A DNA stretch of 64,000 nt from an uncultured Bacteroidota bacterium (lineage in GTDB: Bacteria; Bacteroidota; Ignavibacteria; UBA10030; UBA8401). Location: assembly GCA_937920105.1 (NCBI GenBank), contig CALETH010000028.1:19273-83272 (forward strand). Direction: 5' to 3'. This document shows positions 1 to 64,000 of the stretch, piece by piece. The notes below the pieces were generated by a model. The model did not search any database. It was not told where the DNA came from and was given only the letters and a program-made list of their open reading frames with translations. The position numbers and the translations under genes are program-made. The stretch's first letter is position 1. Each line of letters begins with the position of its first letter.

Positions 1-1121
1 AATGCGGAATTTATTTTTCCAACTTGTGGAACAAATTCTTCATTATACAATATTCTACGAGCATCAGAAATTTTTGTGTATTGCACTAAATATTCCGGTA
101 AAGGAAATACTGCATGGTCTGCACTCAACACAACAAGAAAATTTTCTTTCCCAATATTTTTTTCTACAAAATCAAAAAATTGTCCCAATGCTTTATCAAG
201 ATGAACAAGATGGTCAACCATTTCGTGACTGTTGGGTCCATGATTATGACCAATATAATCACAATCGGAAAGACTAATACACAATAAATCTGAAACATCT
301 CGCTTTCCTAATTGTTCCGCAATAATTGCTTCTTTCACAAAATCCAACACTAAGTTATCTCCATAGGGACTTCGCAAAATCAATTCTGTTTTTTTCTTTT
401 CAGTAAATGGATGTGGAAATACTGTGTTTCCTTCCCACGGAGTTTCGGCAAAAAATTCATCTGGCTGTATTGTTATATAATTTTTTTCTGGTAAAGATTT
501 TTCCCATTGTTTGGGAAGATTTTTTTCTATCCAATCTTCATCATTAAATTTTTTTGCCCATTCTGGAAGTTGCTGCATATAATAATTGGATGTTACCATT
601 TTTCCATTTTTTTTCTGATACCAAAATACTTTATCGGGATTTTTTCCACCCATTAAAATTGCAGCTCTATCTTTTGCAGAAATTGAAACCACTTTTGAGT
701 TGGGTGATGTTTTTTTCAACCAATCTCCAATAGTTGTTACTGCAAGATTTTTTGCAGAAAATCCACCACCTTCTCCTTCAACAGATTTTGCATTTTCATC
801 ACTCACACAATACACAGATTTTCTTGTTGTTGGGTCAATCCAATCATTTGCTAAAATTCCGCTTTTGTGTGGATATGTTCCCGTAGAAAGTGTTGCGTGT
901 CCAGGTCCGGTTTCACTGGAAGCATAGTTCAAATTTGCTTCTTTATAAACAATTCCTTGATTGTACAGTTTTTTCAATCCACCAGAAAATAATGTATCAA
1001 AACGTTCAAAATAATCTGCACGCATTTGGTCAATAGAAATGAAAATAACTAATTTGGGTTGTGATGCTTGTGCAAAAAAATGAACACAAAAAATAAGCAT
1101 CAAAGTAGAACGTCTGAACAT
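1..1121 (-). CDS. Alkaline phosphatase-superfamily protein (type I phosphodiesterase / nucleotide pyrophosphatase-like). The 3' end runs off the left edge of the window.
   Basis: Own translation of the minus strand from the ATG at 1121: MFRRSTLMLIFCVHFFAQASQPKLVIFISIDQMRADYFERF...SSETGPGHATLSTGTYPHKSGILANDW. It has a signal peptide and the TxTGxxPxxHGI signature of the AlkP/PhoD-like phosphodiesterase family. It is absent from the ORF track because no stop codon lies inside the window. Confidence 0.75.
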   Translation of the reverse strand, partial: MFRRSTLMLIFCVHFFAQASQPKLVIFISIDQMRADYFERFDTLFSGGLKKLYNQGIVYKEANLNYASSETGPGHATLSTGTYPHKSGILANDWIDPTTRKSVYCVSDENAKSVEGEGGGFSAKNLAVTTIGDWLKKTSPNSKVVSISAKDRAAILMGGKNPDKVFWYQKKNGKMVTSNYYMQQLPEWAKKFNDEDWIEKNLPKQWEKSLPEKNYITIQPDEFFAETPWEGNTVFPHPFTEKKKTELILRSPYGDNLVLDFVKEAIIAEQLGKRDVSDLLCISLSDCDYIGHNHGPNSHEMVDHLVHLDKALGQFFDFVEKNIGKENFLVVLSADHAVFPLPEYLVQYTKISDARRILYNEEFVPQVGKINSA

Positions 1122-1124
1122 AAA

Positions 1125-2177
1125 TTATCCTTTATATTTTAATTGTTGGAGAACACAATCATTTTCATCCATATCATTTCGCAACCCAAGATATGTTGGC
1201 TGATACAATGAACCACCCTTATACGCATACAAATATCGCACTTCAATGATTTCATTTTCTCTGGGAATTTCTGCATTTGGCGGAATGGTAACATTACCAA
1301 CCGAAATCCAATCATCACCATCTTTTAATCTCATACTCACACTTCGTTTGAGATTTACTTTTTCCACAGACACGGTTGCCGTTTCATAAAACTTAAATTT
1401 TACTTGCGAACCACCACTTGCAGGACGTCCTGCTTGATATGATGCCTGTAAATCTTTAAACACAATTCCTTCTTTATTATTTTTTTTCAATTTTTGTAAT
1501 AAAGATTTTTTTTCTTTAGATGTACTTGCTAATGCTACTTTTATAATAGAGGATGTTTTTTTATTAGAGAAAAATTTTTCTAAAATCTCGTACCTTTCTT
1601 GATATGCAAGTGATTGAATTTCTTTACCATTGTGTGAAAGAATATCAAACACATAAAGTGTATTATTTAAAAATTCTCCGTCAAGAATAAAATCTTCAGC
1701 AAAGTTTTTTATTTCGTGATGAAGATTTTCTGCAACAGGAATAACAAGTCCTTTGCGATTAATACCTTCTATCGTATCTTGCTCTTTTCTGATAAGCGTA
1801 CGATGTCCATCTAATTTTTCTTGAGCACCATATTGTGCATTTTCTAAATAATGTTGTACTTCTTCTTCTTCAATGGGATTGAGTAATTGACAAAAAACTC
1901 CACTGGTGCGTTCCTCTTTTGTAACAGTGATAGATATTCCTTCCGGTGTACCTTCTTGATATCCTTTTGCTTTTTTTGAACGTACTAAAGAATCCATTAT
2001 TTTTTTTGCAGCATCATACGAAACGGGAACAGAAGTTTTTGTTCCCGTTTGTAATGTTGTACCGCGTCTGCCAAAAGCAAAATTTACCACAAAACCACCA
2101 CTGACTTTTTCAAGTTTTACGTGATACACTTTATCACTGCTACCGCTTTGGTAATAAAGACTGATTTCGTCACTCAC
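1125..2177 (-). CDS. WGR-domain protein fused to a minimal ATP-dependent DNA (or RNA) ligase adenylation domain
   Basis: N-terminal WGR-like segment (VYHVKLEKV...FAFGRRGT). Nucleotidyltransferase motif I KLDGHR, motif III FILDGEF and motif V EGIVFK lie in the correct order. Confidence 0.65.
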   Translation of the reverse strand: MSDEISLYYQSGSSDKVYHVKLEKVSGGFVVNFAFGRRGTTLQTGTKTSVPVSYDAAKKIMDSLVRSKKAKGYQEGTPEGISITVTKEERTSGVFCQLLNPIEEEEVQHYLENAQYGAQEKLDGHRTLIRKEQDTIEGINRKGLVIPVAENLHHEIKNFAEDFILDGEFLNNTLYVFDILSHNGKEIQSLAYQERYEILEKFFSNKKTSSIIKVALASTSKEKKSLLQKLKKNNKEGIVFKDLQASYQAGRPASGGSQVKFKFYETATVSVEKVNLKRSVSMRLKDGDDWISVGNVTIPPNAEIPRENEIIEVRYLYAYKGGSLYQPTYLGLRNDMDENDCVLQQLKYKG

Positions 2178-2182
2178 AACTA

Positions 2183-2905
2183 TTACCTTCTACTATAATA
2201 GACACGAAGTTGAAAACCAGTTTGGTTTCCTTGTGCTTGATTAGAGGTTAAAACAATTGGACTTGTTTGAGTGGTTGGATTAACATTTTCAGAGAAAAAC
2301 ATAGATGTTCCATTAATATTTGGGTCAGTATCTTCATCATCATACAAATCCACTCTCCAATTTTCATTTTTTAATTCAATATTTTTTGAAACAAGATTCC
2401 ATATTTGTGGAAATACAGTAACATTATTTCTAGTCCCACCATTCGAAGATTCAGAAGTATTTGTTATATATGATACACCGGACTTTCCAAATGCAATATA
2501 TAAATCTGGACCATCATTAGGGTCCCAATTATTATTAAATCTATCTTTTGCTGGAATTGTTATAACAGCAATACTATCAAGATAATATTGTGATAGAGAA
2601 AACCATGCCTTTATTGTGTGTGATGATGTAACATTAACAAAAGTATAACTCGTTGTGGAATCAAGATTTTTTACTCCATCTACTACCACACTATCAAAAC
2701 GATAATTTGTTTCTGGTGTATAAGTATATCGCTGATTACTTCCAGAAACTATTGATGTAGAACCATTGGGAGTAATTGTTCCTCCAGTTGCGGATGAAGT
2801 AATCGTTATTCCATTTCCACTTTCTCCAGAGGAAGACATGGGTGAATCTTTTGAACATGAAGACAATACCACTGTACAAATTACAGCCCACAAAAACTTT
2901 TTCAT
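2183..2905 (-). CDS. Lipoprotein of unknown function
   Basis: Signal peptide MKKFLWAVICTVVLSSCSKDS with a lipobox Cys. Ser/Thr/Asn-rich. It lies 6 bp upstream of the ligase gene on the same strand. Confidence 0.5.
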   Translation of the reverse strand: MKKFLWAVICTVVLSSCSKDSPMSSSGESGNGITITSSATGGTITPNGSTSIVSGSNQRYTYTPETNYRFDSVVVDGVKNLDSTTSYTFVNVTSSHTIKAWFSLSQYYLDSIAVITIPAKDRFNNNWDPNDGPDLYIAFGKSGVSYITNTSESSNGGTRNNVTVFPQIWNLVSKNIELKNENWRVDLYDDEDTDPNINGTSMFFSENVNPTTQTSPIVLTSNQAQGNQTGFQLRVYYSRR

Positions 2906-3067
2906 AAAAACTCCTTTATTAAAAGTGAATAAAATATTTTAGAATTTAAATATAAGGATTTATTGTTTATCATAACAACAAATACCTCACAAAACGAATA
3001 TTACTATAATAAAATCTTCTTTTATTGAAATTTTGTAAAAAAATTTATATCTTCTTACACAAAAATT

Positions 3068-3097
3068 AGATTCCCACTTAAAGCATGTGGGAATGAC
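3068..3097. repeat. GC-rich hairpin of the GATTCCC(R)C...G(Y)GGGAATGAC family
   Basis: Sequence gattcccac-ttaaagcat-gtgggaatgac. It is a variant of a motif that recurs in many intergenic regions of this window. Confidence 0.5.
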
Positions 3098-3112
3098 CAA
3101 TCTTTAATTATC

Positions 3113-4552
3113 ATGGAAAACATTCGCGTACGCTTTGCACCAAGTCCCACAGGATACCTTCACGTTGGCGGATTACGCACCGCACTCTATAATTATCTTC
3201 TCGCAAAAAAACATCACGGAAAATTTCTTCTCCGCATCGAAGATACAGACCAATCCCGAAAAGTAGAAGGAGCAATGGAAAATCTCATTGAAACACTTCA
3301 ATGGGCAGGACTTGACTTTGATGAAGGACCAACAAAAGATGGAAATTTCGGACCGTACATTCAATCACAACGATTACCAATTTATCAACAACACGCACAC
3401 CAATTAGTAAAAGAAGAAAAAGCATATTATTGTTTTTGTTCTGCAGAACGATTAGAGCAAGTACGTCAAAAACAAATTGCAGCAAAAGTTCCACCTTCGT
3501 ATGATAGAAATTGTCGTTCAAAATCTTTAGAAGAAGCACAAAAAAAAATTGAACACGGCGAACGTTATGTAATCCGCATGAAAGTTCCACTTACTGGAGA
3601 ATTGGTTTTTGAAGATATGATTCGCGGAAAAGTTGCTATTGGTTATAAAATTTTAGATGACCAAGTCATTCTCAAATCTGATGGATTTCCAACCTACCAT
3701 CTTGCTGTTGTTGTGGATGACCATTTGATGAATATCAGTCACGTAATTCGCGGAGAAGAATGGCTACCCAGCACACCAAAACATATTTTGCTGTATCAAT
3801 ATTTTGGATGGGAAATTCCACAATTTGCACATCTTCCCCTTCTTCTCAATCCTGATAAAAGCAAATTGAGTAAACGACAAGGTGATGTTGCTGTGGAAGA
3901 TTATCGTGCAAAAGGTTTTTTGAAAGAAGCAATTATAAATTTTATTGCATTATTGGGTTGGAATCCCGGAGATAATAGAGAAATTTTTTCTTTAGAAGAA
4001 TTGGTGAAAGAATTTTCGATTGAACGCGTTGGAAAATCCGGAGCAATTTTTAATATAGAAAAATTACAATGGCTCAATCAACAACACATCCGCTTAAAAT
4101 CAGATGATGAATTATTAGCATTAGTGAAACCAAATATTCTTGAACAAGGTTGGAAAAATTTTTCTGATGATTATATAAAAAGTGTCATCAATTTGATGAA
4201 AGAACGTGTTACGGTTCTACCGGATTTTGTGAACGAATGCAAATTTTTTTACGAAGACCCAACGAGTTTTGATGAAAAAGGAAAATCCAAAAATTGGAGT
4301 GCGGAAACACCAAAGCATCTTGCACGATTTGTAGAAAAAATTTCTGAATTACAAAATTATACTGCATCAACAATCGAAGAAACACTTCGTACTACGGCAA
4401 CAGAATTTTCTTTAAGTGCGGGGAAACTTATTCATCCAATTCGCCTTGCTGTCTCGGGAATTTCTCTGGGACCGAGTTTGTTTCATCTGTTAGAAATTGT
4501 AGGAAAAGAAACTGTTGTAAGAAGAATTAATTTTGCGATTAAGAATTTATAA
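3113..4552 (+). CDS. gltX: Glutamyl-tRNA synthetase
   Basis: RVRFAPSPTGYLHVGG (HIGH motif) and KLSKRQ (KMSKS motif). 479 aa class I aaRS architecture. Confidence 0.95.
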   Translation: MENIRVRFAPSPTGYLHVGGLRTALYNYLLAKKHHGKFLLRIEDTDQSRKVEGAMENLIETLQWAGLDFDEGPTKDGNFGPYIQSQRLPIYQQHAHQLVKEEKAYYCFCSAERLEQVRQKQIAAKVPPSYDRNCRSKSLEEAQKKIEHGERYVIRMKVPLTGELVFEDMIRGKVAIGYKILDDQVILKSDGFPTYHLAVVVDDHLMNISHVIRGEEWLPSTPKHILLYQYFGWEIPQFAHLPLLLNPDKSKLSKRQGDVAVEDYRAKGFLKEAIINFIALLGWNPGDNREIFSLEELVKEFSIERVGKSGAIFNIEKLQWLNQQHIRLKSDDELLALVKPNILEQGWKNFSDDYIKSVINLMKERVTVLPDFVNECKFFYEDPTSFDEKGKSKNWSAETPKHLARFVEKISELQNYTASTIEETLRTTATEFSLSAGKLIHPIRLAVSGISLGPSLFHLLEIVGKETVVRRINFAIKNL

Positions 4553-4556
4553 GAAA

Positions 4557-4587
4557 GATTTGTCAAGTTTTTAAAACTTGACAAATC
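4557..4587. repeat. 31-bp AT-centred palindrome GATTTGTCAAGTTTTTAAAACTTGACAAATC
   Basis: Near-perfect palindrome immediately 3' of gltX. The same sequence occurs at 53035-53065, and close variants at 11545, 22698 and 60675. Confidence 0.7.
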
Positions 4588-4602
4588 TAAAAACTGATTA
4601 CT

Positions 4603-4983
4603 ATGAACAATACATCCTACGACATCATCCGACTTCGCAATGCTGTGTTTTACGCCTATCATGGAGTGATGAAAGATGAGCAAAATCTCGGAGGAAAATT
4701 TGAGGTTGATGCTGAACTCTATTGCCATCTTACCAACGTAAGAAAAAGTGATAATTTGAATGATACTGTGAATTACGAACAAGTCTATACTATTATAAGC
4801 AGCGTCATCAGTCAAAAAAAATATTATTTAATAGAAGCACTTGCTGATGCAATTGCAAAAAAAATTATTGAGCAATTTTTTCTTGTAGAAAAAGTTTGCA
4901 TTCGCATCAGAAAACTCAGCGTACCAATTCATGGTGTTGTGGATTCTGTTGAAGTAGAAATTATAGAAGAACGTCACAAATAA
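4603..4983 (+). CDS. folB: Dihydroneopterin aldolase
   Basis: YHGVMKDEQNLGGKFEVDAEL, typical of FolB. Placed 5' of folK. Confidence 0.85.
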   Translation: MNNTSYDIIRLRNAVFYAYHGVMKDEQNLGGKFEVDAELYCHLTNVRKSDNLNDTVNYEQVYTIISSVISQKKYYLIEALADAIAKKIIEQFFLVEKVCIRIRKLSVPIHGVVDSVEVEIIEERHK

Positions 4984-4984
4984 T

Positions 4985-5473
4985 ATGGAAATTGTTTATC
5001 TCGGTTTGGGTTCAAATGTTGGAAATCGTTTAGAAAATCTTACTCATGCAATAACACAAATTGAAAAAATTCCTCAAACAACTATCACAAAAAAATCCAA
5101 CATTTATGAGACTGAACCCGTTGGTGTAGAAACGCAAGAAAATTTTTTCAATACAACTATTGAAATAAAAACTGAACTTTCTGTAGAACAATTATATCAA
5201 CATCTCAAAACAATAGAAAAAAATTTAGGGAGAAAACACCGTGAACGTTGGGGACCTCGTGAAATTGATATTGATATTTTATTATTTGGAAATCACACAA
5301 TTGAAACTGAACTTATCACTGTTCCTCACAAAGAACTTCACAAGAGACAGTTTGTTCTTACGCCATTACAAGAAATTGCAAAAGATTGTATTCATCCGAT
5401 TTTTCAAAAAACTATTACAACATTACAACAAGAATGTAATGATATACATGCAGTAAAAATTATCCAAAAATAA
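4985..5473 (+). CDS. folK: 2-amino-4-hydroxy-6-hydroxymethyldihydropteridine pyrophosphokinase (HPPK)
   Basis: VYLGLGSNVGNR...YETEPVG...REIDIDILLFG. Confidence 0.9.
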   Translation: MEIVYLGLGSNVGNRLENLTHAITQIEKIPQTTITKKSNIYETEPVGVETQENFFNTTIEIKTELSVEQLYQHLKTIEKNLGRKHRERWGPREIDIDILLFGNHTIETELITVPHKELHKRQFVLTPLQEIAKDCIHPIFQKTITTLQQECNDIHAVKIIQK

Positions 5474-5475
5474 TT

Positions 5476-5850
5476 ATGATAGTTCAAGGTATTGGTGTCG
5501 ATATTATTGAAATTCAACGTATTGAAAATTCCATAAAAGAATTTGGAAATATTTTTTTGAATAAAATTTTTACTGCAAAAGAAATAGAATACTGTCAATC
5601 AAAAAAAAATTCCGCTCAACATTTTGCAGCCCGTTTCGCTGCAAAAGAAGCAGTCAGCAAAGCCATTGGCAGCGGATGGACGAATAATTTTCAATGGAAA
5701 CATATTGAAGTATTGAATAATGATTCCGGACTTCCCACCATCATTCTTCATGATAAACTTCTTGATTCTTTTCAAGAGTTCACATTTCTTCTTTCACTTT
5801 CCCACTCAGAAATTTCTGCAGTTGCATTTGTTGTAATGCAAAAAAAATAA
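5476..5850 (+). CDS. acpS: Holo-ACP synthase (4'-phosphopantetheinyl transferase)
   Basis: GIGVDIIEIQRI...FAAKEAVSKAIG. Confidence 0.9.
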   Translation: MIVQGIGVDIIEIQRIENSIKEFGNIFLNKIFTAKEIEYCQSKKNSAQHFAARFAAKEAVSKAIGSGWTNNFQWKHIEVLNNDSGLPTIILHDKLLDSFQEFTFLLSLSHSEISAVAFVVMQKK

Positions 5851-7326
5851 TTATTTTACAAACATCATTTTTTTTACAGAAATAAAATTTCCTGCACGAA
5901 GTTTATAAAAATAAACTCCACTGCTTAATGCTGCAGCATTAAATTCTACTGAATAATTTCCTGCTTCTTGTTCTTTATCTACCAATGTTGCAATATTTTC
6001 TCCTACAATATTATAAACTTTTAAGGATACTTTTTCTTTTAAAGTAATCTTATAATCTATTTGTGTTTTAGGATTAAAGGGATTAGGATAATTCATTGAT
6101 AAATACGGACGCGAAGGAACAATCGTTATATCTTGTTCTTTTGTGCTATAATGTATACTTCCATCCTTATCAATTTGTAATAAACGATACATGTAAGTTT
6201 TTCCAGTTTGCACAGTCAAATCTGTATATTGATATTGTGTTACTGTTGAGGATGTTCCTTTCCCTTCTACAAAACCAATTTTTTCCCACTTCTTTTCTAT
6301 TGGTGGATTATCAATAATAGATTTCTGAATTTCAAATCCATAATTATTAATTTCAGAAATTGTTTGCCAATAAAGACATGCTTTATCATCATACATATCA
6401 ACAACAAAATTATTTAATTGAATTGGTAAAAATGTAGAATTATAAGCAAGAAGTTGTGAGTACGTAAAATATTGATATCCATTTAAATGAATTTTACTTT
6501 TCCACTCAGAAGTTTCTTTTGCAAAGTCTTGATTGTAAATTTCGTACACTTCTGCAAGTGAATGATTTTGCAACCAAGGTCCCATAAAATCTGGTTCAGA
6601 AGAAAAAAGCGGAATAACTGTTATTGCTTTTGTTGTTGAACCAAAATACGATAAACGTTCTCTACTATAATTATATGCAGTTATTGGATTTTGTACGTAC
6701 GCATGTACGAAAATACGGTCAGCATATTGAATAATCTGCTGACACTGACCTTGTGTTGGCCAACCAACATAAGTTTCTGTGATTGCTCCTGCGGATGCAC
6801 TTGCAGTTTTTACTTTTGCTAATTCTTTTATATAAAAAGCAAATGCACCTTCCACAGTACAAGAATATGTCGATTGAAGATAGGTAGTGCAATAATATTT
6901 TCCACTACCAATGAGATTGGGATTCCAAAATTCAAATTCTAAATTATAGACATCTATTTTTTCCGAAGTGTTTGTATGGATTGCATTGTACGGATAAACC
7001 ATATCTTGAAAAAATGCAGCCGTTTCTCCAGAAACCCCAACTTGGAGAATCCCGTACGATGTTTTTGCTTTCTTTATAAAAGATACCAATTGCAAAGTTT
7101 TTGGGTCAGTACTATTTTGAATAGGAAATCTCCACACATCATATAACATGAGATAATTGACATTTCTATTTTGACAAAATGTTAAAAGTTCATCCTCTTT
7201 TTGTACATCTCCTAATATGAGATGAAATTTATCAACATAAATTCCCACCAATGATGAACTTTGTCCATTCACTATTGAAATGTAACATAGTAAATACAGC
7301 GGTACGACAACAAAAAAATTTTTCAT
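5851..7326 (-). CDS. Secreted protein with a T9SS C-terminal sorting domain (unknown N-terminal domain)
   Basis: C-terminus YPNPFNPKTQIDYKI...KVYNIVGENIATLV...YFYKLRAGNFISVKKMMFVK. The start is set at the internal Met (MKNFFVVVPLYLL...), which is preceded by AAAGGAGG 5 nt upstream. The ORF-track start at 7362 is probably too long. Confidence 0.8.
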   Translation of the reverse strand: MKNFFVVVPLYLLCYISIVNGQSSSLVGIYVDKFHLILGDVQKEDELLTFCQNRNVNYLMLYDVWRFPIQNSTDPKTLQLVSFIKKAKTSYGILQVGVSGETAAFFQDMVYPYNAIHTNTSEKIDVYNLEFEFWNPNLIGSGKYYCTTYLQSTYSCTVEGAFAFYIKELAKVKTASASAGAITETYVGWPTQGQCQQIIQYADRIFVHAYVQNPITAYNYSRERLSYFGSTTKAITVIPLFSSEPDFMGPWLQNHSLAEVYEIYNQDFAKETSEWKSKIHLNGYQYFTYSQLLAYNSTFLPIQLNNFVVDMYDDKACLYWQTISEINNYGFEIQKSIIDNPPIEKKWEKIGFVEGKGTSSTVTQYQYTDLTVQTGKTYMYRLLQIDKDGSIHYSTKEQDITIVPSRPYLSMNYPNPFNPKTQIDYKITLKEKVSLKVYNIVGENIATLVDKEQEAGNYSVEFNAAALSSGVYFYKLRAGNFISVKKMMFVK

Positions 7327-7426
7327 ACTTCCTCCTTTAAATAAGTAGTTATTATTAACCACTCATAGAAAAGATAATTATGAAAAAGTTTTTCTACTGT
7401 GATAAGAAACAAAAAGTTTGGAAAAT

Positions 7427-8197
7427 TTACAGTGACTGTAAAATTTCTTTTACAAAGGCAGGATTATTAGCGATGAGACCTTCTACACCAAGATTGAACA
7501 TGCGGCGAACATCACGTTCGGAGGAAATTCCATATACATAAATAGAATAATTTTTTGAATGAATATCATTCACCACATCTTTATTCACTTGATATTTACT
7601 ACACACAAAAATATCCGCTTTTGATAATTCTAATAATTGAGATGGTGAACGACGAAAACTAAGTGGATTATAGATGATTCCTGTAAAAATATTATTATCT
7701 AATTCTTTAATTTCTTTAACCATAGAATAATTAAACGAAGTGATAATAATTTTCTTTTTTATTTTTTTCTTGTGAATAAGAGAAACTATTTTTTCTGCAA
7801 CAGAAATGGAATCCGTACTGACAACATCCGGTTTAATTTCTATGTTCAGTAACACATTTTTTTTTGTGAATGGAAAAACTTTTTCTAATAAAGAAATTCG
7901 CTCAGAAGAAAATTGTTGAGAAAACCACGAACCATTATCTACCTGCAACAATTCTTCTGTTGTTTTATTTTTAAGAACACCATGTCCATTAGAAGTTCGT
8001 TCTAATCGCTTATCATGAAAAATGATAAAATCATTATCCGCTGAAAGACGAACATCTAATTCAATCATATCCACGTGAACTTCTATGGCTTTGTGAAATG
8101 CAGCAAGAGTGTTTTCCGGTGCAATTTCAGAAAAGCCGCGGTGGGCTATAACGAGTGGAAATGTATGAGTAGAAAAAAATGGTTTTGTAGAAGACAT
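7427..8197 (-). CDS. Glycerophosphoryl diester phosphodiesterase
   Basis: VIAHRGFSEIAPENTLAAF...IELDVRLSADNDFIIFHD (GDPD family). Confidence 0.9.
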   Translation of the reverse strand: MSSTKPFFSTHTFPLVIAHRGFSEIAPENTLAAFHKAIEVHVDMIELDVRLSADNDFIIFHDKRLERTSNGHGVLKNKTTEELLQVDNGSWFSQQFSSERISLLEKVFPFTKKNVLLNIEIKPDVVSTDSISVAEKIVSLIHKKKIKKKIIITSFNYSMVKEIKELDNNIFTGIIYNPLSFRRSPSQLLELSKADIFVCSKYQVNKDVVNDIHSKNYSIYVYGISSERDVRRMFNLGVEGLIANNPAFVKEILQSL

Positions 8198-8199
8198 TG

Positions 8200-8766
8200 T
8201 TATTTTTTCAAAACAGAAAGTATTCGTTGTGATACTTCTTCTACAGAACCAACACCATCAACATTGTGCAAAATTTTCTTACGTTCGTAATATTCTTTTA
8301 CTGGTGCTGTGGTTTGGTGATATACTTGAAGGCGTTTTTTTACTGTTTCCGGTTTATCATCGGTGCGACCTAATTCTTGACTGCGTGTATTTAATCGTTC
8401 AAGAATAAGATTTTCCGGAACAACAATATTGATAACGAAATTTATTGTACGATGAAATTCTGTGAACATTGTTTGCAATGCATCTGCTTGTGCTACTGTT
8501 CGAGGAAATCCATCTAAAATAATTCCCTTCTCACATTTTCCGGAACGAAGAATTTCTTTAATCATTCCTATCATCACATCATCGGGAACAAGATTTCCTT
8601 CATCAATATATTTTTTTGCTTTGATGCCGAGTGGTGTTTGTTCTTGCATATTTTGTCGCAAAATATCACCAGTGGAAACATGCGGAATATCATATTTTTG
8701 TGAAAGGAGTTTTGCTTGTGTTCCTTTGCCTACACCAGGCGAACCGAAGAGTATAATGTTTATCAT
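8200..8766 (-). CDS. adk: Adenylate kinase
   Basis: MINIILFGSPGVGKGTQAKLLSQKYDIPHVSTGDILR. Confidence 0.95.
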   Translation of the reverse strand: MINIILFGSPGVGKGTQAKLLSQKYDIPHVSTGDILRQNMQEQTPLGIKAKKYIDEGNLVPDDVMIGMIKEILRSGKCEKGIILDGFPRTVAQADALQTMFTEFHRTINFVINIVVPENLILERLNTRSQELGRTDDKPETVKKRLQVYHQTTAPVKEYYERKKILHNVDGVGSVEEVSQRILSVLKK

Positions 8767-8773
8767 TAATATT

Positions 8774-9517
8774 TTATTTTTGTGGATTGATTGAAGAATT
8801 TAATTCAACTATTTTTTTCCAACTAATTTCACCATTATCATTACAAAAATTATCAAAAAATTCTTTGGTAAATTTATTTATCATTTGAGAATATGACTGC
8901 AAAAAAATATCATTTTTTTCTTTTGCTTTATGTCCGAGTGGTTCAATAATATCTGTATAAAGATTTAAATCTCCAGAAATAAATTCCCAAAATTTTTGAC
9001 CGCAATACTTAAAGTATTCTCCTTTATCAACATTATTCTCTCTACCATAACAGCAACCATTAACTGCAACAACGATAAGTTTTGAATTACTTGTTCGTAA
9101 CGATTTCTTTGCTGTCGTAAAATCAGCAATCATTTTTTTAATTTGTTGTGCATTTCCCCAATTCGGTCCTGATTTTATAGTAACAATATATCGAATTCCA
9201 TCTTTATCAAATTCAAGGTCTATTCCTGATATTCCCGATTTCCAGCCATCATATATTTTTTGATTAATAAATATGGCAAGTCCTTCTAACCAATCACCAA
9301 ATATTGTTTCTTCACTTGAAGAAATATACGCATCAACAATTCCTTTAATAATTTGTTCTGATGTTAAAACATATTTTGCTTTAAATAAATAGGGATTTTT
9401 TTTCTTTAATACAGTTAAAAGTTTCAAACCATCTAAACTTTGTATTCTTTTCTTATGAAAGGTTTCTATATTTTCTTCAACGTATTGCGTAACGTCTTTG
9501 AGTTTTAACTTCTTCAT
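8774..9517 (-). CDS. Putative Type II restriction endonuclease (partner of the adjacent methyltransferase)
   Basis: Overlaps the 3' end of the methyltransferase gene by 41 bp on the same strand. No recognisable housekeeping family. Segment GIDLEFDKDGIRYIVTIKSG could be a PD-(D/E)xK-like core. The call rests mainly on context. Confidence 0.45.
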   Translation of the reverse strand: MKKLKLKDVTQYVEENIETFHKKRIQSLDGLKLLTVLKKKNPYLFKAKYVLTSEQIIKGIVDAYISSSEETIFGDWLEGLAIFINQKIYDGWKSGISGIDLEFDKDGIRYIVTIKSGPNWGNAQQIKKMIADFTTAKKSLRTSNSKLIVVAVNGCCYGRENNVDKGEYFKYCGQKFWEFISGDLNLYTDIIEPLGHKAKEKNDIFLQSYSQMINKFTKEFFDNFCNDNGEISWKKIVELNSSINPQK

Positions 9518-10358
9518 AAATAATTTTAGTTTCTTCTAATAAAGGCAACTCCTTATTTTGCAATTCATTTTTTACCATTTGATAATATTCAGGAACAACA
9601 TCTATACCAATAGAATGTCGTTGCATTCTATGAGCAACAAGTATTGTTGTACCTGAACCCATAAATGGGTCAAGAACAGTATCATATTTTTTAGTGAAAA
9701 GTTTGATGAACCATTCCGGTAATTCTTCAGGAAATGCAGCAGAGTGATTTTTATTATTACATTCTGTTGCAAGATGTAAAACATTTGTTGGATATGCTTT
9801 ATCTCTATGTAACCAATTAGAAATTTTTTTTCCGAAACCACTGCCAACTTTAGAAACATCTCTTACCTTATCTGTATTTGATAAATTTTTGAGACGTGTT
9901 TTTGACCACTCACCCATCGGAACCATTACTTCATCTTGATACATTGCAAAATGTTTGGATTTATTAAATTGTAATAAACGTTCCCACGCATCACGAAATC
10001 TGTTTGGCCATTTTCCTGGATAACTATTTTTTTTATGCCAAATAAATTCTTCTGTCCACAACCAACCTTGTTTTCTCATTTCCAAAATTAATTCCATTAC
10101 ATAAGTACTTCTTTCACCATTTACAACTTTTTCTTTAATATTAAGAATAAAAGTTCCAGTTGGTTTTAATACTCGTAAAAGTTCTGCAGAGATTGGTAAA
10201 AACCATTCAACATACTTTTCATGCGAAACACCTCCGTATGTATTTTTTCTTTGGTCTGCATACGGTGGAGATGTTACAATAAGGTCAACAGAATTTTCAG
10301 GAATTTTTTGAAGTTCCTTTGCACTATCACCCAGATATAAATTTGCTTTTATATTCAT
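9477..10358 (-). CDS. DNA methyltransferase, beta-class amino-MTase (N4-cytosine or N6-adenine)
   Basis: Motif IV TSPPY near the N-terminus and motif I DPFMGSGTT near the C-terminus (circularly permuted beta order). Has the HRDKAYPT pre-motif-I segment. Confidence 0.85.
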   Translation of the reverse strand: MNIKANLYLGDSAKELQKIPENSVDLIVTSPPYADQRKNTYGGVSHEKYVEWFLPISAELLRVLKPTGTFILNIKEKVVNGERSTYVMELILEMRKQGWLWTEEFIWHKKNSYPGKWPNRFRDAWERLLQFNKSKHFAMYQDEVMVPMGEWSKTRLKNLSNTDKVRDVSKVGSGFGKKISNWLHRDKAYPTNVLHLATECNNKNHSAAFPEELPEWFIKLFTKKYDTVLDPFMGSGTTILVAHRMQRHSIGIDVVPEYYQMVKNELQNKELPLLEETKIIYEEVKTQRRYAIR

Positions 10359-10372
10359 TTTCGTAGATTTTT

Positions 10373-11446
10373 TTACGCTGCACTATTAATTGCTAACTGA
10401 CCGCATGCTGCATCAATATCAACACCGGAACTATTGCGAATAAAGACATCAACATTTCCATCTCGTAATTTTCTTGCAAAACTCAACATCTTCTCTTCTG
10501 AAACACCTCGCAATGTTGCAGCAAATCCTTGCGGATTAGTGAATTGAATTGAATGATATGGAATAAGATTGACTTTACACTCAAACCGACGTGAAACTTT
10601 AATCAGTTTTGCAACATCACTATCAGAATCATTGACACCATCAAATAAAATATATTCTAACATCACACCTTTTTTTGTAATATGATGATAATATTCTAAT
10701 GCATCTAATAATTCATCAACATTATATTTTTTTGTAATTGGCATTATTTGAAGACGTGTTGCTGAATCCAAAGAATGCAACGAAAGTGCAAGTTTTACTT
10801 TTCTTCCTTCATCAGCCATTTTACGAATTTGTTGAACGTAGCCGGCTGTGGAAACGGTAATTCGCCGCGGACTCATCGCAAAACCAGTTGGCGATGTGAG
10901 AATATCAATAGCGTTCATCACATTATCATAATTCAACATTGGCTCGCCCATTCCCATAAACACAATATTAGTAATTGGTCTGGTACTTTGCTGTTGTGCA
11001 AGAATTACTTGATTGAGAATTTCGCTGGCTGTTAAATTTCGTAAAAAACCCATGCTTGCTGTTGCACAAAATTTACAATCTAATGGACATCCAACTTGTG
11101 TGGAAACGCATAATGTAAGACGTGTATCAACATCGACTGCTGTGGTTCTGGGTGGAATGACGACGCTTTCTATTTTTTTTTCATCAAAAAGTTGAAAAAG
11201 AAATTTTACCGTGTTATCTAATAATGAAGTTTGTTTGGAAACAATATTCAATCGTTCAATACAAGCGTTTTGTTCTAATTTTTCTCGTAATGGAATCGAT
11301 AAATTGAGCATTTCTTGAAATGAGGAAACTCGCTCTTTATAAAGCCATTCAAACAACTGAGTTGCTCGAAATTTTTTTTCTCCTAATTCAAGAACAAATG
11401 TTTCTAGTTCTGATAACGATTTTCCAAAAAGATTGTGTTTTTTCAT
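10373..11446 (-). CDS. rlmN: 23S rRNA (adenine2503-C2)-methyltransferase, radical SAM
   Basis: GCPLDCKFCATASMGF radical-SAM motif. Start chosen at MKKHNLFGKSLSELE... (ATG at 11446). The ORF-track N-terminal extension looks spurious. Confidence 0.9.
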   Translation of the reverse strand: MKKHNLFGKSLSELETFVLELGEKKFRATQLFEWLYKERVSSFQEMLNLSIPLREKLEQNACIERLNIVSKQTSLLDNTVKFLFQLFDEKKIESVVIPPRTTAVDVDTRLTLCVSTQVGCPLDCKFCATASMGFLRNLTASEILNQVILAQQQSTRPITNIVFMGMGEPMLNYDNVMNAIDILTSPTGFAMSPRRITVSTAGYVQQIRKMADEGRKVKLALSLHSLDSATRLQIMPITKKYNVDELLDALEYYHHITKKGVMLEYILFDGVNDSDSDVAKLIKVSRRFECKVNLIPYHSIQFTNPQGFAATLRGVSEEKMLSFARKLRDGNVDVFIRNSSGVDIDAACGQLAINSAA

Positions 11447-11544
11447 AAGAATGTTGTTCAATTTATGAAATTTAAAAACGTGTTGCAAACAAAGAAAAAT
11501 TGTATTTAGAAGATGAAATCCATAAATTTTACCTGCTAAAAACA

Positions 11545-11575
11545 GACTAGTCAAGTTTTTAAAACTTGACTAGTC
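11545..11575. repeat. 31-bp AT-centred palindrome GACTAGTCAAGTTTTTAAAACTTGACTAGTC
   Basis: Lies in the divergent rlmN/uvrA intergenic region. Same family as 4557 and 53035. Confidence 0.7.
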
Positions 11576-11596
11576 TCCCTCTAACGAAAAATAAAT

Positions 11597-14410
11597 ATGC
11601 CAAAAAAAAATTCACCACAACCATCTCTCCCATCACACAAAGCACCACTCGTTATTCGCGGAGCAAGAGTTCATAATCTCAAAAATATCACCGTGGAAAT
11701 TCCACGTAATAAATTAGTAGTTATTACCGGAGTCAGTGGTTCAGGAAAATCCAGTTTGGCGTTTGATACTATTTATGCTGAAGGACAGCGACGATATGTG
11801 GAAAGTCTCTCTGCGTACGCACGTCAATTTTTGGAGCGGATGGAAAAACCGGATGTCGATGTCATTCAAGGAATGAGTCCCGCAATAGCCATTGAACAAA
11901 AAACCAATACACGAAATCCACGTTCCACTGTTGGGACCACAACAGAAATTTACGATTATCTCCGACTTCTTTTTGCACGAATTGGGAAAACATATTGCCG
12001 AGTTTGCGGAAAACTTGTTACCAAAGATACCGTGCAATCTGTTGTTGATACAATTAACAAAGAAGATGATGGAACAAAATTTTACATTTCTTTTCCACTT
12101 CAAAAACATGAAGGACATTCGCTCACAGAAGAACTGGATGCATTGAAAAAACGCGGCTTTTTCCGCATCATTGTGAATGGAGAAATTATTGATTTGAATG
12201 AACAAAATTTTTCACCAAAACAAAAACAGCAATTCGATATTTTGGTGGATAGATTTATTCTGAGAAAAAATGAAACCGCAAGTCAAAACCGATTAGCAGA
12301 TTCTATTCAAACTGCGTTTGTGGAAGGAAATGGATACGCTGTTATTCACAATCTCACCACACAAAAAAATATTCCGTTCAATCAACATTTTGAGTGTTCG
12401 GAAGATAATATTCGGTACGAAGAACCAGAGCCGCAACTTTTTTCATTCAACAGTCCAATTGGAGCATGCCCAAAATGTCAGGGCTTTGGAAAATCCGTTG
12501 GCATTGATATGGATGTCGTTGTCCCTGATAAAACAAAAACACTTCGCGATGGAGCAATTCATCCGTGGACAACTCCGGGATTTCAAGAAGAACTTCGCTC
12601 ACTTGCACGCATTGCCTACGATGCAAAAATTCCGATGAACGTACCATTCAACCAACTCACAAAACAACAACTTGATATTGTGATGAATGGTTATGGAAAA
12701 GAATATGATGGAATAAACAAATTTTTTAAATGGGTAGAATCAAAATCGTACAAAATACAATATCGTGTGATGTTAAGTCGATATAGAGGATATTCTCTAT
12801 GTGATGAATGTGAAGGAACTCGTTTGCGGCGTGATGCACTCAATGTAAAAATTTCCAATAAACATATTGGCGAAATTGTTTCTATGACGATTGATGATGC
12901 ACAAAAATTTTTTCAATCACTTTCATTTACAGAATATGAATTAAGTATTGGAAAAAGAGTCATCGAAGAAATTCAAAAACGACTTCGCTATTTAGTGGAT
13001 GTTGGTGTTGGATATCTCACATTAGATAGATTATCCAACACACTTTCCGGTGGAGAATCACAGCGAATAAATTTAGCAACATCAATCGGTTCCTCACTTG
13101 TTGGTTCTATTTATGTGTTGGATGAACCAAGCATTGGTCTCCACCCCGTTGATAACGGACGTCTCATCAATATTCTTAAATCACTTCGCGATATTGGAAA
13201 CACTGTTCTCGTTGTTGAACACGATGCCGAAATGATGCGTGAAGCAGATATGTTAATTGATATTGGACCGTATGCGGGAGAACATGGTGGAGAAATTACT
13301 TTTACCGGTACGTATCAAGAATCTTTACAGGATAAAAATTCTCTCACGGGAAAATATCTTTCCGGAAAACTTTCCATACCACTTCCAAAATCTCGCAGAA
13401 AAATTACAGAAAAAAAATTGCAAATTTTTAATGCCTTCCAACACAATCTCAAAAATATTGATGTAGAAATTCCATTGGGAGTTTTTGTTTGCGTAACTGG
13501 TGTCAGTGGTTCGGGAAAAAGTACACTCATTCATGATATTATTGCAAAAGGAATTCAAAAACGTTTAAGTGGATATAAAGAAAGAATTCCCGGAGTTCAT
13601 CACATTGATGGTGTTGAAAATATCCAACACATAGAAATTGTTGACCAATCTCCTATCGGAAGAACTTCACGCTCCAATCCCGCAACATACACAAAAGCGT
13701 TTGACCACATTCGCGAAATTTTTTCCAAAACGCCAACCGCAAAAAGTCATGGTTATAGTGCAGGATACTTTTCATTCAACATTCCCGGTGGAAGATGTGA
13801 AACCTGTGAAGGCGAAGGTGTGCAAACGGTGGAAATGCAATTCATGGCGGATTTATCTTTACCATGCGAAAGTTGCCAAGGAAAACGGTACAAACGCGAA
13901 GTGTTGGATATTCGTTACCAAGGAAAAAATATTGATGATGTGTTAGCGATGACTGTTACAGAAGCAATTCAGTTTTTTGAAAAATCTCCAACCGGAAAAC
14001 ATGTTGCCAAAAGATTGCGTGTGATGGGTGATGTTGGTTTGGGTTATATGAGATTGGGACAACCAGCACCAACATTTTCCGGAGGCGAAGCACAACGAGT
14101 AAAATTGGCAACACATCTTGCAGAAAAACGCGAAGGACACACACTATTTATTTTTGATGAACCAACCACTGGTTTACATTTTGACGATATTACAAAATTA
14201 TTACTATGTTTTACGTCATTACTTGATGCCGGAAATTCCGTTGTGGTAATTGAACACAATCTTGATGTGATTAAATGTGCAGATTACATTATTGATATTG
14301 GTCCCGGTGGTGGTGAGTTTGGGGGGAAAATTGTTGCAACGGGAACTCCTGAAGAATTATCTAAAAATAAAAATTCTGTTACCGGAAAGTTTTTGAAAGA
14401 GATAAAATAA
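11597..14410 (+). CDS. uvrA: Excinuclease ABC subunit A
   Basis: 937 aa. Two ABC ATPase modules ([35 protein letters not shown] and a second Walker [11 protein letters not shown]) plus zinc-finger Cys pairs. Confidence 0.97.
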
Positions 14411-14412
14411 CA

Positions 14413-14751
14413 ATGGAACCAATTAGTAATCTTCCAATGAAAATTCGAGAATTACTTTTTTATGCTCTTGATATTTTAATAAAAGATGGTGCGAGAGGAT
14501 GTGCAAAAAAGGGATTTCTTGAAAAGAAATATGTTGATTATGTAGATGAATTATATCAAGTTTATGGAGGAAAATTTCGATTACCTCCACCAAACGCCCC
14601 AATGTTTCTTATTATGGTAGATGATAACACTTATTATATAGAGATTCCCCTTTGGATTGAAGGAGAAAATGAACCTAGCGAATTATTTGCTCATATGGAA
14701 ATTAATTCTAAAACGAAAAAAATAAAACTTGCCAGTTTTTTAGTTCCTTAA
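14413..14751 (+). CDS. Hypothetical protein (112 aa)
   Basis: ORF begins 3 bp after the uvrA stop. No recognisable motif. Confidence 0.4.
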   Translation: MEPISNLPMKIRELLFYALDILIKDGARGCAKKGFLEKKYVDYVDELYQVYGGKFRLPPPNAPMFLIMVDDNTYYIEIPLWIEGENEPSELFAHMEINSKTKKIKLASFLVP

Positions 14752-14773
14752 AAAATTTCTCTCTAAAAACCTA

Positions 14774-14800
14774 AGAGCGAAATTTTTCATCCCGCTCTTT
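14774..14800 (+). terminator. Rho-independent terminator candidate
   Basis: Sequence agagcg-aaatttttcatcc-cgctct followed by ttttct. Confidence 0.5.
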
Positions 14801-14804
14801 TTCT

Positions 14805-14841
14805 GGATTCCTGTCCGTGTTTGATACGGGACAGGAATGAC
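14805..14841. repeat. GC-rich hairpin of the GGATTCC...GGAATGAC family (variant)
   Basis: Sequence ggattcctgtccgt-gtttgat-acgggacaggaatgac. Confidence 0.5.
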
Positions 14842-14884
14842 AACTTCATTTTTTTACTGACTACTGATTACTAAAAACTGAAAA

Positions 14885-16117
14885 CTACTTAAACCTCTTA
14901 ATCGTAACAATCGTTTTATCATCAGAATAATGTTGATTATTGGCACTAAATTTTTGCACATCTTCAAGAACGAGTTGGGTAATTTCTTTTGCAGATTTAT
15001 CCTTATAAGTCAATAATTGTTGAATCAAACGCTCTTCAGAATACAATTCTTCATCAGCATTCATCGCTTCAGAAACACCATCAGTGTACAAAAATAAAAT
15101 ATCACCCTTCTCCATCATAAAACTTTCACTACGGTATTTTTCATTCGGAAACGGACCCAAAATTTGTCCGGTTGGTTCAATAACTTCCACCGTGTGAGTT
15201 TTTGCTCTATATAATAGAGGCGAAGCGTGTCCCGCATTCACAAAAATACATAAGCCCTTTTTATCATTAACAAATTCTGCATAAAATAATGTGAGAAAAC
15301 GTTTATCCGGAAATGCACGATGCACCAATGTATTGATACGGCGAATGAGTGAACTAATTTTTGTTTGGTAGCCCGCACCCATCCGCAACGCACCGGAAAC
15401 ATACAACGCTTGCACTGCTGCTGAAAGACCTTTACTTGCAGCATCTCCAATAACAACATTCACTCTATCATCTTCTTCATTTAAGATGTAATCGAAAAAA
15501 TCTCCACCAACACTTCTATCCGCAACAGAAACACCAAACATTTCATAATTGTGAAAAAACAATTCGTGTTCCGGCAAAATGCTCCGCTGAATTTGGCGGG
15601 CTTTATCCAAATCTTTTTTTAATTGAGCAGTGTTGGTTTCAATAAATTTACTTTTTAATAATGTTGTTACCGCAATACCAATAATATTTAATGTTGCTGC
15701 TAATTGCTCGTGATTTAAATTGGTGTTAAATGAAAGAACGTACGGATACAACATCATATCTTTTACTTTTACCAATTCACCAACACCGGTTGCAGCAAAT
15801 TTTTTTATCCCCTTGCTTCGCAAATACTCATTTGATTCATTGGCAATAATTGTTTTATGACGAGGCAATTGTTTAAATAAACGATACTCATCCAGTTTTA
15901 AAATAAAATGGGATTTTATTTTTTCTGTTGCTCCAACTTGTGCATGAAGTTCATATCCCAATTTTTGTGTATTCAATCGCCAAATTCTCCCACCTTGAAT
16001 TTCTATTCTATCGCTTTGCACTATTTGGTGAATGACATGAAAAAGTAATGCTTCAATAGATTCAAATTCTTTGTTTGCAAAACTTTCGATTGTTTTATAA
16101 AGTTTTAATTGATTCAT
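14885..16117 (-). CDS. PP2C-family serine phosphatase (SpoIIE/RsbU-like) with an N-terminal sensory (GAF-like) region
   Basis: GGDFFDY...GDAASKGLSAA...FYAEF...NAGHASP...LYTDGVSEA...DDKTIV. Confidence 0.8.
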   Translation of the reverse strand: MNQLKLYKTIESFANKEFESIEALLFHVIHQIVQSDRIEIQGGRIWRLNTQKLGYELHAQVGATEKIKSHFILKLDEYRLFKQLPRHKTIIANESNEYLRSKGIKKFAATGVGELVKVKDMMLYPYVLSFNTNLNHEQLAATLNIIGIAVTTLLKSKFIETNTAQLKKDLDKARQIQRSILPEHELFFHNYEMFGVSVADRSVGGDFFDYILNEEDDRVNVVIGDAASKGLSAAVQALYVSGALRMGAGYQTKISSLIRRINTLVHRAFPDKRFLTLFYAEFVNDKKGLCIFVNAGHASPLLYRAKTHTVEVIEPTGQILGPFPNEKYRSESFMMEKGDILFLYTDGVSEAMNADEELYSEERLIQQLLTYKDKSAKEITQLVLEDVQKFSANNQHYSDDKTIVTIKRFK

Positions 16118-16203
16118 ACTACCATTGTATAATGATTATTTATTGCTTCTATAGAACAATATAAGTATTTTTTTGAGCAATTTTTATTTTTTATCACATT
16201 ACT

Positions 16204-17814
16204 ATGAAATCACCTATCACAATAGAAGAAATACAATCCAACGCACTATTTACCAATAGTAACGATGTCGATTTTTCTTCTCTCATTTCTCATATCACAA
16301 AAAAAGAATTTCCTCCACATTCAATCATTGATATTGATAAAAATATTTATCTTATCCTCAAAGGAAAAATTAAAATTTCTAAAAACATCAATTCAACAAT
16401 TGAAATAACTTTATCTACTTTAAACAAAAATGATTTTTTTGGTGAAGCAGAAATTCTTGGACAGCATACCCGTTCTACAAAAATCACAGCAATAGAAAAC
16501 ACTACCCTTGCAGTACTTCCTCAAAAATATTTTGATGAAATAATGTCCACCAATAGAACCGTTGCTTCAAATGTGTTAAAAAATATTATTCAATATCCAG
16601 CATTAGTAGAAGAAACTATTGCAAAAGAAATAGAACATACTATTGCATTTTCTCAACAACACATTAACAAACTCAATCTCTTAATTGAAGCAGCAAAATC
16701 CATCAACTCAATTTTAGACTTAGATAAACTTCTTTCTGTTATTTTAGAAACGGCAATAAAATCCATCCACGCTGATAGAGGAACTCTTTACGTAGTAGAT
16801 GAAGATAAAAAAGAAATTTGGTCAAAAATTTTGCGTGGAAAAGAATTAGTAGAAATACGCCTTCCATTAGGAAAAGGATTAGCAGGGTACGTTGCAGAAA
16901 CTGGAGAAATAATTAATATTCCCGATGTGTATCAAGATTCACGTTTCAATCCTGACATAGATAAGAAATCCGGATACAAAACAACAAACATGCTTTGTAT
17001 GCCAATGAAAAATCGTGAAGGAAAAATTATTGGCGTATTTCAACTATTAAATAAAAAGAATGAGCCATTTAATAAATCCGACGAAGATTTTATTACTGCA
17101 CTTTCCACACATGCCTCTATTGCTATTGAAAATTCCAAACTTGCACAAGCAATGGTGAATAATGAACGACTTTCTGCTGTAGGAAGAATGGCAAACACTA
17201 TTATTCATGATATAAAAAATCCCATGAGTACTTTACGCCTTTACGCACAAGCAATCAAACAAAAAGCAAATAATGATTCCGCAAAATTAGCGGATGAAAT
17301 TATTCGTCAGGTTGACCGTTTTGTTACCATGACTCAAGAAATTTTGGATTTTAGCAGAGGCGTTAGTTCTACGAATATAGAAGAAGTGGATTTAAATGAA
17401 ATAATGGAAAGCGTACTAACATTTTTAGAAAAAGATTTAACCAAAAAGAATATTACTCTTACAAAAAATTTAAAGCACAATGGTACCGTAAAAATTGACC
17501 AAGAAAAAATGATTCGTGTTTTCTATAATATCGCCAGCAATGCAGCAGATGCAATGAGTGGTGGAGGTAACCTTTCTGTAGAAACCAATAAAAGTAAGAA
17601 TTATATAACTATTTCTTTTACTGATACCGGAAGTGGAATGCCTGAGGAAATTAAAAAGAAAATTTTTGAACCTTTTATTACTTATGGAAAAAAACACGGG
17701 ACAGGTTTAGGAATGGCAATTGTAAAAAAAATTATGGATGACCACAACGGAAAAATTGAAATTGAAAGCGAACTTGGCAAAGGAACAACGATTACTCTTT
17801 ATCTACCTATATAA
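16204..17814 (+). CDS. Sensor histidine kinase with cNMP-binding and GAF domains
   Basis: N-terminal cyclic-nucleotide-binding-like fold (DFFGEAEILG), a GAF segment, HisKA (IIHDIKNPMSTL) and HATPase_c (DTGSGMPEEIKKKIFEPF...GTGLGMAIVKK). No receiver domain. Confidence 0.8.
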   Translation: MKSPITIEEIQSNALFTNSNDVDFSSLISHITKKEFPPHSIIDIDKNIYLILKGKIKISKNINSTIEITLSTLNKNDFFGEAEILGQHTRSTKITAIENTTLAVLPQKYFDEIMSTNRTVASNVLKNIIQYPALVEETIAKEIEHTIAFSQQHINKLNLLIEAAKSINSILDLDKLLSVILETAIKSIHADRGTLYVVDEDKKEIWSKILRGKELVEIRLPLGKGLAGYVAETGEIINIPDVYQDSRFNPDIDKKSGYKTTNMLCMPMKNREGKIIGVFQLLNKKNEPFNKSDEDFITALSTHASIAIENSKLAQAMVNNERLSAVGRMANTIIHDIKNPMSTLRLYAQAIKQKANNDSAKLADEIIRQVDRFVTMTQEILDFSRGVSSTNIEEVDLNEIMESVLTFLEKDLTKKNITLTKNLKHNGTVKIDQEKMIRVFYNIASNAADAMSGGGNLSVETNKSKNYITISFTDTGSGMPEEIKKKIFEPFITYGKKHGTGLGMAIVKKIMDDHNGKIEIESELGKGTTITLYLPI

Positions 17815-18624
17815 TTATCTCCATTTCCATTTTCTCCAAATTTTTATAAGACTATGAAGATGAAGAATGGTAAAAACAATTTTCATTTGCACACGAAAAA
17901 ATCGTAAAAGAAAAAAATATTGTGCTTGAAAATTCCATAATGAATTTATGGATAATGCTTTTTTCACTTCTTTCAAAGTCTCCTTTTCATACTTTCCAGA
18001 AGCACCGCTACCACTCATATACACTAATGGAAACTCTTGTAGATAAAAACCTTTCTCTGCAAAATTCGGACTTTTTTTAAAAATTCTACAGAACAATTCA
18101 TAATCCATCGCATAACGAAAATTTACATCATAAGTACCAAATCCTTGATACACTGTTTTTCGAAAAAACATTGTGGGATGATTATAAGGCATTGCTTTTT
18201 CAATTGAACACAATAATGGTTTTCTTCGATTAGAACCATACACAAAATCTTCAAAAAAAATATCCCCATGAACAAATAAAACATTGGGATTAGAAAATGC
18301 TTCTACTACCTTTTGCAAAACATTTTCATTATAATACCAATCATCACTATTGAGAATTGCAATAATATCACCAGAAGAATTTTTTATTCCCTTATTAAAA
18401 GCATCAGCAATACCATTATCTTTTTCTGAAATAATTTTTAATGTATCAAATTTTCCACTTTCACTATAGAGTTTTTTTACAATAGAAAGCGTTGCATCAC
18501 TACTCATATTATCAACAATGATATGTTCAAAATTTGAATAACTTTGACTTATAATAGAGTGAATATTGCGAGCAATTGTTTTTTCAGAATTATAGGTTGG
18601 AGTAATAAGAGAAATTTTTAACAT
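17815..18624 (-). CDS. Family 2 glycosyltransferase
   Basis: ISLITPTYNSEKTIARNIHSIISQSY...IVDNMSSD (GT2 signature). Confidence 0.85.
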   Translation of the reverse strand: MLKISLITPTYNSEKTIARNIHSIISQSYSNFEHIIVDNMSSDATLSIVKKLYSESGKFDTLKIISEKDNGIADAFNKGIKNSSGDIIAILNSDDWYYNENVLQKVVEAFSNPNVLFVHGDIFFEDFVYGSNRRKPLLCSIEKAMPYNHPTMFFRKTVYQGFGTYDVNFRYAMDYELFCRIFKKSPNFAEKGFYLQEFPLVYMSGSGASGKYEKETLKEVKKALSINSLWNFQAQYFFLLRFFRVQMKIVFTILHLHSLIKIWRKWKWR

Positions 18625-18640
18625 AATCGCTAATAATGTA

Positions 18641-19816
18641 ATGAATAATACAATAAAGAAAAATGTTCTCTGTCTCTCTGTGATGGAAAATTGGGGCGGT
18701 GGTGAAGAATTTCTTCTTCACCTTAATCACAACGTTAAAGATTTTCATTGTATTATTGTAACTCCGGAAGGTGAAACATCCAAAAAATTTCAAGAAAATG
18801 AAGTTGATTACATCATTCTCAACAGCATAAAAAAAATTTATAGAAAAGAAAATCAATGGAAATTTAGTGAAAAACTGTTTTTATGTTGGAATATTTTCTG
18901 TTCAATCCCTCAATTATTATGGATTATATATTCAAGAAACATTTCCTGCATTCTCCTTAACGGAAATTTTGCCGGATTGTTTGGAATAATTCCTGGAATT
19001 CTCAGCAGAAAAAAAATACTATCCATTCAACATCTCATATATGAAAAAAAATCTCCTGACATAAAATTTCTTTCTATTATAAACCATTTCGCTCATCAAT
19101 GCGTTTGCGTTTCTCACGCTGTGTTAGAAAATATTTCTGTTTTATTGAGGAAAAAATTTCGTCCATCAAAATATACAGTCATCCATAATGGTATTTCCCT
19201 TCCACCAAAAAAATCACAAAAAAAATATTATACTATTGTAAGAATTGGAATTATTGGCTCCATTATTAGAACAAAAGGAATTGATATAATTATAGAATGT
19301 GTTGGAAAAATCAAAAAAAATAATCCAGAATTATCATTAGAAGTTTTATTATTTGGAAATGTAAGAGATAGTGAAGATTCGAGAAAATATCAACGAGAAC
19401 TCAAAAACCAAATACAATTTGGAAATTTAGAAAATATTGTTCATTGGCAAGGATATGCGGATTCAAAAGAAAAAATGTATTCAAATGTAGATATTGTTGT
19501 AAATTATTCACAAGTGCCAGAATCATTTTCACTTGTTGTAGCAGAAGCGATGGTACATAAAAAAATTGTCATTGCAGCAAATATTGGAGGACCAAAAGAA
19601 ATTATTACCAATAAACAAAACGGATTTCTTGTTGAACCAAATAATCCACAATTATTACAAAATATTTTAGAATATTGTATTCAAAATATTTATTCTGCAG
19701 AATTTGAAAAAATACGAGAATATGCATACACCACAATAAAAAATAATTTTTCTATAGAACAATTTGCTTTGAATTATAATAAACTTTTTCATCAACTGAT
19801 AAATTTCCTTAAATAA
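18641..19816 (+). CDS. Family 1/4 glycosyltransferase
   Basis: C-terminal EAMVHKKIVIAANIGGPKEIITNKQNGFLVEP, the GT4 retaining-GT motif. Confidence 0.8.
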   Translation: MNNTIKKNVLCLSVMENWGGGEEFLLHLNHNVKDFHCIIVTPEGETSKKFQENEVDYIILNSIKKIYRKENQWKFSEKLFLCWNIFCSIPQLLWIIYSRNISCILLNGNFAGLFGIIPGILSRKKILSIQHLIYEKKSPDIKFLSIINHFAHQCVCVSHAVLENISVLLRKKFRPSKYTVIHNGISLPPKKSQKKYYTIVRIGIIGSIIRTKGIDIIIECVGKIKKNNPELSLEVLLFGNVRDSEDSRKYQRELKNQIQFGNLENIVHWQGYADSKEKMYSNVDIVVNYSQVPESFSLVVAEAMVHKKIVIAANIGGPKEIITNKQNGFLVEPNNPQLLQNILEYCIQNIYSAEFEKIREYAYTTIKNNFSIEQFALNYNKLFHQLINFLK

Positions 19817-19825
19817 AATCAACAT

Positions 19826-19877
19826 CATTCCCGCACGTTCCTGACCTGTCGTCAGGACAGGTTTTAGCGGGAATCCA
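19826..19877. repeat. Compound GC-rich hairpin CATTCCCGC...(inner CCTGACCTGTCGTCAGGACAGG)...GCGGGAATCC
   Basis: The outer stem belongs to the GTCATTCCCGC family. A nested inner inverted repeat sits within it. Confidence 0.55.
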
Positions 19878-19897
19878 TATACAAAATTTATTTTACC

Positions 19898-20473
19898 ATG
19901 AACATCGGAATTTTCGGCGGAACATTTAATCCACCACACATCGGACATTTACTTGCTGCACAATCAGTACTAGAGCAAGGACAATTAGATAAAATTATTT
20001 TTGTTCCATCCTACATCACACCACATAAAAATAATGGAGAAGAAATTCTGGCACACCACCGTTTAACAATGACAAAACTTGCAATTCAAGAAAATCTATC
20101 ATTTGAATGTTCAGATATCGAAATTCAAAAACAAGGAACATCCTATACCTATCAAACATTAGAATATTTTCAACAACAATATCCAGCAGCAAAATTTTTT
20201 CTCATTATTGGAATAGATAATTTTATTACATTTGAGCAATGGAAATTTCCAGAAAAAATTTTAAAAATGGCAACTCTTCTTGTTATAAACCGTCCACCAA
20301 AACAAACAATTCCCATAACAAAAATTCCGGCAAAACACATACTCATTCCAGATATTGAAATTTCATCCACAACCATTCGCAGCCGTGTAAAAAACAATCT
20401 CCCCATTCGATATTATGTGACCCCAAAAGTAGAAGAATACATTATTAAAAACTTACTCTATAACTATGATTAA
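19898..20473 (+). CDS. nadD: Nicotinate-nucleotide adenylyltransferase
   Basis: IGIFGGTFNPPHIGHL. Confidence 0.9.
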   Translation: MNIGIFGGTFNPPHIGHLLAAQSVLEQGQLDKIIFVPSYITPHKNNGEEILAHHRLTMTKLAIQENLSFECSDIEIQKQGTSYTYQTLEYFQQQYPAAKFFLIIGIDNFITFEQWKFPEKILKMATLLVINRPPKQTIPITKIPAKHILIPDIEISSTTIRSRVKNNLPIRYYVTPKVEEYIIKNLLYNYD

Positions 20474-20490
20474 ATGATGTGTATGATGGA

Positions 20491-20535
20491 ATGAAGTAGT
20501 TGAGTAGTGAAGTAGATGAGTGGATGAGATAACTA
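20491..20535. repeat. GAGTAGTG(A/G)AGTA direct-repeat block
   Basis: Sequence gaagtagttgagtagtgaagtagatgagtggatgag. Related blocks occur at 22851-22890 (reverse complement), 40921-40957 (reverse complement) and 48651-48705. Confidence 0.55.
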
Positions 20536-20791
20536 AAACCTTTAGGATTTCTGAATACTTCATTGATAATTGTTCATTGATAATTGAATTTTTGTTTGCA
20601 CGCTTTTTGTGTCCCGTGCTTTTTACGGGATTTGTTTATATATTTAACCATGATTAAAAGATTTGGAAGATTACCATGATTTTTATATTCATAGTAAATT
20701 TTCTGAGTACTCATTACTGACAACTGATTACTTTTTTCTTAATTCATAATTCTTACTTTTTTTACTCACTTAATTTTAAAGGATAATATCG

Positions 20792-22621
20792 ATGAAAAAA
20801 CTCACCCTCGCACTCTTCTTGTGCACCACCTTCGCCCTCTACGCACAAAACGGACCAGGCGGCATTGGCAAAACTGATGGCTCTTCCCCAGGACTTACTT
20901 TATGGTTAGATGCTGCAGACACAAGTACTATTACACTTATTAGCGATAGTGTTTCTCAATGGAGAGATAAAAGCGGAAAAACCAATCACACCTCTTCCAT
21001 TGCAGGAAGTCGCCCTCTCTACCAAACCAATAAATTTAATGAATTACCGGCAATACGGTTTGGCAGTGGGGGACTTTCAACTTATTTACAAACAACAAAT
21101 AATTTACCTCTTGATAATGCCACAATTTTTATTGTGTATAGAGATACACTACCCACAAATCTTACTGAACAATTAATTTCTTGTGGAACCAATACTTTAG
21201 GATTTTTTGCTAGATTAACTGGAGGTAATAATAATGTAGTAGGTTCTTTTTCGTCAGCCACAGGAATAACAGCAACATTTTCTCGTCCTGATACATCACA
21301 CATATTTATGCTACGACGGAATGGTACAACACAAGATATTTGGGGAGATGGACTTCAAAAAGTATCAACAAGTTCTGGCAGTGTGGCTACAACATCTTCT
21401 TCTCCATTGAGAATAGGTTATAGTAGTGTTAATACTTCTCCTTTTAACGGTTGGATAAAAGAAATCATCATCTACAACTACGCACTCAACGAAGCCGAAC
21501 GTGCTTTAGTAGAAAACTACCTCTCCGCAAAATGGAACATCCCACTTATGGCTAATGATATTTATAGTGGAGATAATTCTGGTTATGATTTTAATGTTGC
21601 AGGAATTTATCTTTATAACCGAGCGTTTAATTCTTTAAATGTTGCAACTTCCGATGGGCTTACTATACGTAATAGTACATTTTTTTATGCGGACAATGAC
21701 TACATTACATTTGGACATCAACAAAGTGGTATAAATAGTGTTATTGATGTAATGATAGACCAAGGAAATGCAACCAAATGTTGGTCAAGAAATTGGTCAA
21801 TCACAAAAAATAGTCCCGACCCAACTTCAGATAGACTCATTGATATAGTATTTGATTTTAGTGATGCAGGAATGAATATTACACCAAGTGGAACATATTA
21901 TCTTCTTAAATCCAGTGATGGTACAACATGGTCAGAAGTTGCAAACCATTCTACCATACAAAATGTAGACCAAGTATTTTTTAATAATATAGAGTCAAGC
22001 AACTTTCCCACAGGAACTATTATCACCATCGGAGCAAGTAGTGCAACAGCACTTCCAGTTACACTCACCTCATTTACCGTAACACTGCAAAACAATACAC
22101 CACATCTCCAATGGCAAACTGCAAGTGAGGTTAATAGCAAAGGGTTTAATGTACAGAGGTCAGAAATCAGTAATCAGAACTCAGTTTGGAAAACAATTGG
22201 TTTTGTAGCAAGCAAAAATAGTACATCAAACTATACACAAAACTATAGTTTTATAGATAAATCTGCAATGAGTGGAAAAAATACCTACCGTCTCCAACAA
22301 ATAGATAACGATGGAAAAACTCAATACAGCCAAGAATATTCTATCACTGTTGTACCAGGTGAGTATTTTGTTTCTGAAAGTTATCCAAACCCATTCAATC
22401 CAACAACAAGTATCAACTATCAAATACCAACAAACAATCTGGTAACATTGAAAGTCTATAATTTACTCGGAGAAGAAATTGCAACATTAGTGAATGAAGA
22501 AAAACCCGCAGGAACATACAACGTCAACTTTGATGGCAGTTCACTTCCCAGTGGAATGTATTTCTACAAACTCAATGCTGGTAAGTTTTCTGAAACCAAA
22601 AAAATGATGTTGTTGAAGTAG
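20792..22621 (+). CDS. Secreted protein with a T9SS C-terminal sorting domain
   Basis: Signal peptide MKKLTLALFLCTTFALYAQ. C-terminus YPNPFNPTTSINYQIP...KVYNLLGEEIATLVN...YFYKLNAGKFSETKKMMLLK. Confidence 0.8.
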   Translation: MKKLTLALFLCTTFALYAQNGPGGIGKTDGSSPGLTLWLDAADTSTITLISDSVSQWRDKSGKTNHTSSIAGSRPLYQTNKFNELPAIRFGSGGLSTYLQTTNNLPLDNATIFIVYRDTLPTNLTEQLISCGTNTLGFFARLTGGNNNVVGSFSSATGITATFSRPDTSHIFMLRRNGTTQDIWGDGLQKVSTSSGSVATTSSSPLRIGYSSVNTSPFNGWIKEIIIYNYALNEAERALVENYLSAKWNIPLMANDIYSGDNSGYDFNVAGIYLYNRAFNSLNVATSDGLTIRNSTFFYADNDYITFGHQQSGINSVIDVMIDQGNATKCWSRNWSITKNSPDPTSDRLIDIVFDFSDAGMNITPSGTYYLLKSSDGTTWSEVANHSTIQNVDQVFFNNIESSNFPTGTIITIGASSATALPVTLTSFTVTLQNNTPHLQWQTASEVNSKGFNVQRSEISNQNSVWKTIGFVASKNSTSNYTQNYSFIDKSAMSGKNTYRLQQIDNDGKTQYSQEYSITVVPGEYFVSESYPNPFNPTTSINYQIPTNNLVTLKVYNLLGEEIATLVNEEKPAGTYNVNFDGSSLPSGMYFYKLNAGKFSETKKMMLLK

Positions 22622-22664
22622 TATCATGATTTTTAGGATTACAAGATTTATCATGATTGTGTAG

Positions 22665-22694
22665 GAGCGGATGCAAATCCGCTCTTTATTTTTT
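22665..22694 (+). terminator. Rho-independent terminator
   Basis: Sequence gagcggat-gcaa-atccgctc followed by tttatttttt. Confidence 0.75.
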
Positions 22695-22697
22695 AGA

Positions 22698-22728
22698 GAC
22701 TACAAAAGTTTTAAAAACTTTTGTAGTC
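22698..22728. repeat. 31-bp AT-centred palindrome GACTACAAAAGTTTTAAAAACTTTTGTAGTC
   Basis: Palindrome, variant of the 4557 family. It is followed by an AAACCCTGCCAG...CTGGCAGGGTTT hairpin at 22741-22787. Confidence 0.65.
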
Positions 22729-22883
22729 TTGGTAAAACAAAACCCTGCCAGATTTTAATTCGCCTGTGGCGAACTGGCAGGGTTTATTTTGTTTTTGTTT
22801 ACGAGATTCCTCACTACTCTCGGAATGACAATCATATAAATACAAAAATTCTCATCTACTCCACTACTCATCTACTCAATCAC

Positions 22884-24023
22884 TCACCTCAACAAATTTC
22901 TCGCAATAACAATGCGTTGAATTTCTGAAGTCCCTTCGTAAATTTCTGTAATTTTTGCATCACGCAAATATCTTTCTACATTATACTCACGAATGTATCC
23001 ATATCCACCATGAATTTGAATTGCTTCCAAAGCAGATTTCACTGCAGTTTTGGATGCGTATAATTTTGCCATCGCTGCTTGTTGAGAATAATTTTTTCCT
23101 GCATCTTTTAAAATTGCTGCTTGGTACACTAACATTCGTGACGCTTCTATTTCTGTTGCCATATCGGCAATTTTAAATTGTATTGCTTGAAGATGTGCAA
23201 TTGGTTGGTCAAACGCTTTTCGCTGTTTAGAATAATTTATGGAAGCATCCAAACATGCTTGAGCAATTCCAAGTGCTTGTGAACCAATACCAATGCGTCC
23301 ACCATCCAAAGTTTTCATTGCGAACTTAAAACCAAAACCCTCTTCTCCTATTCTATTGGCAACGGGAACTTTAACATCTTGAAATGCAAGCGAAACGGTA
23401 TCAGAACTTCGAATTCCTAATTTTTTTTCTTTCTTTCCAACAGAAAATCCGGGAAAATCTTTTTCTACAATAAATGCACTAATTCCGTGCGAACCTTTGG
23501 AAGCATCTGTTGTTGCCATCACTAACGCATAATCTGCATTCACACCATTAGTAATCCAATTTTTAATTCCGTTCAAAATATAATAATCACCATCTCGCAC
23601 TGCTGTAGTTCGTTGATTGGTTGCATCACTTCCTGCTTCTGGCTCAGAAAGTGCAAAAGCACCAAGTTTTTTTCCTGATGCTAACGGAACAAGATATTGT
23701 TGTTTTTGTTCTTCATTTCCAAATTGATTTATTCCATAACACACAAGTGAATTATTAACGGACATAACTACTCCGCAAGAAGCGTCAACACGAGAAATTT
23801 CTTCTACAGCAATTGCATAACTGAGCGTATCAAGTCCTGCACCACCATATTGTTCAGGAATCATCATTCCCATAAAACCAAGTTCGCCGAGTTTTTTTAC
23901 GGCTTCATGCGGAAACTCTTCTTTTTCATCTCGCACATCCGCAGTTGGTGCGAGTTCATCAACAGCAAATTGACGCGCTGTTTCTCGTATCATTTGTTGC
24001 GTTTCTGATAATTGAAATTGCAT
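22884..24023 (-). CDS. Acyl-CoA dehydrogenase (short-chain / butyryl-CoA type)
   Basis: 379 aa. MIPEQYGGAGLD...AFALSEPEAGSDA...YEGTSEIQ. Confidence 0.9.
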   Translation of the reverse strand: MQFQLSETQQMIRETARQFAVDELAPTADVRDEKEEFPHEAVKKLGELGFMGMMIPEQYGGAGLDTLSYAIAVEEISRVDASCGVVMSVNNSLVCYGINQFGNEEQKQQYLVPLASGKKLGAFALSEPEAGSDATNQRTTAVRDGDYYILNGIKNWITNGVNADYALVMATTDASKGSHGISAFIVEKDFPGFSVGKKEKKLGIRSSDTVSLAFQDVKVPVANRIGEEGFGFKFAMKTLDGGRIGIGSQALGIAQACLDASINYSKQRKAFDQPIAHLQAIQFKIADMATEIEASRMLVYQAAILKDAGKNYSQQAAMAKLYASKTAVKSALEAIQIHGGYGYIREYNVERYLRDAKITEIYEGTSEIQRIVIARNLLR

Positions 24024-24065
24024 AATACTTTACAAATTAATGAATAAAATTAATGATTTATTTTT

Positions 24066-24920
24066 CTATATTTTTTGTAATTGTTCTTTTGTCAATTCTT
24101 CTTTTCTCACTTCTCTATAATTATCTGGTTGATACATTACTTGAGCAAAATTTTTTGTAAGTAACTCTGTTTCAATAATTTTACCACTTTCAAATTTTAA
24201 TGTTTTATTTCGCCAGATTTCGTTTTTTCTATAAAAATTTTCTTCCACTTTTAAAAACTCATGTTCTTTTTCAAAAACATGATAATTATAGTCCAATTCT
24301 GTATTTATTCGCAAATCTCCATCCAAACATTTTTCTGATAACCAAAGATTTATTTGATATGTGTGAGAAGTATTATTAGTAAATTGATAATCAAGATAAT
24401 TGTAAAATATCGTTGCCCCACTTCCAAATGGAAGAACTCTTCCATCGTCAGGAAAAGGGTCAAAACTATAATGGTAACGTTCTACAACTGTTAAAGGACT
24501 ATGAATAACAAGCCAATGAAGTAAATTAGAAATCTGACACAAACCTCCACCAATTCCGGGCTTTGCTCTGCCAAAACTTAATTCCATTCCTAAAAGATAC
24601 CCTTTTCGTTTTGTCGGTAATCCAACCAATTTACAAAAAGAAAATGTTTCACCTGGCTTAATTAAAATTCCATTAATTTTTTCTATGGCAATTTTAAGAT
24701 TGGTAACTTTATTTATTTGTAATTGCATATCTGTTCCGCTCAATTTTCGCAAAAGAACAGATTGATGTTTTTTTATTCTATATGGTAATGATGTTTTTGA
24801 AAATTTTGTCGCATATCGCTTTTTTCCAAAATACCAATGGAGATAACGTCGAATTCTTTTTTCCCAAACAGAAATAAAATATAAAATTGGATGGTACTGA
24901 CTTAGTAATTTTTTCTGCAT
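24066..24920 (-). CDS. VanW-family protein
   Basis: GETFSFCKLVG...GYLLG...GGGLCQISNLL (VanW-like). Confidence 0.65.
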   Translation of the reverse strand: MQKKLLSQYHPILYFISVWEKRIRRYLHWYFGKKRYATKFSKTSLPYRIKKHQSVLLRKLSGTDMQLQINKVTNLKIAIEKINGILIKPGETFSFCKLVGLPTKRKGYLLGMELSFGRAKPGIGGGLCQISNLLHWLVIHSPLTVVERYHYSFDPFPDDGRVLPFGSGATIFYNYLDYQFTNNTSHTYQINLWLSEKCLDGDLRINTELDYNYHVFEKEHEFLKVEENFYRKNEIWRNKTLKFESGKIIETELLTKNFAQVMYQPDNYREVRKEELTKEQLQKI

Positions 24921-24929
24921 GGTATAAAA

Positions 24930-25778
24930 TTATTTGTATTCAAAAAACCCTTTTCCGGATTTTTTTCCTAAATATCCTGCAGCAACCATTTTTTTCAACA
25001 ATGGACATGGACGATATTTTGAATCTCCCAAACCATCATACAATACATTCATAATAGAAAGACATACATCTAAACCAATAAAATCCGCAAGGGTTAACGG
25101 ACCCATAGGATGATTCATTCCTAATTTCATTACCGTATCAATTGCTTCGGGAGTTGCAACGCCTTCCATCACACAATACATTGCTTCATTTAACATCGGC
25201 AACAAAATTCTGTTAGAAATAAATCCGGGATAATCATTTACTTCTACCGGAACTTTTTCTAATTTTTCTGAAAGTGTTTTTACGGTTTGATATGTTTCAT
25301 TGGAAGTTGCAAGTCCACGAATAACTTCTACCAATTTCATTATTGGTACGGGATTCATAAAGTGCATTCCAATTACTTTTTCGGGACGTTTTGTTACTGC
25401 GGCAATTTCTGTAATGGATATTGATGATGTGTTGGATGCTAAAATTGCATTCGCTGGAGCATTGGCATCTATCGTTTTAAAAATCTCCAGTTTAATATTT
25501 TTATTTTCTGTTGCGGCTTCTATAATAAGGTCTGCGTTTTTTACAGATTCGTTAAGATTTGTTTTGAGGGAAATTTTTTTAAGTGTATTTTCTTTTTGTT
25601 CGGCAGTAAGTGTTCCCTTTTTTACTTGTCGTTCTAAATTTGCAGAAATTGTGTTGAGTGCTTTTTCCAAAAATTCTTGTTTGATATCATTAAGAATGAC
25701 GTTGAAACCATATTGTGCAAAAACGTGAGCAATTCCGTTTCCCATTGTTCCTGCACCAATTACTGTAATGTTGTTCAT
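24930..25778 (-). CDS. hbd: 3-hydroxybutyryl-CoA dehydrogenase
   Basis: VIGAGTMGNGIAHVFAQ...HFMNPVPIMKLVEV. Confidence 0.9.
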   Translation of the reverse strand: MNNITVIGAGTMGNGIAHVFAQYGFNVILNDIKQEFLEKALNTISANLERQVKKGTLTAEQKENTLKKISLKTNLNESVKNADLIIEAATENKNIKLEIFKTIDANAPANAILASNTSSISITEIAAVTKRPEKVIGMHFMNPVPIMKLVEVIRGLATSNETYQTVKTLSEKLEKVPVEVNDYPGFISNRILLPMLNEAMYCVMEGVATPEAIDTVMKLGMNHPMGPLTLADFIGLDVCLSIMNVLYDGLGDSKYRPCPLLKKMVAAGYLGKKSGKGFFEYK

Positions 25779-25779
25779 A

Positions 25780-25808
25780 GAAATTCCTTATTGTGTTTTT
25801 AAGATTTT
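25780..25808. repeat. 29-bp direct repeat, copy 1 (second copy at 26295-26323)
   Basis: Both copies read gaaattccttattgtgtttttaagatttt. Copy 2 contains the last seven codons of the Fic gene (KILKTQ*). Confidence 0.85.
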
Positions 25809-25814
25809 TGTAAA

Positions 25815-26294
25815 TTACGATGGGATTTTTTGCATGTGTTTACCAATATTCCCAGTAGACCAATAATGTTCAAGTTCAAAAAAAAGTTTTAATAAATTGT
25901 CCACGACTTCTTTCGTTGAACATAATTTTGGCTTACCAAATAAACGCTGAAATAATGTATTATCTTGACGAAACCATTTTCGTGAAGAAAAACGTCCTTT
26001 ACGAGGTTGAAGATGTCCACTATCTGGTAACCAAGACGCAAAAATATTTTCGGGAGTCATAAATTTCGTACCAATCATTTCTCCATTGGAATTGCATGTA
26101 CCATAATTAATTCGAAATCTTGCCATACCATATTTATCCCATTGAATCTCAAAAATATGAACCTGTTGGTTAGCCCAACGTCGAAATACCCAAAAAAAAC
26201 GAGGTTCACGTAAGTCTACAATAAAACCACGTTCTTGAACTATAGGGAAAAAACATTGCTTAATCTCGTTTCGAAGCGGTGCAGTCTTAGCCAT
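25815..26294 (-). CDS. Hypothetical protein (159 aa)
   Basis: The ORF fills almost exactly the segment bracketed by the 29-bp direct repeats. No recognisable domain. Confidence 0.5.
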   Translation of the reverse strand: MAKTAPLRNEIKQCFFPIVQERGFIVDLREPRFFWVFRRWANQQVHIFEIQWDKYGMARFRINYGTCNSNGEMIGTKFMTPENIFASWLPDSGHLQPRKGRFSSRKWFRQDNTLFQRLFGKPKLCSTKEVVDNLLKLFFELEHYWSTGNIGKHMQKIPS

Positions 26295-26302
26295 GAAATT
26301 CC

Positions 26303-27388
26303 TTATTGTGTTTTTAAGATTTTCATAAGTTGATGATTGAGATAAAATTTTTCTTTCCCGACAATTTCACTTTTCAAAAAGCCCTTTTTTTCTAACGTTT
26401 GCAAATATGTTCCGGATGTTTTGATATTTCCTAATCCGGCTTTTTCAATAAATGTTCTTTTAGTATAAGGAAGCCGAAATAAAATTTCCAATAAATCTCG
26501 TGAATACATTTTTGGTAATTGCTTTTGAATTTTTTCTCCCATTGCTTGCATCAGATTTTCTATTTTAGCAATACGTTCTCTTCCGCTTTTTGCCGTTACT
26601 TCAATCATATCCAAAATATAAAACACCCAATCTTCCCACGCTTTTTTTTCTGTAACATTTTTTAATTTGAGATAATATTCATTTTTATTTTTTAAGATGT
26701 AACTGCTTAAATACAACGATGGAAGTTCCATCAATCCACAAAGTTGCAAATATAATAAAAGAATAATTCTTCCTGTTCTTCCATTACCATCAAAGAAGGG
26801 ATGGATTGCTTCAAATTGATAATGGATAAATGCTAATTTAATGAGTGGGTCAATTTCATCTTCAAGATGAATAAATTGTTCTAACGCTTTCAATTTTTCA
26901 CGGATAATGGTTTCACCATCTGGTGGCGTATAAATTACTTTTTGTGTTACAGGATTCTTTAATTGTGTTCCAGGGAAATTTCGTATTCCTGTTTGATTTT
27001 CTTTTATAATTCTCATCAAAGCAATAAAAAGATTTGTTGTGAGTAACGGTTTCTTTTGTATTTGCTCAACGCCATACCACAGTGCATCTTTGTAATGGAT
27101 TACTTCTTTTGTTGCAGGGTCTTCCGTTTGTTTATCAGTAATAGCAGATTTGAATAAATCATCTTGTGTGGTGATAATATTTTCAATTGCAGAACTTGCT
27201 TGTGCTTCTTGCAAGTTAATGGTATCTATAAAAAGTAATGGATTGGGTAAATTAGTGATTGCTCCTTTAAGTTCTGATAATGCCCTACTGGATGAAATAA
27301 GTTTTTTAAGAATGGCTTTTGTTTCTATATTAATTTTGGGTGGTAAATCTGGTAAAGCGTTGTAAGGTTTTAAAGGATTATAATTCAT
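26303..27388 (-). CDS. Fic-family protein (AMPylator type) with an N-terminal Fic_N inhibitory helix
   Basis: HPFFDGNGRTGRIILL Fic motif and an S-SAIEN [S/T]xxxE[G/N] inhibitory motif. Start set at MNYNPLKPYN (ATG 27388). The ORF-track N-terminal extension translates terminator hairpins. Confidence 0.85.
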   Translation of the reverse strand: MNYNPLKPYNALPDLPPKINIETKAILKKLISSSRALSELKGAITNLPNPLLFIDTINLQEAQASSAIENIITTQDDLFKSAITDKQTEDPATKEVIHYKDALWYGVEQIQKKPLLTTNLFIALMRIIKENQTGIRNFPGTQLKNPVTQKVIYTPPDGETIIREKLKALEQFIHLEDEIDPLIKLAFIHYQFEAIHPFFDGNGRTGRIILLLYLQLCGLMELPSLYLSSYILKNKNEYYLKLKNVTEKKAWEDWVFYILDMIEVTAKSGRERIAKIENLMQAMGEKIQKQLPKMYSRDLLEILFRLPYTKRTFIEKAGLGNIKTSGTYLQTLEKKGFLKSEIVGKEKFYLNHQLMKILKTQ

Positions 27389-27428
27389 ACAATATTTTTC
27401 TAAAAAATGCTGTTTTTTTGTATTTCCG

Positions 27429-27493
27429 AACGAGGGCAAAAAATCGCTTTTTTTGCCCTCGTTTAAAAAACGAGGGCGTTTGTTGCCCTCGTT
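27429..27493 (-). terminator. Two tandem hairpins sharing GCCCTCGTT arms; likely terminator of the aminotransferase gene
   Basis: First hairpin aacgagggc-aaaaaatcgcttttttt-gccctcgtt. Second hairpin aacgagggc-gtttgtt-gccctcgtt. Confidence 0.5.
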
Positions 27494-27508
27494 CAAAAAT
27501 AATATTAT

Positions 27509-28840
27509 TTACATATTTTTTAATATTTCGCTAATACTTTTTAATCCTTCACTCAATTCTTCTTTTTGAATAATCAATGGAGTTCTAAAGCGAATAGATT
27601 TTTCTCCACATCCTAAAAGAATAACTCCGCGTTCGTACATTGTTTTTCGAAATTCATTTCTGTGTTCTACAGTATCAAAATCCATTGCACACATTAAACC
27701 ACGTCCGCGTGGATTAGAAATGAGTTTAGGAAATTCTTGTGAAAGTGATTGAAGTTCTTGTAATAAAAACTCACCTTGAACTTTTGCATTTTCTACTAAT
27801 TGTTCTTCTTCAATGATTTCCATAATTTTTGTGAAGCGAACCATATCAACCAAATTTCCACCAAAGGTAGAATTTATTCTGCTTGCTTTATGAAAAACAT
27901 TTTCCGGAACATCATCTATTTTTTTGCTGCTCATAAAACCACAGATGTGTGTTTTCTTTCCAAAGGACATTAAATCCGGTTGCACAAAATATTCGTGTAC
28001 CCACATTTTTCCTGTTAAACCAATTCCCGTTTGCACTTCATCAAAAATTAAGAGAATTTCATTTTCATCGCAAAGTTGGCGAAGTTGCAATAAAAATTCT
28101 TTGCGAAAATGATTATCTCCACCTTCGGCTTGAATTGGTTCAATAATTAAGGCAGCAATATCATCTGGATTTTTTTTAATTGCTTCTTTAATTTGCTGAA
28201 TTGCTGTTTGTTCTTCTTTTTCTACTTTTTTTAAATTTTCTTCTGTAAAAGGAAATTGCATTGCGGGATTGTGAATTCTTGGCCATTGAAATTTCGGAAA
28301 ATAATTTGTCTTAACAGGGTCTGTATTAGTTAATGAAATTGTATAACCACTGCGTCCGTGAAAGGCCTGACGAAAATGAATAACTTGCATTCCCTTTTCT
28401 TCTTTATATCCTTTTGCAAAATTTTTTCGCACCTTCCAATCAAAAGCCGTTTTCATTGCATTTTCATTGGCTAATGCACCACCATCAACAAAAAAAACAT
28501 AAGGTAAATATTGCGGCTGAACTACACGAGCAAATGTTTCTGCAAATTCTGCCATTTCCACTGTATAGACATCAGAATTGGATGGTTTATTCACAGCAAC
28601 ATCAGCAAGTTTTTCTTTAAACTCTTTTGATGTGAGTTTTGGATGATTCATTCCTAATGCGGATGAACCAAAAAAAGAGAAAAAATCTAAAAACCATTTT
28701 TTATTTTTTGAATCGTAGAGACGGCAACCTTGACTTTTTTTCAAATCCAACACCATACCAAAACCATCTGCCAACATGTGTTTTGAAAGTGTAGTATGAA
28801 CTTCTTGAGGTTGAATTGTGATATGAGAGAACGTTTTCAT
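27509..28840 (-). CDS. Class III PLP-dependent aminotransferase (possibly L-lysine 6-aminotransferase-like)
   Basis: 443 aa with the general class III aminotransferase layout. The lysine assignment is a guess from the N-terminal similarity. Confidence 0.6.
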   Translation of the reverse strand: MKTFSHITIQPQEVHTTLSKHMLADGFGMVLDLKKSQGCRLYDSKNKKWFLDFFSFFGSSALGMNHPKLTSKEFKEKLADVAVNKPSNSDVYTVEMAEFAETFARVVQPQYLPYVFFVDGGALANENAMKTAFDWKVRKNFAKGYKEEKGMQVIHFRQAFHGRSGYTISLTNTDPVKTNYFPKFQWPRIHNPAMQFPFTEENLKKVEKEEQTAIQQIKEAIKKNPDDIAALIIEPIQAEGGDNHFRKEFLLQLRQLCDENEILLIFDEVQTGIGLTGKMWVHEYFVQPDLMSFGKKTHICGFMSSKKIDDVPENVFHKASRINSTFGGNLVDMVRFTKIMEIIEEEQLVENAKVQGEFLLQELQSLSQEFPKLISNPRGRGLMCAMDFDTVEHRNEFRKTMYERGVILLGCGEKSIRFRTPLIIQKEELSEGLKSISEILKNM

Positions 28841-29087
28841 AGTTTTACCTTTTGAGATTAGAGTTTATAAAATTCTTGTTTTTGAATAATACAATACCAT
28901 CTCTTTTCTCAAAAGAATTCTTGATGCTCGTATAACGATATGATATAGGGACGTCCTAACATAAGAGAAATGTTTTCTTTAATTTAAGAAATTTTTTGAA
29001 GGAAAAACAGATTATCACCTACAAAATACAAAGGTTCAACAAAGTATTGTTGAACCTTATCACAAAAAAAAATCTTTTTATTTTATT

Positions 29088-30317
29088 TTATTCCAATGGC
29101 AATACAATAAAAAACTCATTCATCTGATTTTCACTCACACGATATCCCAACGTACCGTTGTGTTTTTCTATCATCATTTTTGAGTAATGAAGTCCAATGC
29201 CTTTGCTGTACACTGAATGTTTTTCTGGTGAAGCATATTTTTCAAACAACGTTGTTTGCTGTTCTTCAGAAATAACTTCTCCAGAATTACGGAATGAGAA
29301 AATTACTTCCCTATTTTTTGTAATAATATCTATTTCGATACTTCCATCCTGCTTTGTATGTTGATACGCATTGGAAAGAAGATTTTCCCACACTAACTCT
29401 ATATATTGACGGTCTACCAAAGCACTATCATTTTTATCATAAGACATGGTAAAACGAATATTTTTTTCTTGAAATTTTGTTTCCCAATTTTTTTTGATGC
29501 CTTCTACTATTTCTTCTATTTGAATTTTCTCTTTTCTCAAATATAATTCTGTTTCCGAAAAAACATTAATGAGATTTCCCACCATTCTATTAATATGCTT
29601 TTGGTCATCCAAAAGACCTTCTATTCTTTTATCACTTCCATTACGCAATTTTAATGATGATAGATGAATAATACTTGTCTGAATTTTATTTTTAACATCA
29701 TGAGCAAATACTTTTATAAAATATTGATTCTTTTGATTGGTTGCTTGTTCTCTCTTTCGCAAATTATTAATAAAAATATTATACAATCCTCCCATAATAA
29801 TAGAAAAGATGAGAGAAATGGATACAATGTACATCTGCAAAAAATTTATTGGTACACCTGAAAGTACTGTTAAAAGGTTATGTAAAAAAAGTGAAACAAT
29901 TGCAGGAAGGAAAAATTCTTTTCCTGTGGATTCTGCCATAATTGCGATTGCGGTATTGCAAATAATAATGATTCCAAAATACGGACTGTAAAATCCTTCG
30001 CCTGAAACAATTGTCATCAACGTTATACTCATACAAGCAAATAAATATCCTACGATAATCAGAGGAGAAATATATTTTTCCAAAATTTTTGTCCGCAAAC
30101 AAAATATTGCAACACAATAGATAATAAACGATGAACGAATTATAAGAAATGCTTCCCAATGGTTGTGATAATATATCACATCCATAATAAAGTATGCAAG
30201 GAAATATGCCAGTGCGGCAGTGATATGAAGAAACGCTGAAAGATTTTGTCTATCGGTGAGTTTGATTTTTTCTGTAGAAAAATCAAAAGAAGAAATTATT
30301 TTTGAAGAATTTATCAT
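29088..30317 (-). CDS. Membrane sensor histidine kinase (multi-TM N-terminus); no cognate regulator nearby
   Basis: At least 6 predicted TM helices, then HisKA (FAHDVKNKIQTSIIHLSSL) and HATPase_c (NSGEVISEEQ...GIGLHYSKMMIEKHNGTL). Start set at the internal MINSS. Confidence 0.7.
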   Translation of the reverse strand: MINSSKIISSFDFSTEKIKLTDRQNLSAFLHITAALAYFLAYFIMDVIYYHNHWEAFLIIRSSFIIYCVAIFCLRTKILEKYISPLIIVGYLFACMSITLMTIVSGEGFYSPYFGIIIICNTAIAIMAESTGKEFFLPAIVSLFLHNLLTVLSGVPINFLQMYIVSISLIFSIIMGGLYNIFINNLRKREQATNQKNQYFIKVFAHDVKNKIQTSIIHLSSLKLRNGSDKRIEGLLDDQKHINRMVGNLINVFSETELYLRKEKIQIEEIVEGIKKNWETKFQEKNIRFTMSYDKNDSALVDRQYIELVWENLLSNAYQHTKQDGSIEIDIITKNREVIFSFRNSGEVISEEQQTTLFEKYASPEKHSVYSKGIGLHYSKMMIEKHNGTLGYRVSENQMNEFFIVLPLE

Positions 30318-30324
30318 GCAAGAA

Positions 30325-31500
30325 TTATTCGTGATATGCCAAACTTGAACCAACCCATCGTTGACCTTTGTTGAATGCAACTCCCATCATTTTTCCTTTA
30401 CTCATTCGCACAAGATTATTGACTAACATTGGTTTTTCATTCCAGATAAACATCATTCTGATTTCTGCTTTGGAAAATCCTTCCGGAGTTTCTACAAGTG
30501 GTGTATATTCTACTTTTTTTTGTAAAAGATAATGCTCTTTATTTTGAATTGCAGAAAGTTTTTCTGGTGTTACTTCTACTTCAACTCCTAAACCAGCAAA
30601 TGAATACAGTGGTTTCAAAACGTAGTTTTGTAAGTCGAAAGGGAGATTTTTTATTTCACTCAATATATAAGCAGGTGGAACGTACTGGCTTTTCAAAAAT
30701 GGCAGTGTGTGTTTGCTAATTCTAAAATACCAGTTTGGATGTCCGAGCCATTCTACATCCAACTCTTCAGTAAAACGAAATTCGCATGGTGGATTTTTTC
30801 GTTCTAATTCATCAAAAATTACTCTATTATAAATTCGTTCAATAGGAATTTCTTTTCCGTTTTTGTAATAAAATAATTTCTTGCCTCGTTTTTTTATTTT
30901 GGTTACACAAACGGATTCTATTCCAAGCAGTGTTTCTGTGCAAGCAAAATCTATTCTCGTTTTTTGATTTTCCGGTTCTATTTCTAATAGAATAACATTT
31001 TCAGAATTGCTTTTTCCAAGGATGGTTTTCTTTAAAAGTTGCAAATATGTTTCATCATTCAATCCACTAAAATATGTTGTGTAATTTTGTGGGATGGAAA
31101 AATATTTTTCAGTTGTTTTTTTGAGGAATGGTTGAAAACCATAGAGCGATGGAAAGCCCTGTAGTTCTATTAATTGCGGAAAAAATTCTCCGTTTTCATT
31201 TTTACAAATAGCAAAATCTACTTGTAGAAATATGGGATGTGATGTTTCGTTGGGAACGATGAGATGCTGAGGAATTGCTTTTGTAGAATAGTCAAAAAAT
31301 GTTTTGGTTTGTAATTGATTGACTATCTCGTACGAGGCATCAACAAGTTTTTGTGTTAATTCTTTGGAGAGAAAAAGTGGCGTTTCGGAAACTGCAAAAT
31401 CTATTGGATATTTATAGGTAGTGTGAAGTTCTTGCATGAATGCCGAATATGTTTTTTCAGAAAATTCGGCGTTGTATTTTTTTCGTAAGGAAGGGAGCAT
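30325..31500 (-). CDS. Hypothetical protein (391 aa), possible ATP-grasp-like C-terminal region
   Basis: C-terminal YVLKPLYSFAGLGVEV resembles the ATP-grasp / glutathionylspermidine-synthetase-like nucleotide-binding loop. Otherwise unassigned. Confidence 0.3.
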   Translation of the reverse strand: MLPSLRKKYNAEFSEKTYSAFMQELHTTYKYPIDFAVSETPLFLSKELTQKLVDASYEIVNQLQTKTFFDYSTKAIPQHLIVPNETSHPIFLQVDFAICKNENGEFFPQLIELQGFPSLYGFQPFLKKTTEKYFSIPQNYTTYFSGLNDETYLQLLKKTILGKSNSENVILLEIEPENQKTRIDFACTETLLGIESVCVTKIKKRGKKLFYYKNGKEIPIERIYNRVIFDELERKNPPCEFRFTEELDVEWLGHPNWYFRISKHTLPFLKSQYVPPAYILSEIKNLPFDLQNYVLKPLYSFAGLGVEVEVTPEKLSAIQNKEHYLLQKKVEYTPLVETPEGFSKAEIRMMFIWNEKPMLVNNLVRMSKGKMMGVAFNKGQRWVGSSLAYHE

Positions 31501-31508
31501 AAATTTAA

Positions 31509-32285
31509 TTATTGATTGTATCGTGAAAAATAATTATCTATTTCGGTTCGTAGTTCAATTCCAACTTTTTCAAAAATAGTAAGTAATTGTTGATATGTAC
31601 CTTCTCCACCAAGAAAATCCCAAAATTCGTTTGCTACTTTTAACTCATTTTCTAAATCCAACATTCCTCTCATTGTCCAACGATTATAGGGTTGCGGTTC
31701 ATACGGATTATACGGTATTGCGACAAGTGAATGAACTTTTGCTTTTGGCTCATTGGCAAGTGTTACAGCTACCCACTCTAAAAGAGTTCGTTTAAATTCT
31801 TTAAAACCGCCTGCATTGGGTTTTGCTGTTTTTATATCAAAAAGAAAAATTTGATTATTCTTATCTACTAATTTTATATCTACTTTTGTTGGTTTTACAG
31901 TAATCATTTTTCCTTTTCTACAAACATTTCTAATTTTTTCTATTTCTGAATTTTTATTTGGTGAGGTTTTTGCTGTCGTAAGTCCATCCATAATTTGTTG
32001 GATAACTTTTTGTGCTTCTTCACTTATTTCAGTTCCTGCTGTTGCTTGTGATGTTACTTCTTTAAAATTTGTTAATGCTAAGGCCACAGCGACTGGCTCA
32101 AAAATGCTTGTACCAAAATTTGTATTAAGAGAATGTATAAATGAAAACAACGCCATTCTATCTTTACCTAAAAGACGTGTATGAAATGGCATTGATGCTG
32201 GTTCTGGCTTATAGTTTTGAAATTTACGTCGTAAATTTTCTTTAAGAACAGTTTCTATTTGTTGAATTTGTAATTTTTCTAACAA
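31509..32285 (-). CDS. Putative Type II restriction endonuclease (PD-DxK)
   Basis: Overlaps the 3' end of the methyltransferase gene by 7 bp. KLVD-x9-DIK fits a PD-(D/E)xK core. Confidence 0.5.
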   Translation of the reverse strand: MLEKLQIQQIETVLKENLRRKFQNYKPEPASMPFHTRLLGKDRMALFSFIHSLNTNFGTSIFEPVAVALALTNFKEVTSQATAGTEISEEAQKVIQQIMDGLTTAKTSPNKNSEIEKIRNVCRKGKMITVKPTKVDIKLVDKNNQIFLFDIKTAKPNAGGFKEFKRTLLEWVAVTLANEPKAKVHSLVAIPYNPYEPQPYNRWTMRGMLDLENELKVANEFWDFLGGEGTYQQLLTIFEKVGIELRTEIDNYFSRYNQ

Positions 32286-33865
32286 GACTTTACTTCTTTC
32301 AAATGAAAAATTATTTCCGCATACGCTGTTTTATCTTTTTCTGTACGGTTTAATACGGGACGTTTAAATTGATTAACGATTTTCATTTCTGCTTTTTCTG
32401 CAATTATTGGATATAAGTTAAATTTATCATTAGAAACTAAAAATATATTATAATTTTCTTCTAAATATTGTTTGCAATTATTTAATACAGCGGAAATTCC
32501 ATCCACATATAAACGTTGTGCTTCTTTTGTTTGTTTTTTTGCAAGTGGTCCTATTTCCAATTCATCATTTCGCTCAAAACCAAATAAATCGTATGCGTAC
32601 GCATGTTGTTCATGATAATCAATTAATCCAACATACGGAGGCGAAGAAAAAATTCCTTGAATTTTCTTTTCTTTTACTATTGCAGCAAATGCTGGAAATA
32701 TTTTTTGCAGTTGTTTATAAATATCAATAGTACGAGAATCTCCTGTTAAACATATTTGATTGGTATTTGTTCGTAGTGAGGTAAATTCGCTTAATCGTTT
32801 TATGGTATCTTTGGAATATCGTTCCCACCAATCATACATAGAAAAAAGCGGTTTACAAATTTTTCCATGTTTTGCACAATAATAAGTACTGGTAATTGGT
32901 TCAATTAATGTTGCTAAATCAGCATGAGTTGTTGCCCTACAAGTTCTCACCGTTCTACTTAAAATAATACTTACTATTTTTTTAACTTGTGAATTTTTGA
33001 TGGATTTTACTAATTCAAAAACAAAATCGATTTCTTTTCTTACTGGATACAAGTACCATGTATCCAAAAAAGTTTTTTTGTTTTTTTGCTGTATTTGAAT
33101 AGAAAATTGTTTTACTAGTTTTTGAAATATGGGTTGGAATTTTTGAACTTTATCTTGTGTGTATTCCAATTCATTTATTTTTTTTTCTTTCAGCCAATGT
33201 TTATAATCGGGTGATGGAAAGTATGTGTTATTAAAGGTGGTGAGTTTTTCTAGAAGTGCTTCCTCAAATTGTCTGTTGGAATGACTTGCAATAAATTGTT
33301 GTAGTTTGGAAGAAATATTTTTTACTTCAATAAGTATATCTGATAAATTATAATGAGCAATTTTTGCATTGGAAATGTGTGTATTAAATGCAGAAACATC
33401 TATACCAATTGCATGAATTCCTAATTCATTGGCTTGCACTAAAGTTGTTCCACTTCCACAAAATGGGTCAAGAACAATATCTCCTGCTTGAAAATATTTT
33501 TCTTTTTTAAATTCATCTGTATGATTATCTAAAAAATATTCCACAAGTTGTGGAATAAATTTTCCTTTATAAGGATGTAATCGATGAACATGTTTTGTAG
33601 TTTCTGCTTCTTTTAAATAATCAAATGATAAATTCCAATTCAAATCATTGCCAAGTTGTTTTTTCCAATTTAATTCTCGTTTTCCGTAAAATGATTCATA
33701 GTATTTACGTAATTCATCTTTTTTAATCAAAGGATTTCCATTATTACCTACTTTTTTAATTTTTCCGTAATTAATCAAATAAGTAATATTAGACGTTGTT
33801 ACATTTTTGTTCAAATGTTCCGACGCCCAAATGCTTGCTTCTTTTATTGTTAAAAAATCGTTCAT
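32279..33865 (-). CDS. DNA methyltransferase (amino-MTase, alpha-like order) with an N-terminal HTH-like region
   Basis: Motif I VLDPFCGSGTT (~residue 130) preceded by HRLHPYKGKFIPQLVEYFL. Motif IV SSPPY lies near the C-terminus. Confidence 0.8.
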   Translation of the reverse strand: MNDFLTIKEASIWASEHLNKNVTTSNITYLINYGKIKKVGNNGNPLIKKDELRKYYESFYGKRELNWKKQLGNDLNWNLSFDYLKEAETTKHVHRLHPYKGKFIPQLVEYFLDNHTDEFKKEKYFQAGDIVLDPFCGSGTTLVQANELGIHAIGIDVSAFNTHISNAKIAHYNLSDILIEVKNISSKLQQFIASHSNRQFEEALLEKLTTFNNTYFPSPDYKHWLKEKKINELEYTQDKVQKFQPIFQKLVKQFSIQIQQKNKKTFLDTWYLYPVRKEIDFVFELVKSIKNSQVKKIVSIILSRTVRTCRATTHADLATLIEPITSTYYCAKHGKICKPLFSMYDWWERYSKDTIKRLSEFTSLRTNTNQICLTGDSRTIDIYKQLQKIFPAFAAIVKEKKIQGIFSSPPYVGLIDYHEQHAYAYDLFGFERNDELEIGPLAKKQTKEAQRLYVDGISAVLNNCKQYLEENYNIFLVSNDKFNLYPIIAEKAEMKIVNQFKRPVLNRTEKDKTAYAEIIFHLKEVKSC

Positions 33866-33878
33866 TGTTCTAAAATAG

Positions 33879-33950
33879 ATTCCTCGCTACGCTCCCGATA
33901 AGTCCCGCTTTGGCGGGATAAATACGGGACAGGTCGGAATGACAAATTTT
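33879..33950. repeat. GC-rich hairpin cluster (GATTCC...GTCCCGCTTTGGCGGGAT...GGAATGAC)
   Basis: Member of the GTCATTCCCGC family with a nested GTCCCGC/GCGGGAT hairpin. Confidence 0.5.
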
Positions 33951-33981
33951 TATTATCCTTCCTAATTCTGACTTCTTACTT

Positions 33982-34995
33982 CTACATTAAAAACTTTCCT
34001 TTTTCCATAATTTTTTCGTCGTCCATCCAAATATCAAAATTGCGACCAACGCAATCTATGTGTGTGGTGGAAATCCATGTTTGGCCAGTGTGTTCTGCGT
34101 AAGGATGTCCGAAGGCAATGTGAATTCCGGGGATTTTTTCATCTTGCAAAATATTTCCTATCACATTTTTTATGGCGATGTTTGTTCCAATAGCAAATTC
34201 TCCAACACGATTACTGTTTTCATCAGTGTTGGTGTAGGCAGTAAATTCTTGTAATAGTTCTTTATTACTGCATTCTATTTTTGCGATACGATTTTCTACT
34301 ATATCTATATAGACTGGAGTTTTTTGTATATCTCCATATTTTTGGCAAAGATAATCTCCTACTACACCATCAACAACAAATTTTCCGTTGGTATTTTGTG
34401 GGGATGTGAAAATTTCTCCTCCGGGAAGATTCCCCCATTTTTCCGGTGTAATAATTCCGCTGGTTTTTAACCATTTAAGATTGGGTGAAAATGTTGCTAT
34501 AATATTGGTTCCTGCGGGTGTTGTGGCTTTAATGATTTTTGTTTGACGTGCTTTTTCTACTAATTTTTGACTGATTGCATCGACTTGTAAAAAATCTGCC
34601 TGCATTCCTTCTAACATTATTTGCTTATCTATATTGACCATGTGTCCGTGACGAATTTTGTGTTGTCCTACCACTTTCGTCATTTGAATTCGTGAGCCAA
34701 GTTCTCCTGTTTGTACCATGCAAGCAAATATACTGACTTGCGATTTTGCAAGGTCTTCCAAAATTGGTTGCGGCATATCTTTTAATGGTCGTTGTGCGTA
34801 ATCTTCCAATACAAAAACGCTGTATTCTGAGCCAACTTTTTCTATTTCATGGATGAGTGCTGAAGCGATTTCTATTGATTTTCTATCGGTAATCAATGTC
34901 ATTCGTTCGTTTGGTTTGAGGCGAAGACACACGTTGATTGCATTATATGCTCCTTTACTTAATCGTGTGTCAAATGTTACGGTTGTTTCTGTCAT
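33982..34995 (-). CDS. M29-family aminopeptidase (AmpS/PepS-like)
   Basis: 337 aa. The ...GIHIAFGHPY... and VVDGVVGDY segments are typical of thermophilic-type M29 aminopeptidases. Confidence 0.65.
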   Translation of the reverse strand: MTETTVTFDTRLSKGAYNAINVCLRLKPNERMTLITDRKSIEIASALIHEIEKVGSEYSVFVLEDYAQRPLKDMPQPILEDLAKSQVSIFACMVQTGELGSRIQMTKVVGQHKIRHGHMVNIDKQIMLEGMQADFLQVDAISQKLVEKARQTKIIKATTPAGTNIIATFSPNLKWLKTSGIITPEKWGNLPGGEIFTSPQNTNGKFVVDGVVGDYLCQKYGDIQKTPVYIDIVENRIAKIECSNKELLQEFTAYTNTDENSNRVGEFAIGTNIAIKNVIGNILQDEKIPGIHIAFGHPYAEHTGQTWISTTHIDCVGRNFDIWMDDEKIMEKGKFLM

Positions 34996-35030
34996 AGTTT
35001 TCAGTTATGAGTTATTAGTTATAAGTTTAT

Positions 35031-36515
35031 TTATTTTATCATTATCATTTTTTTTGTTTCAGAAAATTTGCCTGCTGTGAGACGGTAATAATATATTCCA
35101 CTTGTTAATGATGAAGCATTAAATGGTATTTGATATGCTCCTGCTTGCATTTCTTGATTGAGTAATGTTGTTATTTCTTTTCCTAAAATATTGTACACTT
35201 TTAAAATTACTTTTTCATTGGTGGGGATTTGAAATTGTATTTCTGTGGTTGGGTTAAATGGATTGGGATAGTTTTGTTGTAGTGTATAATTTTCTGGGAT
35301 ATTTATTAATTCTCTCTTTATTGTTGTAATTGTATTCCCTTTATTTAACACAATTGCTATTTGATTTTTTGTATATACTTCAGTAAATCGAGTAGCAATA
35401 ATATCTTGGTAATTATCATTGTTAATATCTGCTACTTGAAATGATGTAAGTGTATCAATTCCTAATTTTACTGGAATTGGATTTTGAAATGTTCCATTTC
35501 CATTACCTAATAAATACCACAATGTATCTGATATAATACCTTTCAGAGGAGTAAATGTAGTTGCTACAAAAATATCAAGTTTTCCATCATTATTAAAATC
35601 TCCTACTTGTGGTTGTATTTCACCAAGGTTTAGATTGGTTTTAGTAGAAATTAAAGAAGATGAAAAATCTCCTACTCCTGTACCAAATTGTACTTTTACT
35701 GTATCCGTGAAACGGATTTGAGAAACTAAATCTGGAATACCATCATTATTAAAATCTCCAATGTTGGAATTAAATCCTATTAAATAAGTTTTTTTAGTAA
35801 ATACCCCATTTGTTTCTTGTTTATACCAATGACCTGAGCCTTTTAGAATATCTATTCTTCCATCATTATCAAAATCTGTAAATTGTATCCATCCTACTCC
35901 ACCTCCTACATCAGGATGAGAAACTCTTGTAAATGTATTATCATGATTATTGTAATATATTCGAAGTGCTGATGAAAATTGGCTTTGTGCTTCATTAAAT
36001 GTTAAAATGATATCTTGATAACCATCATTATTAATATCAACACAACGAAGAACTTGAATATTATTACAGGTATCAGTAAAAAAGAATGTGTCTGCAATTG
36101 CACCAACTGGGTCAATTCCCATAAATATTGCCAAACCATTTCCTCCGCTACTAATAACATCCATTTTACCATCATTGTTTATGTCGGCAATATCGTACAT
36201 CAAACCATTGGAAAATACAAAATTTGTATTAACTGTGTGAGGAAAAATCTGTTCTGGTTGAAAAGTTCCATTACTATTTCCTTGTAAAACGTTATAAAAA
36301 ATACTTGTTTGAGGAACAAGCATCCCACTACTATCTCTGTAAATAGTATTTGTTCCACCAATAATATCTACTTTTCCATCATTATCGTAATCTCTGATTA
36401 AGAAATAATTTGGGTAACCATTGTATTGATAATGTGTTGGTGTTGTTTCAAATCCTTTCCATTGAGCAAAAAGATTGATGGTTATAAAAAACAGTAATAC
36501 AAATTTTTTTATCAT
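35031..36515 (-). CDS. FG-GAP/VCBS repeat protein with a T9SS C-terminal sorting domain
   Basis: Repeated D[IF]NNDG[KYRI].D[IV] motifs (six or more). C-terminus YPNPFNPTTEIQFQIP...KVYNILGKEITTLLN...YYYRLTAGKFSETKKMIMIK. Confidence 0.8.
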   Translation of the reverse strand: MIKKFVLLFFITINLFAQWKGFETTPTHYQYNGYPNYFLIRDYDNDGKVDIIGGTNTIYRDSSGMLVPQTSIFYNVLQGNSNGTFQPEQIFPHTVNTNFVFSNGLMYDIADINNDGKMDVISSGGNGLAIFMGIDPVGAIADTFFFTDTCNNIQVLRCVDINNDGYQDIILTFNEAQSQFSSALRIYYNNHDNTFTRVSHPDVGGGVGWIQFTDFDNDGRIDILKGSGHWYKQETNGVFTKKTYLIGFNSNIGDFNNDGIPDLVSQIRFTDTVKVQFGTGVGDFSSSLISTKTNLNLGEIQPQVGDFNNDGKLDIFVATTFTPLKGIISDTLWYLLGNGNGTFQNPIPVKLGIDTLTSFQVADINNDNYQDIIATRFTEVYTKNQIAIVLNKGNTITTIKRELINIPENYTLQQNYPNPFNPTTEIQFQIPTNEKVILKVYNILGKEITTLLNQEMQAGAYQIPFNASSLTSGIYYYRLTAGKFSETKKMIMIK

Positions 36516-37634
36516 TTATTTTTGTAATCCTGATGTTGTTTCGCTAACAATGTAATCTACAACGGCTCGCATATCACGAGTTTTTTCCCATACTTTTACT
36601 TGTCTATCAGCACCAGTTCCATTGTTGAGCATTTCGTACACGTAATTTATTTCTTCACGACTTCCTAAATCGTCAACAACGTCATCGACAAATTCCAAAA
36701 GTTCATTAATGAGTGTGTTGGTTGGTACTTCTTCTTGTTTTCCGAAATCTATAAGTTTTCCGGAAATTCCATACCGTGCAGCTCGCCAACGGTTTTCATT
36801 AATTAATCTCCCTTTATAAATTCTAAATCCGAGATTTTGTTTGAAGAGTTTGTAGAGTTTTGCAGTTACTGCTTGCATGAGTGCCGCAAGTGCGATGGTT
36901 TCATCAACTCGCATGGGAATATCACAAATTCTCCATTCTAATGTGTGAAACATTGGATGCAAACGTATATCCCACCAGATTTTTTTTGGATTATCAATAC
37001 AGTTGGTTTTTACTAAAAGTTTTACATATTCTTCGTACTCAGAAAGACTTTCAAAAACATCGGGAACTCCTGTGCGGGGAAAGCGTTCAAAAATTTTTAT
37101 ACGATAGGATTTAAATCCCGTGTTGCTTCCTTCCCAAAATGGTGAGTTGGTGGAAAGTGCAAAAATATGCGGGATAAAATATCGTGCGGTATTCATAATT
37201 TGAATTGCTGTTTCACGGTCAGGCATTCCAACATGAACATGCAATCCGAAAATGAGATTGGCTCTCGCAATTTGCTGCATATCTTCTACAATAATTTTGT
37301 AGCGGATGCCATCGGTAATTTTTTGGTCTTCCCATCGTGAAAAGGGATGTGTTCCTGCAGCAGCAATTCGCATTCCTGCACGTTCGGCAAGCTTGGCAAG
37401 TTCTGTCCGCAGTTTTATTACTTCTCTTCGTGCTTCGGAAATATTTTTGCAAACGTCTGTTCCGACTTCCACAACGGATTGGTGCATTTCTGGTTTGACA
37501 TTTTCTTTGAGTATCATTTTCCCATCTTCCAAAATTTGCTGGATATGAGAATGAAGTTCTCGTGTTGCTGGATTGACGATTTGAAATTCTTCCTCTATGC
37601 CGAGGGTGAATTGTTCGCTTGGGAGTTTTTTCAT
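36516..37634 (-). CDS. YbdK-type carboxylate-amine ligase (GCS2 family)
   Basis: FTLGIEEEFQIV N-terminus and overall GCS2 layout, 372 aa. Confidence 0.8.
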   Translation of the reverse strand: MKKLPSEQFTLGIEEEFQIVNPATRELHSHIQQILEDGKMILKENVKPEMHQSVVEVGTDVCKNISEARREVIKLRTELAKLAERAGMRIAAAGTHPFSRWEDQKITDGIRYKIIVEDMQQIARANLIFGLHVHVGMPDRETAIQIMNTARYFIPHIFALSTNSPFWEGSNTGFKSYRIKIFERFPRTGVPDVFESLSEYEEYVKLLVKTNCIDNPKKIWWDIRLHPMFHTLEWRICDIPMRVDETIALAALMQAVTAKLYKLFKQNLGFRIYKGRLINENRWRAARYGISGKLIDFGKQEEVPTNTLINELLEFVDDVVDDLGSREEINYVYEMLNNGTGADRQVKVWEKTRDMRAVVDYIVSETTSGLQK

Positions 37635-37679
37635 AATGTTTTTTTTAGAATTCAGAAGTCAGAATTCTGAATTCAGTTT

Positions 37680-37914
37680 TTATTTAGTTTTTGAATTATA
37701 AATTGCTTTCATATATCCTGTTAATAATTTACTTACCTCTTCTAAATTTTCAAAAAGTTCATTGGTATTTGCATAATGCAAGTCAGAAATCAAAATGAGA
37801 TAATATCGGCATTCTTCCAGCGAACCTTGTGCAATATTATACAGATAAAACAAATTGATGTGCTTTTTGCCAAACAATTAAATCTTTAAAAGTTTTCGCT
37901 GTTTCGTTTTGCAT
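37680..37914 (-). pseudogene. Degraded four-helix-bundle protein gene (23S rRNA IVS protein family)
   Basis: Frame A reads MQNETAKTFKDLIVWQKAHQFVLSV*. Frame B then reads NIAQGSLEECRYYL...LTGYMKAI. The N- and C-terminal signatures of the family are present, but about 35 aa are missing and there is a frameshift between them. Confidence 0.55.
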
Positions 37915-37950
37915 ACTAATTCTGATTTCTGAATTCCGACTTCTGTATTC

Positions 37951-38904
37951 TTATAAAGATTTTCCACCCGCAAATGCTTTCACAAATTTTCCCCAGGTAA
38001 GATTATTTTGGCCGGGTTTGTGTTCTTTTGCTTTTTGGATAAGCATGTTTGCTGCTGCTTCAAGTACCCAATCAAAATTTTCTTGTCCAACAGAATTTAC
38101 ATCTGCATCGGGTGCGGGATTGCAGAAATCTATTGCTAAAGGTACACCATCTCGCACAGCAAATTCTACAGTATTAAAATCGTAACCCAATGCTTGGTTA
38201 AGTGCGAGTGTATCTTTTTCTACTCGTTCTAACAATTTTTTTGCAACCGGTGGTCCATTTTTTACATAACGGAGATGGTGTGGATTGCGTGGTTCGTATT
38301 GCATGATGCGGACATCTTTTCCACCAATGCAATAGCAACGAAAATATTCTGTGAAGATGACTTCTTCTTGCAACATCATTACAAGTTGTCCGGTTTCATT
38401 GTAGGCTTTGAAAAATTCTTCGTAGCTGCTGAGTTTGTAAACATTTTTCCAACCACCGCCGGCGAATGGTTTGAAGTATGCGGGAAATCCGACATAGTTA
38501 AAAATTCCTTCCCAATCTAATGGATAGGCGAGATTTCTCATGGAACGTTCGTTGGTATCGGGTGGATGTTGGTTAGATGGTAAGAGTACAGTTTTTGGTA
38601 CGGCAACTCCGATTTTTGTGGCAAGTGCGTTGTTAAAAAATTTTTCATCGGCGCTCCACCAAAATGGATTGTTGACTACTGCTGTTCCGCTGAGTGCTGC
38701 GTTTTTTAAATATCCGCGATAAAATGGGATGTCTTGCGAAATGCGGTCTAAGATAACATCGTACTGGCATTGTTCGCCTTGTACTACTTTATCTATGCGG
38801 ACAAATTCTGCGGTGATTCCTTTTTCTTTTTTTGAGTTGATGCGTTCTACTAATGCTGGCGGAAAGGTGTTTTCCTGCCCAAAGAGGATTCCGATTTTTT
38901 TCAT
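37951..38904 (-). CDS. ATP-grasp-family ligase (RimK/GshB-like)
   Basis: 317 aa. GFPAYFKPFAGGGWKNV ATP-binding loop and overall ATP-grasp layout. Confidence 0.65.
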   Translation of the reverse strand: MKKIGILFGQENTFPPALVERINSKKEKGITAEFVRIDKVVQGEQCQYDVILDRISQDIPFYRGYLKNAALSGTAVVNNPFWWSADEKFFNNALATKIGVAVPKTVLLPSNQHPPDTNERSMRNLAYPLDWEGIFNYVGFPAYFKPFAGGGWKNVYKLSSYEEFFKAYNETGQLVMMLQEEVIFTEYFRCYCIGGKDVRIMQYEPRNPHHLRYVKNGPPVAKKLLERVEKDTLALNQALGYDFNTVEFAVRDGVPLAIDFCNPAPDADVNSVGQENFDWVLEAAANMLIQKAKEHKPGQNNLTWGKFVKAFAGGKSL

Positions 38905-38958
38905 GGTGTTTCCTTTCTAAAAATATAAATGAATAATTTTTACTTTTTCAATTTTAAA

Positions 38959-39675
38959 TTAAATTCTTGACAAATACTTTGGGAACATTTCTCGCCACCA
39001 GGGCCAATCGTGACCAACGCCTTGTCTATCATCTAACCAATGATTTATTCCTTTAGAGAAAAGTATTCCGGAAAGTTTATGATTTTCTCCGCGGCAACTA
39101 TCCCACTCACCTGTTCCTAACACAATTCCCATTTGATGTAAGTGGTGAAAATACCATGGGTCACTTAAATTCGGCATGTAATCCATTGGATTGTTGAAAT
39201 AACAATTATCATCATAATATCCATCAATAAATTGTTTAATATCAAATGCACCGCTCATGCTGAATACATATCCTACTTTATCGGGATGACGAAATGCGAT
39301 ATTGGCTGAATGATATCCACCAAAACTACATCCGGCAACACCAACTTTGCTTCGTCCGGTTTCTCGCATAGCATATTCAAATACATCGTGCAAAATTACA
39401 TTTTCGTACGCCATATGGGTTTTTACTCTATCGGCGGGATGGATGGATTTGTTGTACCAACTTTGTTCATCTATTCCATTCGGACAGTAAATTTTAATGA
39501 GTCCGGCATCTAAAAAATATGAGGCAGATTCTATTAATTTAAAATCTTTGTTTTGATAATGATTACCGAGTGAGGTGGGAAATGCGATGATGGGATATCC
39601 GGAATGTCCGAAAACAGCCATTTCAAAATCTCTGCTGAGGTACGGTGTGTACCAGCGTATAAGTTGTTCTTGCAT
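38959..39675 (-). CDS. Alpha/beta-hydrolase esterase (esterase D / enterochelin-esterase-like)
   Basis: GCSFGG nucleophile elbow. Putative-esterase family layout. Confidence 0.7.
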   Translation of the reverse strand: MQEQLIRWYTPYLSRDFEMAVFGHSGYPIIAFPTSLGNHYQNKDFKLIESASYFLDAGLIKIYCPNGIDEQSWYNKSIHPADRVKTHMAYENVILHDVFEYAMRETGRSKVGVAGCSFGGYHSANIAFRHPDKVGYVFSMSGAFDIKQFIDGYYDDNCYFNNPMDYMPNLSDPWYFHHLHQMGIVLGTGEWDSCRGENHKLSGILFSKGINHWLDDRQGVGHDWPWWREMFPKYLSRI

Positions 39676-39885
39676 GTTATATCAATTTTTTATAAGTGAT
39701 TGGAAAGGTTTTATGAATATATAATTTATGTGAAATATAGCACTTTTTCTATGAAAGTAAAAAGGATAATGGATGAAAGATAAAAAACGAATTACTAAAT
39801 ACTAAAAGAACTTTTTTCTTGCAAAGTCGCAAACATAATATTCGGAATTCAAAATCCGAAATTCTAATTTCTTCCTTCTTAATTC

Positions 39886-40662
39886 TTACCTCTTACTTCT
39901 TAATTCTCTATCAATATATTTTTTTGCTTGTTCTTGTGTGAGTGCGGAAAAATTTTTGTAGCGTTCGTGAACATCGATAATTTCTTCTAATGCTTTTGCA
40001 ACGAGTTCTTGATTTTCCCACGTTTTTAAATCTCGAACAACAATTTCTAAACATCCTTTTTTGTACGCGATTTGTCCGAGTACGTGAACTAATGTATTTT
40101 TTACTCTTGTTGTGGTATCATGTTGGAGTTCTTTTAATAATGGTAAAATATCGTGTGGATATTTTCTTCCGCGGAGTTCTATTCCGTGACATATTTCTCT
40201 GCGGATTTCTTTGTTTTCGTGATGAAGATATTTTTTTGCCCATTGCAAAACGGGTTTCGGATTTTTTTCTCCCATTTTTTTGATTGAACCGATAACAGCG
40301 TTTCGTACTGAATGATGTTCATCAAATAATCCTATATCAAAAAAGTGCTCTACTTTTTCAAAATCTTTTATTCCAATTTCTCCCGCAGCATTGATAGTTG
40401 TTTGTCGGATTTTAAAGTTATCGGATTTCAGTAATTTTTTTAATAAAGAAGTTATTGGTAATTGTAAAGGTGGGTGTGTTTTGTAAATTTTCCCGATGGA
40501 AAGATATGCGGTTTTTCTGATGTAGGTATCTTCATCAGAAAAATAGGTGGGTATTTTTTTGAGTTTTTGTTTTTGGATTTCTGAAAAAATTTCTGTGTTG
40601 ATTTTTTCTACAAGTGTGGTTCGTTGGGGTTTGGAAAGTGTATAAAAAGACATTTTTTTCAA
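39886..40662 (-). CDS. HEAT-repeat protein, DNA alkylation repair enzyme family (AlkC/AlkD-like)
   Basis: About 250 aa of HEAT-like repeats (IRKTAYLSIGKI, VRNAVIGSIKKM, RVKNTLVHVLGQI). Confidence 0.5.
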   Translation of the reverse strand: MKKMSFYTLSKPQRTTLVEKINTEIFSEIQKQKLKKIPTYFSDEDTYIRKTAYLSIGKIYKTHPPLQLPITSLLKKLLKSDNFKIRQTTINAAGEIGIKDFEKVEHFFDIGLFDEHHSVRNAVIGSIKKMGEKNPKPVLQWAKKYLHHENKEIRREICHGIELRGRKYPHDILPLLKELQHDTTTRVKNTLVHVLGQIAYKKGCLEIVVRDLKTWENQELVAKALEEIIDVHERYKNFSALTQEQAKKYIDRELRSKR

Positions 40663-40957
40663 TTAAAAATTAACAATGAAAAATTATCAATATTATTTTT
40701 TTTAAATTACAGATATAAGATTTTTTTCTCGCAAAGACGCAAAGTCGCTAATCTTTTAATAAATGGAACACTGGGTATACATTTTATTTCTATAATTACA
40801 ATAATTCATTGTTTTTTTCACATAAAAAATAGAACACTGATTTGTTATCCGCCACGGGCGGATTACTATGATATTCACTGAAATATTCTATCTTCTACCT
40901 TCTGAATTCTGACTTCTTAATTCTCACTTACTCCACTACTCATTTACTCAACTACTT

Positions 40958-42328
40958 TCAAACTTTTTTAAACTCCGCCACCAAACCTTGAACAACATTC
41001 TTCGCATCTCCAAAAAGCATTCGTGTGTTGGGTTTGAAAAATAATGGATTTTCAATTCCTGCAAAACCAGAAGCCATTGAACGTTTCATTACGATTACAG
41101 TTTTTGCCATATCAACATTGATAATCGGCATTCCATAAATGGGACTACTTTTATCTTCTCGTGCAGACGGATTGACAACATCATTTGCTCCAATGACTAA
41201 ACACACATCGATGGTTTCCATAATGGGATTGACGGCGTCCATTTCAAAAAGTTTATCGTACGAAACATTGGCTTCAGCAAGTAATACGTTCATGTGTCCG
41301 GGCATTCTTCCTGCAACGGGATGGATGATGTAACGAACTTCTGCTCCATTGTGTTCCAACAATTCTCCCAACTCGCGAACAACGTGTTGGGCTTGTGCAA
41401 CAGCAAGTCCGTAACCGGGAACAACCGCAACAGAACGTGCTGCTTCCAAAATGTAATACGCATCTTCAACAGAAACAGATTTTACTTCTCCTTGTGCTGC
41501 ATTACTTGTTTGCATTGTTACCGAACCAAATCCGCTGAACAACACATTGGTGAGTGAACGGTTCATTGCTTTGCACATAATTTGTGTAAGAATAATTCCG
41601 CTGGCACCAACAAGTGAACCAGTAACAATCAACACATTATTTTGGATAGCAAATCCGGCAAAACATGCAGCAATTCCAGAATAACTGTTGAGCAGCGAAA
41701 TCACCACCGGCATATCCGCTCCACCAATTGGAATAACGGATGTTATCCCTAAAATAAATGATAATACAATTATAAAAAGAAAAATTTCCGGACTTAATTC
41801 TGGTTGGAGAACAAAAATAATTCCCAATACAATTGCTGAAAGTAAAAGTAATCCATTTACAAATTTTTGTCCGGAAAAAAGAATTGGTTTTCCTGTCATC
41901 ACTTCTTTGAGTTTTGCCCATGCAATAACACTTCCGGTAAATGTTATTCCGCCAACAAGGATTGTGAGAAATAATGTTGTGGACGTGTAGCAATCAAACG
42001 AAGCTGCTCGGTGATATTCTGCCCAGCCAACAAGCAAACTCGCAAGTCCGCCATAACCATTTAAGAGTGCAACCATTTGCGGCATTTCGGTCATCTTTAC
42101 AATTTTTGCGAGGATTATTCCGATGACAGAACCAATGAGCATTCCAACAATAATCCACGTGAAATCAAGAATTTGGTAATGAATGATTGTTGCGAGTATT
42201 GCGATGAGCATTCCAACGGCAGAAATTAAATTTCCACGACGTGCGGTTTCCGGTTTTCCTAATTTTTTTAATCCGATAATAAAAAGTGTTGCGGCGATGA
42301 TGTATAAAATTTCTGCAAATGATGTCAT
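40958..42328 (-). CDS. pntB: NAD(P) transhydrogenase subunit beta
   Basis: 456 aa. Membrane domain followed by the dIII NADP(H)-binding domain (GYGLAVAQAQH...HPVAGRMPGHMNVLLAEA). Confidence 0.95.
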   Translation of the reverse strand: MTSFAEILYIIAATLFIIGLKKLGKPETARRGNLISAVGMLIAILATIIHYQILDFTWIIVGMLIGSVIGIILAKIVKMTEMPQMVALLNGYGGLASLLVGWAEYHRAASFDCYTSTTLFLTILVGGITFTGSVIAWAKLKEVMTGKPILFSGQKFVNGLLLLSAIVLGIIFVLQPELSPEIFLFIIVLSFILGITSVIPIGGADMPVVISLLNSYSGIAACFAGFAIQNNVLIVTGSLVGASGIILTQIMCKAMNRSLTNVLFSGFGSVTMQTSNAAQGEVKSVSVEDAYYILEAARSVAVVPGYGLAVAQAQHVVRELGELLEHNGAEVRYIIHPVAGRMPGHMNVLLAEANVSYDKLFEMDAVNPIMETIDVCLVIGANDVVNPSAREDKSSPIYGMPIINVDMAKTVIVMKRSMASGFAGIENPLFFKPNTRMLFGDAKNVVQGLVAEFKKV

Positions 42329-42628
42329 TTATTTTCCGCTCTCTTTCTTTTTGAACATTTCTAACATGCGGTGAGTTACTAAATATCCGCCAACAACATT
42401 TATCATGGCAAAAATAATTGCTAATGTTCCCAATACAATACTGAGCGTTTCATTTCCTCCTTCTCCGGCAGCAATGATTGCACCAACTACGGTGATTCCC
42501 GAAATTGCATTGGAGCCAGACATGAGTGGTGTGTGAAGTGTGGATGGAACTTTTGAGATGAGTTCAAAACCGAGAAAGATGGCGATGACAAAAACAAAAA
42601 GTAGTGGTACGAGTAGTTCGAGTGTCAT
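42329..42628 (-). CDS. pntA: NAD(P) transhydrogenase subunit alpha, membrane part 2
   Basis: 99 aa membrane protein (SGSNAISGITVVGAIIAAG). Abuts pntB. No alpha part 1 (dI) gene lies upstream. Confidence 0.9.
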   Translation of the reverse strand: MTLELLVPLLFVFVIAIFLGFELISKVPSTLHTPLMSGSNAISGITVVGAIIAAGEGGNETLSIVLGTLAIIFAMINVVGGYLVTHRMLEMFKKKESGK

Positions 42629-42726
42629 AATTTTTCCTTTGATTGATATTTAATTGCTTGCCACAGATTTCACTGATTAACACAGACTTTTTATAATTCT
42701 GCTTTCTTAATTTTTCCTTCTTACTC

Positions 42727-42775
42727 TAATTTGGACACACCCCTAATTCGCCATAGGCGAACCCTCTCTCCACCG
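42727..42775. repeat. Direct repeat TTTGGACACACCCCTnATTC...CCCTCTCTCCAyCGCT, copy 1 (copy 2 at 43746-43790)
   Basis: The two copies bracket the 42864-43733 gene. Copy 1 carries an extra TTCGCC-ATA-GGCGAA hairpin. Confidence 0.7.
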
Positions 42776-42863
42776 CTTAACCCAACGTATCCCGCAAAAA
42801 AATGCGGGACACAAAAAACGTGGAGGGGACTTATTTTGATTTCTGTATTCTGCTTTCTAAATT

Positions 42864-43733
42864 CTATTTTCTACATTCTCTCAATTTACTACGATATGGT
42901 TCTTCCAAATATTTATCTGCTAAATAGAGTACACCATCTAACCCTTTTTCAATCCATTGACGTAACAATTGAGAATCACTGTGTGTTTCTCTATCAAGCC
43001 ACAATGCTACTGGTAATGCTCCCCACTTTTCCTCAAATTTTCCTTTTGATAATTTATTGAAAAGTGAATCATCAAAGTTTTGGTGATGAAATGCAAAACA
43101 AAATTTTTCAACAAATATGGGTTCTAATTTTTTCAATGTATTTTTTGTAATTTCGGGAATTTTTCCTTGTGTATCTATTTTCCATTTTTGAGATAATGAA
43201 TAATAATTTCCTAATCCCTCATTGACACATTCCAACAAAATTTTTTCCCATTGTGTTGTGATAATAATTTTATCTTTTCTCCATGATTTATGAAGAAGAT
43301 GAATATATTCATGCGAAAATATTCTATCTATTCGCTCTTTATTTTCCTCAGATTCTCCTTTACCGTATTCAGAAAGTTGTTGAATATCAAAACAAATGGT
43401 ATTGTTACCATGAGTGAAAGCATCATCTGCTAATTGATTACCAATAACAATATAAATAGTATCGGATAATGAAACATTAAAAAATGGTTTTTGTAACTTT
43501 GGTAGGATTTTTTTCCAACGTGGAATTGCTTGATAAATATTTTTTATCCATGAAGAATCTTTGGTAGAGGATATAATATTCAATGTAGTGCTATCATTGT
43601 AATTATATCTTTTATAAATAATATCCATCCAAATTTTTGTAGGATAACCAAGTGAATCAAAAGCAATGATGGGATGAAGTTCTTGTGCGAGTGAAAAACT
43701 TGAAATGAAAAAACAGGTAACAATAAATTTCAT
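42864..43733 (-). CDS. Secreted HExxH protein (putative zinc peptidase), unknown family
   Basis: Signal peptide MKFIVTCFFISSFSLAQE and an HEYIHLLH motif. Confidence 0.45.
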   Translation of the reverse strand: MKFIVTCFFISSFSLAQELHPIIAFDSLGYPTKIWMDIIYKRYNYNDSTTLNIISSTKDSSWIKNIYQAIPRWKKILPKLQKPFFNVSLSDTIYIVIGNQLADDAFTHGNNTICFDIQQLSEYGKGESEENKERIDRIFSHEYIHLLHKSWRKDKIIITTQWEKILLECVNEGLGNYYSLSQKWKIDTQGKIPEITKNTLKKLEPIFVEKFCFAFHHQNFDDSLFNKLSKGKFEEKWGALPVALWLDRETHSDSQLLRQWIEKGLDGVLYLADKYLEEPYRSKLRECRK

Positions 43734-43852
43734 AAAATTTCTTAATTTTTGGACACACCCCTCATTCCCCTCTCTCCATCGCTACAGAGGGGAGGATTTT
43801 TTTGCATTCTAAATTCCTACTTCTTAATTCTTCCTTACTTCTAACTTCTGAA

Positions 43853-44776
43853 TCAACTCATCTCCAACATTTTTTGAATTGGTTTAAGTGCTTTTTCCAT
43901 AATTTCTGCACTTAAAGTAATTTGTGGAGATTTATTTTTCATACAAAGATAAAGTTTTTCCATCGTGTTGAGTTTCATATACGGACATTCATTGCATGAA
44001 CAGTTTGCTTCCGGTGGTGCGGGAATAAATTTTTTCTCCGGACATTTTTTTTCCATTTGATGTAATATTCCGGATTCGGTTGCAACAATAAATTCTTTGT
44101 GTGGATTTGTTTGAACATAGTTTAACAATGCACTGGTAGAACCAATAAAATCTGCTTTTTCTAAAATATGTTCTTCACATTCCGGATGTGCAATGAGTTG
44201 AGCATTTGGATGTTGCATTTGCAAGCCGATAATTTTACGTTCGCTAAATGTTTCGTGAACAATACATGCACCATTCCACAACAACATGTCTCTTCCCGTT
44301 TTCTTTTTAAGATAGCCACCTAAATTTTTATCCGGAGAAAATAAAATTTGTTGGTTGCGTGGAATTTGATTAATGATTTTTTCTGCATTGCTGGATGTGC
44401 AAATAATATCACTTAACGCTTTTACTTCTGCGGTGCAATTAATGTAAGTGATAGCAAGATATTCCGGATGGATTTCTCTAAATTTTTTAAATGCGGGTGG
44501 TGGACAACTATCCGCAAGAGAACAGCCAGCTTCTAAATCCGGCAACAATACTAATTTTTTTGGATTGAGAATTTTTGCTGTTTCTGCCATAAAATGAACA
44601 CCAGCAAACACAATAACATCCGCCGATGTTGAGGCAGCACGACGTGCAAGTTCCAAACTATCTCCCACAACATCCGCAATATCCTGAATTTCTCCTTCTT
44701 GATAATAATGTGCGAGGATTACTGCGTTCAGTTCTTTTTTAAGTTGGTGGATTTTTTCTACAAGGTTGGTTTCCAT
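43853..44776 (-). CDS. nadA: Quinolinate synthase
   Basis: [26 protein letters not shown]...FMAETAKIL and conserved Cys residues. Confidence 0.95.
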
Positions 44777-44862
44777 ATTTTTCTTAAGTTTTTGCAGCCT
44801 ATTTTTATTTGTATAAGATACAGACTAATGCAAGCAGTGTCAATAAAAACAAAAAAGGACGG

Positions 44863-44887
44863 ATTTTTCATCCGTCCTTAGATAACT
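44863..44887 (-). terminator. Rho-independent terminator (minus strand) after the LRR gene
   Basis: On the minus strand: aaggacggat-gaaaa-atccgtcc followed by ttttttg. Confidence 0.65.
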
Positions 44888-45551
44888 CAAACCATGATAA
44901 TCTTTTCATCGTACCAATCATGGTTTACTTCACCAACACCATTTTCTTAATTTCACTAAATTTTCCCGCAGTCAGTCTGTAAAAATATATTCCACCGGAT
45001 AATTGACTTCCATCAAAATTCACTTCATACACTCCAACTTTCTTTTCTCCATTCACTAGTGTTGCGACTTCTTTCCCTAACATATCATACACTTTCAATG
45101 TTACATAACTACTTATTGGTAGTTGATAATTGATTAGTGTTGATGGGTTGAATGGGTTCGGATAGTTTTGAGATATACTATATTCTGTTGGTACAAAATT
45201 CTTTTCTGGATGAATTGATGTGGTGGGTAGAGTTCCAGTCCCATATGCTTTCAAGGTATCTAATCCTTTGGTGGTGTTACTGGTAAGGATGATTTGGGTG
45301 GAATCTTTTCCTAATCCATTTGGAGTGAACTTTATTGTTATATTACTTGTTTGAGTAAATGGAATGTTATATTGACTGCTTCCTACAACCATAAATTTTG
45401 AATTTGCAATATTGATTGTATTGATTTTCAAGGTATCTCCTCCCATACATTGTACGGCAAAGGACATATCTTTATTGCTGCCTATACCAACATTCCCAAA
45501 ATCTATTGTGGTAGATGAATAATTTGATGTGGGAGCAGAAAGAGTCGTAAA
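44884..45551. repeat. Approximately 668-bp segment apparently identical to 48911-49578
   Basis: Side-by-side reading shows no mismatch. It covers the 3' UTR hairpin AACCATGAT...ATCATGGTT plus the last ~200 codons of both LRR genes. Confidence 0.8.
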
Positions 45552-46556
45552 ATAGCTTGCTGAAGAATATGGACTATTTCCTTTTATATTTTGTGCACGC
45601 ACTCCCCAAGCATATGTTGTATTATACAATAACGGTCCTATTTGTTTGGATGTATCGGTAAGCGTGGTATCAAGAAGAATAGTAACATTATTTCTTACTA
45701 CATGAAGAAAATATTTATGGGCAGAGGAAACTTTTTTCCATGTTAGTGTGGGATACAATGATTGATTGGTCGCATTGTTTACTGGGCTTACTATAATCGG
45801 TGTTGTTGGTGATGGAAGAACTACATACATTGCTGACATATCTTTTATTATGGATATACCTGATGGTGGATTTACCAATACATAAATAGTAGTAAGATTA
45901 GCATTAGAAGAACAATTTAAATTTTGTAATGAGGTATTGGTACTAATATCTAATGTAGTCAGTTTAGTGGAAGAACAATATAAATTTTGTAATGCGGTAT
46001 TGGTACTCACATTTAAACTCGTCAGATTAGTGGAAGAACAATATAAATATAGTAATGCGGTGGCTCCACTCACATTTAATGTACTGAGATTAGCATTATT
46101 AGAACAATCTAAATATTCTAATGCGGTATTGGTACTCACGTTTAAACTCGTCAGATTAGTGGAAGAACAATCTAAAGTTTGTAATGCGGTGGCTCCACTC
46201 ACATTTAATGTGCTGAGATTAGCATTAGTAGAACAATCTAAATATTCTAATGCGGTATTGGTACTCACGTTTAATGTGCTGAGATTTGGATTATCAGAAC
46301 AATCTAAAGTTTGTAATGCGGTAAATTTTTCTATCCCTTGTAAATTGGTAATTTGAGAGCTGGATATCTCTATGATACGTACGGCACTGATATTTTGTAC
46401 TATTACCGTATCATTAGTACCTTGGGTTATAGCGTTAGCACTGTTAATAAGTGCAGTTCTAAAATTTTGGTCAGGCACCCATACTTTTGTTTGGGCAGTG
46501 GTTATTCCTACAACCAGTAAGAATAATGCAACGAGTTTGGTAAGTTGTGTTTGCAT
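44925..46556 (-). CDS. LRR + FN3-like surface protein with a T9SS C-terminal sorting domain (paralog A)
   Basis: Signal peptide. Units with period of about 22-23 aa (LDCS.N.NLSTLNVS.NTAL). C-terminus YPNPFNPSTLINYQLP...KVYDMLGKEVATLVN...YFYRLTAGKFSEIKKMVLVK. Confidence 0.8.
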   Translation of the reverse strand: MQTQLTKLVALFLLVVGITTAQTKVWVPDQNFRTALINSANAITQGTNDTVIVQNISAVRIIEISSSQITNLQGIEKFTALQTLDCSDNPNLSTLNVSTNTALEYLDCSTNANLSTLNVSGATALQTLDCSSTNLTSLNVSTNTALEYLDCSNNANLSTLNVSGATALLYLYCSSTNLTSLNVSTNTALQNLYCSSTKLTTLDISTNTSLQNLNCSSNANLTTIYVLVNPPSGISIIKDMSAMYVVLPSPTTPIIVSPVNNATNQSLYPTLTWKKVSSAHKYFLHVVRNNVTILLDTTLTDTSKQIGPLLYNTTYAWGVRAQNIKGNSPYSSASYFTTLSAPTSNYSSTTIDFGNVGIGSNKDMSFAVQCMGGDTLKINTINIANSKFMVVGSSQYNIPFTQTSNITIKFTPNGLGKDSTQIILTSNTTKGLDTLKAYGTGTLPTTSIHPEKNFVPTEYSISQNYPNPFNPSTLINYQLPISSYVTLKVYDMLGKEVATLVNGEKKVGVYEVNFDGSQLSGGIYFYRLTAGKFSEIKKMVLVK

Positions 46557-46775
46557 AAAAATTGCTCCTTAGTTTTAATGAAGTATAAAATAAAAATTAG
46601 GAAATTATACGGATTTTAATTTTCATTATCAATGAGTAATTTTTGGATTCCTATTTTCATCCTAAATTCCCACTGGCTAACACACAATCCACCACTGCAG
46701 AGGACTACATTCTAACTTCTATATTCTGACTACGAAATTCTGTGTTCTGTATTCTGAATTTCGTATCTTTGAAGC

Positions 46776-48635
46776 ATGAAAATTCCAAATGAAAAAATAG
46801 AAGAAATCCGCAATGCTGTAGATATCGTTGAATACATTGGTGGTTTTATCAAACTCAAAAAGCGTGGAAAAAATTATCTCGGATTATGTCCATTTCATAA
46901 TGAAAAAACACCATCATTTAATGTTAGTTTAGATAAACAAATGTATTATTGTTTCGGATGCCAACGTGGTGGAAATGTTTTTACGTTCATTATGGAATAT
47001 GATAATATTTCTTATGTAGAAGCCGTTACTGTTCTCGCCGAAAAAACCGGAATTCCTATCACGAAAATAGAAAACAATGTTCAAGAAAGTGAAACAGAAA
47101 TTTTATATTCTGTTTGTACTTTCGCAGCAAAAGCATTCTATTATAATCTCAAAACTGAAGAAGGAAAATTTGCGCAAGACTATTTTTTGAAACGTGGCTT
47201 TTCCGAAAAAACTATTACCACGTTCGGTTTAGGATATTCTTTACGCGGATGGGAATCTCTTATAGAAAAAGCAAAAGAGGAAGGTCTATCACTTTATAAT
47301 TTGGAAAAAGTTGGCTTACTCAAAAAACGAGATGATGGTTCGTATTATGATGTATTTCGCGGAAGAGCAATGTTTCCCATTTTTTCTCCGCTCGGAAGAG
47401 TGATTGCGTTTGGCGCAAGAAAATTATATGATGATGACCCTTTAGCAAAATATATCAATTCACCAGAAACACCAATTTATCAAAAAAGCAAAACGCTGTA
47501 CGGACTTTGGCAGGCAAAGGAAAGTATTCGCGAAAAGGATTTTGTGATTTTGGTGGAAGGTTACGCTGATGTGATTTCTGTTTTTCAAGCAGGAATAAAA
47601 AATGTGGTGGCTTCCAGCGGAACGGCGTTAACCACAGAACAAATTCAACTTCTTTCCCGCTACACCAAAAATATTATCTTTTTGTATGATGCAGATTCCG
47701 CTGGTGCCAATGCTATGATGCGTGGTGTGGATTTGATTTTGGAAAATGGTTTGGATGTTCGTGTTGTGCAATTACCGGAAGGCAATGACCCGGATTCTTT
47801 TGTGCAAAAAAATGGCGTGAATGCTTTGCATGATGCAATCACACGAGCAACAACATTTTTGAATTTTAAAGCAAGAATGTTGGAACGTGAAGGAAAATTT
47901 TCTACTCCGGAAGGAAAAGCAGAAGCAATACGAACATTGGTCCAAACTATCGCAAAAGTGAAAGACCCGTTACGTCAAGCATTTTTTATTAAAGAAATTG
48001 CTGAAGAATATCATATTTACGAATCTACCTTGTATTCTGAATTAGAAAAATGGAAAAAGAAGGATTTTACAAAAGCATCATTTCAATCAAATACTTCTAA
48101 TACAAAAAAATCTCCAGAGATTCCGCAAAAAAATTCTTCTACCACTCTTCCCTTAGAAGAAAAAGAATTATTATTCGTGCTATTACATTCTCCACAAACA
48201 ATGATGCCATTCGTTTTTCGGCATCTTTCTGTAGATGAAATTTCACATCCACAAATACAAAAGATTATTCAATTATTGGTAGATGAGTTTGATAACCACG
48301 GTTCATTTGATAGTCATCAAATATTAACATTGTTAGAAAATGATGAAGAAAAGAAAATATTTTCTGAAGTATTATTTTCTCGTGAGCATGAAGATACACG
48401 AATTCAACGAGAAGTTGGGGCGCAAGAACGTGATGGGAGAATTTTTGAACAGGCGTTGGGTGCCATTAAAAGCATCAAAAAGAAAAAATTGGAGCAGGAT
48501 TTACAGTATAATAGAGTAGAAATTCAAAATGCTTTGCTGAATGGTATTGATACAATTGCTTTTTTAAAAGAACAACAACAAATTATTCAAAAAATTCGTG
48601 ATGTGGAAAAATATTCAATGAAAAATTTGCAATGA
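46776..48635 (+). CDS. dnaG: DNA primase
   Basis: CPFHNEKTPSFNVSLDKQMYYCFGCQRGGNVFTF zinc ribbon. TOPRIM EGYADVISVFQAG...LYDADSAG. Confidence 0.95.
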   Translation: MKIPNEKIEEIRNAVDIVEYIGGFIKLKKRGKNYLGLCPFHNEKTPSFNVSLDKQMYYCFGCQRGGNVFTFIMEYDNISYVEAVTVLAEKTGIPITKIENNVQESETEILYSVCTFAAKAFYYNLKTEEGKFAQDYFLKRGFSEKTITTFGLGYSLRGWESLIEKAKEEGLSLYNLEKVGLLKKRDDGSYYDVFRGRAMFPIFSPLGRVIAFGARKLYDDDPLAKYINSPETPIYQKSKTLYGLWQAKESIREKDFVILVEGYADVISVFQAGIKNVVASSGTALTTEQIQLLSRYTKNIIFLYDADSAGANAMMRGVDLILENGLDVRVVQLPEGNDPDSFVQKNGVNALHDAITRATTFLNFKARMLEREGKFSTPEGKAEAIRTLVQTIAKVKDPLRQAFFIKEIAEEYHIYESTLYSELEKWKKKDFTKASFQSNTSNTKKSPEIPQKNSSTTLPLEEKELLFVLLHSPQTMMPFVFRHLSVDEISHPQIQKIIQLLVDEFDNHGSFDSHQILTLLENDEEKKIFSEVLFSREHEDTRIQREVGAQERDGRIFEQALGAIKSIKKKKLEQDLQYNRVEIQNALLNGIDTIAFLKEQQQIIQKIRDVEKYSMKNLQ

Positions 48636-48650
48636 ACAATTATCAATGGA

Positions 48651-48705
48651 GTATGTGAGTAGTGGAGTATATTGAGTAATTGAGTAACGAAGTAGATGAG
48701 TATTT
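48651..48705. repeat. GAGTAGTGGAGTA direct-repeat block
   Basis: Sequence gagtatgtgagtagtggagtatattgagtaattgagtaacgaagtagatgagta. Confidence 0.55.
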
Positions 48706-48885
48706 TTTACAAAGAAAAAATCAAAGATGAATTCGCCTTGGTGAAGTAAAAATACCAATGAAAGATATAAGATTTTTTCCTCGCAAAGACAAAATCAATG
48801 GAAAATTTGCAATGAACAATTATCAATTTTAGATTTCTGTTAAACTTGTTCTCAAATGCAATACAAGCAGTCAATAAAAATACAA

Positions 48886-48908
48886 AGAGTCCCGTTATAA
48901 GCGGGACT
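48886..48908 (-). terminator. Rho-independent terminator (minus strand) after LRR gene B
   Basis: Sequence gagtcccg-cttataa-cgggactc followed by tttgtattttt on the minus strand. Confidence 0.6.
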
Positions 48909-48951
48909 CCAACTCAAACCATGATAATCTTTTCATCGTACCAATCATGGT

Positions 48952-50715
48952 TTACTTCACCAACACCATTTTCTTAATTTCACTAAATTTTCCCGCAGTC
49001 AGTCTGTAAAAATATATTCCACCGGATAATTGACTTCCATCAAAATTCACTTCATACACTCCAACTTTCTTTTCTCCATTCACTAGTGTTGCGACTTCTT
49101 TCCCTAACATATCATACACTTTCAATGTTACATAACTACTTATTGGTAGTTGATAATTGATTAGTGTTGATGGGTTGAATGGGTTCGGATAGTTTTGAGA
49201 TATACTATATTCTGTTGGTACAAAATTCTTTTCTGGATGAATTGATGTGGTGGGTAGAGTTCCAGTCCCATATGCTTTCAAGGTATCTAATCCTTTGGTG
49301 GTGTTACTGGTAAGGATGATTTGGGTGGAATCTTTTCCTAATCCATTTGGAGTGAACTTTATTGTTATATTACTTGTTTGAGTAAATGGAATGTTATATT
49401 GACTGCTTCCTACAACCATAAATTTTGAATTTGCAATATTGATTGTATTGATTTTCAAGGTATCTCCTCCCATACATTGTACGGCAAAGGACATATCTTT
49501 ATTGCTGCCTATACCAACATTCCCAAAATCTATTGTGGTAGATGAATAATTTGATGTGGGAGCAGAAAGAGTCGTAAATTGATTTATCCTATAAGGACTG
49601 GTTCCCTTAACGTTTCTTGCTCGTACTTGCCATGTGTATATTGTATTATATAGTAACGGACCTATTTTTTTGGTGGTATCAACCAGTGTAGTATCTTTAA
49701 AAACTATAATATTGTTGTGTGATACTTCCAATTGATAGGTATGGGCAAAAGAAACTTTTCCCCATTTTAATGTTGGATATAATGATTGATTGGTCGCATT
49801 ATTTATTGGACTTAGTAAGATTGGCATTGCCGGAACTGGTGGAGTTACATAATTTGCTGACATATCTTTTACTTCTATTACACCTGGTGGTGGAAATGGA
49901 AGTATCCATACATATATAGTGGTAAGATTTGGATTTAACGAACAATCTACATCTGTTAATGCTGTATTTGCACTGATATCTAAAATACTAAGGTTATTAC
50001 CAAAACATTTTAAATATGTCAACGTTGTATTTCTATTTAAGTTCAATGTAGTTAGATTATTATTAACACAACTTAACGATATCAATGCTGTATTATTACT
50101 CACATCTAAGGTACTGATGTTATTATTAGAACAAGATAGTGTTTGTAATGCTGTATTTGTACTCACATCTAAGGTACTGATGTTATTATTAGAACAATAT
50201 AATGTTTGTAATGCTGTATTATTACTCACATCTAAGGTAGTAATATTCATAGAGGCACAATCTAAATGTGTTAATGCTGTATTTGCACTCACATCTAAAG
50301 TAGTGACCTTGTTGTTCGAACAATCTAAAACTTGTAATGCTGTATTATTACTTACATTTAGTATAGAAAGATTAGTGTTATAAAAACAGTTTAAATATGT
50401 TAATGCTAAATTGTTACTTACATCCAATGTGGTAAGTTGATTAAAAGCACAACTTAAATATTGTAATGCAGTAAATTTTTCTATTCCTTGTAAGTTAGTA
50501 ATTTGTTTATTATTAATAATTAAAGTATCAATCAAATTAATATTTGGCACTACTACAGTATCACTATTACCTTGAATAATATTATAAGTTGGAGAATGAT
50601 TAATAAGCGCTTTTCTAAAACTTGTATCAGGTACACATACTTTTGTTTGGGCAGTTATCTCTACAATAAATAATAATAATGCCACAAGGGTAAGTTTGGT
50701 TTTTATCATAATCAC
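48952..50715 (-). CDS. LRR + FN3-like surface protein with a T9SS C-terminal sorting domain (paralog B)
   Basis: Same architecture as 44925-46556. The last ~200 aa are identical. The N-terminal LRR region has diverged. Confidence 0.8.
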   Translation of the reverse strand: MIMIKTKLTLVALLLFIVEITAQTKVCVPDTSFRKALINHSPTYNIIQGNSDTVVVPNINLIDTLIINNKQITNLQGIEKFTALQYLSCAFNQLTTLDVSNNLALTYLNCFYNTNLSILNVSNNTALQVLDCSNNKVTTLDVSANTALTHLDCASMNITTLDVSNNTALQTLYCSNNNISTLDVSTNTALQTLSCSNNNISTLDVSNNTALISLSCVNNNLTTLNLNRNTTLTYLKCFGNNLSILDISANTALTDVDCSLNPNLTTIYVWILPFPPPGVIEVKDMSANYVTPPVPAMPILLSPINNATNQSLYPTLKWGKVSFAHTYQLEVSHNNIIVFKDTTLVDTTKKIGPLLYNTIYTWQVRARNVKGTSPYRINQFTTLSAPTSNYSSTTIDFGNVGIGSNKDMSFAVQCMGGDTLKINTINIANSKFMVVGSSQYNIPFTQTSNITIKFTPNGLGKDSTQIILTSNTTKGLDTLKAYGTGTLPTTSIHPEKNFVPTEYSISQNYPNPFNPSTLINYQLPISSYVTLKVYDMLGKEVATLVNGEKKVGVYEVNFDGSQLSGGIYFYRLTAGKFSEIKKMVLVK

Positions 50716-50894
50716 TCCTTATTTGTTTATGGTTTATGATAGAATTATATGAACTAAATTATCTATTGTCAATATTCTAGAACTATTTTGACTTTTTGTA
50801 TTTTGAATTCTACATTTTTTCTCAAACTTTTATCATTTCTAAAAAATAAAAAGTATTCCGTTACAATGGAATCTCTACAAATTAAAATCATAGT

Positions 50895-52220
50895 CTACAT
50901 CTTCTTCATCATTGCTTCACCAAATTCTGAACACTTAATTTCTTTTGCACCATCCATTAAACGAGCAAAATCGTACGTTACAGTTTTTGCACCAATCGCT
51001 CCATTCAAGCCCTTTAAAATTAAATCCGCTGCTTCAGTCCAACCCATGTACCGCAACATCATTTCTCCGCTTAATACAACTGAACCGGGATTTACTTTAT
51101 CAAGATTCGCATATTTGGGAGCTGTTCCGTGGGTTGCTTCAAAAATTGCGTGCCCGGTGATGTAATTAATATTTCCACCAGGTGCGATTCCAATTCCGCC
51201 AACTTGTGCGGCTAACGCATCAGAAAGATAATCTCCATTTAAATTTAATGTTGCAATCACATCAAAATCTTCCGGACGTGTGAGCACTTGTTGTAAGGTA
51301 ATATCAGCGATTGCATCTTTTATAATAATTCCTGCCCCGGGTTTTCCATCGGGAATTTTACACCACGGTCCGCCATCGATTTCCACAGCACCAAAATATT
51401 CTTTCGCTACTTGATATCCCCAATCCCGAAAAGCACCTTCAGTAAATTTCATGATGTTGCCTTTGTGAACTAATGTTACATTTTTGCGTTTGTTTTCTAT
51501 TGCATAACTAATTGCACTGTGTACAAGTCGGACTGTTCCGGAATAACTTACGGGTTTAATCCCAATTCCCACATTAATATCTGTGGGGAAATTTTTTGCG
51601 CCAACAAGTTTCCAAAATTCTTCGCTTTTCTCTTTTGTGTTGAAACGAATTTTTTCGAAATCTTTTGGAAATTCTTTTGCAAGAAAATCTAAAACTTTTT
51701 GTGCTTCGGGTGAGCCGCCTTTGTACTCAATTCCTGCATAAATATCTTCTGTGTTTTCGCGAAAAATTACCATATCAACTTTTTCAGGATGTTTTACTGG
51801 CGATGGAACTCCGGTAAACCATTGCACTGGACGCAAACAGACATACAAATCTAAAATTTGTCTCAACGCAACATTGAGTGAACGAATTCCTCCTCCAACA
51901 GGAGTAGTCAATGGTCCTTTAATTCCTACAAGATATTCTTTGAATGCTTCGATAGTATCATCATGCAACCATGTATTTGGTCCGTATACTGTGTTTGCTT
52001 TTTCTCCGGCGTACACTTCAAACCATGTGATTTTTCTTTTTCCATTGTATGCTTTTGCAATGGCAGCATCAAACACTTTTTGTGAAGCACGCCAAATATC
52101 TGGTCCAGTTCCATCTCCTTCTATAAATGGTATGATGGGATTTTCTGGAACATTGAGTTTTCCATTTTGGATGGTGATTTTTTTTCCGTTGGTTGGTGGG
52201 GTGAGTTTTACGTATGACAT
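50895..52220 (-). CDS. icd: NADP-dependent isocitrate dehydrogenase
   Basis: 441 aa. [14 protein letters not shown]...SLNVALRQ...[10 protein letters not shown]. Confidence 0.95.
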
Positions 52221-52288
52221 AGAAAATGAGATTGATGTGAAACAATGTAGGGACAGAACATGTTCTGTCCCTACCTGTTATGTTTTTG

Positions 52289-52375
52289 CGGAGAGAGTGG
52301 GATTCGAACCCACGGTACCCTTACGGGTACACTACCTTTCCAGGGTAGCCAATTCAACCACTCTTGCATCTCTCC
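52289..52375 (-). tRNA. tRNA-Ser (anticodon GGA)
   Basis: Reverse complement folds as a type II tRNA. Acceptor stem GGAGAGA/TCTCTCC, anticodon stem CTACC/GGTAG with loop CTGGAAA, a long variable arm (TGTACCCGTAAGGGTAC), and T-arm GTGGG-TTCGAAT-CCCAC. Confidence 0.85.
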
Positions 52376-52514
52376 AAAAGTTTTGTAATATAGGTGAAAA
52401 AAAATAAAAATAAAATTTTTATAAGAAAGATTTTTAGAATAACATCTTGCTCTCCACAATGAACTTCAGTATATTTTTTTTCCTCCATTTTACAAATTTT
52501 TAATTTCTTCAATC

Positions 52515-53024
52515 ATGCCAAAAGTCTACTGCACTTCTTTTGATTCCAAAATAGGAACTGTGTATGTTGCCTCTACAGAAAAAGGTGTTTGTAAAATTAC
52601 TATTCCGAAAGAATCCAAAAAAGATTTTTTCAAATGGCTTTCACTTCATTTTGAAAAAGATGACGTCATCGAAAACAAAAGTAGAAACAAAGAAATTATT
52701 GAACAACTCAATCGTTACTTCAACGGAAAGTTAGTAAAATTTTCTCTTCCTTTAGATTGTGTTGGAAGTGATTTTGAACTTCGTGTGTGGAAAGAACTCA
52801 AAAAAATTCCGTACGGAACAACTATTTCTTATAAGCAATTAGCCAAACGAGCAGGTGTTCCACGCGGATTTCAAGCCGTTGGAAAAGCCAATGGACACAA
52901 TCCAATTCCTATCATTATACCATGTCATCGTGTTATTGGAAACGATGGCTCTCTCACCGGTTATGCTGCAGGGACAAAAACAAAAGAATTTCTTCTTCGT
53001 TTAGAAGGTGCAATTATTTTGTAA
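52515..53024 (+). CDS. ogt: Methylated-DNA--protein-cysteine methyltransferase
   Basis: IPIIIPCHRVIGNDGSLTGY (PCHRV active site). Confidence 0.9.
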   Translation: MPKVYCTSFDSKIGTVYVASTEKGVCKITIPKESKKDFFKWLSLHFEKDDVIENKSRNKEIIEQLNRYFNGKLVKFSLPLDCVGSDFELRVWKELKKIPYGTTISYKQLAKRAGVPRGFQAVGKANGHNPIPIIIPCHRVIGNDGSLTGYAAGTKTKEFLLRLEGAIIL

Positions 53025-53034
53025 TATTTTTTTA

Positions 53035-53065
53035 GATTTGTCAAGTTTTTAAAACTTGACAAATC
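53035..53065. repeat. 31-bp AT-centred palindrome GATTTGTCAAGTTTTTAAAACTTGACAAATC
   Basis: Identical to the copy at 4557-4587. Lies inside the segment bracketed by the duplicated ogt 3' end. Confidence 0.7.
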
Positions 53066-53291
53066 TCTTCTCACAAAAAATATTTCCCATCCCATACTAA
53101 AACTATCAAAAAGTTTTCTTATTTTAGTTCTGCAAAAATAATTTCTTCCTTCCTAATTTTTTCAGAATGAATTTCTTCTTCGTTTAGAAGGTGCAATTAT
53201 TTTGCAATATGTTGAATTTCCGTAACCCTGCCAGAGTTTTAAACTCTGACAGGGTTTAGTTAAAAATAATTTCCTTCCTAATTTTTTTAGA

Positions 53292-55517
53292 ATGAATTCT
53301 TTACTTCAACAACTTAATCCTGTACAACAACAAGCCGTTTCCACTATTGATGGACCAGTGATGATTGTTGCAGGTGCCGGCAGCGGAAAAACCCGCGTTC
53401 TCACCTATCGCATTGCCTATCTCATTCATTCTAACATAAAGCCGTACGAAATTCTTGCACTCACCTTTACCAATAAAGCTGCACGAGAAATGAAAGAACG
53501 CATTCATTCCATTGTTGGACCTCAAGCAACTAATGTGTGGGCAGGAACATTTCATTCTATCTTTGCAAGAATTCTTAGACAAGAATGTGAAGTGCTTGGT
53601 TATCAAAGAAGTTTTACTATTTATGATACTGATGATTGTCTCTCACTCATCAAAAATATTATGTCCGCAATAAATCTTTCTGCACAACAATTTAATCCGC
53701 GAGCAGTGTACTCTCGCATCAGCGGAGCAAAAAATCAAATGATTTCTCCTGCAGAATATGAAAATATTGCAAAAGATATTTTTGAACAAAAGGTTGCACA
53801 AGTTTATCATGAATATCAACAACGATTATACAAATCTAATTCTATGGATTTTGATGATTTATTATTGAAACCCATTGAACTCTTTCAATCTCATCAACAT
53901 ATTTTAGAAAAATATCAACATCGTTTTCGTCACATTTTGGTCGATGAATATCAAGATACTAATCGTGCTCAATATACATTGATAAATTTATTGGCATCAC
54001 GTTTTAAAAATATTTGCGTTGTTGGTGATGATGCACAAAGTATTTATTCATTTCGTGGTGCCGATATTCGTAATATTTTAGATTTTGAACGAGATTATCC
54101 CGAAGCACAAACATTTCGATTAGAACAAAATTATCGTTCTACAAAAACTATTCTCGCTGCGGCAGATGCTGTTATTAAACGCAACAAAAATCAAATTCAC
54201 AAAACGTTGTGGACTGAAAATATTCAAGGTGATGGTATCACATTATTGGAAACCGAAGATGATAAAGATGAAGGAATGCAAATTGTTCATCGCATAAAAG
54301 AGCAATGCACAAAATATAAATATGATTTAAAAGATTTTGCCGTTCTCTATCGCACCAATGCACAATCTCGTTCTATCGAAGATGCAATGCGGCGAGCAGG
54401 AATTCCCTACATCATTGTTGGGGGAATTGAATTTTACAAAAGAAAAGAAATTAAAGATGTATTAGCCTATTTGCGAATACTCGTCAATCCCAAAGATGAA
54501 GAAAGCATGTTACGCATTATCAATTATCCCACACGAGGAATTGGTGAAACAACAATAGAAAAAATCCGAGAATATGCCAAAGAAAAAAATCTTTCTTTTT
54601 TTGATGCACTGCATTCTGTTACAAATATTCCATCACTCACCGAACGAAATAAACAAAGTATTATTCAGTTCATTCGTCTATTAGATAAATATCTTATACT
54701 CAAAAAAGAATTTTCTACCAACGAACTTGTTCGCACCTTAGTTGATGAGTTAGGAATTCTCAAAATGTATAAAGATGAAGGAACGTTGGAATCTTTAGGC
54801 AAGTGGGAAAATATTCAAGAATTACTTTCTGCGATTAGTGAATTTATTGCTGCCAAACCCGACGCAACATTAGAAACATTTTTAGAAGAAGTTGCATTAG
54901 TTTCTGCAACAGATAATTTGACGGATAATAAAAATACCATAACGTTAATGACTCTCCACGCTGCCAAAGGATTGGAATTTCCTGTAGTGTTTATTGCCGG
55001 AACAGAAGAAGGTCTGCTCCCACTCTATCAAGTTGCATTGGATGTTCACGAATTGGAAGAAGAACGAAGATTATTTTATGTGGGAATTACTCGTGCGATG
55101 AAAAAACTTTTCCTCACCCATTCACGCATTCGTTATCGTTTTGGAGATTTAACATATCCCATACTTTCTCGTTTTGTTGAAGAAATTGAAAATTCTCTTA
55201 TTATAAAAGAAACATCACGTCCAACAATTCCAAAAACTACTTCACGCAATGCATTTACGAAATATGAAAACAAAAAATCTTTCTACAAAAAAAATACGGA
55301 AGAGAATTTTATCTTTCGTGATGAAGAACCAACTTATGATGAATCACAAGAGCAGCCAACATTAAAAATTGGTTCACTGGTTCAACATGAAGTTTTTGGA
55401 AAAGGAAAAATTCTTCATCTTACAGGAAATGGTGAAGCAGCAAAAGCGGTAGTGTTATTCCAAAGTGTGGGACAAAAAAATTTGATGCTGAAGTTTGCTC
55501 ATCTAAAACTACTATAA
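53292..55517 (+). CDS. pcrA: ATP-dependent DNA helicase, UvrD/PcrA/Rep family
   Basis: 741 aa. AGAGSGKTRVLTYRIAYLI Walker A. Motifs II (DEYQDTN) to VI (VGITRAMKKLFLT) are present. Confidence 0.93.
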   Translation: MNSLLQQLNPVQQQAVSTIDGPVMIVAGAGSGKTRVLTYRIAYLIHSNIKPYEILALTFTNKAAREMKERIHSIVGPQATNVWAGTFHSIFARILRQECEVLGYQRSFTIYDTDDCLSLIKNIMSAINLSAQQFNPRAVYSRISGAKNQMISPAEYENIAKDIFEQKVAQVYHEYQQRLYKSNSMDFDDLLLKPIELFQSHQHILEKYQHRFRHILVDEYQDTNRAQYTLINLLASRFKNICVVGDDAQSIYSFRGADIRNILDFERDYPEAQTFRLEQNYRSTKTILAAADAVIKRNKNQIHKTLWTENIQGDGITLLETEDDKDEGMQIVHRIKEQCTKYKYDLKDFAVLYRTNAQSRSIEDAMRRAGIPYIIVGGIEFYKRKEIKDVLAYLRILVNPKDEESMLRIINYPTRGIGETTIEKIREYAKEKNLSFFDALHSVTNIPSLTERNKQSIIQFIRLLDKYLILKKEFSTNELVRTLVDELGILKMYKDEGTLESLGKWENIQELLSAISEFIAAKPDATLETFLEEVALVSATDNLTDNKNTITLMTLHAAKGLEFPVVFIAGTEEGLLPLYQVALDVHELEEERRLFYVGITRAMKKLFLTHSRIRYRFGDLTYPILSRFVEEIENSLIIKETSRPTIPKTTSRNAFTKYENKKSFYKKNTEENFIFRDEEPTYDESQEQPTLKIGSLVQHEVFGKGKILHLTGNGEAAKAVVLFQSVGQKNLMLKFAHLKLL

Positions 55518-55534
55518 TATAAAAGGAATTATTT

Positions 55535-57034
55535 ATGTATAATTTTTTCTACGTAATTTTATTAACAATAATAATTCATACAACAAATATTGCTCAAACA
55601 AAGGTATGGATTCCTGATGAACAATTTCGTAATGCGTTAATTAACCACTCTCTTAATTATAACATTAGTCAGAGCATCGGTGATACAGTTATTGTACCCA
55701 ATATTGCTGATATATATTTTTTAAAAATCAGTACTAATAATATTGCTAGTTTACAAGGAATAGAGAATTTTACTCATCTTGTATATTTGACATGTGGTGG
55801 TAATAAATTAATGAAATTAGATATAAGTAAAAATCAAGAATTAATATACTTAGATTGTGCAGTTAACCAACTCACAACATTAAATGTGAGTAAAAATACA
55901 AAATTAAAAACATTAATCTGCAATTACAATCAACTTACTGCTTTAAATGTAGAAAACAACATAAAATTAGAAAACTTAAATTGCTCTTCTAATAAAATTA
56001 TTTCTTTAAATTTAAAGAACAATATAAATCTCACAACATTAGATTGTTATTATAATCAACTTACTATCTTAGAAATAAACAAGAATAAAAAACTAGAAAA
56101 TTTAGACTGTTCTTCTAACCGCTTTACTTCATTAGATGTAAAAAATAATCATAATTTAAAAAAATTAAACTGTTACAATAATCAACTTACAAATTTGAAT
56201 GTGAGTCAAAATACAAATTTAACACATTTAAAATGTTATCTTAATCAATTTATAAAATTGGACATACATAAAAATACAGAATTACAATATTTAGATTGTT
56301 CCAAAAATCAACTTGTAAAATTAGATATAAGCCAGAACGGAAAATTAGTCTTTTTAGATTGTAATTCCAATAAACTTGATACATTAATAACAAATAAAAC
56401 AGAGATAAATTTAACATTAGAAACTTTATACTGTTTTTCTAATCAACTTACCACATTAGATATGACTAAAAATTTAGCGTTGAAATCTTTGAACTGTTCT
56501 TCTAATCAACTCACTGCATTAGATATAACTAAAAATTTTTTATTGAAGTTTTTGAACTGTTCTTCTAATCGACTCACCGCGTTAGATATAACTAAAAATT
56601 TTTCATTAGAAGTTTTAGATTGTTCTGTTAATCAACTTAATACATTAAATATAAACCAAAATACAAATTTAGTAGAATTAAAATGTTCTTCTAATAAAAT
56701 TAATACATTAAGTATAAATCAAAATATAAACCTGAATTATTTGTATTGTTCCTCAAACCAACTTACTAGTTTAGAATTAGGTAGTGTAAAATTAAAATTA
56801 TTAGATTGCTCTTTCAATCAACTTGGTACATTAAATGTAACCCAAAATACAAATTTAGAAATATTAAACTGTTCTTCTAATCAACTTACTAATTTAGATT
56901 TAAGTAAAAACCTAGAATTGATAAGCTTAAATTACAAGAAAACTAAAATTGAGAATATTGACCTTAGCAAAAATACAAAGTTACGAGAATTGTTTGATGA
57001 TGCAATTAAAGAAGAGGTTGAAGAAGCTCGATAA
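55535..57034 (+). CDS. Leucine-rich-repeat protein (third LRR paralog, no T9SS C-terminal domain)
   Basis: N-terminus (AQTKVWIPDEQFRNALINHS) is homologous to the N-termini of the two T9SS LRR proteins. About 20 LRR units (L.CS.N.LT.L). Ends without FN3 or sorting domains. Confidence 0.7.
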   Translation: MYNFFYVILLTIIIHTTNIAQTKVWIPDEQFRNALINHSLNYNISQSIGDTVIVPNIADIYFLKISTNNIASLQGIENFTHLVYLTCGGNKLMKLDISKNQELIYLDCAVNQLTTLNVSKNTKLKTLICNYNQLTALNVENNIKLENLNCSSNKIISLNLKNNINLTTLDCYYNQLTILEINKNKKLENLDCSSNRFTSLDVKNNHNLKKLNCYNNQLTNLNVSQNTNLTHLKCYLNQFIKLDIHKNTELQYLDCSKNQLVKLDISQNGKLVFLDCNSNKLDTLITNKTEINLTLETLYCFSNQLTTLDMTKNLALKSLNCSSNQLTALDITKNFLLKFLNCSSNRLTALDITKNFSLEVLDCSVNQLNTLNINQNTNLVELKCSSNKINTLSINQNINLNYLYCSSNQLTSLELGSVKLKLLDCSFNQLGTLNVTQNTNLEILNCSSNQLTNLDLSKNLELISLNYKKTKIENIDLSKNTKLRELFDDAIKEEVEEAR

Positions 57035-57101
57035 AACAGATTATTTATCTAACAAATAAAATTATTGTGATATTGATTATAGAAAATTTCGTGATAATTC
57101 A

Positions 57102-57518
57102 TTATTGTTGAAGTGAACGAACAATCACCAAATTTCCCCAATATTCACGATGAATGTAATGAGTAATAATTGCCGTAAATTCTTCAATCCGTGAAGGTGG
57201 AAGTATATAATACACACGAGAAGATTTTTTGTTCAAACTATTATGATGGTCAAAAAAAACATCATATTCTGTTAAACATTCTAAAGATTCAAGATTATCG
57301 GTCTCAGTTTTTACAATACCAAGAACGTAGCATTCTCGCTCTTTATCATAGCCAATAATGTCCGGAGATTTTTCTTTTTGGTCTCCGTAACCATCATTAA
57401 ATAATGGTGATGGTTCATTGTAACCATCTATTTCTCTTGCAGCAAGAATTTTTATAGAATGAGAATGAAAAATTTTTACTAATTCTTTTCGCAATAATAA
57501 ACGAGTATTATTAATCAT
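57102..57518 (-). CDS. Hypothetical protein (138 aa)
   Basis: ORF only. Its start codon lies 1 bp from the start of the divergent 57520 ORF, so at least one of the two start calls is doubtful. Confidence 0.3.
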   Translation of the reverse strand: MINNTRLLLRKELVKIFHSHSIKILAAREIDGYNEPSPLFNDGYGDQKEKSPDIIGYDKERECYVLGIVKTETDNLESLECLTEYDVFFDHHNSLNKKSSRVYYILPPSRIEEFTAIITHYIHREYWGNLVIVRSLQQ

Positions 57519-57519
57519 T

Positions 57520-58233
57520 ATGCAAATATCTTTTCAACGTTGGTTGTATCGTTTTTTAGTTTTAGGTTTTGTGTTTGGGTTATATTATGGTGTTCAACGT
57601 TTGGCAATGTTAGAAATTCTTCCTTCGCTCATTCACTTTCCTTCTACACTTTCTAAAAATTTTCTTTTCATTTTTCAGCATCACTTTTGGCAATTCACCG
57701 TAGGAATGCTCGTCATTATTGTTGCTTCTCGCGGACATTTGTGGAGTTACGGAATTAATGCCATGAACCGTCCACTTGGGTTTTCATTACTTTTACAATG
57801 GTGTATTACGACATCACTTTTTATTGTAGTATTATATTATCAATATGGTATTCCTTACAAAACAGAAATTTTTACTACAGGAAATACCATTATAATGTTC
57901 ATCACGCAATTTGTTTCCGGACCAGTTGCAGACCAAATATTTTTTTATGGAATGATGCAAACTCTTATCGGAAAATTTTGGGACGAGCCAATTGTAATTT
58001 CTCGATTTCGCATTTCCCCAGCAATACTTTTTTCCACAACACTTTTTGCTTTCGGACAAGTGAATATTCCATTCTACACTTATAACACTATTTTAATGTA
58101 TGGAATTTTTATTCTTCTTGGCGGATTTTGTGGTTATGTGTATGAAAAAACCCGCAGTCTTTTAGTACCTATGTTTGCAGAATCATTTATTTTAGGAATT
58201 CCTTTACTTGTAAAAATGATTTTAGGAATTTAA
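57520..58233 (+). CDS. Polytopic membrane protein of unknown function
   Basis: Six or more predicted TM helices. Loosely CPBP/Abi-like in topology but lacks the EExxxR and H motifs. Confidence 0.35.
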   Translation: MQISFQRWLYRFLVLGFVFGLYYGVQRLAMLEILPSLIHFPSTLSKNFLFIFQHHFWQFTVGMLVIIVASRGHLWSYGINAMNRPLGFSLLLQWCITTSLFIVVLYYQYGIPYKTEIFTTGNTIIMFITQFVSGPVADQIFFYGMMQTLIGKFWDEPIVISRFRISPAILFSTTLFAFGQVNIPFYTYNTILMYGIFILLGGFCGYVYEKTRSLLVPMFAESFILGIPLLVKMILGI

Positions 58234-58243
58234 AATATTATCG

Positions 58244-58309
58244 TCATGCCCGAATGTTTTCATCGGGCATCCACAAAATAGATTCCCGCTAAAAGCGTGC
58301 GGGAATGAC
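58244..58309. repeat. Two tandem GC-rich hairpins (GTCATGCCCGA...TCGGGCATC and GATTCCCGC...GCGGGAATGAC)
   Basis: Members of the GTCATTCCCGC family. Confidence 0.6.
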
Positions 58310-58335
58310 ATTACACTACAAATAAAATATCTTTT

Positions 58336-59358
58336 CTACAATCTTTCACACACTGCATTATACACCTCATCAACAGTGATGAGTTTCATACATTCCAAAT
58401 GTGTTGCATTATTACATACTGTTGTGCGACACGGTGAGCACGGAATTTTTTTGAACAACGCCACATGTCCTTTTTCTTTATCGTAAGGGAACCATACTTC
58501 AGTTGGTTCTGGACCAAAAATTCCGATTGTTTTTACTCCCACCGCAACACCAATGTGCATTGGTCCACAATCATTAGAAACAAATACTGAACTTTGTGAT
58601 AATATTGCTGCAAGTTTTCTTACTGATAATAGTGGAAGTTGATATAATGAATGTGTTGATGATGTAGATAAATAATGAATGAGTTCTTTATCTTTTGGAC
58701 CGGGACTGAGAAGAATATTAATTTTATGATTTTCAACAAGTTTTTGAATTAAAGAAAAAAAATGTTCTTTCAACCACACTTTATTTTCCCACGTTGCTCC
58801 CGGATGTACAACAACAATTGATTTTTCAATTTCCATTCCCAGTGATTGAAGAAAATTTTTTGCTTCTTTTTTTTCTTCACTTGTTAAAAAAATTTGTGTT
58901 GTATTATAAAAGTGAGAATTTACACCTATTGCTTTTAATGATTGATAATGAAAGTCTATTGCTGATTTTGGCTTCCCATCATCTTTTACCAATGTAGTAT
59001 AAAACTTTTTCCGCACACGAACATCTCCACCGACTCTTACTTTTGCACCAGTAATAAAACTTAATAATGCTGTCCGTGGATTACAAAATAAATCTATTAC
59101 CACATCAAATTTTTTTGAACGAAGAAGGGAAAACATCTTTAATTGATACAATATTCCTTTTTGTTCAAAATCAAACGGAATAATTTCATCTAAATAAGGA
59201 TTCTGTTCCAAAAGAGAAACAGCTTTTTTTTCTCCAAGATAGCCGATATATGCTTTGGGAAAATTTTCTCGCAATGTACGAATGAGCGGAGTTGTTAAGA
59301 CAACATCTCCAATAAATTTCATTCGAGTAAGTAAAATGCGGTTATATTGATGAAACAT
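58336..59358 (-). CDS. Family 9 glycosyltransferase (LPS heptosyltransferase-like)
   Basis: ILLTRMKFIGDVVLTTPLIRTLRE...GCSPCRT. GT9 layout. Confidence 0.8.
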   Translation of the reverse strand: MFHQYNRILLTRMKFIGDVVLTTPLIRTLRENFPKAYIGYLGEKKAVSLLEQNPYLDEIIPFDFEQKGILYQLKMFSLLRSKKFDVVIDLFCNPRTALLSFITGAKVRVGGDVRVRKKFYTTLVKDDGKPKSAIDFHYQSLKAIGVNSHFYNTTQIFLTSEEKKEAKNFLQSLGMEIEKSIVVVHPGATWENKVWLKEHFFSLIQKLVENHKINILLSPGPKDKELIHYLSTSSTHSLYQLPLLSVRKLAAILSQSSVFVSNDCGPMHIGVAVGVKTIGIFGPEPTEVWFPYDKEKGHVALFKKIPCSPCRTTVCNNATHLECMKLITVDEVYNAVCERL

Positions 59359-59453
59359 AAAGTTTATTATTGATTGATATCACAAGAAACTTGACTTTCG
59401 CAGAAAGATGATTCATATTATACGAAAGAAATTTATTCACCAAATATTTTCTT

Positions 59454-60110
59454 ATGAAAACTTCTTTCTACAAAAGAGTATTTGATGTAGTTTTTTCTTC
59501 TCTTTTTTTGTTAATACTCTTTCCTTTTATTCTTATTATTCTCTTTGTTGCGTGGTTGGAAACAAAACAATTTCCTATTTACACTCAACAACGGGGATTA
59601 TCCTTAGAAAAAAATCTTTTTACCATTTTCAAAGTCAGAACAATAAAAAAACATTCCTGCACATCTCCAAACGAACAAGTATTTTTTAAACCTTACTACG
59701 CAGATTTTGTTCCTCCCTTTTGTCGTTGGTTACGCAAAACGGGTTTGGACGAATTACCTCAACTTTTCAATATTCTTCGTGGTGATATGAGTTTTGTTGG
59801 ACCTCGTCCGTTTTCTCAAGAAGATTTAGAAATAATGAAAGCTCATTTTTCTGTTGTATATTCTGTTCGTTCAAATTTTTCAATTCAACCCGGGTTAACA
59901 GGAACGTGGCAACTATATGGTGATAGAAATGCTGGAATGAAAAATCTTATTCACTGGGATAATTATTATGTTTCTCATTCTTCCTTTTTCTTAGATACAA
60001 AAATTTTATTTAATACCATTCCTTATATTTTCTTCGCTTTGCATTCTGATGCTATTATAGAAAAAAAATCTTCTACAAAATTTTCTGCTATTTTCATTTC
60101 TCAAGATTAA
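59454..60110 (+). CDS. Sugar phosphotransferase (bacterial sugar transferase family, WbaP/WcaJ C-terminal-domain type)
   Basis: KRVFDVVFSSLFLLILFPFILI...MSFVGPRP...QPGLTGTWQ. Confidence 0.85.
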   Translation: MKTSFYKRVFDVVFSSLFLLILFPFILIILFVAWLETKQFPIYTQQRGLSLEKNLFTIFKVRTIKKHSCTSPNEQVFFKPYYADFVPPFCRWLRKTGLDELPQLFNILRGDMSFVGPRPFSQEDLEIMKAHFSVVYSVRSNFSIQPGLTGTWQLYGDRNAGMKNLIHWDNYYVSHSSFFLDTKILFNTIPYIFFALHSDAIIEKKSSTKFSAIFISQD

Positions 60111-60117
60111 AATAAAA

Positions 60118-60139
60118 AACTTCGGTAAAAAAACCGAAG
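60118..60139 (+). terminator. Terminator-like hairpin
   Basis: Sequence aacttcgg-taaaaaaa-ccgaagtt. Confidence 0.5.
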
Positions 60140-60161
60140 TTCATAAATCACTAAAATATTT

Positions 60162-60247
60162 GTCATTCCCGCGAAAGCGGGAATCCAGTTTGTTTTTTAC
60201 AATAAAAATGGATGCCCAATAATCCCGACTTGTCGGGATGGGCATGA
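60162..60247. repeat. GC-rich hairpins GTCATTCCCGCGAAAGCGGGAATCC and nested GATGCCCAATAATCCCGACTTGTCGGGATGGGCATGAC
   Basis: Canonical member of the GTCATTCCCGC family, plus a second nested hairpin. Confidence 0.6.
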
Positions 60248-60255
60248 CGGAAAAA

Positions 60256-60642
60256 CTAATTATCCTTTGCACCTTCATTAATCCATTGTTTGAAAAGATT
60301 TACTTCATCTTCTGTTAATTTCTTTTTAGAAAAAAGTGGCATTTGTTTTCCTTTGGGTGGATTAGGTAATAATTTTGTGATGAGATAGCTTTCTTCTGAT
60401 TTTCCTACCACTACAGCTTTTTTATATTTTCCACCTTTCACAATATTTTCATATGTATCCATCATATATCCATTATCTCCATCGGAATCTGGTTGATGAC
60501 ATTTAATACATCGTTTATTGATAATCGGCATTAAATCTTTTGAAAGAGAAATTTCTTTTTTTTCTTCTTTTTTAGTTTCTTGCGAGTACAGTATTGCTAT
60601 ACTTATTGCACAAAGAAAAAAAATTGCGGTGAGTGTTTTCAT
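60256..60642 (-). CDS. Small c-type cytochrome-like protein (standalone PSCyt1-like domain), paralog 1
   Basis: Signal peptide. CIKCH heme-binding motif. C-terminal ...WINEGAKDN, shared with the two paralogs. Confidence 0.6.
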   Translation of the reverse strand: MKTLTAIFFLCAISIAILYSQETKKEEKKEISLSKDLMPIINKRCIKCHQPDSDGDNGYMMDTYENIVKGGKYKKAVVVGKSEESYLITKLLPNPPKGKQMPLFSKKKLTEDEVNLFKQWINEGAKDN

Positions 60643-60674
60643 AGTTTTTCCTTTTATATATGTTAGTGTTTAAA

Positions 60675-60705
60675 GATTACAAAAGTTTTAAAAACTTTTG
60701 TAATC
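60675..60705. repeat. 31-bp AT-centred palindrome GATTACAAAAGTTTTAAAAACTTTTGTAATC
   Basis: Same family as the 22698 element. Confidence 0.65.
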
Positions 60706-60717
60706 TACAAAAATATT

Positions 60718-60798
60718 AAATGTCAGACATCTTATCTCTAAATTTTTTCCTATAACAAATTTTATACATCTTCTTTCTAACAAGATGTCTAACATTTA
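60718..60798. promoter_or_regulatory. 16-bp inverted repeat AAATGTCAGACATCTT ...49 bp... AAGATGTCTAACATTT
   Basis: 15 of 16 positions are complementary. It lies between two cytochrome paralog genes, upstream of the 60256-60642 gene. Confidence 0.4.
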
Positions 60799-60801
60799 GA
60801 G

Positions 60802-61197
60802 TTAATTATCTTTTGCACCTTGGTCAATCCACAAAGAAATTTTAGCAATTTCATTTTCTGTTGCTGAATTTCCCGGTGGCATAATTGTTCCAAAACCGGC
60901 AGTACCTCGCATTTTGGTAATTAAGATACTTCCTGCTCCATTACCAGAAACAATTACTGGTGTGTGAATTCCAGTAGTTTTTAATTCATTCACAGTACCA
61001 AGATTTAATCCGCCAGAACCACCGTGACATCCAATACATCCATATTTATTAAAAATTGGTATGACATCACTTTGAAATGAAATTGTTGATACTGTTGTAT
61101 CCGGTGGAATAATAACTGTTGGTGTTGGTTCATTTCCCATATCCTTACAACTGTATAAAAAAATGCTGGTTACAATGAGAATGTAAAGAAGTTTCAT
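60802..61197 (-). CDS. Small c-type cytochrome-like lipoprotein (PSCyt1-like), paralog 2
   Basis: Lipobox LYSCKD. CIGCH. ...KMRGTAGFGTIMPP...WIDQGAKDN. Confidence 0.6.
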   Translation of the reverse strand: MKLLYILIVTSIFLYSCKDMGNEPTPTVIIPPDTTVSTISFQSDVIPIFNKYGCIGCHGGSGGLNLGTVNELKTTGIHTPVIVSGNGAGSILITKMRGTAGFGTIMPPGNSATENEIAKISLWIDQGAKDN

Positions 61198-61217
61198 AGA
61201 TTTTTTTTAAAATAAAA

Positions 61218-61613
61218 TTAATTATCTTTTGCACCTTGGTTAATCCATGCAGAAATCTTGGTTATTGAAATTTCGGAAATCATACCCTCTGGCGGCATAA
61301 TTGTTCCAAAACCTGCAGTACCACGCATTTTTTTTATTAAAATACTGCCCTCCGCATCCCCAACAATAACTACTGGTTTGTGGTCTCCTGTAGTTTTTAA
61401 TTTGTTTACATTACTAAGATTTAATCCACCATTATCGCCATGACACGTTATACATCTATAGTTATTAAAAATTGGAAGAATATCTTTTTGAAAAGAGACA
61501 GTTGTTGGATAAGGTATATTAGGTGGAAGACCTTCAGGTGGATTATCTCCTAAATCTATACAACCATATAGAAAAAAAAATTTTGCAATAAAAATATAAG
61601 AAAGTTTAGTCAT
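61218..61613 (-). CDS. Small c-type cytochrome-like lipoprotein (PSCyt1-like), paralog 3
   Basis: Lipobox LYGCID. CITCH. ...KMRGTAGFGTIMPP...WINQGAKDN. Confidence 0.6.
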   Translation of the reverse strand: MTKLSYIFIAKFFFLYGCIDLGDNPPEGLPPNIPYPTTVSFQKDILPIFNNYRCITCHGDNGGLNLSNVNKLKTTGDHKPVVIVGDAEGSILIKKMRGTAGFGTIMPPEGMISEISITKISAWINQGAKDN

Positions 61614-61655
61614 AAAAAATTTTTCCTTTAATAAATATGGAATAATAATCTGAAA

Positions 61656-62774
61656 TTATAAATAAAAATGAAACATACATTGTATTTCATCATTCTTTAT
61701 TTCATTTTTTTCTTCTTTATTTAAACGATACATTGGCTGAATTTCCACTCCATTCCATGGAAATAGTTCAACACCAAAAGTCATCCGTGTATAACTTCCC
61801 GTTTTAAGATTTTTATCTGGGTCATAAAATTCGTAACGAACATTTGCATCTATACCTTGGGTAATTGTGTAACTTAATTCGTTAAATGTAACGAAGCCAA
61901 CAATTTCTTTTCCTTCACTAAAAAGTGTAACATAATCAAGTTCCCCAGTGTATGTGAGTGATTGTAAAATATTGAAAGAACCAAACGCTCCATAGAATTG
62001 TGTTTTTCCGGATGTATTTGTGTTAGGATGGTTATAGAATGAACCGCCAATAATCAAATTTCCAAAATCTGTTTGGATAGTTGCATCTCCGCGAGCAACA
62101 AATGCTTTGGATTTTTCTCCTGCGACACCGGAAATTCCACCTCCGGGAGTTCCGTTAAAAACTCCAACATTGAATGTGAAAATACTTGGGAGAAAACCAA
62201 ATTCCAATCCTGTATCTTCAGAACGCTGTCCAAAGCGAAACCCTGTAGAAGGTGAACCATAACCGCCACCGCGAATAAAGGCAGTGTGGTCTTCAATGCG
62301 GGTTCCATACGCTGGCAAAAATTTTCCGAGTTTTACATAACCGTGTAATGGAAGAACTTTTGCTAATCCATATACTTCAAATCCGGAATACAATCCTTTA
62401 TCAAGATGAAGAGAAATTTTTTTGTTGAGTTTCATATCAATATAAATATCTCCTTGCATTTGAAAAAAACTACTTTTTTTATCTGCTATTGTATAAAAGA
62501 AAAGTGTACGAATATCTGCTCCGAGAGAAAATGTACTAAACAAACTTCCTACTTTTTCTGTAATTTCTTCTTCTACATTTTCTTCTTTTTCATTTAGGGA
62601 TATTGGTAATTCTTCTTTCCCGTACGTTGCACCAAAAGTATTTCGCATTCCTTTTCCTGTGGGATTTACGTGACATGATTGGCATTTCATTCCGGTACGT
62701 GCAGAAAACTTTGGCAACGCATAGAGTGATGATGAAATGAGTGTTGTTAAAAAAATGAGTATGAGTGTTTTCAT
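61656..62774 (-). CDS. Predicted outer-membrane beta-barrel protein with an N-terminal CxxCH heme-binding motif
   Basis: Signal peptide, then CQSCH at residues 31-35. Alternating amphipathic strands. C-terminal ...FHFYL ends in an aromatic residue. Confidence 0.5.
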   Translation of the reverse strand: MKTLILIFLTTLISSSLYALPKFSARTGMKCQSCHVNPTGKGMRNTFGATYGKEELPISLNEKEENVEEEITEKVGSLFSTFSLGADIRTLFFYTIADKKSSFFQMQGDIYIDMKLNKKISLHLDKGLYSGFEVYGLAKVLPLHGYVKLGKFLPAYGTRIEDHTAFIRGGGYGSPSTGFRFGQRSEDTGLEFGFLPSIFTFNVGVFNGTPGGGISGVAGEKSKAFVARGDATIQTDFGNLIIGGSFYNHPNTNTSGKTQFYGAFGSFNILQSLTYTGELDYVTLFSEGKEIVGFVTFNELSYTITQGIDANVRYEFYDPDKNLKTGSYTRMTFGVELFPWNGVEIQPMYRLNKEEKNEIKNDEIQCMFHFYL

Positions 62775-62821
62775 GAGATTTTTATAATTGTGAATGGATT
62801 TTTATTTACATAGCAAGATTT

Positions 62822-62893
62822 GTCATTCCTGCGAAAGCAGGAATCCACACATTTTATATTTCTGGATTCCCGCTAAAAACATGCGGGAATGAC
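62822..62893. repeat. Two tandem GC-rich hairpins GTCATTCCTGCGAAAGCAGGAATCC and GGATTCCCGCTAAAAACATGCGGGAATGAC
   Basis: Canonical members of the dispersed family. Confidence 0.65.
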
Positions 62894-62903
62894 ATTTGAA
62901 TTA

Positions 62904-64000
62904 TCATTTCTTTTCCACTACCCATTTTTCATCCAACCAATATTCATACAAAAATTTTTGTTGCTGTGTGGGCGATGATGTTTTTTGAACTGTATATTTT
63001 GGCACTCCAAAATTTTCTAATACTACAGTTCGTTCTTGTACAATATCATTGCGAAATGTTGTAAGAGTAATTTTTTCTTCTGCAGAATATTCACTGATAT
63101 ATTGTGACAATGTAGAGGTATTAATACGGAAACCATTTAATGCTACAATTTCATCATCAACATCTATTCCGCTTTTTTCTGCTGGTGAGTTTGTAATAAC
63201 ACGTGTTACTTTTGTTCTTCCTTCACTTTCTTTAGTGTTAATTCCTAATGATGGTTTATTGACACTATCTTTTACATTTATTTCTAACCCTACATAAGAA
63301 AAATATTTTTCAAATGGAAGTGCTATTGTTCCATGCACATAATTGGTAAAAAATTCTTGTAAAGTTCCTTGCGCAAACTCTTCTGCAATCTTTTGAAAAT
63401 CATCAACCGTATAGCCATTTCCAGAAAGTGGAAATCTTTGATACATTGCTCTCATCACATCATCAAGAGAATGCTTATTGTTGGAACGTTGACGAATTTC
63501 TAAATCTAATAATAAACTAACATTCGCACCTTTGCTATAATAGTTTGTTTCATAGTTGTACGCTTGTTGCGTATTTTTCCAAAACTTTATCCATGCATCA
63601 TAACTGGATTCTGTCAATGATTGTGCTGTATTTCCGGGTGATTTTCTTTCTTCTTCAACAGATGTTGTTAAAACAGAAAAGTATTTTTCTGGAGAAATAA
63701 AACTTGCTCTCACACATAATAGTTCATCATAATAACTGGTGATTCCTTCGGCAATCCATAATTCTTTAGTATAATTTTCTTTTTGATAATTATATGGTTG
63801 TATTCCTTGCGGACGAAATTGTTTTACATTCCATGTATGAAAAAATTCATGCATCACCAAATTTAAAAATTTTGTGTACTCTGCTGGATTTTTAAAGATA
63901 AGCGGTTTTGTCCCCATAATTGTAGAATTGATATGTTCTGTTCCTCCACCGGAATTTGGTGTTATGTGAACAAGAAATACATATCGTTCATACGGAAGCG
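62904..64000 (-). CDS. M61-family (glycyl aminopeptidase-like) zinc peptidase with a C-terminal PDZ domain; the 5' end runs off the window
   Basis: HEFFHTWN motif. C-terminal PDZ-like GIDVDDEIVALNGFRI. The reading frame stays open upstream of the ORF-track ATG to the window edge. Confidence 0.7.
   Translation of the reverse strand, partial: LPYERYVFLVHITPNSGGGTEHINSTIMGTKPLIFKNPAEYTKFLNLVMHEFFHTWNVKQFRPQGIQPYNYQKENYTKELWIAEGITSYYDELLCVRASFISPEKYFSVLTTSVEEERKSPGNTAQSLTESSYDAWIKFWKNTQQAYNYETNYYSKGANVSLLLDLEIRQRSNNKHSLDDVMRAMYQRFPLSGNGYTVDDFQKIAEEFAQGTLQEFFTNYVHGTIALPFEKYFSYVGLEINVKDSVNKPSLGINTKESEGRTKVTRVITNSPAEKSGIDVDDEIVALNGFRINTSTLSQYISEYSAEEKITLTTFRNDIVQERTVVLENFGVPKYTVQKTSSPTQQQKFLYEYWLDEKWVVEKK

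Follow-up and report, generated by a model that had tools for sequence, protein, structure and literature searches.

The closest described counterpart of the repeats considered here is the Neisseria Transformation Sequence (NTS), CGTCATTCCCGCGMAVGCGGGAATCYRG, which contains within it the older dRS3 repeat, ATTCCC-N8-GGGAAT (Chenal et al. 2025, Nat Commun, PMC11893778). An unbiased screen of all N. meningitidis proteins singled out ssnA alone as NTS-flanked across bacteria (PMC11893778). Its product, SsnA, is a 94-aa single-domain GIY-YIG protein (cd10448) that binds the NTS hairpin as single-stranded DNA (ssDNA) only and does not bind RNA; it cuts a few nucleotides upstream of the hairpin and is inactive on dsDNA and RNA (PMC11893778). 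The GTC preceding the palindrome is required for cleavage, and the C following it is required for binding (PMC11893778). The wider family is described by a degenerate string termed the Ssn-related motif, or SRM (HGTCWYN(0-2)YYVSBRHN(0-5)WNVSBRGN(0-2)RNCYNB), and ssn is present in 81%, not all, of the genomes with more than 200 SRMs (PMC11893778). Ssn affects transformation in Neisseria, and its biochemistry has been published for the Neisseria and Wolbachia homologs only (PMC11893778).

The DNA analysed here, referred to as the window, is a 64-kb stretch of tightly packed genes with a GC content of 29–36%. Its UvrA is closest to proteins of 'Bacteroidota' and 'Ignavibacteriales' MAGs, at 65–73% identity, and several T9SS-sorted proteins are encoded within it. 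A sequence-only reading of this stretch had described one GC-rich hairpin family dispersed between its genes, and this description holds. Eleven hairpins occupy eight sites and share a common oriented frame, (H)GTCAT[T/G]CC–stem–loop–stem–GG[A/C]ATCC. Nine are clear members, recovered by a hairpin scan together with a frame-based scan, and two further copies (22805-22829 and 33878-33943) are degenerate or composite. The octamer ATTCCCGC occurs nine times on the two strands against 0.91 expected, a count reached by none of 100 shuffles. All eight sites lie in intergenic DNA, which makes up only 10.4% of the window. The members are as follows, the strand being given as plus where GTCAT comes first:

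3069-3097, minus strand: single SRM hairpin, A-type variant, GTCATTCCCAC-ATGCTTTAA-GTGGGAATC; fold z −3.6.
14805-14841, minus strand: single SRM hairpin, C-type, GTCATTCCTGTCCCGT-ATCAAAC-ACGGACAGGAATCC; fold z −4.6.
19825-19876, plus strand: A-type SRM hairpin with the head aTCAT, not GTCAT; fold z −6.1.
22805-22829, minus strand: degenerate copy of the 'GTCATTCCGAGCGTAGCGAGGAATC' sub-type, GTCATTCCGAGAGTAGTGAGGAATC; z −0.6.
33878-33943, minus strand: composite, an SRM hairpin of the 'GCGTAGCGA' sub-type, GTCATTCCGA…GCGTAGCGAGGAATC; z −2.2.
58243-58309, plus then minus strand: head-to-head doublet with an 8-nt spacer, between convergent genes; z −4.9.
58243-58272, plus strand: B-type half of that doublet, GTCATGCCCGA-ATGTTTTCA-TCGGGCATCC.
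58281-58309, minus strand: A-type half of that doublet, GTCATTCCCGC-ACGCTTTTA-GCGGGAATC.
60162-60248, plus then minus strand: head-to-head doublet with a 23-nt spacer, between convergent genes; z −5.3.
60162-60186, plus strand: A-type half of that doublet, GTCATTCCCGC-GAAA-GCGGGAATCCAG.
60210-60248, minus strand: B-type half of that doublet, with a nested hairpin, TCCCGACAAGTCGGGA, inside.
62822-62893, plus then minus strand: head-to-head doublet with a 17-nt spacer; z −5.0.
62822-62846, plus strand: A-type half of that doublet, GTCATTCCTGC-GAAA-GCAGGAATCC, with a compensated change from C·G to T·A.
62864-62893, minus strand: A-type half of that doublet, GTCATTCCCGC-ATGTTTTTA-GCGGGAATCC.

Folded as ssDNA, ten of the eleven hairpins are better than their shuffles, nine of them at z −3.6 to −6.1. 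At z −2.2 the composite at 33878-33943 is a weaker case, and the degenerate copy at 22805-22829 folds no better than shuffled sequence (z −0.6). These two are relatives of the 'GCGTAGCGA' sub-type found in other genomes too, and the sub-type of 22805-22829 is also present in loci L099, L137 and L190. The composite is split by an insert of ~41 nt carrying a C-type arm and a D-type hairpin (ATCCCGCCAAAGCGGGAC), while at 19825-19876 the 9-nt loop, ACG·TTTTA, is broken by a nested hairpin of 24 nt, TTCCTGACCTGTCGTCAGGACAGG. The hairpin at 14805 is found unchanged in an independent ENA metagenome assembly, L121 (3.5 kb; the only same-species contig, identical to the window), and is therefore not an assembly artefact. 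Rfam and tRNA scans of the window returned only a tRNA-Ser, the hairpins being covered by no RNA family.

Several details of the sequence-only reading required correction. What it took for a symmetric palindrome, 'GTCATTCCCGC...GCGGGAATGAC', is an asymmetric and oriented element (GTCAT…ATCC), and the form '…GGAATGAC' is simply the opposite orientation of 'GTCATTCC…'. The pairs that it called tandem are inverted, joined head to head with their GTC ends facing outward; at 62822-62893, for example, the plus strand reads GTCATTCCTGCGAAAGCAGGAATCC, the 17-nt spacer and then GGATTCCCGCTAAAAACATGCGGGAATGAC. The hairpin at 42786-42811, which had been listed as a variant, lacks the GTCAT/ATCC frame and was rejected as a member. 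It belongs to a sister mini-family of three copies, ATCCCGY…RCGGGAC-ACAAAAA, located at 42789-42810, at 20611-20631 and, nested, at 33902-33919. The ATTCCCGC octamer at 44019, which is intragenic and forms no hairpin, was likewise set aside.

The window hairpins are a new occurrence of the described NTS/SRM family (the Neisseria dRS3 type) in a low-GC, Ignavibacteria-like host. Positions 60161-60188 depart from the Neisseria NTS consensus of 28 nt by a single mismatch (27 of 28 agree), where 0.00 such matches are expected. The SRM expression matches three times (58278-58310, minus; 60161-60188, plus; 62862-62894, minus) against 0.03 expected from 200 dinucleotide shuffles, and the other copies are near-variants lying outside the strict expression (the B-, C- and 'GCGTAGCGA' types and T/A variants). 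Among the nine clear copies GTC is present in eight, the exception being ATC at 19825; all nine end in ATC and seven in ATCC. Four of the features that define NTS/SRM repeats are found, namely sequence and enrichment, oriented flanks, an ssDNA hairpin with compensation, and intergenic clustering. We put at roughly 80% the probability that these hairpins are SRMs in the full sense, that is, short, oriented, hairpin-forming repeats that act at the level of ssDNA.

Exact-pattern scans of genomes, metagenomes and viral contigs gave at least 120 loci each, from more than 15 phyla. For the genome scan, one genome per species was searched with GTCATTCCYRC-N3-12-GYRGGAATCC, which returned at least 120 loci. 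The matches listed have a locus GC content of 33% to 72% and come from Bacteroidota, Ignavibacteriales, Alpha-, Beta-, Gamma- and Deltaproteobacteria, Chloroflexota, Nitrospirota, Planctomycetota, Patescibacteria, Elusimicrobia, Omnitrophota, Cloacimonadota, Gemmatimonadota, Acidobacteriota and Vampirovibrionales; also among those listed are Neisseria lactamica (L079) and, from the archaea, a Nanoarchaeota (DPANN) MAG. In the 120 listed genomes the loops are mostly GAAA, GAAG or GCAG. GTC is preceded by C or T in 160 of 166 copies, and these copies have the flanks seen in the window. The idea that the 9-nt-loop pattern is specific to one lineage was rejected, as this pattern is widespread, with at least 120 loci of 31–65% GC. 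Copies of the hairpin are common in the viral contigs of IMG/VR as well (at least 120 loci).

Stretches of individual copies occur unchanged at other loci. A 30-mer of the hairpin at 3069-3097 is 100% identical in metagenome locus L174, and 31–33-mers of the 60162-60248 doublet are 100% identical in a Parcubacteria locus (L044) and a Phycisphaerae locus (L120). Where the stem does vary, the change is mostly compensated. Among the 166 copies listed, 19 of the 20 with a C to T change in the 5' arm carry the matching G to A change in the 3' arm, and both variable pairs are Watson-Crick in 161. Compensated pairs are present within the window as well (ATTCCTGC/GCAGGAAT and ATTCCCAC/GTGGGAAT), and at 3069-3097 the stem change is compensated on both arms. 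The hairpin structure is under selection.

A rival reading is that the repeats work mainly in RNA, as intrinsic terminators or stabilisers of 3' ends, with a stem common by descent and no dedicated protein. In its favour, the stems are stable, eight of ten copies follow closely on a gene end with their GTCAT strand in sense, convergent genes flank the doublets at 58243 and 60162, and the hairpin at 60165-60184 has a T-rich tail after it and passes a terminator scan. It is, however, the only one of about ten copies to have such a tail or to pass, which bears out the earlier statement that these are not ordinary terminators. The copy at 3069-3097 precedes the start of gltX by 16 nt, within a promoter region between divergent genes, and that at 62822-62846 is antisense to both neighbouring genes. 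The repeat at 14805-14841 already has a separate canonical terminator beside it (14773-14804, AAGAGCG…CGCTCTTTTTCT). Moreover, termination needs neither asymmetric, sequence-specific flanks nor near-identity across phyla whose GC content runs from 31% to 72%. That the repeats are mainly RNA-level elements is judged very unlikely. The hairpins may possibly exert a secondary terminator or stabiliser effect, which does not explain the family.

The identity of the genes that accompany the repeats argues for SRMs. Clustering of the ORFs from 240 hairpin loci, carried out free of prior expectation, linked a single small family to the hairpins, that of the GIY-YIG proteins. An Ssn-type GIY-YIG ORF (PF01541, ~95 aa, single-domain) adjoins the hairpin in 14 of the 360 loci listed, these being 3 of 120 genome, 8 of 120 metagenome and 3 of 120 viral loci, and the 9-nt-loop pattern yielded eight ssn-adjacent loci among its listed matches. 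Motifs common to these ORFs are YIGVT, R…H and REK.LKKW.R.WK..LIE..NP.W.DL. Usually SRM(+) is followed after 20–60 nt by ssn and, a few nucleotides further on, by SRM(−), and the SRM(+) upstream and SRM(−) downstream of ssn are seen in L042, L108, L148, L182, L205 and L246. This recurring neighbour of ~95 aa, a predicted nuclease, matches the experimental partner published for the Neisseria repeat (PMC11893778). Large recurrent ORF clusters were also considered as possible transposases and rejected, since Pfam assigns them to the housekeeping families NMT1, ABC, amidohydrolase, SBP and SDR; they are over-represented probably because many of the loci come from one soil lineage.

Within the window itself ssn was not found by pattern, by phmmer or by a custom profile, the best profile match having E = 0.08. 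Identical hairpins flank ssn elsewhere, in L182, in the Ignavibacteria loci L205 and L246, and in L244 (Melioribacteraceae); window positions 62863-62893 are identical at 31 of 31 positions to the hairpin just downstream of the ssn gene in L182. The Ssn of L205, a locus of 35% GC, is 100% identical to an Ignavibacteria MAG protein and has homologs in Melioribacteraceae and Ignavibacteriaceae at 71–77%. Melioribacteraceae bacterium 4301-Me (34.5% GC) carries two identical ssn genes 6.4 kb apart, each in a unit of ~420 nt bounded by SRM(+) and SRM(−). The two units are 99% identical to each other, and around them lie arrays of about 20 hairpins, including nested ones. The presence of ssn units in Ignavibacteria and Melioribacteraceae establishes that the system exists in the class to which the window belongs. 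It is patchy within the lineage, as no hairpins were found in the 22.8 kb of a relative, L122, whose UvrA is 73% identical. In the host of the window, ssn is probably encoded elsewhere in the genome, outside the 64 kb, and Ssn would be the agent that spreads the repeats.

A different partner had been proposed from the sequence, a RAYT or IS200-like protein, and with it the view that these are REP/REPIN elements mobilised by a REP-associated tyrosine transposase (RAYT, HUH-Y1). Inverted head-to-head doublets, the defining REPIN geometry, do predominate (48 of the 59 pairs listed). A preprint by Bertels and Rainey (10.1101/2021.07.10.451892) moreover assigns ATTCCCGCGCAGGCGGGAATC, present 241 times in N. 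meningitidis, to a Group 2 RAYT as its REPIN population, and reports REPIN decay where that RAYT is frameshifted. As this preprint treats the same sequence as a REPIN population, RAYT mobilisation stays alive as a reading in Neisseria only. In the material covered here no RAYT came to light, either in the window or in 366 hairpin loci (~2.6 Mb), an absence that holds for the sequence examined, and the neighbour that recurs is the Ssn-type GIY-YIG nuclease. Searched with a RayT query, the ORFs of the window and of 246 loci gave nothing at E ≤ 1, and the 120 viral loci gave nothing at E ≤ 0.01. The query was validated by NCBIfam NF047646 (179 bits), with Pfam Y1_Tnp not reached at E ≤ 0.001, and a single-sequence search of this kind could miss very divergent RAYT groups. 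The HUH…Y..NP pattern also matches nothing in the ORFs of the loci searched, and among the 55 main ORFs of the window there is neither a Y1_Tnp domain nor any other transposase domain.

The head of the repeat points the same way. RAYT-linked REPs reportedly carry GTAG or GTGG at the 5' end of the stem, whereas the conserved head here is GTC. The GTCAT head in 166 of 166 copies was imposed by the search pattern; it holds also in the independently found B, C and other variants. Furthermore, the published unbiased screen in N. meningitidis singled out only ssnA (PMC11893778). RAYT mobilisation is thus very improbable as an account of the window. The broader comparison to REP and BIME elements was apt in kind, for this is a dispersed, intergenic palindromic repeat family that conserves its structure.

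The geometry of the repeats provides a further connection with ssn. Neighbouring pairs within 150 nt of each other are arranged plus–minus in 48 of 59 cases, minus–plus in five, plus–plus in three and minus–minus in three (loci listed). The three double sites in the window (58243-58309, 60162-60248 and 62822-62893) are all head-to-head, and the geometry of their ends is that of SRM(+)–ssn–SRM(−). Over 68 nt the doublet at 58243-58309 is 91–93% identical to L138 and L196, from a background of 57–62% GC, and it is 82% identical to L237 (45% GC). The similarity begins exactly at GTCAT and stops exactly at ATGAC, with unrelated flanks on either side. A doublet of like design, ~90 nt long, is present at 15 or more loci of another lineage, at 50–61% GC. 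The sequence-only reading had suspected a mobile or recombinogenic unit, and the element does look like one that moves or duplicates, with doublets kept exactly from GTCAT to ATGAC across unrelated genomes. Mobility of the repeats, deduced solely from the identity of copies and their sharp boundaries, is plausible. Neither a target-site duplication nor an insertion motif was visible around the doublets on inspection of their flanks. Nested or composite hairpins are present at 19825-19876, 60210-60248 and 33878-33943 in the window and in L043, L098, L182 and L244 elsewhere, and suggest that repeats have inserted into resident hairpins.

A mechanism can be proposed by joining the family, orientation, conservation of structure, intergenic location, doublet geometry, spread across phyla and ssn linkage (including that in Ignavibacteria) seen in this analysis with the ssDNA-specific binding and cleavage and the transformation effect reported for Ssn in Neisseria (PMC11893778). 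When a strand is exposed, during replication or repair or on entry of DNA by transformation or conjugation, the GTCAT strand would fold into a hairpin. Ssn, as a single-domain GIY-YIG nuclease of ~95 aa, would then bind the stem and the C that follows it and nick the single strand a few nucleotides 5' of GTC. SRM(+)–ssn–SRM(−) would be the self-contained unit, and the three doublets of the window are most likely gene-less derivatives (MITE- or REPIN-like) that would be copied or moved in trans. On these comparisons, the doublets and their spread are plausibly in keeping with a selfish unit that spreads horizontally and has derivatives without the gene.

A bolder version of this scheme is that the doublets (~65–90 nt) are the non-autonomous elements of a GIY-YIG-driven, ssDNA transposon-like system. 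The ~420-nt SRM(+)–ssn–SRM(−) unit would be the autonomous parent, inserting into ssDNA, including the loops of hairpins, and moving between phyla, possibly on viruses. The nested copies would then follow from insertion into loops of hairpins already in place. If true, a near-identical sequence would have been kept across hosts of 31% to 72% GC, including a DPANN archaeal MAG. We offer this version tentatively and consider that the odds lie against it. GIY-YIG nucleases form no covalent 5'-phosphotyrosine intermediate of the sort used in strand transfer. To our knowledge they do not catalyse transposition, and we know of neither a mechanism by which a GIY-YIG enzyme would drive it nor a demonstration of transposition by Ssn. 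That the repeats instead serve a site-specific recombinase or an insertion sequence of the IS110/Piv type as attachment sites or targets is highly improbable. In favour of this reading, dRS3 has been described as a phage recombinase target and as the integration site of the Nf/MDA filamentous prophage in Neisseria (PMC11893778), the hairpin is common in IMG/VR viral contigs, and the nested copies suggest that insertion is directed at the loops of hairpins. Against it, the window holds neither an IS110 or Piv gene nor an integrase gene, no recurrence of such a family was seen near the hairpins of 240 loci, and use as a target does not explain the existence and multiplication of the repeats.

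With the hairpins read as SRMs, annotation of the window should treat its GC-rich intergenic hairpins as Ssn-type repeats, as opposed to terminators or RAYT-REPs, and spurious small ORFs running across them should be ignored. The window adds to a family described only in 2025, in which a hairpin of 25–30 nt, and even whole doublets, are found nearly unchanged in more than 15 bacterial phyla, a DPANN archaeal MAG and viral contigs. The data fit the open suggestion that Ssn and its repeats constitute a selfish mobile system. The 9-nt-loop, B-type and C-type hairpins provide concrete substrates for the study of Ssn specificity, Ssn enzymes being of interest as ssDNA tools.

Among known systems, the IS200/IS605 'peel-and-paste' elements and their MITE-like derivatives resemble the repeats in having subterminal hairpins that are recognised on ssDNA, with cleavage a few nucleotides outside, and in showing no classical terminal inverted repeats and no visible target-site duplication. 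They differ in their enzymes, as neither TnpA nor TnpB is found here. The REP/REPIN–RAYT systems and BIMEs of Enterobacteria and Pseudomonas likewise consist of short intergenic palindromes, inverted doublets and mosaic clusters, and feature a single-copy gene flanked by its own repeats and recognition at the level of an ssDNA hairpin. In the present case, however, the partner is a GIY-YIG nuclease and not an HUH tyrosine transposase, and the head is GTC and not GTAG.

The dRS3/NIME repeats of Neisseria (ATTCCC-N8-GGGAAT, flanking RS elements) have an identical core palindrome, ATTCCC…GGGAAT, and also form intergenic mosaics built with other repeat modules. Unlike the window repeats, dRS3 is defined as a symmetric 20-mer, belongs to a genus of 52% GC and serves in addition as a prophage integration site, whereas no prophage or recombinase is linked to the hairpins of the window.

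Compared with NTS/SRM–SsnA, the host is a low-GC (32%), Ignavibacteria-like member of the Bacteroidota, from a group that goes unmentioned in the main text of PMC11893778. Many window copies have a 9-nt loop (AYGYTTTWA) and not the 4-nt GMAV, the B (ATGCCCGA), C (ATTCCTGTCC) and 'GCGTAGCGA' stem variants lie outside the published expression, some hairpins are nested, and the cognate ssn was not found in the 64 kb. The likenesses are nonetheless extensive. They include the sequence itself (27/28), the GTC upstream and C downstream, the capacity to form a hairpin, a location that is nearly always intergenic, mosaic clusters, the SRM–ssn–SRM layout in related loci and a wide distribution over phyla. 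What is new here is the Ignavibacteria-like host, the loop and stem variants and the nesting, these variants and the nesting having no description in PMC11893778; otherwise, the repeat is a known element.

A second family of palindromes in the window is AT-rich and bears no relation to the Ssn-related motif (SRM), an oriented GC-rich intergenic hairpin with GTCAT at its head and ATCC at its tail. Its members have the form AGA(T/C)T(T/A)GTCAAGTTTT-N-AAAACTTGAC…TCT, and the core, CAAGTTTTNAAAACTTG, is matched five times in the window when up to two mismatches are allowed, against 0.18 matches expected. The arms are 16 nt long and perfect in three copies. Four copies lie between ORFs, and that at 11544-11576 shares 11 nt with ORF 10373-11554, at the TTG start listed for that ORF. 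Two copies scored as terminator-like in a simple terminator scan. The family may function as operators or as bidirectional terminators, or may constitute another repeat.

Repeats and genes of the window
4556-4588: AT-rich palindrome
8774-10358: type II restriction-modification pair, EcoO109I-like endonuclease and N6/N4 methylase
11544-11576: AT-rich palindrome
20611-20631 (−): ATCCCGY…RCGGGAC hairpin
22690-22735: AT-rich palindrome
31509-33865: type II restriction-modification pair, TdeIII-like endonuclease and methylase
33902-33919 (−): ATCCCGY…RCGGGAC hairpin, nested
42789-42810 (+): ATCCCGY…RCGGGAC hairpin
53034-53066: AT-rich palindrome
60256-61613: tandem trio of small paralogous cytochrome c genes with PSCyt1 domain, 128/131/131 aa
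60669-60711: AT-rich palindrome

Two intergenic sites (22741-22784 and 53224-53256) share the stem AACCCTG(CCAG)…(CTGG)CAGGGTT, each with an AT-rich palindrome close by, and the spacer at 22622-22883 combines four different hairpin modules in a mosaic. An AT-rich palindrome also separates genes within the PSCyt1 cytochrome c trio, which is bordered on one side by an SRM doublet, two SRM hairpins arranged head-to-head.

A GC-hairpin mini-family, ATCCCGY-loop-RCGGGAC, is sister to SRM and lacks the GTCAT/ATCC frame. Both free copies are followed by ACAAAAA.CG; the nested copy is held by the composite SRM (33878-33943, −), a hairpin split by an insert of ~41 nt, which comes directly after the TdeIII-like restriction-modification pair.

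Two further elements are a perfect 28-nt palindrome, GTAGGGACAGAACATGTTCTGTCCCTAC, at 52247-52274, between icd (50895-52220) and the tRNA-Ser(GGA) gene (52288-52375), and a group of four arms complementary to one another, AACGAGGGC(AAAAAA)/TTTTTTGCCCTCGTT, clustered at 27421-27501. The cluster, which could fold into several alternative hairpins, falls at the 5' end of a Fic-domain gene (26303-27496, −) or immediately upstream of it, and resembles a regulatory leader or attenuator.

Pattern scans of other genomes and metagenomes revealed SRM variants and companions. In a Nitrospirales MAG (L014, ~4040-4450, minus strand), 24-nt units, GTCAT(G/T)CCCGCAG(C/T)(C/T)CGTCCCTC(C/T), form a tandem array; each unit is an SRM 5' half-site that lacks the 3' arm, and one complete hairpin closes the array. 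L099 (JAHIPG010000372.1), a contig assigned by binning to a DPANN archaeon (Nanoarchaeota MAG), carries both the hairpin GTCATTCCCGCGCAGGCGGGAATCC, which is of bacterial type, and the GTCATTCCGAGCGTAGCGAGGAATC sub-type (1512-1533 and ~1040-1070); this could reflect real transfer or a binning error. A recurrent hairpin, (GATA)CCCCGCAGCTTGCTGCGGGG(TAGT), lies alongside SRM doublets in a 50–61% GC lineage (soil metagenome contigs L129, L151, L168, L169, L213, L236 and L241).

In Melioribacteraceae bacterium 4301-Me (L244, GCA_041538185.1; 9660-10710 and 15510-16770), two identical copies of ssn, the gene for a single-domain GIY-YIG nuclease (here 95 aa), lie 6.4 kb apart, each within a unit of ~420 nt, and the two units share 99% identity. 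Each gene is surrounded by an array of ~10 SRM hairpins in which two types, ATTCCCGY and ATACCCGC, alternate, and some of these hairpins carry nested inserts.
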